DNA of 32,889 nt from Balneolia bacterium (GTDB taxonomy: Bacteria; Bacteroidota; Rhodothermia; Balneolales; Cyclonatronaceae). Shown one piece after another: positions 1-32,889 of this stretch. The stretch is taken from positions 1-32,889 of the forward strand of contig PXDL01000065.1 in NCBI GenBank assembly GCA_003566395.1, in the 5' to 3' direction. A program made the position numbers and the translations under genes. The notes beneath the pieces were generated by a model. It searched no databases. It was not told the DNA's origin and was given only the letters and a program-made list of their open reading frames with translations. The stretch's first letter is position 1. The number at the start of each line of letters is the position of its first letter.

Positions 1-516
1 CGGAAAATGACCGAACGCTTTCTTGGGGTTGATGACGGCATCAGGCAATTTGCCGAAAATAGAAGCCCGCGTAATACAGCAAGTCCGGCGGTACCCATGC
101 TCACGGGAATGACTCTGGAACATGCCGGCCGTCTGCTCAGCCATCAAAATCTGAATTTTTCTACAAGCGGAGCGGGAAGCTTTGTATCGTCACAGCTCCC
201 GGAGGCAGGAGCGCGTCTGGAACAGGGTGAAACCATCCGGCTGACGTTATCAGCCCTGCCCGCCGGTATAGCCGCACTCGAAGAACAGACTTCCGATGAC
301 AGCCGGGCAACTATTCCGGAAGTCCGCGGTTTGAGTATGCGGGAAGCGGTCCAAACCTTACGCTCCGCAGGGTACACCATTAACCGTACCGGTTCGGGTA
401 CGGTCTATGCGCAATTCCCCGAGGCGGGAGCCATTATGCAGACCGGCCGCCCTGTTACCATTCGCGGACGGGCCAGACCTATGGAACAACTCGTCAGCGA
501 GAGGAGGGGCCGATGA
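1..516 (+). CDS. ftsI: Peptidoglycan transpeptidase FtsI/PBP3, C-terminal part with two PASTA domains (5' truncated by window)
   Basis: The frame is open from base 1. Two PASTA-like repeats (VPMLTGMTLEHA..GSFVSSQLPEAG; IPEVRGLSMREA..GTVYAQFPEAG). Lies directly upstream of murE with an ATGA overlap. Confidence 0.85.
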   Translation, partial: RKMTERFLGVDDGIRQFAENRSPRNTASPAVPMLTGMTLEHAGRLLSHQNLNFSTSGAGSFVSSQLPEAGARLEQGETIRLTLSALPAGIAALEEQTSDDSRATIPEVRGLSMREAVQTLRSAGYTINRTGSGTVYAQFPEAGAIMQTGRPVTIRGRARPMEQLVSERRGR

Positions 517-2003
517 GTCGTTTACTTGAAAAAAAACGGGTTCTGGAACTAACAGAAGCTGTCGGGATAACCGGACAGCTTGATTCGTTTTACAAAGGCT
601 TTAGCGTGGACTCCAGGGAAATTGAACCCGGTTATATTTTTGCCGCTGTAAAAGGCCATCAGGCAGATGGGCACGATTTTATCAGTCAGGCCGTGGAAAA
701 AGGGGCCGAAGTGATTCTTACCGAGCGCGATCCCGCAACGCTTGAGCTGCCTCAGGGTGTAGCCGGAATACGAGTGAAGGATGTGCGCCTTGCCCTGTCG
801 AAGCTAAGCTTTGCGTTTGAAGGCGACCCCCAAAACAAACTGAGTGTTGCCGGAGTTACCGGAACCAATGGAAAAACCACGGTTACGACTCTGGTGCATC
901 AGGTGCTTACCCGGCTGGGTTTCAGAGCGGGAATGCTGGGAACCGTGGAAAAGCGAGTGGGCGACACGGCCTCCGTAACCCGGCTAACGACCGGTTCTCC
1001 CCAGGAGATAGCCCGGGATTTCAGCGGTATGCTTGATGCAGGCTGCACACATGTAGTAATGGAAGTTTCATCCCACGGGCTAAGTCAGCGTCGTACCGAT
1101 GCCGTTACTTTCGATGTGGCCGCCTTCACAAATCTGAGCCATGATCACCTTGATTATCACGGAAGTCCGGAAGCCTACTTGAAGGCGAAAAAACGTTTGT
1201 TCGACGGTCTTGGTGAAGATCATATAGCCGTGATAAATACAGATGAAGAAGCAACACCGAAACTTATATCCGATTGCCGTGCAGTAATCTGGCCGTACGG
1301 ACTAAAGGACGAAAGTATGAGGATAATCCGCAACGATGCTGAGGGATTATCTGTGGAAATGGACGGCACTCGTATCGATTCCCCGCTTTGTGGATTGTTC
1401 AACGCATACAACCTTGCTGCGGCTTTTTTGATTTGCCGTGCATTCGGATGTTCGGCCCGGAATACAGCGGCTGCGCTCTCTGAAGCCAAAGGTGCCCGTG
1501 GCCGCCTGGAGCGAATCGTTACAGAAGACGAGGGGCTGCCTTCAGTTTTTGTGGATTATGCACACACACCGGATGCGCTTGAAAACGTGCTGGCTACGCT
1601 TCGAAACATGGAGCCCGAAAAACAACTTATTGTGGTCTTCGGCTGTGGCGGCAATCGTGACCGGGACAAACGCCCGGAAATGGGACGCATAGCGGCTTCG
1701 CTGGCCGATTTGGTGATAGTAACTTCCGATAATCCGCGTTTTGAAGAGCCGGATGCCATTATTCGGGAAATTATAACCGGAATACCGAACGCAGATACCC
1801 TGGTGAATCCGGATCGTCCAGCCGCTATCACGGAAGCCGTGGCAATGGCCGATGAAAATGCCGTGGTGCTTATCGCCGGTAAAGGTCATGAGACCTATCA
1901 GGAAGTCATGGGCGTGCGCTATGATATAGATGACGCCAAAATTGCACGCCGCGCCCTGCAGCTTAGAGCCGGGCGGGAAATTAAAAAAGGGGAGGACGTC
2001 TGA
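513..2003 (+). CDS. murE: UDP-MurNAc-L-Ala-D-Glu:meso-diaminopimelate ligase
   Basis: Motifs GVTGTNGKTT, MEVSSH, FTNLSHDHLDYH, DYAHTPDA, SDNPR (mDAP-specificity motif) and AGKGHE. Confidence 0.97.
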   Translation: MSRLLEKKRVLELTEAVGITGQLDSFYKGFSVDSREIEPGYIFAAVKGHQADGHDFISQAVEKGAEVILTERDPATLELPQGVAGIRVKDVRLALSKLSFAFEGDPQNKLSVAGVTGTNGKTTVTTLVHQVLTRLGFRAGMLGTVEKRVGDTASVTRLTTGSPQEIARDFSGMLDAGCTHVVMEVSSHGLSQRRTDAVTFDVAAFTNLSHDHLDYHGSPEAYLKAKKRLFDGLGEDHIAVINTDEEATPKLISDCRAVIWPYGLKDESMRIIRNDAEGLSVEMDGTRIDSPLCGLFNAYNLAAAFLICRAFGCSARNTAAALSEAKGARGRLERIVTEDEGLPSVFVDYAHTPDALENVLATLRNMEPEKQLIVVFGCGGNRDRDKRPEMGRIAASLADLVIVTSDNPRFEEPDAIIREIITGIPNADTLVNPDRPAAITEAVAMADENAVVLIAGKGHETYQEVMGVRYDIDDAKIARRALQLRAGREIKKGEDV

Positions 2004-2004
2004 T

Positions 2005-3141
2005 ATGCTGTATTGGCTGCTCGATTATCTGCGTCAGGAATTTCTAATCCCCGGCTTCGGAGCGTTTAGTTTTATCACCGTTCGTGCTGCAATGGCTGCC
2101 GGACTGGCCTTGCTGATCAGTATTATTTTCGGGAAGCGCATCATCCGGTTGCTTCAACGCCTGCAGGTGGGGGAAACCATCCGTGAAGACATCGGTCTTG
2201 AAGGCCACAAGCATAAAGCGGGTACCCCCAGTATGGGCGGGATAATCATCATTCTGGCCATCATCATACCTTCGCTGCTGTGGATGAACCCGGCAAGCGT
2301 TTACGGATGGATGGTTCTTTTTGTAGTGGTTGCACTCGGCGCGGTGGGTTTTCTGGACGATTACATCAAAATTGTGAAAAAAAACAAGGACGGTCTGATG
2401 GGCCGGTTCAAGCTGATAGGGCAGATTAGCGTGGGTGTAATCCTCGGCTTATTTCTCTACTTTTATCCGGATTTCAGCGAGTACAACACCATTACAACCA
2501 TCCCTTTTGTGAAGGACGCGAACCTGAATTACGCCTTTCTGGGCGAACAGCTCGGATGGCTGATTTACATTCCGGTGGTCGTATTCATAATTACAGGTGT
2601 AAGCAATGCGGTAAACCTCACCGACGGCCTCGACGGTCTGGCCGCCGGAACCACGGCCATAGCCGGGATGGCGCTGGGTGTGCTTGCATACGTGTCCGGC
2701 CGGGTTGATTACTCGGGCTATCTCGATTTGATTTTTCTGCCGGGCGTAGGCGAATTGGCCATTTTCTGTGCCGCAATGGTAGGAGCCTGTTTCGGTTTTT
2801 TGTGGTACAACACCTACCCGGCCCAGGTATTCATGGGTGATACCGGCTCACTCGCACTGGGAGGCACTATCGGGGCCATCGCGCTTATGGTGCACAAAGA
2901 ATTACTTCTGCCGGTGCTTTGCGGTGTATTTATGATGGAAACCCTGTCTGTAATCATTCAGACAACCTGGTTTAAATACACAAAACGGAAATATGGTGAA
3001 GGAAGGCGGGTCTTTCTGATGGCACCCCTTCATCACCATTTTGAAAAACAAGGCTGGGCCGAACCCAAAATAGTGGTGCGGTTCTGGATTATAGCGGTGA
3101 TGCTTGCCGTGATTACGGTCGTAACCCTCAAACTCCGATGA
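2005..3141 (+). CDS. mraY: Phospho-N-acetylmuramoyl-pentapeptide transferase
   Basis: Motifs GTPSMGG, GFLDD, NAVNLTDGLDGLA, FMGDTGS and MAPLHHHFE. Start moved to ATG 2005, which has GGAGG at 1991-1995 and lies 1 nt after the murE stop. Confidence 0.97.
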   Translation: MLYWLLDYLRQEFLIPGFGAFSFITVRAAMAAGLALLISIIFGKRIIRLLQRLQVGETIREDIGLEGHKHKAGTPSMGGIIIILAIIIPSLLWMNPASVYGWMVLFVVVALGAVGFLDDYIKIVKKNKDGLMGRFKLIGQISVGVILGLFLYFYPDFSEYNTITTIPFVKDANLNYAFLGEQLGWLIYIPVVVFIITGVSNAVNLTDGLDGLAAGTTAIAGMALGVLAYVSGRVDYSGYLDLIFLPGVGELAIFCAAMVGACFGFLWYNTYPAQVFMGDTGSLALGGTIGAIALMVHKELLLPVLCGVFMMETLSVIIQTTWFKYTKRKYGEGRRVFLMAPLHHHFEKQGWAEPKIVVRFWIIAVMLAVITVVTLKLR

Positions 3142-4499
3142 AAAACATCAAAGACCGAAATATCGTGATTGTCGGCGGTGCCAGAAGCGGTACCGCAGCG
3201 GCCGTGCTTCTGGCCTCAAAGGGCGCTCGTGTGTTTATCACCGACATCGGCGCTATTCCGGTGCATCAGAAAAATATTCTGACGCACAACGAAATCCCGT
3301 TTGAGGAAAACGGCCATACCGAACGTGCCCGTAAGGCTGATTTCGCGGTTGTAAGTCCCGGAGTGCCGGACAATGCGCCTCTGATCAGATATTTTGCATC
3401 CAACGATATTAAGGTATATAGCGAGATTGAAGCGGCCTGCTGGTTTTCCGAGAGCCCGGTATATGCCGTAACAGGCAGCAATGGAAAAACGACCACCACA
3501 AGCTGGCTCAACCACATGTGGAAACAGGCTGCCCGCCCGGCCTTGGTGGGAGGGAATATAGGAACCGCAGTTTCTGAGCTGATTCCGCAAACCTCTCCCG
3601 ATGCAACGCTGATTCTCGAAGTAAGCAGCTTTCAGCTCGATCATATCGATACGTTTCGCCCCAAAGTTGCAGCTCTGCTCAACATCACACCGGATCACCT
3701 CAATCGCTATCAAAACAAATTCGAACATTACATTGCATCCAAAATGCGCATCATGAAAAATCAGCAGCCGGATGATTATCTGGTATTCAATTACGACGAT
3801 CCGGTGCTGAAGGAACAGGTGGCCGGAATTGGTGTTCGCCCCGACGGCCCTCAGCTTCTGCCGTTCTCTCTGCTGGATGAAGTTTCCCGGGGAGCATTTA
3901 TCCGGGGTGAGGAAATCATTCTGCGTCTGGATGGTAAGGACGAACCGGTGGCCGGGGTCGATGAAGTCGGTCTCAGAGGTAACCATAATCTCGGAAACAG
4001 CCTGGCCGCCGCCATCATGGGCCGCATCAACGAAATTAGTTTGCCGGCAATTCGCGACAGTCTGATGCGCTTCGAAGGTGTGGAACACCGGCTGGAACAG
4101 GTCAGGATTATTAACGGAGTGCGCTACATCAACGACAGCAAAGCGACCAACGTGAATGCCGTCTGGTATGCCCTGCAGAGTATAAAGTCGCCCGTTGTGC
4201 TGATTCTGGGCGGTCAGGACAAAGGAAACGACTACAAAGAACTTTCGGAGCAGATCAAAAAGAAGGTGCACACGCTTATTGCTATCGGTCAGGCCCGCGA
4301 AGTGATTCGTTCGCAGGTTTCCCGCGACGCCCTTTACTACCACGAAGCCGACAGCCTTGAAGAGGCCGTGCAGCTCGCGCATCGAAAAGCCCGCAAGGGT
4401 GAGGCCGTGCTGCTAAGTCCGGCATGTGCGTCCTTCGATATGTTCGATGATTATGAACACCGTGGCAAGGTATTCAAACAAGCCGTAATGGCACTTTAA
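3138..4499 (+). CDS. murD: UDP-MurNAc-L-Ala:D-glutamate ligase
   Basis: Motifs VSPGV, VTGSNGKTTT, LEVSSFQL, NITPDHL, NDSKATN and LLSPACASFD. Confidence 0.97.
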   Translation: MKNIKDRNIVIVGGARSGTAAAVLLASKGARVFITDIGAIPVHQKNILTHNEIPFEENGHTERARKADFAVVSPGVPDNAPLIRYFASNDIKVYSEIEAACWFSESPVYAVTGSNGKTTTTSWLNHMWKQAARPALVGGNIGTAVSELIPQTSPDATLILEVSSFQLDHIDTFRPKVAALLNITPDHLNRYQNKFEHYIASKMRIMKNQQPDDYLVFNYDDPVLKEQVAGIGVRPDGPQLLPFSLLDEVSRGAFIRGEEIILRLDGKDEPVAGVDEVGLRGNHNLGNSLAAAIMGRINEISLPAIRDSLMRFEGVEHRLEQVRIINGVRYINDSKATNVNAVWYALQSIKSPVVLILGGQDKGNDYKELSEQIKKKVHTLIAIGQAREVIRSQVSRDALYYHEADSLEEAVQLAHRKARKGEAVLLSPACASFDMFDDYEHRGKVFKQAVMAL

Positions 4500-4511
4500 C
4501 CTCATTTCAGG

Positions 4512-5693
4512 ATGAAATTCACCACACTGCACAGCAAATCGTTTATAGTAGATCAGACCCCGGATGAAGTCCGGGGAGAGGGTCGTACGAGCGATCGCTT
4601 TTTGCTGGCCGGCATTTTTGCGCTGATGGTTTTCGGTGTGCTCGCGGTGTATTCATCCATCGCCTATTTCGCGGAAGTGCATCAGACTACGGCCACGCGT
4701 CTGGTTTTAGGGCATGTGGTGAAACTGGCCATCGCGTTCAGCGTGATGATCATTTTCTCAAAAATACATTACGCCCACGTTGCACGGTTAAGCAAGCTGG
4801 CCCTGTATCTGAGCTGGGTGTTTTTGGTGATTGTGGCATTGTACGGAGCCGAGCACTTCGGGGCACGACGCTGGCTAAACGTGGCCGGATTTTCCTTCCA
4901 GCCGTCCTCTCTGGCCTCCATCGCCCTGCTGATTTACCTCTGTCGGTTACTGATCGTCAGAAAAGAAGATCTGTACGATCTCAAAAAAGCTTTTCTCCCG
5001 GCGCTCGGATATATCGGTGTTACGTGCTTTCTGATCGGTATCGAAGACTTTTCCAGCGCAGCCGTATTGCTTTCGCTCTGTTTTGTGATGATGTTTATAG
5101 GGCGAATGAGACTGCTTCACCTCGGAACGCTTTTGGTGGTGGGACTCACCGGTGCGGTGATGCTTCTTGCCATGTCGGATCAGAGGCAGGCGCGCATCAC
5201 CAATTATGTTGAGCAGGTCCGTACTATTGAAAGCACAGAGTTCGTGCGCGGAGCCGGATATCAGGCACAGCAGGCTCAAATCGCTATTGCGCGCGGTGGA
5301 TTGCTCGGGGTCGGTATTGGTAAAAGCACCCAGCGCGATTTCCTGCCGGCACCCTACAACGATTTTATTTTTGCTATCATCGCTGAAGAATACGGCCTGA
5401 TAGGCTCCGGAGCCCTGCTTCTGGTATTCATTCTGATTCTCATGCGTGGCGTGGTTTTTATCGCACTGAAGGCCGAAGATGAACTCGGTACGCTTATGGC
5501 GATGGCCTGCACGCTCATGATTGTTACCTACGGTATGGTGAATGCCGCCGTGGCCTGCGGACTTTTCCCGGTTACCGGCCTGCCGATGCCGTTTATAAGT
5601 TACGGGGGCACCAGTATGCTCTTTGCCGGAATGATGGCGGGCATTTTACTCAATATTTCCAAGTATCAGAGGAAGGAGGTCGTTCATGGCTGA
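4512..5693 (+). CDS. ftsW: SEDS-family peptidoglycan glycosyltransferase FtsW
   Basis: Multi-TM protein with GARRW, FQPS, DFIFAIIAEEYG and PFISYGGTS; dcw position. Confidence 0.94.
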   Translation: MKFTTLHSKSFIVDQTPDEVRGEGRTSDRFLLAGIFALMVFGVLAVYSSIAYFAEVHQTTATRLVLGHVVKLAIAFSVMIIFSKIHYAHVARLSKLALYLSWVFLVIVALYGAEHFGARRWLNVAGFSFQPSSLASIALLIYLCRLLIVRKEDLYDLKKAFLPALGYIGVTCFLIGIEDFSSAAVLLSLCFVMMFIGRMRLLHLGTLLVVGLTGAVMLLAMSDQRQARITNYVEQVRTIESTEFVRGAGYQAQQAQIAIARGGLLGVGIGKSTQRDFLPAPYNDFIFAIIAEEYGLIGSGALLLVFILILMRGVVFIALKAEDELGTLMAMACTLMIVTYGMVNAAVACGLFPVTGLPMPFISYGGTSMLFAGMMAGILLNISKYQRKEVVHG

Positions 5694-6810
5694 TCGTGCC
5701 TACACTTTTCTGATTAGCGGCGGAGGAACCGGCGGCCATGTGTATCCGGCTATTGCTATCGCTGATGCCCTGCGCAAGAGCCTGCCTGAATCGGTAATTG
5801 CCTTTGCCGGCAGTCGCGATCGCATTGAGTGGCAGGCTGTGCCGAAAGCGGGGTATCCGATCTACCCGATCTGGATCAGTGGGCTTCAGCGGAGGCTCAC
5901 CCTGAAAAATCTTCTGGTTCCGCTGAAGCTGACCACAAGCCTGCTGCAAAGCCTGCGCATAATGCGGAAGCTGAAGCCGGATGCGGTAATTTGCACGGGC
6001 GGCTATGTTTCCGGACCGGTGGGATGGGTTGCCGGCAAGCTCGGAATTCCGGTATTTCTGCAGGAACAAAACAGCTTCCCCGGAGTAACTACGCGCCTGC
6101 TTTCGGCAGTTGCTGAGCGAATATTTACGGTTTTCAAAGAAGCTGAAGTGTATCTCGGCAAGGCTAAAGGCCGCATCTCTCTTCTGGGAAATCCCACTCG
6201 AAACGAAATAGTGAAGCCGGGAATGAAAGGTGCACACGACGTTTTTAAACTGGAAGCGGGCAAACCCACGCTTCTTGTGCTGGGTGGAAGCGGAGGCGCC
6301 GTCACTATAAACGAAGCGATGCTGAGCGGATTAAGCCAACTGCACGATGCCGCAAAAATGCAGATCATCTGGCAGTGCGGACCGAGATATCTGAAAAGTG
6401 TGAATAACCGCATCGATCCGGACAGATATCCTGCTTTGCGCGTACGGGCATTTATCGATGATATGGCGGCCGCTTATCAGGCGGCGGATATTGTGGTCAC
6501 CCGCGCAGGTGCCGGCATTTGCTCCGAACTGATGATAGCCGGTAAGCCTTCCGTACTTATTCCATCCCCGAATGTGGCCGGAGACCATCAGCGAAAAAAC
6601 GCAGAGGCCATGGCTGAAAAAGGTGCCGCTCTTGTGCTGGCCGACAATGAGGCCGTGGAAAAACTTCCGGGACTCGTAGCCGATCTTCTTGGTGATAAAT
6701 CCCGACTCGATTCTATGCGGCAAGCAGCTCTGAAGATGGCCAAACCCGATGCTGCCGACGCCATTGCAGGAGAAATAATTTCATTTTTAGACAACCGCAG
6801 AGCAAGTTGA
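5686..6810 (+). CDS. murG: Lipid II GlcNAc transferase MurG
   Basis: Motifs GGGTGGHVYP, TGGYVS, EQNSFPG, GNP, GGSGGA, RAGA and HQRKNA. Confidence 0.97.
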   Translation: MADRAYTFLISGGGTGGHVYPAIAIADALRKSLPESVIAFAGSRDRIEWQAVPKAGYPIYPIWISGLQRRLTLKNLLVPLKLTTSLLQSLRIMRKLKPDAVICTGGYVSGPVGWVAGKLGIPVFLQEQNSFPGVTTRLLSAVAERIFTVFKEAEVYLGKAKGRISLLGNPTRNEIVKPGMKGAHDVFKLEAGKPTLLVLGGSGGAVTINEAMLSGLSQLHDAAKMQIIWQCGPRYLKSVNNRIDPDRYPALRVRAFIDDMAAAYQAADIVVTRAGAGICSELMIAGKPSVLIPSPNVAGDHQRKNAEAMAEKGAALVLADNEAVEKLPGLVADLLGDKSRLDSMRQAALKMAKPDAADAIAGEIISFLDNRRAS

Positions 6811-6812
6811 TT

Positions 6813-8273
6813 ATGACAAAGAAGCATTCCCATAGCGACCAAAGCCAACAGATAACGGCCCAGCCTGTGTTCGGGAACACCCGTCACATTCATATGGTGG
6901 GCATCGGTGGTATCGGTATGAGCGGGATGGCTGAAATTTTACTCCGGAAAGGATACGTAGTGTCCGGTTCGGACGGTGCGCGGTCGGAAACCACGGACCG
7001 CCTTGAGCAGCTTGGAGCCACCATCTATATAGGGCATGAGGCCGCACAGATTGAGGGCGCAGATGTGGTTGTCTATACCAGCGCCGTGCAGGCCGAAGAG
7101 AATGTGGAAACCCGCGCCGCGCTTGATAAACGAATACCGGTTATAAAAAGAGCTGAAATGCTGGCCGAACTGATGCGTATGAAGTTCGGCATCGGTATTG
7201 CCGGTACGCACGGGAAAACCACCACCACCACCATGACGGGCCATGTGGTACAGAAAGGCGGTTTCGATCCTACAATTATTGTAGGCGGACGAGTGCACAG
7301 CTTTGATAAAACCAATGCCGTAGTGGGCGGAGGCGATATCATTATTGTAGAAGCCGATGAATTCGATCGTACGTTCCTGCGGCTTTCCCCGTCCATGGCG
7401 GTCATTACCAATATTGAGGCCGAGCACATGGATATCTACTCCGATGTGGACGATATCAAACAGGCCTTTCTGGAATTTGCGAACAAAGTGCCGTTTTACG
7501 GCTCCGTAATTATTTGCCTCGATGACGACAATGTTCGCAGCATTGTGCCCGGTATTAAGCGGAAAACCCTTACATACGGCTTTACGCCTCAGGCCCGGCT
7601 GCGTCCCTCTTCTGTGAAGTCCGACGGGATGTTTACGGTTTTTGATGTGAAGTATGATGATGAAACCCTCGGCAGCATCCGCATTCAGGCTCCGGGCGAG
7701 CATAATGTGCGTAACGCACTGGCGGCTATCGGTATAGGGCTTGAGCTTAATATGGATTTTGACGCCATCAAAAAGGGGCTTGAAGCATATAGCGGAGTTT
7801 TCCGGCGGTTTCAGGAAAAATATGATGACGGCAAACTATTGGTTATCGACGACTATGCGCATCACCCTACCGAAGTACAGGCAACCATCCGGGCCGCACG
7901 TAACGGCTGGCCCGAGAAGCGCATCGTGGCTGTTTTTCAGCCGCATCTGTATTCGCGCACCAAAGAACTGTACAAGGAGTTCGGGCTGTCTTTTTTTGAT
8001 GCCGATGTGATTGTGGTAACCGATATCTACCCGTCCAGGGAAAAGCCGATCGAGGGCGTAAGCGGAAAACTCATTGCCGATACGGCCGAGAATTACGGGC
8101 ACCGGGCGGTTCACTATATCGCCGATAAGCAGGATGTGCCGGCAGGCTTGAAGGGCATCACGGAGCCGGGCGATCTGATTGTGACAATGGGAGCCGGAGA
8201 TATTTACAAATATGGCGACCTCTTTGTGCAGTCACTCAAACGAAAATCAAAAACACCGGAGGATGATTCATGA
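6813..8273 (+). CDS. murC: UDP-N-acetylmuramate:L-alanine ligase
   Basis: Motifs GIGGIGMSG, AGTHGKTTTT, EADEFD, DDYAHHPTE and FQPHLYSRT. ATG at 6813 chosen; TTG at 6807 is an alternative. Confidence 0.96.
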   Translation: MTKKHSHSDQSQQITAQPVFGNTRHIHMVGIGGIGMSGMAEILLRKGYVVSGSDGARSETTDRLEQLGATIYIGHEAAQIEGADVVVYTSAVQAEENVETRAALDKRIPVIKRAEMLAELMRMKFGIGIAGTHGKTTTTTMTGHVVQKGGFDPTIIVGGRVHSFDKTNAVVGGGDIIIVEADEFDRTFLRLSPSMAVITNIEAEHMDIYSDVDDIKQAFLEFANKVPFYGSVIICLDDDNVRSIVPGIKRKTLTYGFTPQARLRPSSVKSDGMFTVFDVKYDDETLGSIRIQAPGEHNVRNALAAIGIGLELNMDFDAIKKGLEAYSGVFRRFQEKYDDGKLLVIDDYAHHPTEVQATIRAARNGWPEKRIVAVFQPHLYSRTKELYKEFGLSFFDADVIVVTDIYPSREKPIEGVSGKLIADTAENYGHRAVHYIADKQDVPAGLKGITEPGDLIVTMGAGDIYKYGDLFVQSLKRKSKTPEDDS

Positions 8274-9121
8274 AGTTCATGAAAAACAATGCCGGTAATC
8301 CGGGAAACAGTACCCCCGGCGGAAATATGGGTGAGCCGCTGCGCAAACCGGATTCCGTTTCGGGATCGAAAAAAAATCGCCGGCGCAAAGCAATCCAAAT
8401 CCCGATGCCCAACCGTTCGGTGGCTTATCTGGTGGCTGCACTTCTGCTGGTGTCCGGGTCTGTTTATGCAGCACACTACTTGATGGCCGACACCAAAATC
8501 AACGATATCGTGATAACGGGCATGAATTACAGCAGCGAGGAAGACATACGCGCTGCCGCGGGCGTTTTGCCCGATACACCGGCCGATTCCGTTAGGGCCA
8601 TTCAAGTCATTGAATCGATAGAAGCCATGCCTTACGTGCGTGAGGCCGGGGTTGTAATATCGGCCCTTGGCACGATGCGTATCCACCTTACCGAGCGTAA
8701 ACCGATTGCGGTTCTGGCTCAGGGTGATGCTCTTGTTATGGTTGATGCGGACGGCATCAAAATGGAATTGCCGGACGGTTATTACCCGGACGTTCCGCTG
8801 CTGTACGGTTTTGATGTGCATCCGGCCGGAGATACCCTTAACTCCGCGGCTTTCAAACAAACAGCAGGGTTCCTGAAGGCACTTGAACGGTCAAAAGTAG
8901 CCTCTCTGACGGTTAGTGAAGTCGGCTGGCATGAAGAGGACGGCATTTTCGCCCTCAGCAGAGAAAACGGCGTTCGGCTGGTTTTCGGTAAATATAATTT
9001 TGCCGACCGGCTGGAAAACTGGGAAGAATTTTACCGCCAGGTAGTTCCCCAAAAAGGAATGACGGCTTTCACCAGCCTGGATTTCAGATTCGAAGGGCAG
9101 GTAGTAGCCCATGAAATTTAG
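8270..9121 (+). CDS. ftsQ: Cell division protein FtsQ/DivIB
   Basis: Basic N-tail, one TM segment, POTRA-like region (PYVREA..ERKPIA) and C-terminal LDFRFEGQVV. Lies between murC and ftsA. Confidence 0.88.
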   Translation: MKFMKNNAGNPGNSTPGGNMGEPLRKPDSVSGSKKNRRRKAIQIPMPNRSVAYLVAALLLVSGSVYAAHYLMADTKINDIVITGMNYSSEEDIRAAAGVLPDTPADSVRAIQVIESIEAMPYVREAGVVISALGTMRIHLTERKPIAVLAQGDALVMVDADGIKMELPDGYYPDVPLLYGFDVHPAGDTLNSAAFKQTAGFLKALERSKVASLTVSEVGWHEEDGIFALSRENGVRLVFGKYNFADRLENWEEFYRQVVPQKGMTAFTSLDFRFEGQVVAHEI

Positions 9122-9170
9122 CGAATGGCTCTTATGATTAAAGTTATTAACAGCAACAACCCCTCAACCT

Positions 9171-10442
9171 ATGAATGATGAGATGATAGATAACAGAATT
9201 GTCGTCGGCCTCGACATCGGCACTACGAAAGTATGTGCGGTGGTTGCCTCGATCGACAGCAGTCAGAAAGTGAATATTCTGGGCGTGGGCAAAGCCCCGA
9301 GCGAGGGGCTGAACCGGGGCGTGGTAGTTAATATCGATAAAACGGTAAATGCTATTAAAACCGCTATCGAACAGGCTGAGCTTGCCTCCGGAATCCAGGT
9401 CAGGGCCGTGAATGTAGGAATAGCAGGAGACCATATCAGCAGCCTCAGGAGTAAAGGTGTAGTAACCATCACCAATCCCGACAGCGAAATTACGGTTGCC
9501 GATGTGGACCGTTTGCTCAAGGATTGCCAGCAGATAATGCTGCCGTCCGATCAGCAGATTATTCATGTTATTCCACAGGAGTTTATTGTTGACGGCCAGG
9601 ACGGCATCACCGATCCGGTAGGCATGAGCGGCATGCGTATTGAGGCGGACGTTCACATAATTACGGGACTGGTTTCCGCTGCCAAAAACATGTACCGCTG
9701 CGTGGAAAAGGCCGGGTATCAGGTCCAGGACGTAATTCTGGAGCCGCTGGCTTCATCCTACGCCGTGCTTGAAGAAGAAGAAAAAGAGGCGGGCGTGGTG
9801 CTCGTGGATATCGGCGGCGGAACAACGGATGTAGCCATTTTTCAGGGCAACACCATTCGCCATACCGCCGTCATCGCTATTGCCGGACAGAAAGTAACCG
9901 ACGACATCCGAATCGGGTTGAGTGTGCTTCAGGACCAGGCTCACAAGCTCAAGCACAACCACGGGCACGCGTTTGCCGATCTCATACACGAAGACGAAAT
10001 CATTACCGTGCCGGGTATAGCCGGACGCCCGCCGAAAGAAATTAAGAAAAGCATTCTTGCCCAGATCATTCAGGCACGGGTCGAAGAAATTCTTGAGATC
10101 GTGGCGATCGAGATCAGGCGTAGCGGTTACAGCAATGAGCTGAGTGCCGGAGTTGTGCTGACCGGAGGCGGATCGCTGGTAGAAGGAATTGTACCGCTCG
10201 CCCAGGAGATACTGGGTATGGATGCGAAAATCGGGCTCCCGACCGGGCTTACCGGCGGGCTGGTTAACGAGGTGAAAAGCCCGATTTATAGTACAGGTGT
10301 GGGGCTGGTTATGCATGCACAGGATAATCCGCTGGCCCAGAATCCACAGGGCGCACTGCCCGAAAGCGGAAGCGAAACCGATCAGGATACCCTGATGGAA
10401 CGCATCCGAAACCGAATGAAAGAGTGGTTTAAAGAACTGTGA
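9171..10442 (+). CDS. ftsA: Cell division protein FtsA
   Basis: Motifs GLDIGTTKV, DIGGGTTD and VLTGGGS; C-terminal amphipathic helix (RMKEWFKEL). Confidence 0.97.
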   Translation: MNDEMIDNRIVVGLDIGTTKVCAVVASIDSSQKVNILGVGKAPSEGLNRGVVVNIDKTVNAIKTAIEQAELASGIQVRAVNVGIAGDHISSLRSKGVVTITNPDSEITVADVDRLLKDCQQIMLPSDQQIIHVIPQEFIVDGQDGITDPVGMSGMRIEADVHIITGLVSAAKNMYRCVEKAGYQVQDVILEPLASSYAVLEEEEKEAGVVLVDIGGGTTDVAIFQGNTIRHTAVIAIAGQKVTDDIRIGLSVLQDQAHKLKHNHGHAFADLIHEDEIITVPGIAGRPPKEIKKSILAQIIQARVEEILEIVAIEIRRSGYSNELSAGVVLTGGGSLVEGIVPLAQEILGMDAKIGLPTGLTGGLVNEVKSPIYSTGVGLVMHAQDNPLAQNPQGALPESGSETDQDTLMERIRNRMKEWFKEL

Positions 10443-10518
10443 AACAATCCTTTGAACCCTCACTCAAAACAGAACATGGCAACACAATCAAAGAGAACAA
10501 AACTACAGGTAAAACGAC

Positions 10519-11886
10519 ATGGGAAAAGAAAAACTGAACTCACGATTTAGCTTTGACGAACAGAGTCAGGACAACGCCAAGCTGAAAGTTATCGGCGTTG
10601 GAGGTGGCGGAGGTAATGCAATTAATAATATGATTGCGAAGGGCCTCAACAATGTGGAATATATTGCCCTGAACACCGATTCACAGGCACTCAAGCACAA
10701 TCAGGCCGATATTCTGGTTCAGGTCGGAAAAGGCCTTACCAGCGGACTCGGAGCCGGTGCAAGGCCTGAAGTCGGGCGTGAAGCGGTGGAAGAAAACCGG
10801 CACGAAATCGAAGAGGCGATAGAAGGCGCCGACATGGTTTTCGTGACAGCCGGTATGGGCGGTGGAACCGGAACGGGAGGCGCGCCGGTTGTAGCCGGAA
10901 TCGCCAAACGGAAAGGCATTCTGACCGTCGGGGTGGTAACTACCCCCTTTGTATGTGAGGGTAAACCACGCATGAAGTTCGCCCTTGACGGTATCCGTGA
11001 GCTCAAAAAGAGCTGCGATACGGTTATTGTGATTCCAAACGAACGGCTGCTGAACCTAAGCGATGAAAACACCACGCTTATGGAAGCCTTCGAGCTGGCT
11101 AACGAGGTGCTTTACAACGCAACCCGCGGAATTTCGGATCTTATTCTGATGCCGGGTCTGATCAACCTTGACTTTGCCGACGTGCGCACCACTATGATAG
11201 ACGGAGGTGCGGCAATTATGGGATCGGCAACGGCCAACGGTCCGGACCGTGCGGAAAAAGCCGCCCGTGAAGCCATCAACTCACCGCTCCTCGACGGAGT
11301 AAGTATTGCCGGTGCACGCAATGTTCTGGTGAATATTTCAGCGGGCACAACCCTTGGAATGCGGGAAACAAGTCAGGCCACGCAGATCATACAGCAAGAG
11401 GCCGGTGATGATGCGGAAATCATCATGGGTACGGTGCTGGATCAATCCTACGACGACGGGCTTCGCGTAACCGTGATTGCCACGGGTTTCGACCTGGATG
11501 AGGATATGAAAAAGGCGAAAGTGAATACCGGCAAAAATAAGCCGGCAATCACCGGTAGTCAGCTTGGCCGGTCTTCCGGAATGGGCACGGATGAAGAATC
11601 AGAATTGAACGGATCCAAATTGCCGAAAAGCAATCAGATTCGGCGCAAGTTTAACCCGAATGCGATCTCCGGTAAGGATAGATTCTGGAAAGGAGAACGT
11701 AACCTTAAAAACCTGGATGCACCTGCTTTCGGCCGGCGCGAGGCTGAAATGAAAAAATTAAAGGAGGAAAAGGAAGATGCGGCTGAATCTTTCCGCAAGA
11801 AACCTTCCGGCGACGGCGAGTACAAGGAGCGCATCGACAAGCGCGACAATGAGCAGCCGGCGTTTCTGAGAAAAATAATGGATTAA
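10519..11886 (+). CDS. ftsZ: Cell division protein FtsZ
   Basis: Motifs [18 protein letters not shown] (tubulin signature), INLDFADV and C-terminal PAFLRK. Confidence 0.99.
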
Positions 11887-12016
11887 CCTCCCGTAGGCAC
11901 ATTACGGATTCGGGCTATGAGCGGCTATACAGCCGTTCCCGGGCTTGTTCTGTGTTTATTTTAACACGTTTTCTTGTCGTTAAACTTGTAGAAAACTATC
12001 CGTCAATTGATGTTTT

Positions 12017-12053
12017 TGGGGACTGTCCTGTCGGGATGGTCCCCATTTTTTTT
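12017..12053 (+). terminator. Rho-independent terminator of the dcw operon
   Basis: Hairpin TGGGGACTGTCCT-GTC-GGGATGGTCCCCA (with G-U pairs) followed by T8. Confidence 0.85.
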
Positions 12054-12057
12054 AACA

Positions 12058-12726
12058 TCAGTCCTGAGGCTCGGGACCCGTAAGCCAAAGCAGCTCAGCC
12101 CAATACACCATTAACACACCGGCCCAGATTCCGGCAATCAGGTCGGCAGGGTGATGATCGAGGGTTAGCAAGCGGCTGAGGCCGGTAAGGAGCACAACAG
12201 CTATACATGCGATAATGATGAATATCCTTCGATTCTGAAGCGCAATAGCCGTTGCAGTTGCCGCCACGCTTGTAATATGAGCGGAAGGCAAAGAGTGAAA
12301 CAAACGCTCGGTTTGATAACCGAAAAATCCGGATATACCTTCCTGCAACAGCAGCTCCGGTCGCGCGCGGCCAAGGCTTACCTTTAGCAGCAGGGTAAGA
12401 AACAGGGCTATAAGAATTCCCGCCGAATGCAGTACGGTTCGCTCATGAAGCAGGTTTTCGAGCGATTTTCCGGTATTATACGTATGGAAAATATACCAGC
12501 CCGGAAGCAGTATTACACCCACACCTATGGTCCAGGGGTTAAGGTAGAGCACAAGCAGTTCTGCGGCCTGATGCAGACGTCCCGGTTCAAGCCCGGCCAG
12601 GTACAGCAGCACAGGCTCGTCAAGGAAACGCACTGAAATCACAATCAGCACGAGGGCCGAAAATGTGCCCATTATGGAATTGCGAAGCCCGGCAAGAGCG
12701 GGGTGTGGAGGGATGGAAGTCGGCAT
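12058..12726 (-). CDS. PAP2-family membrane phosphatase
   Basis: PAP2 motifs KVSLGRARP (C1), PSAH (C2) and SRLLTLDHHPAD (C3); several TM segments. Start ATG 12726 or GTG 12729. Confidence 0.88.
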   Translation of the reverse strand: MPTSIPPHPALAGLRNSIMGTFSALVLIVISVRFLDEPVLLYLAGLEPGRLHQAAELLVLYLNPWTIGVGVILLPGWYIFHTYNTGKSLENLLHERTVLHSAGILIALFLTLLLKVSLGRARPELLLQEGISGFFGYQTERLFHSLPSAHITSVAATATAIALQNRRIFIIIACIAVVLLTGLSRLLTLDHHPADLIAGIWAGVLMVYWAELLWLTGPEPQD

Positions 12727-12744
12727 CACGCAGATATAAACAAG

Positions 12745-12773
12745 GAAGCCCTATCCGGAGGGGATAAGGCTTC
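12745..12773 (-). terminator. Probable terminator of the etf/fix operon
   Basis: Imperfect hairpin GAAGCC-C-TATCC..GGATA-A-GGCTTC just downstream of fixX, followed by CTTGTTTAT on the minus strand. Confidence 0.5.
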
Positions 12774-12799
12774 AAATATTTTGAGGGAAGCGGACGGCA

Positions 12800-13102
12800 T
12801 CACCCGAAATTCCATTTTACGCCGCGCCCGATTTCGGGATCGGGGAATTCCCAGGTAACGGCACCTTTATCGCAGGCGTACATACAGGTGCCGCACTCTA
12901 TGCAGTCCTCAAACTGAAAATGAACTTTTCCGACATCATCAATGGTATAACAATTTGCCGGACATACTCTTGTGGTGGCTTTGTGATCGCATCCGGTATT
13001 GCAAATATCGGTATCTACAAGGATGTGTGGCTTGGCTTCGGTCTTGGACTGGTTCAGGTAATTAACCATGCCCAGACGTTCAGCGATACTCAGTTTTTTC
13101 AT
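12800..13102 (-). CDS. fixX: FixX-like ferredoxin
   Basis: PHI..C..C..CPA..Y, CIECGTC..C, and W.FP..G.GV...FG tail typical of FixX. ATGA overlap with fixC. Confidence 0.9.
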   Translation of the reverse strand: MKKLSIAERLGMVNYLNQSKTEAKPHILVDTDICNTGCDHKATTRVCPANCYTIDDVGKVHFQFEDCIECGTCMYACDKGAVTWEFPDPEIGRGVKWNFG

Positions 13103-14424
13103 AATGATCGTGCTCCTTTGATTCCTAATTTCAATAATTGCCAGTAACTGGAATGCTTTTTGACCGATTTGGAAAGCATGTGACGCGTTTTGGGCGTCGG
13201 TTCGTTTTTAATCGAGAAAAACTGCTTTCCGAAATCACACACCAGCCCGGGTACGGATTCAAACATTTGCTTGCTGTGAAGAAACTCAACCGCGCCCTGA
13301 AAATTTTTCATGTCCTGGAGAACGAAACTTTTTTCAAGTTTATCGCGGTAGGTCTTCATAGTATTTTTGGTGAAGTCGCCCGATTTGTGTGCTTCGACGA
13401 TGGTTTCAGCGGCAAGCACGCCTGAATGCAGGGCATAATCCATACCCTGAATGGCTTTCCCGGAGTTCATCAACAGATTGGCTGCTTCACCCGCTACAAG
13501 AACGCCGTTGCCGTAGATTTCTTTCGGCATCACTTTCATATCACCTGTGGAAACGGCATGGGCGGAATATTCAACTACTTCGCCTCCTTTCAGGGTATCG
13601 CGGATTACCGGATGCGCCTTGAATTCATTCAGAATATCGTAAGGCTTAAGGCCGGAGTCGCGAAGACTAATCATGCCGAGTACAAGTCCGAACGAAACGG
13701 AATCTTTATTGGTGTACAGAAATCCGCCGCCTTCCACGCCCTGAGTGGCCGTTCCGATAAATTCATTGCTCATCCCGCTAAGTCCGTTTAGCTGAAAACG
13801 GTCTTCAAGCACGGTTTGATCGTATTTGATAATCTCCTTAAGGCCTACGGCCAGGGCATCGGCGGGGACGTAATCGTCCTGAAGTCCGACTTGCCGCGTC
13901 AGAAGGTTGTTGACTCCTTCGGCGATAATTACGGAATCGGCAAAAAACTTTTCTTCACCTGCGCGAATCCCCACGGCCTGATCGCCGTCCATCAGCACTT
14001 CTTCGACGAGAATATTAGGAGCCAGAAAGGATTCATCCGGGTATTTGCTTGCTCCAATCGCCTCCTCTACTTTTTCAGAAAGCCAGTTGTCGAATTTGGC
14101 CCGAAGTACAATTACGCCTTTGTAAGGCTTTTCACCGAAACTGTCGGATTTGAAATCGATAGAAAAGGTGGAGTCGCTGTCCATGAAGGTGAGCCGGCGA
14201 TGATTGATGAACCGTTCGAAACCGGCGTCCTCTTCTTCCCAGTAGTTCGGCACAAGTTTGGAAAGCCCTTCACCCCAGAGAACACCACCGGAAACGTTTT
14301 TGGATCCGCTGAACTCGCCCCGTTCAATAAGAAGGAATTTCATGTCGTTGCGGGCCAGCGTAATAGCGGCGCTTAGGCCGGCCACCCCGCCGCCCACGAT
14401 AATACAGTCAAATTTATCTTCCAT
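13099..14424 (-). CDS. fixC: FixC-like FAD-dependent ETF:quinone oxidoreductase
   Basis: Motifs GGGVAG (FAD binding), IERG..SGSKNVSGG, AEGVN, GGGFLYTNKDSVS and EYSAH. Confidence 0.92.
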   Translation of the reverse strand: MEDKFDCIIVGGGVAGLSAAITLARNDMKFLLIERGEFSGSKNVSGGVLWGEGLSKLVPNYWEEEDAGFERFINHRRLTFMDSDSTFSIDFKSDSFGEKPYKGVIVLRAKFDNWLSEKVEEAIGASKYPDESFLAPNILVEEVLMDGDQAVGIRAGEEKFFADSVIIAEGVNNLLTRQVGLQDDYVPADALAVGLKEIIKYDQTVLEDRFQLNGLSGMSNEFIGTATQGVEGGGFLYTNKDSVSFGLVLGMISLRDSGLKPYDILNEFKAHPVIRDTLKGGEVVEYSAHAVSTGDMKVMPKEIYGNGVLVAGEAANLLMNSGKAIQGMDYALHSGVLAAETIVEAHKSGDFTKNTMKTYRDKLEKSFVLQDMKNFQGAVEFLHSKQMFESVPGLVCDFGKQFFSIKNEPTPKTRHMLSKSVKKHSSYWQLLKLGIKGARSL

Positions 14425-14429
14425 AATGG

Positions 14430-15407
14430 TCAGGCGCCTTTAATTTTACGCAGCTCTTCGGTAAGCGGAGGCAGTATTTTGAAGAGATCGCCTACAAGTC
14501 CATAGGTTGCGTACTGGAAAATGGGGGCATCCGGATCTTTGTTAATAGCTACAATAACTTTGGAATTGGCCATTCCTGCCACATGCTGAATGGCTCCGGA
14601 AATACCGATAGCGAAGTAGAGTTGTGGAGAAACCACCTTCCCGGTTTGGCCGATCTGAAGCGTGGCCGGAAACAGCCCGGATTCGGTGACCGCCCGTGAA
14701 GCCCCGATGGCGGCCCCGAGGGTTTCGGCCAGTTCTTCCACCAGTTTTCGGCCGTTTTCGTCTTTTATACCCCGGCCGGCGGCAACCACCACTTCGGCTT
14801 CCGATAAATCAACTTTATCGCCTGCGCTTGAGAGTACTTCTTTTAAGACGGCCCGGAGTCCGCTTTCATCAAAATCAAAATCTACGGCTACGGTTTCAGC
14901 GTTCCCGGGATTTTCAGCAAGATCGTAAGAGCCGGAACGAACCGAGACCAGAACAAGCTCGCTGCTGCTGGATGTTTTGCTGAGTACTTTGGCAGCCATA
15001 ACCGGACGCTCGGCATCAACAGAACCATTATTAATGGTGAAACCGGCAACATCAGGAATAGCAGCCGCGTCGTGGCGCGCAGCAAGTGCTCCGATCACCT
15101 CTTTAGCAGATTCGGTTGAAGCAAACGCACAAAGCCTCGGCCCGGATTGATCAATAACTTTACTCAATGCCTCAATAACGGCTGCATTAAGGTGATTTTT
15201 AAATATCGGATGCTTTACCTGATAGACTTTATCCGGTCCGTAAGTATTGAGCTGATCGGTGTACTTAGCAGGATCGGGATCGAGCACTACGGCTTCAAGA
15301 GTCATGCTGTTTTTGTCGGCCAGAGTTTTGCAATAACTCATCACTTCAAGAGAAGAGCGTTTAATTTTGCCCTCTGAAGTTGCAATATGAACTAATATTT
15401 TTGACAT
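14430..15407 (-). CDS. etfA: Electron transfer flavoprotein alpha subunit (EtfA/FixB)
   Basis: Motifs GASRAV, QIGQTGKVVSP, GISGAIQHVAGM and AINKDPDAPIF. Confidence 0.95.
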   Translation of the reverse strand: MSKILVHIATSEGKIKRSSLEVMSYCKTLADKNSMTLEAVVLDPDPAKYTDQLNTYGPDKVYQVKHPIFKNHLNAAVIEALSKVIDQSGPRLCAFASTESAKEVIGALAARHDAAAIPDVAGFTINNGSVDAERPVMAAKVLSKTSSSSELVLVSVRSGSYDLAENPGNAETVAVDFDFDESGLRAVLKEVLSSAGDKVDLSEAEVVVAAGRGIKDENGRKLVEELAETLGAAIGASRAVTESGLFPATLQIGQTGKVVSPQLYFAIGISGAIQHVAGMANSKVIVAINKDPDAPIFQYATYGLVGDLFKILPPLTEELRKIKGA

Positions 15408-15460
15408 AGGTCTTTAATAATCTGTGATGTGCAGTAAATATGGATGGGAAAGAATCTTGA

Positions 15461-16246
15461 TTAAAGCACTTTGGCTTCGTTTTCGAGCAGGCCTACCAGC
15501 TCGGTGACCAGCTCTTCGGGATCGCCTTCAAGCTTTTTGCCGGGTTCGCGGCCGGGAACTTCTTTATAACCCTGTCCTTTGGTTTTGGATGTTTTACTGC
15601 TGAGAGTATCAGGGTCCAGACCGAGATCGCCGAGCTGAAGAGTTTCTACTTTTTTACGCTTGCTCTGCATAATCCCTTTCAGGCTTGGGATGCGCGGCTC
15701 GTTCATGTCGTTGGAACAGGTTACCAGACAGGGCGAGGTAAGTTCGATCATTTCCTGTCCGCTGTCACCCTGACGCGTAACCGTCAGTTTTCCACCCTCG
15801 TTGTCGTAGGTAAGCCCTACGGCGTTGGCGGCATAGGGCAGCTCAAGTTTCCAGGCAAGCATTCCGCCGGTAAGGCCGGCGTCGGTATCCTGACTTTGCT
15901 TTCCTGTAAGGATGATATCATAATCGGATTTTTTATGCCATGCAGCCAGAATTTCGGCATAGGCACCGGAATCAAGCCCTGAGACGTCATCAACCACAAT
16001 ATGGACTCCGGACGCCGCCCCCATGGCCAGAGCTTTACGAATGGTTTCTTTGGCTTTTTCAGGACCAACCAATACAACCTGAACTTCTCCGCCGTGTTTA
16101 TCGATGAGAACGAGCGCTTCTTCAACCGCAGAGGCTGAATAGGCATCCAGCACCATACGGTCTGAATCCTGAGTGAGGGTTCCGTCTTTAATACTAATAG
16201 GAGCTGAAACATCAGGAACCTGTTTAATACATACACTAAATTTCAT
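15461..16246 (-). CDS. etfB: Electron transfer flavoprotein beta subunit (EtfB/FixA)
   Basis: Motifs CIKQVPD, AVEEAL, RKALAMGA, GKQSQD and NEPRIPSL. Confidence 0.95.
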   Translation of the reverse strand: MKFSVCIKQVPDVSAPISIKDGTLTQDSDRMVLDAYSASAVEEALVLIDKHGGEVQVVLVGPEKAKETIRKALAMGAASGVHIVVDDVSGLDSGAYAEILAAWHKKSDYDIILTGKQSQDTDAGLTGGMLAWKLELPYAANAVGLTYDNEGGKLTVTRQGDSGQEMIELTSPCLVTCSNDMNEPRIPSLKGIMQSKRKKVETLQLGDLGLDPDTLSSKTSKTKGQGYKEVPGREPGKKLEGDPEELVTELVGLLENEAKVL

Positions 16247-16306
16247 AATAGAAAGAGTCGTTTATAATAGTTTTCGAAGTGTGGAACCGCTTTTTTGAAC
16301 AATTTT

Positions 16307-16314
16307 CAAATATA
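16307..16314 (-). promoter_or_regulatory. FCB-type -7 promoter element (TATATTTG) upstream of etfB
   Basis: Matches the Bacteroidota TAnnTTTG consensus, 60 nt upstream of the etfB ATG. Confidence 0.65.
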
Positions 16315-16467
16315 ACAAAAAGAGAACAGACTTATGTGTTCCCGGCCACGTGGAAGTTATCTGTTTGATGTCCCTTTCTCAAGCAGAACGAGTCGTTAAT
16401 CCGTTCCGTTTATGGTTTTTTCCGAGTTTTGTGGAGCCTTGTGAACCATGACTAACTGAATAAGTTC

Positions 16468-17001
16468 TCAGGCGGCATCCCGGATTTCAGTCCAGCTAAC
16501 GGCCATATTGCTGCCGTGCACAAGCTTGTGCTTCCATCCGTTTACGCTTTTATTTCTGTAACCGGACGGTGCATTTGTGTTGATGTAGTTTTCGTATGAA
16601 ATAATTTCTGAAATCAGCATGTTGAACTCCCCGCCGTATAGGGGCAAATCGGCCGGGGCGATCGGGATTGAAATTTTTTTCAAGTCACATGCTTCAACAA
16701 TGTGATCCGGATTGGTATCAGCCGAAAGGGAGCATGGCTGGTTTTGGTAGCGCATCAGACTGATGGCCGTCCGGGTTTGGCTGCCAACCAAAATCGCTCC
16801 GAACGCCCAGAGGTGAAGCGAATAAGCAGGGCGATGCAGGCTGTATCTGCTGCTTCCGCGCCCGGATTTCTGTTTGGGAAAATGTGCAAAGCCGTACGCC
16901 TTCAGATAGTTACAGTCCTGATTCCGAATATCGGCGCCCCAACACCAGCATTGCTGATGAAACAGTTTTGAAAGGGTCTTGCGGGATTTCTTATTAAACA
17001 T
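16468..17001 (-). CDS. Hypothetical protein (QQCWCWGxD motif)
   Basis: 177-aa ORF with ATG start and a promoter box directly upstream. No recognised functional domain. Confidence 0.7.
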   Translation of the reverse strand: MFNKKSRKTLSKLFHQQCWCWGADIRNQDCNYLKAYGFAHFPKQKSGRGSSRYSLHRPAYSLHLWAFGAILVGSQTRTAISLMRYQNQPCSLSADTNPDHIVEACDLKKISIPIAPADLPLYGGEFNMLISEIISYENYINTNAPSGYRNKSVNGWKHKLVHGSNMAVSWTEIRDAA

Positions 17002-17005
17002 GCGT

Positions 17006-17013
17006 CAAATATA
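17006..17013 (-). promoter_or_regulatory. TATATTTG -7 element 4 nt upstream of ATG 17001
   Basis: Minus strand reads TATATTTG-ACGC-ATG. Confidence 0.6.
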
Positions 17014-17162
17014 TGAAACTAAGTTGCATTAAAAAACCATGATGAATACACCTATTAAGACATCGTTCTTGAGGAATTAAACTTCCGGAGTGGCTATTTC
17101 AGCACAGCATATGCCGGGACCGAATTTGCCAAAAAGCACAATTAGCACCGAGACTTATATTT

Positions 17163-17329
17163 CGTACCTACGGCACGCTTGACTTGCCTGCGCGTATATT
17201 TCTACCCATATGCAGTTCCTGACTGGACAATTTGAACCTGAATATATACCGGGATTTAATAATGATAAGGAACCTCGCTCCCGCAAGGTGAAGAATCCGA
17301 GTTCTTCGGGGTCCAAATATGGGCAGAGT
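17163..17329. repeat. REP/MITE-like intergenic element, copy 1
   Basis: 17165-17231 matches 22363-22429 at 54/67 positions ungapped. Both copies end in AAATATGGGCAGAGT. Internal inverted repeat TTTCTACCCATAT..ATATGGGCAGAG. Confidence 0.8.
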
Positions 17330-17346
17330 TAAAAGTGGTCTTACTT

Positions 17347-18060
17347 TTACTGGCTCAGTTGATTAACAAAAGTATCCGGTAGCTTTTTAGAGCAGATGCG
17401 CATCAGACCGGAAGGCAGGTCTGCTTTGCGGGTCTTCAGGTAGCGAAAAACAGCCTTGGGCCATTTCTTTGATGTTTCTTTTACGAGCCATGCCGCCGCT
17501 TTGCGAACCAGTTCTTCATCATCATAAAGCAGTTGATCGGAAAGGGAGAACACGGTCAGTAGCCGGTTTTTCTCTTTGGCGGGCTTTATCATACTTACAG
17601 CTGACGCGCGTCTGACCCACATATTATCCGATTTCATCCATTTGATGCAGTAACCGGTGGCGGAAGGATAGCAGCAGAAAAACTGACCCGTTAGAGAGCT
17701 GCAAAAATCGTCGCAGTCCGGCCAGTCGTTAATGTAGGTGAAAAGCCAGTCTTCAAAAGTTGCAATCACCCCGGGTGTCCAGGTTTTCCGATGCTTCTTC
17801 ATCCATTGAAAACAGAGAATTTTGAATTCATACTGATGCTTTTCAAGTAGGTAATAGCATATCTCGAGTTGCTCTTCAGGGGTGAGTTCATCAAATGCGG
17901 GCTGCCAGGTTTTGGCTGTTTCGCGTATATCCGGGGTTTTGACGCCCCAATACTCGGATACATCCACGTTGAAATGTCCGGCTACGGATTCGCGATGCGC
18001 ATTGTCGGCTTTATCACGCAGCTCATCTACACAATCCGTCACCCAATGTAAGTAAGCCAT
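17347..18060 (-). CDS. DNA alkylation repair protein (AlkD-like HEAT-repeat family)
   Basis: Motifs WGVKTPDIRE, INDW..CD, W..SDNMWVRRAS and D.EELVRKAAAWLVKE. Confidence 0.85.
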   Translation of the reverse strand: MAYLHWVTDCVDELRDKADNAHRESVAGHFNVDVSEYWGVKTPDIRETAKTWQPAFDELTPEEQLEICYYLLEKHQYEFKILCFQWMKKHRKTWTPGVIATFEDWLFTYINDWPDCDDFCSSLTGQFFCCYPSATGYCIKWMKSDNMWVRRASAVSMIKPAKEKNRLLTVFSLSDQLLYDDEELVRKAAAWLVKETSKKWPKAVFRYLKTRKADLPSGLMRICSKKLPDTFVNQLSQ

Positions 18061-18419
18061 GAGGAAGAAATATTTTTTGGATGATAACTATTGATTGAAT
18101 ACTGAATTTCCGGTCGGCTTTCACCTTAAATGTACCCTTATCGAATCAAATAATACCTGGTACGTCCGGTAGTATGTATAAAGATTTCGTTAAAACCGTT
18201 CTCTTGGTCGGTGTCTGCTCAGCATGAAAAAAAACGACCTGTCGGGTGTATCGGAACCTGTATGTAACACATCTTTCCCCAACAATATAGGGGAGGTAAA
18301 CTTAATTAAACAATAGCCAAGTCATTGTGCTGCAATTTATGAAGGGTGATAGGATATGCATCACCCTTCATAGAAAATCCGGCTTGTGTAAAACCGCCCT
18401 AAAGGAGAAGACGGTCGGT

Positions 18420-19688
18420 CTATTTGTTCTCGCCTGCCATCTCTTTTTTCGGCGGGGCCGAACCGTTGGAAGCAGGCGGCATGTCGTTTCCACGCGGGGT
18501 GAATGACTGTATGCCGGTAATTTCGCGCCCGAGAATCAGTCCGTGGATGTCATAGGTTCCTTCGTAGGTGTTCACCGACTCTAAATTGACCATATGATGA
18601 ATAACGCGGTACTCACCGGTAATTCCGTTGCCGCCGAGCATATCGCGGGCGATTCTGGCAATATCGAGGGCTTTGCCGCAATTATTTCGCTTGGCAAGAG
18701 AAGTCATCGACGGATGGTCTTTGCCGTTGTCTTTCAGGTTGCCGAGCCGCCACGCCAGAAGCTGCATCTGTGTGATGTCGGTGAGCATATTGGCCAGTTT
18801 AGTCTGCACAAGCTGATTGGCTCCGAGCGGATAGCCGAACTGTTTGCGCTCCATCACATACCGGCGCGCTCTGTGGTAGCAGTTCTCGGCAGCTCCGAGC
18901 GCTCCCCATACAATGCCGTAGCGTGCGCTGTTCAGGCAGGTGAACGGACCTTTGAGGCCGCGTACTTCAGGAAAGGCGTTTTCATCAGGTACAAACACAT
19001 CTTCAAAAATAAGCTCTCCCGTATGCGATGCCCGCAACGACATTTTGTTATGTGTTACCGGAGCAGAGAAGCCGTCGTAGTCTTTTTCGACGATAAAGCC
19101 CATGATTTTTCCGTTATCGGCTCCGGCGTTTTTGGCTTTTGCCCAAACGATGGCTATATCGGCGATGGGAGAATTTGTAATCCACATTTTAGCACCGTTA
19201 AGCACCCATCCGCCGTTCGTTTTGGTGGCCGTTGTTACCATCGATGCAGGGTCGGAACCGTGATCGGGCTCGGTTAGTCCGAAGCAGCCGATCAGCCCGG
19301 CCGATGCAAGTTTCGGCAGGTACTTCTTTTTTTGTTCCTCGGTTCCGAATACATGGATGGGATGCATCACCAAAGAAGACTGAACCGACAAAAATGAGCG
19401 ATAGGCGGAATCGACGCGTTCAATTTCGCGGGCGATGAGTCCGTAGGCGGTATAGCTGGCACCGATGCCGCCGTAGTTTTCGGGAATCACGGCGCCAAGC
19501 AGGTTCAGTTCGGCCATTTCGCCCGGAATGGCATCATCAAAAATTTCTTCCTGATTGCCCTTGCAGGCACGCGGCTCGAGTTTGGACTGAGCGTAATCGC
19601 GGGCGGTTTCCATAATCATGCGGTCATCTTCGCCCAGCATGTCTTCAAAAGAGAGGGCGTCGTCGGTATTAAAAGTATTTTTTGCCAT
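18420..19688 (-). CDS. gcdH: Glutaryl-CoA dehydrogenase-like acyl-CoA dehydrogenase
   Basis: YGLIAREIERVDS, SVQSSLVM, GCFGLTEPDHGSDP, WITNSP and NLESVNTYEGTYDIH, characteristic of the GCDH subfamily. Confidence 0.88.
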   Translation of the reverse strand: MAKNTFNTDDALSFEDMLGEDDRMIMETARDYAQSKLEPRACKGNQEEIFDDAIPGEMAELNLLGAVIPENYGGIGASYTAYGLIAREIERVDSAYRSFLSVQSSLVMHPIHVFGTEEQKKKYLPKLASAGLIGCFGLTEPDHGSDPASMVTTATKTNGGWVLNGAKMWITNSPIADIAIVWAKAKNAGADNGKIMGFIVEKDYDGFSAPVTHNKMSLRASHTGELIFEDVFVPDENAFPEVRGLKGPFTCLNSARYGIVWGALGAAENCYHRARRYVMERKQFGYPLGANQLVQTKLANMLTDITQMQLLAWRLGNLKDNGKDHPSMTSLAKRNNCGKALDIARIARDMLGGNGITGEYRVIHHMVNLESVNTYEGTYDIHGLILGREITGIQSFTPRGNDMPPASNGSAPPKKEMAGENK

Positions 19689-19833
19689 AATGAGAAGAGG
19701 TTGGAGGAAATATTAGCGGGAATCTGCGGCACGCTTCTTCTGCGTCAATAATTTAAAGTGCCGTACAGAATGTATAAGGTGATGATAGAGCCAAATTACT
19801 AAAAAGGGAATCAAGTCAACAGCCTGATAAAAC

Positions 19834-19865
19834 AAAGGCCGGGTCTGTTGAACGAACCGGCCTTT
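19834..19865 (-). terminator. Terminator hairpin after the acyl-CoA dehydrogenase
   Basis: AAAGGCCGG..CCGGCCTTT inverted repeat with T-rich flanks. Confidence 0.65.
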
Positions 19866-19883
19866 TGCCCATGTGATATGTTT

Positions 19884-21053
19884 TTATTTCATGAAATGCC
19901 GGGCAAGAACCATGCGCTGTACTTCACTGGTTCCTTCGCCGATTTCAAGCAGTTTGGCATCGCGTAAAAACCGCTCAACGTGGTATTCCTTGGTATAGCC
20001 GTAGCCGCCGTGTATCTGAATGGCATCGAGGCAGGCTTTGGTACACATCTCGGAAGCGAAAAGCTTGGCGATGGAGGCTTCTCTGGTATAAGGCCGTCCC
20101 TGATCTTTAAGCCAGGCCGCACGCTGTACCAAAAGCCGGGCCGATTCTATGTGAACCCCCATATCCACGATTTTCCACTGTATGGCCTGGTTTTGGCCGA
20201 TGGGCCGACCGAACTGGGAGCGTTCCATCGCATATTTCTTCGATTCCTCAAAGGCTCCGCGGGCAATTCCCACGCCAATGGAACCGATGCCGATGCGTCC
20301 GCCGTCCAGAATTTTCATGGTATCGATGAAGCCTGAGCCGATTTCCCCGAGCAGATTATCTTCCGGCACTTCCACGTCTTCCATATAGATTTCAGTAGTG
20401 TCGGAGGAATTCATGCCCAGTTTTTTCAGTTTAGGCCCGTGGCTGAATCCTTTCATGTTTTTTTCAAGAATGAAGGCCGAAACACCTTTGGACCCTTTTG
20501 TGCGGTCGGTGACGGCCAGTACAACATATATACTGCCGACCGATCCCTGCGTAATGAAAATCTTGGATCCGTTCAGAATCCATTTGTTGCCGTCTTTAAC
20601 GGCGGTTGTTTTCATGTTGGAAGCGTCGCTGCCTGAACCGGGTTCGGTCAATGCCCATGCGCCAAGTGCCTGGCCGGTAGTTAGCTGCGAGAGGTATTTC
20701 AATTTCTGTTCCTCGGTTCCGGCCTGCGCAATATGGGCGGAGCAGAGGGAAGTGTGTGAAGCAACGGTGAGCGCAAGGGAAGCATCCCAGCGGGCAATCT
20801 CTTCCAGAACGATGGTGAAGCTTACCGCATCGAACCCGGCGCCGCCGTATTTTTCGTCGTGATAGATGCCGAGCATGTTCATTTCGGCGAGTTCGTTTAC
20901 AATATCATGCGGGAATTCACAGGATTCGTCGCGCTCCATAACGGTAGGGGCCACGCGCTGTTCTACAAAATCCCGAATACTTTCCTGAATCAGTTTCTGG
21001 TCTTCCGACAAGTCGAATCCCAGCGCACTGGGAGCTAAGGTGTCAATGCTCAT
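19884..21053 (-). CDS. Acyl-CoA dehydrogenase (short/branched-chain family)
   Basis: Motifs ALTEPGSGSDA, NGSKIFIT, LDGGRIGI, QIHGGYGY and EIGEGTSEVQR. Start set to ATG 21053, downstream of the promoter box. Confidence 0.93.
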   Translation of the reverse strand: MSIDTLAPSALGFDLSEDQKLIQESIRDFVEQRVAPTVMERDESCEFPHDIVNELAEMNMLGIYHDEKYGGAGFDAVSFTIVLEEIARWDASLALTVASHTSLCSAHIAQAGTEEQKLKYLSQLTTGQALGAWALTEPGSGSDASNMKTTAVKDGNKWILNGSKIFITQGSVGSIYVVLAVTDRTKGSKGVSAFILEKNMKGFSHGPKLKKLGMNSSDTTEIYMEDVEVPEDNLLGEIGSGFIDTMKILDGGRIGIGSIGVGIARGAFEESKKYAMERSQFGRPIGQNQAIQWKIVDMGVHIESARLLVQRAAWLKDQGRPYTREASIAKLFASEMCTKACLDAIQIHGGYGYTKEYHVERFLRDAKLLEIGEGTSEVQRMVLARHFMK

Positions 21054-21104
21054 AATGGGGGGTAAAAATAATTGATTGATTGTGTTTGGAATCGCTTTTC
21101 CAAG

Positions 21105-21112
21105 CAAATATA
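21105..21112 (-). promoter_or_regulatory. TATATTTG -7 element upstream of the acyl-CoA dehydrogenase
   Basis: TAnnTTTG match 51 nt upstream of ATG 21053. Confidence 0.6.
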
Positions 21113-21268
21113 CGCACTTAGAGGCTGATTTTCTAAGCTGCTTACAACGATTAATAAGCCCGGAAACGCAGACGGGGGCCGGCGTTCGTATAAATGCAGC
21201 CATTCATATATATTAACCCGGATAAACCGCGTTCCCGAATAACCTTACATATTTACAACAGTATAACC

Positions 21269-21709
21269 ATGGCCAGAGTTTACATAGAGATGAACGATTC
21301 AAACCCGACACGAAGATTTACAAACGGGTTGATTGCACTGCTTACAGGCGTGTTGACGCTCATTATGCCTGAGATGCTGACCATCATTATTGCCGCGTAT
21401 CTGATTTCTAACGGGATTGTCTATTTTGTGTTCGGCTCAGCCCAGTTTATCGGAGCTGTTTCCATACTGACCGGTATCGTGGTGTATAGCTTTCCACACC
21501 TGATTCCCTACGCCTTCGCTTTTTTCCTGCTCTTCTTTTCCTTCGGGGCCATACTCTCCGGCGGCATCACCCTGATCGGCGTGGTTGCGTTCGTGTTCGG
21601 GATTATCATCATAGGTACGCCGGAGTTTGTAAACTATATGATCGCGGCCTTTCTGTTAATTTACGGCGTACTATCCATCATGAAATGGTATCAGCTTAAA
21701 ACAGAATGA
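21269..21709 (+). CDS. Membrane protein with three DUF3096-like repeats
   Basis: Three hydrophobic G...G.....P..L....A..L hairpin repeats. Start set to ATG 21269, after an A/C-rich leader. Confidence 0.75.
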   Translation: MARVYIEMNDSNPTRRFTNGLIALLTGVLTLIMPEMLTIIIAAYLISNGIVYFVFGSAQFIGAVSILTGIVVYSFPHLIPYAFAFFLLFFSFGAILSGGITLIGVVAFVFGIIIIGTPEFVNYMIAAFLLIYGVLSIMKWYQLKTE

Positions 21710-21858
21710 CATCAGGACGTCCCGCTCCAGACTTGAGACGGTAAGTATTGTATTGTAAATGATTTATTTTAAAAAAAACATTAAGTTGTTACCGTCAATG
21801 TGAGGAACCCCAATATACACTCGTTTGCAAGCTATCAACCCGATTAACTGAGAAAGTC

Positions 21859-22299
21859 ATGAAAACATCTAAACTATTAGCAAAGAGCTCGTTGGCCGAT
21901 ATTGATCACATCATCAGGCCTGCCACAGCAGGATTGATTTATTTTGGCCTTTCAATTGCATTAAGTCTCTTAATATCCGGCGGCGGATCAATTACAGCTA
22001 TGCCGACGATATTGACTATCCCGCTCTTTTTTGCTGTTTTTTTTGTTTTAATTCGGGATAAGCTGAAAAATGACGAGTTGAGCAAGCGCGACTATTTCAT
22101 TGATAGCGAGAAAAATATTCGATACATGTTGCTCACCTATCTGGTTTTGTACACATTCCAGACTTTCTTGACTGAGGCGTTTATATCATTGTCTTTTTAT
22201 GTGTCACTGATAGTTTTGGTGGTGTATTTCTATCTTGGAGGACTTGTATTTAGTTTTGTGCTGTATTGGGTAAAACACAATATCCTTTCTGAAGAATAG
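21859..22299 (+). CDS. Hypothetical membrane protein (about 4 TM), AT-rich
   Basis: 146-aa ORF with ATG start and four hydrophobic segments. Confidence 0.65.
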   Translation: MKTSKLLAKSSLADIDHIIRPATAGLIYFGLSIALSLLISGGGSITAMPTILTIPLFFAVFFVLIRDKLKNDELSKRDYFIDSEKNIRYMLLTYLVLYTFQTFLTEAFISLSFYVSLIVLVVYFYLGGLVFSFVLYWVKHNILSEE

Positions 22300-22360
22300 A
22301 GAAACAGCTTGATTGATGCTGTTCATCCAAAAACGACAATTTGCACTTAAAACTATATGG

Positions 22361-22502
22361 CCTACCTGCGGCACGCCTGATGTGCCGACGCGTTTGTTTC
22401 TATCCGTATTCAGTCCCTGACGGGACAATAAGAACAGTCATTTTGCCGGTTTTTTTATAGTAAAGTATCTCCGCCCCGGCAGGTACGAAATATGGGCAGA
22501 GT
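22361..22502. repeat. REP/MITE-like intergenic element, copy 2
   Basis: Homologous to 17163-17329. Contains the hairpin GTCCCTGACGGGAC. Confidence 0.8.
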
Positions 22503-22574
22503 CAGAATCGAACTCAGGTTGTCAAACAAAATTTATTCTTTAACAAGGCAGACGAACGGTTTTTACGAAGCCAT

Positions 22575-23900
22575 CTATTCAAACAAAGGACTCAAAGCCC
22601 GGGTAGTCGGGATGAATACAAAGGCGTCATACCGGGCGGGTAAATCGGTATCTACATAGTTTTGGCGAGATTCGCTCTCTGGATTATATACGACGCCTAT
22701 GGCACGGTGTGGAATGCGTTCGGGGAAAAGCTGCCGGGTCTGTTCGTCCTGTAAATTAAACCAGAAAGGGGAAGTGTTCGCTTCATAAAGCTGTGCTTCC
22801 AGGCTGCCTTCCATAGCCGGCGGCATATCCACAAGCTGCATACGTCCTTCCCACTCAAACCCGACTTTCACACTTCCCTCATAGGTGCCGAAACCGAGGG
22901 CGAAAACGTTCTCCTGTCCGTAAGCGGTCCGGGTAAGCTGCCCGATGTTGTGCATGCCTGCGTTGGCCATGTCGGTGGCGCGGGCGTCGCCGATGTGCGT
23001 GTTGTGGGCCCATGCAATTCCGCGGGCGTTTCCACCATAAAAATCGAGTAGATGGGTGAGCGTATTCTTGAAGTTTGATGCCCGCTCGTTCCAGGAAAAC
23101 GGTCCCTGCTGCATCATGCCCCGCAAATGAAGATCGGCCTGACGCACAACCCGAAGATGCTGGGCCAGGTTGAACCATTCCAGTTCGGAGTAGGAATCAG
23201 GGCGTTCGAGCTGACCCACGGCATCAATTGCCTCGTTGATGTCGCGGCCGCAGTGTTCGTTGGTGCGGGCCACGTGCTCCAGATAAGCGCGCTGGTTCCC
23301 CCCGAACCGATTCATACAATGGGCGGCGATTCGCACGGCGTTGCGGGCTTCCCCGCTCAGATTGTCCGATTCCTCGCGCAAAAAATGAACGGAATCCATA
23401 AACCCGTACACATCCATGCCGTAAAAACCGGCTTTTGCGGATTCGTCCCCGAGTGCATCATTCCACTCTCTCAGCCAGACTACAAGTTCAAGCACTTCTT
23501 CATTATTCCACATCCACTCGGGCCAGCGGGTAAAATGGGTCAGCGCTTCTTCGGCTGAATCCGGGGCGCCTTCAAGATTCTTGACGAATTTATTGACCTC
23601 CCAGGCGGCATCCCAGTCGCCCTCGACAACAATGAAGTTGAAGCCGTGTTCGCGAATCAGCTCTTTACTTATTTCCGCCCGAACCTGGTAGTATTCGGAA
23701 GTCCCGTGCGTGGACTCCCCCAGAAGTACGGCCCGTTTTTGTGAAGCCAGAGCGGCAATATCCGCAATACTCGCGTCATCAAAAGGGATGAAGGCTTCAG
23801 TTTCTGTAAGGTTTTGCTGTGATGCATGGCCGAGGTTTACAAGCCCGGTTGCGGAAATCGAAATCAGAAGGAGCAGCGCAGCAGTACGGAATAATCGCAT
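22575..23900 (-). CDS. Erythromycin esterase (EreA/EreB-like) family protein with signal peptide
   Basis: Motifs LGESTHGTSEYY, VEGDW, RWPEWMW, GFYGMDVY, WAHNTHIGDARAT and HRAIGVVY. Start set to ATG 23900 (MRLFRTAALLLL). Confidence 0.88.
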   Translation of the reverse strand: MRLFRTAALLLLISISATGLVNLGHASQQNLTETEAFIPFDDASIADIAALASQKRAVLLGESTHGTSEYYQVRAEISKELIREHGFNFIVVEGDWDAAWEVNKFVKNLEGAPDSAEEALTHFTRWPEWMWNNEEVLELVVWLREWNDALGDESAKAGFYGMDVYGFMDSVHFLREESDNLSGEARNAVRIAAHCMNRFGGNQRAYLEHVARTNEHCGRDINEAIDAVGQLERPDSYSELEWFNLAQHLRVVRQADLHLRGMMQQGPFSWNERASNFKNTLTHLLDFYGGNARGIAWAHNTHIGDARATDMANAGMHNIGQLTRTAYGQENVFALGFGTYEGSVKVGFEWEGRMQLVDMPPAMEGSLEAQLYEANTSPFWFNLQDEQTRQLFPERIPHRAIGVVYNPESESRQNYVDTDLPARYDAFVFIPTTRALSPLFE

Positions 23901-23958
23901 GGTAAAAGAATTAAAGAAAAGTAGTGATTGGAAAAAGATCACAAAGAAAACCCAAAAT

Positions 23959-23994
23959 AAAAAAAAGCCTCTGAAATGCTGCATTCAGAGGCTT
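23959..23994 (-). terminator. Rho-independent terminator after the redoxin gene
   Basis: AAGCCTCTGAA..TTCAGAGGCTT 11-bp stem followed by a T-run on the minus strand. Confidence 0.85.
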
Positions 23995-24016
23995 CGAAAA
24001 CGAAATCAGGCGGGAA

Positions 24017-24640
24017 TCAGTACTTCACGCTGCATCCGTACGGTCTGGTTGTCGGGGTTGCGACTTCACGCCCGTTCATGGCCGCTTCGAGTGCCGAGAC
24101 AACATAGTTTTCGGCATCTTCAATTGTTGCGGGATTGGCGCTGGAGTTGCTGTCGATGGCACCGTCGTAAATCAATACGCCATCCGGATTGATGACAAAC
24201 ATGTGCGGGGTGGTGCGGGCATTGTACATACGGCCTACATCTCCGGGTTCATCAATCAGAACGGCTGCGGCCTTAACGTCTTTATCTTCAAAGGTGGCGT
24301 TGATCTGGTCCGGCGTCATGTGGCCCTGCTGACCTTCCCTGGAAGAAATGATGGAAAGCCAAACCACATCCTGCTCACCATAATGACGCTGTAGGCGCTG
24401 CATCTCGCCCACGCTGTAGAATTTTCGTACGAAGGGGCAATCGTGGTTAAGCCATTCCAGAACAACGAATTGACCCTGAAAATCACTAAGCGTGTGCTCC
24501 TGACCGTTTGAATCTACAAGGGTGAAATCAGGTGCCGGCTCGCCGACCTGGGCCTGATTGTTTTCGCCGGTTGCGGCGTGTAAAGCGTGACCTGTAAACA
24601 GCATCACTGCCAATAAAAAAATGCTTATCGAGTATTTCAT
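24017..24640 (-). CDS. Exported thioredoxin-fold redoxin (AhpC/TSA-like)
   Basis: Signal peptide; motifs GEPAPDFTL, EWLNHDCPFV, ARTTPHMFVI, YDGAID and YGCSVKY. Confidence 0.9.
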   Translation of the reverse strand: MKYSISIFLLAVMLFTGHALHAATGENNQAQVGEPAPDFTLVDSNGQEHTLSDFQGQFVVLEWLNHDCPFVRKFYSVGEMQRLQRHYGEQDVVWLSIISSREGQQGHMTPDQINATFEDKDVKAAAVLIDEPGDVGRMYNARTTPHMFVINPDGVLIYDGAIDSNSSANPATIEDAENYVVSALEAAMNGREVATPTTRPYGCSVKY

Positions 24641-24674
24641 AATGAAGTAAATAAGGTTGAAGATAAAGATGAAA

Positions 24675-25514
24675 TTAGCGGTTTACGGATAATACAACAG
24701 CTTTTACCCCCTCATCAGTTTCAATGACCAACGCGCCGTTGAGAACGTTGGGAGGGGACGAGCGGTAGCGCGAAGTTTTGAGCTCAAGCCAAAGATCCCC
24801 GTCCGAATAGACGGCCTTTTGCTCTGCCGATGGTTCGATTACATCATCCTCGTGAGGAAAAAAGTGAATGCTGCGGAGCGCTTGTTCGGCCGGGACGCCT
24901 TCACCCTGCAATCTGAGGATAACCTGATCTCCGTCGGCCGTAAACGCTGCATCAAGGGTGTGGTCTTCCTTCGGGATTTTCGCCCTGAATCGATCGAAGG
25001 TATCCTGAACTTGCTCGTTGAGACGGGACTCCTGTCCGGAAATTTCTATAGTGAACGCATGGGTTTCGAAAGCGGGAAGGCATACATCGTCGCAGACCAG
25101 ATATTCAAGGGAGGCCGTGATTTCGTATGATCCGGGCGCCACACCTTCCGTAACAGAAAAGGGAATCAGAAGCATGGTTTCGTCCTTATATCCATGCGTG
25201 ATAAGATGTTCTTCGCGGAAAATAGCCGGATAGGGCCATTTTACGGCTTCAAACTGAAATCCTTCCGGCGCGTCCCATTCAATGCCCGCCGGAATACCGG
25301 AGTCACCGGGATTCTGCCAGTAGGTGTGCCATCCGTCGGCAAGATCGAACCGGAGGCCTGCCTCAGACGATGAACCTGTTTGCAAAACGTCATGGGCGGG
25401 AAAGAGGGAAACATCGGCATATTCAGAACCGGGACTCGGCTGTGCATGCAGATCGGCTGCCGAACAAAGCGAAGTTGAGACCAATAAACCGAAGAAAAAT
25501 AATGCCTGTTTCAT
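24675..25514 (-). CDS. DsbD N-terminal-domain-like exported protein
   Basis: Signal peptide; motifs GWHTYWQNPGDSG, WPYP, GY and LVCDDVCLP. No TM or thioredoxin domain follows. Confidence 0.82.
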   Translation of the reverse strand: MKQALFFFGLLVSTSLCSAADLHAQPSPGSEYADVSLFPAHDVLQTGSSSEAGLRFDLADGWHTYWQNPGDSGIPAGIEWDAPEGFQFEAVKWPYPAIFREEHLITHGYKDETMLLIPFSVTEGVAPGSYEITASLEYLVCDDVCLPAFETHAFTIEISGQESRLNEQVQDTFDRFRAKIPKEDHTLDAAFTADGDQVILRLQGEGVPAEQALRSIHFFPHEDDVIEPSAEQKAVYSDGDLWLELKTSRYRSSPPNVLNGALVIETDEGVKAVVLSVNR

Positions 25515-25676
25515 ACTGCGCTGTTAAAAGGTGATGCAGCTGCACGAAATAGTTGAAATGGCGCAACCCGGGAAAGACAATTTATCTGTATGCAGCTAAA
25601 CACACAATATACAGCACTATGATTTAAGCTATTTAACAATCATCAGGAAACCGGTGGCATCACCCTTGCCGGAAAT

Positions 25677-25705
25677 GAAAAGCCCGGCAGGGTAACCGGG
25701 CTTTC
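25677..25705 (-). terminator. Terminator after the alkaline phosphatase
   Basis: AAAGCCCGG..CCGGGCTTT hairpin 11 nt after the phoA stop. Confidence 0.7.
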
Positions 25706-25716
25706 TGTATCGGAAA

Positions 25717-27177
25717 TCAGGAATCGGCGTAAGCCCGAACGCCCGCCATTTCTACCATTAAATCGAAAAGCTGGGTGTTACGGACGAAAGTTGGGAGGCT
25801 GTCCGCGCCCGGTCCCCAGGCCGCGAGCTCAACATAGTCTGAAGTGTGGTTGGTGCCGATGAAATAAATGCCGTTGTAATTGGCAAGAACGCCTGCAAGC
25901 ACGGCACCAGGTCCGGACCGGTCATGAAACGGGGCCTTGAATTCACCCCGGAAAGATTGAGCGGCCATTTCGGCTTCTTCCCTGGTGATTTCGGTACGCG
26001 TAGCATATTCCACCAGTTCCCGGACTTTTGATGCGGTAATGGAATCAAGCCCGTCCATAGACCAGTGAAAGCCCAGTTCACCGTACATCCACTCAAAACT
26101 GCGGCGGTAGCGGTGCATGGTATCGAGCATAGCTGGGGAGTCGCCGTATCCGCTTCCAAGCCCGCTCAGTCCCGGATTGGCATTCCCGTGATCGGTGGTG
26201 ATAATCACAAGAGTGTCGTCTCTTCCCTCGGTAAATTTCATCACTTCGCCGATTGCATCGTCAAAGGCTATCTGATCATAAATTAACCCGGCGGGATCAT
26301 TACCGTGAGCCGCGTGATCTACCCGTCCGCCCTCAATCTGAAGTATAAAGCCGTTGTTGCGGGATGAAAGTTTGTTTAGCGCTTTTTCGGTCATTTCGGC
26401 CAGGGTAGGCACACTTTCTCCGAGTTCCTGAATGTGTTCGTGATCTACTGTGTAGGGCAGGTGGGAGTCGTAAAACAGCCCGAGAAGTTTTTTGTCGGCC
26501 GGTGCGGCTTCAAGCTCGGCTTTGCTTTGAACGATGGAATAGTTTTTATCGCGAAAAACCTTAAAAATATCTTTGCCGTCTTCGCGGCGTTCGGCATCAA
26601 AATGGCGACGTCCGCCACCCATAAGCAAATCGTAGTCGCGCTCTGAGTACTGTTCGGCAATTTCGTCTTCCATCTGTCTTGAAGGCATATTGATAGCAAA
26701 TCCGGCAGGCGTGGCATGGGTGATACGCGTAGTGGTAACCAATCCTGTGGCTTTACCTGCATCCCGGAAAATTTCGCAAATGGTTTTATACTGCTCGTCG
26801 TTTGGCCCCCAGTTTACCCGGCCGTTGTCGATTCTGTGACCCGATCCCCAGGAAGAGGCGGCTGCTGCAGAACCGGTTACGTTGGAATTCCGGGAGGCCA
26901 TATCCATGAGGCCCCGGAAATGCGGGCGGTCCGATTCGTAGAGTTTAATCCAGTTCGAGGAATCCCCATACTGCTCTTTTTTTACTTTATCTGCCAGAGC
27001 GAGGGTGCCGCTGCTCATGCCGTCGGAAACAAGGAAAATGATGTTTTTAGCATCGCCGTTTGCGGATTTCCCGTTTTTTCGGTTAAAAGCGGTACCGGTA
27101 AAGCTGCTGCCGAGGGCGAGCGTTGAAAGAGCGCTTGTTTTTAGAAAGTCTTTTCGGCTGAATCGGTTTTTACTCAT
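25717..27177 (-). CDS. phoA: Alkaline phosphatase (PhoA family), Tat-like signal
   Basis: Motifs KNIIFLVSDGM, VTGSAAAAS (catalytic Ser), THATPAGF, EGGRVDHAAH, TTDHG and NHT. N-terminus reads SRKDFLK. Confidence 0.93.
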   Translation of the reverse strand: MSKNRFSRKDFLKTSALSTLALGSSFTGTAFNRKNGKSANGDAKNIIFLVSDGMSSGTLALADKVKKEQYGDSSNWIKLYESDRPHFRGLMDMASRNSNVTGSAAAASSWGSGHRIDNGRVNWGPNDEQYKTICEIFRDAGKATGLVTTTRITHATPAGFAINMPSRQMEDEIAEQYSERDYDLLMGGGRRHFDAERREDGKDIFKVFRDKNYSIVQSKAELEAAPADKKLLGLFYDSHLPYTVDHEHIQELGESVPTLAEMTEKALNKLSSRNNGFILQIEGGRVDHAAHGNDPAGLIYDQIAFDDAIGEVMKFTEGRDDTLVIITTDHGNANPGLSGLGSGYGDSPAMLDTMHRYRRSFEWMYGELGFHWSMDGLDSITASKVRELVEYATRTEITREEAEMAAQSFRGEFKAPFHDRSGPGAVLAGVLANYNGIYFIGTNHTSDYVELAAWGPGADSLPTFVRNTQLFDLMVEMAGVRAYADS

Positions 27178-27349
27178 AGTGGTCAGGTATTAGATTAAAA
27201 GATCGGGATATAATCGCATCAAAATAGAAAAACGCGGGCACACTTTCCCGCATCTGTCCCGGACAGCTTAATAGAAAGCAAACATCCTAAAATAATGAGG
27301 CGATCGGTCGCGCGTGTTATGATGCCGTTAACTTTTGCGCTGCCGTGCT

Positions 27350-28063
27350 TCACACATTAGAGCGCTGAACGGTATCTCTGTAGAATCTCACCAGCACCTC
27401 TTGGGAAGCCCCGGCATAAAACAGCAAAAAGATGACTGTAAATATCAACTGAAGCCGCACAAACCCGTTTTCCCGATATTTTCTGGCCGATGTGACGACC
27501 TCGGCATCCATCACCCTGAATGTTGCTCTTTTGCGAAGTTTACGGATGAAATCATTGTCCTCCATCACCAGAAGCGATTCATCAAATCCGTTGAGAGCGT
27601 TGAAGGCGTGCCTTTGTACGAACAGGCTTTGGTCGCCATAACGGAAGGGCAGCAGGTCGAAGCGGGTGAACCAGCCGTAGAGTTTCATAACGGCCCGCTG
27701 TTCATCGAATCGAAGCCTGAAGCATCCGGCCTCGGACGATCGTGAGGCTGCGCGAATTTGTTGAAGAAAGCCGGCGGGTGGAAAGGTATCGGCATGGAGG
27801 AAGTAGAGCAAATCGCCCCGGCTTTGCGTAGCTCCGTAATTCATTTGAGCCGCCCGGCCTTTCCGGGGTGACTGAAGCACCTTGAAATTATGAGATGCAA
27901 TGACGTCCGCCGTCCGATCCGGGCTGCCTGCATCCACTAAAAGACACTCACATGAAGGGTCCGAATCCAGCTCATCCCGCAGCCTTTCAAGAAGCAGTCC
28001 GATTTCTCCCGCTTCATTATAAACTGGAATAATTATGCTTATAAAGGGTGAAGAACCGGACAT
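27350..28063 (-). CDS. GT2-family glycosyltransferase, rSAM-associated (TIGR04283-like, arsenosugar-type cluster)
   Basis: Motifs SIIIPVYNEA, GRAAQMNYGA, FLHADT, YGDQSLF, MED and TSARKY. Confidence 0.9.
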   Translation of the reverse strand: MSGSSPFISIIIPVYNEAGEIGLLLERLRDELDSDPSCECLLVDAGSPDRTADVIASHNFKVLQSPRKGRAAQMNYGATQSRGDLLYFLHADTFPPAGFLQQIRAASRSSEAGCFRLRFDEQRAVMKLYGWFTRFDLLPFRYGDQSLFVQRHAFNALNGFDESLLVMEDNDFIRKLRKRATFRVMDAEVVTSARKYRENGFVRLQLIFTVIFLLFYAGASQEVLVRFYRDTVQRSNV

Positions 28064-28106
28064 GTAAGCACGGTATCCTTAAATTTTATGTATGCGGGGC
28101 AAGCGG

Positions 28107-28733
28107 TTAGAAAGATACAGGGTGATGGGCATCGAGGTGATGCGCCAGAACCCGGTAATCCTCCACCGTATCCAGATCGCTGAGTTTTTCGAGCTGGGTG
28201 AAGGAGGCTTCCTCGTTTCGAATGAGTTCGAGTGTTTGTTGATAAACCTGCCCGTGGCTCCAGTCGCTCAGTCCGAATATACGTGTGTGATCTTTATTCA
28301 TCCCCATCAAATAATAGCCGCCGTCTTCGGCAGGACCGGCCACGATATCGGTTGCCGTAAGGGCTGCGAAAGCCTGATCGAGGTGATGCGTTCTCAGCTG
28401 CGGGCAGTCACTCCCGATGATGCAGATTCGCTCGTAACCTTCATCGAAAAGCTCACGGAAGGCCGCTTTCATCCGTTTGCCGAGATCTCCGTTTTGCTGC
28501 AATCTGAGATAAAAACGGTCCGGTAGGCCGGCGTTGTTTGCAATCACGGGCGTAAAATAGACAAAGACATCTGCATCAACCCGTTCGGCTGCATCAAAGG
28601 TGAGGGCTATGAGTGTGCGATACACCTTGAGGGTGGCATCAGGCCCGAGGCTGGCTTCAAGTCGCGTTTTGACCTTGCCGGGCTGCGGGTTTTTGACAAA
28701 AATAATGAGCGCTTTGTCGGAGGAAGAGCTCAC
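28107..28733 (-). CDS. GT-A/CofC-like transferase (TIGR04282/DUF2064-like)
   Basis: Motifs KNPQPGKVKTRL, Q.GDLGKRM, IGSDCP, GPAEDGGYYL and DLD. The GTG start at 28733 overlaps the arsS TGA (GTGA), with GGAGG upstream. Confidence 0.9.
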   Translation of the reverse strand: MSSSSDKALIIFVKNPQPGKVKTRLEASLGPDATLKVYRTLIALTFDAAERVDADVFVYFTPVIANNAGLPDRFYLRLQQNGDLGKRMKAAFRELFDEGYERICIIGSDCPQLRTHHLDQAFAALTATDIVAGPAEDGGYYLMGMNKDHTRIFGLSDWSHGQVYQQTLELIRNEEASFTQLEKLSDLDTVEDYRVLAHHLDAHHPVSF

Positions 28734-29785
28734 GTTGTGGTGCCTCCGCAACTGCTTCCCGCCCCGGCCGTGCAGCCGAAACAGTGCTGATTCACTCTGA
28801 TTTCGCGGTTTAACAGAGCTTCAGGGTCGAAATCGCTGATATGCCGGGATTCTTCGGTTTCAACCGGAATTTCGAGCATCTGATTAAAGTCGCAATCGTA
28901 GAGGGTGCCGTTCCAGCTTACAGAAATAGTATTGCGGCACATCACACCTTCAGCCGCCGCAGGGTTGTAGGCCCTGACGAGCTTTTCCATATAATCGTCA
29001 AGATTACCGGACTTTACCAAAAACTCCAGATACCGGCTTATAGGCAGGTTGGTGATGGTAAAAAGCTCATTAAACTCAATGCCGTGTTTGCGCATCAGGT
29101 TGTTTTTGAAATCGGCTTCCAGAGCCTTTTGATCGCCGGGAAGAAAAGCACCGGCGGGATTATATACCAAATTTAGAACAAGGCCGGTGCCTTCTTTACC
29201 ATATCCGATTTCATTCAGTTTGTGAAGCGCTTCAATGGAGCGGTCGTAGGTACCCTCACCGCGCTGTTTGTCGGTGGTGTATTTGTTGTAAAAGGGAAGA
29301 GAGCAGGTAACTTCCACCCCGTGCTTCTTGAAAAACTCCGGGAAGGCGCGGAATTTTGGGTTGGTCACCAGAATGGTGAGGTTAGACCGGACGATGACCG
29401 TTCGCCCCGGTTTGCTGATGCGTTCCACCAGCCACCGGAAATCGGGATGCATTTCCGGGGCGCCACCGGTCAGGTCCACCGTTTCGGCATCCAGGGCTTC
29501 AATGGCCTGAATGCAATATTCCAGATTTTCGCGAGACATTTTCTCCTTACGGTCCGGACCTGCATCCACGTGGCAATGTTTGCAGGTCATATTACACATA
29601 TACCCGAGGTTGATCTGGAAAATATCGATGCCTGTCGGCTTTAGCGGAGACAGTCCGCTCTGCTCCAGCATCTGATCAAAACGGGGGAGCGTACACAGTA
29701 CAGGTGAGTGATTGTTGATCACTCTTAGTTGTTCGGCAGGATCTTTTAGAGCGTGTGAGCGTGAAGTGAGAGAGGTTACATCCAT
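28730..29785 (-). CDS. arsS: Radical SAM protein ArsS (arsenosugar biosynthesis / Cys-rich TIGR04167-like family)
   Basis: CNMTCKHC (CxxxCxxC) followed by HVDAGP; also DLTGGAPE, LVYNP, MCR..ISV.W.G.LYDCDFNQML and HCFGCTAGAGSSCGG. Confidence 0.92.
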   Translation of the reverse strand: MDVTSLTSRSHALKDPAEQLRVINNHSPVLCTLPRFDQMLEQSGLSPLKPTGIDIFQINLGYMCNMTCKHCHVDAGPDRKEKMSRENLEYCIQAIEALDAETVDLTGGAPEMHPDFRWLVERISKPGRTVIVRSNLTILVTNPKFRAFPEFFKKHGVEVTCSLPFYNKYTTDKQRGEGTYDRSIEALHKLNEIGYGKEGTGLVLNLVYNPAGAFLPGDQKALEADFKNNLMRKHGIEFNELFTITNLPISRYLEFLVKSGNLDDYMEKLVRAYNPAAAEGVMCRNTISVSWNGTLYDCDFNQMLEIPVETEESRHISDFDPEALLNREIRVNQHCFGCTAGAGSSCGGTTT

Positions 29786-30120
29786 TACATTCCCAGGCGT
29801 TTGGTTTTATTCATCATTTGCACCCCGTGAACGAGTGTGGCCCCTCCGCGGATAGCGCAGGCAACGTGCACGGCTTCCATCATCTGTGTTTCATTTGCCC
29901 CTTTTTCAAGGGATGCTTCGGTATAGGCATCGATGCAGTACGGACACTGAACCGTATGCGCTACGGCCAGAGCAATAAGTGCTTTCTCCCGGGCCGTGAG
30001 TTCGCCTTCCTCAAAAACCTGATTATAATAGTCGAAAAACTTTTCGCCGAGTACAGGCTCGAAATCACCAATATCGCCGAATTTGGCAAGGTCTTTTGAA
30101 TCGTAATAAGAGTTTTGCAT
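29785..30120 (-). CDS. AhpD/carboxymuconolactone-decarboxylase-like protein associated with ArsS
   Basis: Motifs REKALIALAVAH, QCPYCIDAY, EAVHVA and GGATLVHG. TAATG overlap with arsS. Confidence 0.9.
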   Translation of the reverse strand: MQNSYYDSKDLAKFGDIGDFEPVLGEKFFDYYNQVFEEGELTAREKALIALAVAHTVQCPYCIDAYTEASLEKGANETQMMEAVHVACAIRGGATLVHGVQMMNKTKRLGM

Positions 30121-30364
30121 ACTGAATATGTGTAAGGTTTATGTAAGGGTTATTGATGCACCTTTAACGTACATTACAGGGTCGCCATTCATTGTCATAT
30201 ATCAGACATTTCCGCGCGCATGTGTTACTCGTGATGCTTCGAAACAGTTCCGCTTCACCGGCCGTTAGGTATCGGGCTTTTTCAGGTGTAAAGTATATAG
30301 CCGAAAAAACGATGCCGGACGGAGAGTAATTTTCCTCATAAGTAGTAATATGAACGGCAATTTG

Positions 30365-30372
30365 TATATTTG
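30365..30372 (+). promoter_or_regulatory. TATATTTG -7 element upstream of the outer-membrane protein gene
   Basis: TAnnTTTG match 59 nt upstream of ATG 30432. Confidence 0.6.
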
Positions 30373-30431
30373 GCGACGAAAAAAATCACAGGATAAATTA
30401 ATCATCTATCATTTAACTTAGCATAAAATAC

Positions 30432-30923
30432 ATGAATACATCTCATTTGACAGGTTTTTTGGTCGCTGTCATTCTAATAGCAGCCACGGCTGTTCTTCCG
30501 ACTCAACATGCCGAAGCTCAAAATCAAAGCGGCGGAAATTTCGGTATCGGGGTCATTCTCGGTGAACCGACCGGTATAACACCCAAAATATGGGTAAGCG
30601 GTTCTACCTCTTTTGCTGCCGGTGTTGCCTGGTCGTTCAGCGGCAATAATACCATGCACTTACATCTGGATTACCAGCAGCATAATTTTAATTTAATTCG
30701 TGTTGAAAAGGGAACCATGAGCCTGTATTACGGTATCGGCGGGCGCATCCTTTTTCGTGAAAACAGAGACGACAAAGTCGGTATTCGTTTCCCGCTCGGG
30801 TTAAACTACCAGTTTGCCGATGCACCTATAGAGCTGTTTATGGAAGTAGCTCCGGTGCTTGATCTTGCGCCTTCCACCGATTTTTCTGCCAACGGCGGTA
30901 TCGGATTCCGTTATTTTTTCTGA
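30432..30923 (+). CDS. Small outer-membrane beta-barrel protein
   Basis: Signal peptide (AEA cleavage site), GIGVILGEPTG, alternating beta strands, and C-terminal GIGFRYFF beta-signal. Confidence 0.82.
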   Translation: MNTSHLTGFLVAVILIAATAVLPTQHAEAQNQSGGNFGIGVILGEPTGITPKIWVSGSTSFAAGVAWSFSGNNTMHLHLDYQQHNFNLIRVEKGTMSLYYGIGGRILFRENRDDKVGIRFPLGLNYQFADAPIELFMEVAPVLDLAPSTDFSANGGIGFRYFF

Positions 30924-31010
30924 TTAAAATCTGAAAGCTAGTTCCATGGCATAAACAAAGGCGATGCAATAAAATCAGGAAGGACTTCGCCTTTGTTAAC
31001 GTTTTCGCAT

Positions 31011-31047
31011 AAAAAAAACCGCTCCGGAAATCCGAAGCGGTTTTTTT
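31011..31047. terminator. Bidirectional terminator between the convergent OMP gene and mscS
   Basis: A8-CCGCTCCGGA-AA-TCCGAAGCGG-T7. Confidence 0.9.
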
Positions 31048-31071
31048 ATGCTTATTAAATTCAGCCTGACT

Positions 31072-31887
31072 TTAGTCCTTCTGCTGATATAGGTGAACAT
31101 CGCGCTGTGGAAACGGGATGCTTAGTCCTTCTTTGTCGAAGGTCTTATAAACCTGTTCGTTCATTTTGAAGAAGACGCCCCAGAAATCACTTGCGTTTAC
31201 CCATGCACGAACTGTGAAATCCACGGAGCTGTCGCCCAGTTCCTTAATTGCTATAAACGGAGCCGGATCTTTGAGAATACGTTCATCGGCGGCTATAAGG
31301 CGATTCAGCACTTCATAAGCTTTGTCGGCATCATCGCCGTAAGCAATACCGAAGGTCCAGTCCACACGCCGGGTGGGCATAATGGAAAAATTGGTAACGG
31401 TGCCGGTTGAGAGTGGGCCGTTGGGAATAATCACAATCTTGTTGTCGGGAGTGTTAAGATAGGTTTTGAAGATGTGAATCTCCTTAACCGTTCCCATATA
31501 ACCCTGGGCGTCGATAAAATGGCCTACCCTGAAAGGACGGAACAACAGAATCATGACACCGCCTGCAAAGTTCTGCAAGGTCCCGGAAAGGGCCAGACCC
31601 ACGGCAAGGCCGGCGGCACCAAGAATGGCGATGAAGCTCGTCATTTCGACGCCGAGCATGCTCAGTGCCGTAATGTAAACCATTATTTTTAGTAAAACGG
31701 AAGCAAAATCTGCCAGAAATGTGCGAAGTGTAGCTTCGGTTTCGCTTTTCTCGAGACCTTTTCTGATACCGGAAACAATGAATTTTACTATCCAAAGACC
31801 GACAACGAGCGTAACTATGGCCCAGACCAAATTCATGCCGTACTGAACCACAATATCGGTGAGCATTTCCTGATTTATATCAAACAT
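31072..31887 (-). CDS. mscS: Small-conductance mechanosensitive channel
   Basis: Motifs GAAGLAVGLALSGTLQNFAGG, FRPFRVG, IIPN, RRVD and IPFPQRDVH. Confidence 0.95.
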   Translation of the reverse strand: MFDINQEMLTDIVVQYGMNLVWAIVTLVVGLWIVKFIVSGIRKGLEKSETEATLRTFLADFASVLLKIMVYITALSMLGVEMTSFIAILGAAGLAVGLALSGTLQNFAGGVMILLFRPFRVGHFIDAQGYMGTVKEIHIFKTYLNTPDNKIVIIPNGPLSTGTVTNFSIMPTRRVDWTFGIAYGDDADKAYEVLNRLIAADERILKDPAPFIAIKELGDSSVDFTVRAWVNASDFWGVFFKMNEQVYKTFDKEGLSIPFPQRDVHLYQQKD

Positions 31888-32283
31888 AGAGGTTTAGTTT
31901 AAGTTAGAGTAGATATTCTTCTTGATGGTTTGATAAATACACCAATTCGCCGATTGTTTGCCGCAGGTTAGCGTTAAACATGTCTCACAGCTTTATCAAA
32001 CCTTGTAATAATAATATGGACTGAAAATACTGGTTTTTTGAAAGATGCCAAATGGAAGAGGCATTAAAGAGAGCACCAACGCAACCGGCAGGGTTCAGCG
32101 TTCAACGTCAGATCTGTAGTGGAACTTTAGCGAGTCCGGGTGACTCCTTTAGTGGTAAAGCACATGCGAAGCGAATGGGTTATTAGGAATACCTTCTTTT
32201 GAAAAGAACTATTTTGGAGGGATATTTTTTAGGAAAAGATGATATAACCCGACAATCGGAATCTTTTAACTACGGCTACCTAA

Positions 32284-32889
32284 ATGAATTCATATAAAAA
32301 TACAACCGCACTCGTAACCGGAGCATCCTCCGGCATCGGCCGGCAGATAAGTATCGACCTTGCTGCACGAGGCGCAAGGCCCGTGCTGGTTGCCCGCAGG
32401 AAAGAACGGCTTGATGAGCTCGCAGCTGAAATAAAGCAAAAATTCGATATCACGGCCGTTATAATGGTCAGCGACCTCACCGGGGCCGGGGCTTGCGAAT
32501 CCTTGTTCGGGCAAACCAAAGAGGCCGGGCTGCATATAGATGTGCTTGTAAACAATGCCGGATTCGGGTATCAGGGCAGGTTCACCAATAAACCTGCATC
32601 ATTTTACCGGCAGATGACAACCCTGAATGTAACCGTAGTTACCGAGCTGACGGCCTGCTTCCTGCCCGCTATGCTTGAAAGGGGAAAGGGTGGAATTCTG
32701 AACGTGGCTTCTATGGCGGGAATTAAGCCGGTGCCTTATTTCTCAGTGTATGCAGCTTCAAAAAGTTATGTTAACAGTTTCAGCTGTTCGCTTTGGCATG
32801 AGCTGAAAGGAACCGGTGTGCATGTTACTTCGCTCTGCCCCGGGCCTGTGGAGACCGAGTTTTTCAAAGTGGCCGAAGCGAGTTCCGAA
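32284..32889 (+). CDS. Short-chain dehydrogenase/reductase (3' truncated; absent from the ORF track)
   Basis: Translated by hand from ATG 32284: MNSYKNTTALVTGASSGIG..VARRKERL..NNAG..NVAS..YAASK. The frame is open to the window end. Confidence 0.93.
   Translation, partial: MNSYKNTTALVTGASSGIGRQISIDLAARGARPVLVARRKERLDELAAEIKQKFDITAVIMVSDLTGAGACESLFGQTKEAGLHIDVLVNNAGFGYQGRFTNKPASFYRQMTTLNVTVVTELTACFLPAMLERGKGGILNVASMAGIKPVPYFSVYAASKSYVNSFSCSLWHELKGTGVHVTSLCPGPVETEFFKVAEASSE

What the first reader, a model, noticed from the sequence alone, without database searches (positions are those of the whole stretch)
27350..30120. ArsS radical-SAM operon with two transferases and a CxxC AhpD-like protein, but no arsM
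Seen: four co-directional genes, three of them coupled by TAATG and GTGA overlaps: AhpD-like (CPYC), ArsS, a TIGR04282-like transferase and a TIGR04283-like transferase. Established: cyanobacterial ArsS adenosylates DMAs(III) made by ArsM; to my knowledge the two transferases are uncharacterised. Inference: this is an arsenosugar/arsenolipid-type pathway in a heterotrophic FCB bacterium. It either scavenges externally methylated arsenic (the AhpD-like protein might be the As(V) reductase) or acts on a different metalloid substrate. It is the best candidate here for an incompletely described system.
Basis: partly seen in the sequence, partly recalled or inferred. Interest (0 to 1): 0.75.

Follow-up and report, generated by a model that had tools for sequence, protein, structure and literature searches.

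The report
Arsenosugar operon lacking its arsenic methylase
This four-gene operon matches gene families already annotated for arsenic-sugar synthesis, and no arsenic methylase was found in its genome or in 38 of 89 carriers sampled, so it likely builds arsenic-ribosides from dimethylarsenic made by other organisms.

Summary
The operon is real. All four genes pass NCBIfam cut-offs for families already named 'arsenosugar biosynthesis' (TIGR04169, ArsS/TIGR04167, TIGR04282, TIGR04283). No arsM was found in this 89%-complete genome or in a closed congener. That state is common, not special: 38 of 89 arsS-bearing genomes in a 251-genome phylum sample have no ArsM-like gene. ArsS keeps every conserved cysteine, and arsM-less copies are scattered through its tree, so nothing points to a changed substrate. 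The families are nested: AhpD-like (61, all with arsS), within arsS (89, all with TIGR04282), within TIGR04282 (149). TIGR04282 folds like CofC/FbiD guanylyltransferases, and nucleoside phosphorylases recur beside it. Likely route (inferred): external dimethylarsenic, ArsS adenosylation, phosphorolysis, NDP activation, GT2 transfer to a lipid or polyol. A MerA-like reductase, elsewhere in this genome but directly upstream in two arsM-less relatives, may feed the AhpD-like protein. That protein sits beside arsS with or without arsM, so it does not replace ArsM. A non-arsenic substrate is not excluded. The scan found related clusters before (143 notes).

The parts
29785..30120 (-). TIGR04169 AhpD/CMD-like protein, 111 aa, C59-P-Y-C62; dedicated ArsS partner, likely thiol reductase or carrier for dimethylarsenic
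   Evidence: 193 bits over cut-off 120; CPYC invariant in 60 aligned sequences; 61 of 61 genomes that have it also have arsS
28730..29785 (-). ArsS radical SAM enzyme (TIGR04167; Radical_SAM + DUF3641), 351 aa
   Evidence: 444 bits over cut-off 300; C64/C68/C71 and C283, C298, C335, C338, C346 invariant in 71 sequences; 50% identical to a cyanobacterial ArsS that lies near arsM
28107..28733 (-). TIGR04282 / DUF2064 protein, 208 aa; likely CofC-like nucleotidyltransferase
   Evidence: 197 bits over cut-off 134; model pLDDT 92; closest characterised folds CofC/FbiD, Z 20.2, 20.0, 17.6; K22-T-R24-L, D109, D186, D188 conserved
27350..28063 (-). TIGR04283 family-2 glycosyltransferase, 237 aa
   Evidence: 225 bits over cut-off 182; Pfam Glycos_transf_2; D44, D92, D144 conserved
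27230..27255 (-). terminator-like hairpin closing the operon before the alkaline phosphatase gene
   Evidence: 9-pair stem plus T-run; consensus match only

Best explanation
This four-gene operon encodes ArsS and its usual partners but has no arsM in the genome, and it likely makes dimethylarsinoyl-ribosides (arsenosugars or arsenolipids) from dimethylarsenic taken up from the environment. Shown: gene content, family membership, intact conserved residues, purifying selection, absence of arsM hits. [quoted passage not shown] Inferred steps: (1) the CPYC protein binds DMAs(III) or reduces DMAs(V), recycled by a MerA-like flavoprotein (G000:C548:5888-7330); (2) ArsS makes DDMAA; (3) a purine/MTA-type phosphorylase (candidate G000:C531:6874-7707) releases adenine, leaving the alpha-ribose 1-phosphate; (4) TIGR04282 makes the NDP-sugar; (5) the inverting GT2 TIGR04283 passes the arsenoribose to a polyol, lipid or polyprenyl phosphate as a beta-riboside.
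For: Family scores. ArsS cysteines invariant and shared with cyanobacterial ArsS. ArsM-less ArsS do not form a clade: 17 label changes for 25 rows. The dedicated ArsM (NF038099) is tied to ArsS where it occurs: 13 of 14 genomes, and within 8 kb in 30 of 80 loci. arsM is cleanly missing from an otherwise like operon (Salegentibacter L122 against Autumnicola L125). Nested retention 61 in 89 in 149 is what loss of upstream steps with salvage would give. Synonymous sites near saturation (pS 0.65-0.88) with pN 0.08-0.15 for ahpD and arsS and 0.26-0.41 for the transferases against five congeners. Phosphorylase in 21 of 80 loci, 18 of them with the TIGR04282/DUF2064 cluster; MTA phosphorylase-TIGR04283-TIGR04282 contiguous on a Burkholderia thailandensis plasmid and mtnP at the end of an Acinetobacter cluster. 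MerA-like gene directly upstream of the same four genes in G026 and G040, both without an ArsM, and next to arsM in a cyanobacterial cluster. AhpD-like gene in 59 of 60 arsS genomes outside family f19 but 2 of 29 inside it; five f19 genomes tested carry the FMO protein of anaerobic green sulfur bacteria. Algae of a soda lake accumulate DMA (PMC7345539, passages).
Against: No biochemical test of any step here. Generic ArsM shows no association with arsS (51 of 89 against 87 of 162, Fisher p 0.6). TIGR04282 occurs in 60 genomes without arsS, 29 of them also without ArsM, so the late module may have a non-arsenic use. Five genomes of this genus have no acr3 and no convincing ArsB, and four of five no ArsP, so arsenic handling is otherwise thin. 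No DMA importer was identified. The phosphorylase and the MerA-like gene are unlinked in this genome; the MerA-like gene is also in 11 of 17 arsS-negative relatives. AhpD presence does not track loss of arsM. The genome is 11% incomplete.
Confidence: 0.55

Rival explanations
1. The phosphorylase/TIGR04282/TIGR04283 module mainly activates an arsenic-free 5-substituted ribose (for example from methylthioadenosine) for envelope decoration, as in mycobacterial methylthioxylose capping, and arsM-less ArsS adenosylates a non-arsenic acceptor or is secondary.
For: TIGR04282 in 29 genomes with neither arsS nor ArsM; TIGR04282-TIGR04283 stay in place after arsS is lost (L235, L243, L236, L241); MTA phosphorylase annotated next to the pair; a TIGR04282 gene follows a GT2 in a mycobacterial plasmid cluster without arsS in the 14.6 kb shown; MtxS makes the lipid donor of methylthioxylose (PMC12088412, passage). 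That the MTX cluster holds a DUF2064 nucleotidyltransferase and an MTA phosphorylase is recalled, not checked (paper not held).
Against: ArsS here is unchanged at all conserved positions and arsM-less copies are interleaved with arsM-linked ones; the dedicated ArsM sits inside these operons in 30 of 80 loci; where ArsS is missing, four order-level relatives pair an ArsM-like gene with another radical SAM enzyme, again pointing to methyl-arsenic.
Confidence: 0.18
2. The operon is a resistance device: ArsS traps toxic DMAs(III) released by neighbouring methylators as pentavalent DDMAA and the transferases dispose of it; the CPYC protein is a DMAs(III) chaperone, not a reductase.
For: The ArsS reaction is redox-neutral and ends in an oxidised product (PMC13598754, passages); DMAs(III) is more toxic than As(III) (PMC11868830, passage); the genus lacks the usual pumps; common in anaerobic green sulfur bacteria without AhpD.
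Against: The same passage says DMAs(III) oxidises readily in air; no ArsR-type regulator or ars gene is linked and no conserved upstream motif was seen; late genes are kept after arsS is lost, which fits a wanted product better than disposal.
Confidence: 0.12
3. The pathway is complete from As(III): arsM lies in the unassembled 11% of this genome, or a methyltransferase unlike the known ArsM families does the job.
For: 89% completeness, 599 contigs; a generic arsM is present in 2 of 6 congeners, unlinked to the cassette.
Against: Closed congener G005 (one contig, 99%) and G001, G004 (98-100%) have the cassette and no ArsM hit; 37 other genomes of at least 95% completeness show the same; none of 18 Methyltransf_31 hits in G000 scores as ArsM.
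Confidence: 0.1
4. The operon is a relic left after arsM loss and no longer used.
For: Stepwise loss of ahpD and arsS is frequent at this locus in relatives.
Against: All four frames are intact in six genomes of the genus under strong purifying selection.
Confidence: 0.05

Closest known systems
Synechocystis PCC 6803 ArsM-ArsS, first steps of arsenosugar biosynthesis (Xue et al. 2019, seen only as cited in PMC8552651; ArsS chemistry from passages of PMC13598754 and bioRxiv 10.64898/2026.04.29.721666)
   Same: ArsS family member over cut-off, same cysteines, 50% identical to a cyanobacterial ArsS in an arsM cluster
   Different: No arsM in the genome; a CPYC AhpD-like gene is coupled to arsS; both transferases are in the operon; the MerA-like gene is unlinked
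NCBIfam 'arsenosugar biosynthesis' set TIGR04167, TIGR04169, TIGR04282, TIGR04283, NF038099
   Same: Four of five members present above cut-off, in the order seen across the taxonomic order
   Different: NF038099 ArsM missing, as in 76 of 89 arsS genomes of the phylum sample; TIGR04282 is named a glycosyltransferase but folds like a guanylyltransferase
CofC/FbiD phospho-acceptor guanylyltransferases (PDB 7P97, 2I5E, 6BWG) and uncharacterised 3CGX
   Same: Fold, Z 20.2 (rmsd 2.4, 186 aligned), 20.0 (2.2, 188), 17.6 (2.8, 189); 3CGX Z 27.6 (1.8, 205)
   Different: 16-21% identity to CofC/FbiD, far below the CofC cut-off (36.5 against 105 bits); substrate not F420-related by context
Mycobacterial methylthioxylose (MTX) capping pathway
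   Same: Logic of phosphorylase, nucleotidyltransferase and GT2 acting on a 5'-substituted adenosine (mostly recalled; MtxS role from PMC12088412)
   Different: No radical SAM step known to me there; no epimerase or GT-C gene in this operon; homology of its genes to these was not tested

Membership tests
ArsS (TIGR04167) | Score above curated cut-off over the full model | tested here: met
   444.5 bits, cut-off 300, positions 2-302 of 303
ArsS (TIGR04167) | CX3CX2C motif plus Cys-rich DUF3641 domain | tested here: met
   C64/C68/C71; PF12345 188 bits; C283, C298, C335, C338, C346 invariant
ArsS (TIGR04167) | DDMAA synthase activity on DMAs(III) | not testable with these tools
   needs an enzyme assay
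Synechocystis-type ArsM-ArsS pathway | An arsenite methyltransferase in the same genome | tested here: not met
   genome 89% complete; closed congener G005 also without
Synechocystis-type ArsM-ArsS pathway | Arsenosugar formed in vivo | not testable with these tools
   needs arsenic speciation
TIGR04169 arsenosugar-associated peroxidase-like protein | Score above cut-off, CxxC, next to arsS | tested here: met
   193 bits, cut-off 120; CPYC; 1-nt overlap with arsS
Canonical AhpD peroxidase | CxxCxxxH motif (role of this His in the proton relay is recalled) | tested here: not met
   the position holding His in PDB 3BEY and 7Y4R is Tyr66 here, invariant in 60 sequences
TIGR04282 | Score above cut-off | tested here: met
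   197 bits, cut-off 134
TIGR04282 | Glycosyltransferase activity, as the family name says | tested here: inconclusive
   closest characterised folds are guanylyl- and cytidylyltransferases; best glycosyltransferase Z 14.6; a fold shows no activity
CofC/FbiD | Score above TIGR03552 cut-off | tested here: not met
   36.5 bits, cut-off 105
TIGR04283 / GT2 | Score above cut-off and GT2 domain | tested here: met
   225 bits, cut-off 182; PF00535 74 bits
Selenium-using form of the system (ArsS selenoprotein) | selD in the genome and a Sec codon in arsS | tested here: not met
   no selD over cut-off; arsS is one open frame ending in the normal C-terminal motif

The most novel reading that the evidence does not exclude
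Arsenoribosides are a cross-fed, wanted cell component. Many FCB bacteria dropped arsenic methylation and salvage dimethylarsenic: a MerA-like flavoprotein plus the CPYC protein form a dedicated DMAs(V) reductase in aerobes (not needed in sulfidic anaerobes), and TIGR04282 makes an NDP-arsenoribose, the missing donor of arsenosugar and arsenolipid synthesis. Genomes with only the late genes salvage DDMAA or arsenoribose.
Probability: 0.25. Interest if true: 0.75.

Novelty: new variant of a known kind. Interest (0 to 1): 0.4.

Why it matters
The steps after DDMAA in arsenosugar and arsenolipid synthesis appear unassigned in what I could read, and arsenosugars are usually credited to algae and cyanobacteria. 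If this reading holds, about a third of genomes in this phylum sample can turn dimethylarsenic into arsenoribosides, many without methylating arsenic themselves, and three concrete enzyme assignments become testable. This locus itself is one of many alike, so its value is as a compact, minimal example.

Tried and rejected
arsM search in G000 with two NCBIfam models, Pfam Methyltransf_31, tblastn and two home-built profiles: only UbiE-like and generic methyltransferases. Selenium reading: no selD. AhpD as replacement for ArsM: no anticorrelation. A separate ArsS clade for arsM-less genomes: not seen (quick tree only, 104 rows, one duplicate row dropped, one partial ORF under 300 aa excluded by the length filter if present; labels for MAGs depend on completeness). 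Conserved operator upstream among 7 relatives: none. Downstream alkaline phosphatase and divergent DUF3996-like gene as parts: the phosphatase is behind a terminator-like hairpin and not downstream in G005; the DUF3996-like gene is conserved by synteny in the order but was not among recurring neighbours of 80 wider loci. Other recurring neighbours (DUF547, PiT, TVP38/DedA, sterol-desaturase-like) were not found in G000 with these queries. ArsS fold search gave only generic radical SAM/SPASM/twitch enzymes; no ArsS structure by sequence. Sequencing runs: none was listed. Atlas look-up of the small membrane protein was not available. Literature: ten searches listed no paper on arsM-less arsS operons or on the function of TIGR04282, TIGR04283 or TIGR04169; Xue 2019 and Angala 2017 were not held, Cheng 2021 was not looked up, and no supplements were read, so these may already cover parts of this.
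Full report
Observation. The window is the whole of contig C162 of a 3.99-Mb, 89%-complete assembly. Four minus-strand genes lie at 29785-30120, 28730-29785, 28107-28733 and 27350-28063, joined by TAATG and GTGA overlaps and a 43-nt gap. They pass the curated cut-offs of TIGR04169, TIGR04167 (ArsS), TIGR04282 and TIGR04283, all four already named for arsenosugar biosynthesis. A terminator-like hairpin follows. GC content (49-53%) matches the window (50%). The closest named ArsS among 80 loci returned is from an uncultured Rhodohalobacter (64%), which suggests the order Balneolales; I did not test this further. The four-gene order recurs in 17 of 23 arsS loci from the same order.

Is arsM missing? 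In this genome the best hits to ArsM models are UbiE-like and generic methyltransferases far below cut-off. Incompleteness is a caveat, but congeners G001, G004 (98-100%) and the closed G005 also have the cassette and no ArsM. In the 41-genome order sample an ArsM-like gene (NF008823, E<=1e-50) is in 13 of 24 arsS genomes and 14 of 17 without arsS, and none has the dedicated NF038099 type over cut-off. In 251 genomes of the phylum (250 of at least 95% completeness plus this one), 89 have arsS; 38 of these have no ArsM-like hit at E<=1e-19, 13 have the dedicated type, and generic ArsM is independent of arsS (Fisher p 0.6; kin are not independent). Of 80 mostly Bacteroidota loci, 30 have a linked dedicated arsM; of the other 50 genomes 12 have it elsewhere, 24 have a weaker ArsM-like hit and 14 none (completeness not given for these). 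The arsM-less state is therefore real and common.

Has the substrate changed? The sequence gives no sign. All eight family cysteines are kept, identity to a cyanobacterial ArsS in an arsM cluster is 50%, and arsM-less ArsS proteins are scattered in the tree, 17 changes for 25 rows, for example Salegentibacter inside a well-supported clade of arsM-linked enzymes. The genes are under purifying selection against five congeners. There is no selD. Published ArsS chemistry, which I saw only in citing passages, is adenosylation of DMAs(III) to DDMAA, redox-neutral, with adenine removed afterwards.

Partners. The AhpD-like family is strictly tied to ArsS: 61 of 61 carriers have arsS, and 59 of 60 arsS genomes outside family f19 have it, against 2 of 29 inside f19; five f19 genomes tested are green sulfur bacteria by their FMO gene. 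It has Tyr where solved AhpD-like proteins have His after the CxxC. It is beside arsS whether or not arsM is linked (23 of 26, 43 of 46), so it is a general ArsS partner. A MerA-like flavoprotein with the N-terminal redox disulfide and no C-terminal cysteine pair, preceded by a small membrane protein, lies on contig C548. Its orthologues (64-66%) are directly upstream of the same four genes in G026 and G040, which have no ArsM, and related genes are in cyanobacterial, Acinetobacter and Burkholderia clusters. It is also in 11 of 17 arsS-negative relatives, so the link is not exclusive. A reduction chain NAD(P)H, flavoprotein, CPYC protein, DMAs(V) is an inference from this.

Late steps. The TIGR04282 model (pLDDT 92) is closest to uncharacterised 3CGX and then to CofC/FbiD guanylyltransferases (Z 17.6-20.2), above any glycosyltransferase (14.6). 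A nucleoside phosphorylase is in 21 of 80 loci; among 44 loci with full flanks 9 of 10 with it also carry the TIGR04282/DUF2064 cluster, against 14 of 34 without (p 0.01, uncorrected for kinship). It is the only such gene in 4 of 5 genomes checked. MTA phosphorylase, TIGR04283 and TIGR04282 are contiguous on a Burkholderia thailandensis plasmid. This genome has an unlinked homologue, 46-59% identical to the linked ones. From established chemistry (recalled): phosphorylases give alpha-ribose 1-phosphate, nucleotidyl transfer keeps the anomer, GT2 enzymes invert, and natural arsenosugars are beta-ribosides. The acceptor is unknown; weak matches of TIGR04283 to polyprenyl-phosphate transferases and DedA-family neighbours elsewhere allow a lipid.

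Nesting and what counts against. All 89 arsS genomes have TIGR04282, which is in 149; 60 lack arsS and 29 of those lack ArsM too. In several, arsS is cleanly gone from the same locus. This fits loss from the top with salvage of intermediates, but it equally allows an arsenic-free use of the late module, the main rival. The genus has no acr3 (0 of 5), no convincing ArsB and ArsP in 1 of 5, and no importer for dimethylarsenic was identified.

Novelty. The families are curated and the scan has 143 earlier notes on related clusters. Ten literature searches listed nothing on arsM-less operons or on the three partner families, but the two primary ArsS papers were not read; I recall that Cheng et al. 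2021 reported ArsS as widespread across phyla with similar activity. I file this as an uncharacterised, common variant of a known system: it works like the ArsS arsenosugar route but fails the ArsM criterion of the Synechocystis pathway. Interest 0.4.

Noticed in passing
G000:C548:5475-7330 (L154): Small membrane protein plus MerA-like flavoprotein, a pair that recurs beside arsS in other genomes; preceded by a CRP/FNR-type regulator and a second copy of the small protein, after a glucosyl-3-phosphoglycerate synthase gene.
   Followed up: partly
L059:194-2226 (G017), also G023, G029, G034: An ArsM-like gene (353 aa, below both ArsM cut-offs) overlaps a radical SAM gene that is only distantly related to ArsS (66 bits) in genomes that lack arsS but keep TIGR04282-TIGR04283; G025 has a related enzyme in a cluster with DUF547, TVP38, MerA-like and a fused transferase.
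   Followed up: partly
L206-L208, L211, L218, L220, L222: Green sulfur bacteria carry arsS-TIGR04282-TIGR04283 without ahpD or arsM; 20 of 29 arsS genomes of that family have no ArsM-like hit.
   Followed up: partly
G195, G281, G285, G159: ArsM-like domains inside open frames of about 1020-1045 aa in one genus of green sulfur bacteria, probably fusions.
   Followed up: no
L063:1369-1701 (G014): An arsR-arsM remnant with a large internal deletion in a genome with an intact four-gene cassette, an example of arsM loss in progress.
   Followed up: no
G000, G001, G003, G004, G005: No acr3 in any of five genomes of the genus, no convincing arsB, arsP in one; how these cells export arsenite is unclear.
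   Followed up: partly
window:30432-30923: Divergent DUF3996-like gene, conserved opposite the cassette across the order even where ahpD and arsS are lost.
   Followed up: partly
window:12800-21203: Two acyl-CoA dehydrogenases followed by etfB, etfA, a FixC-like oxidoreductase and a FixX-like ferredoxin on the minus strand.
   Followed up: no
window:22575-23984: Erythromycin esterase family protein (PF05139, 296 bits; far below EreB/EreD cut-offs).
   Followed up: no
window:1-11886: Ordinary division and cell wall cluster, murE to ftsZ.
   Followed up: no
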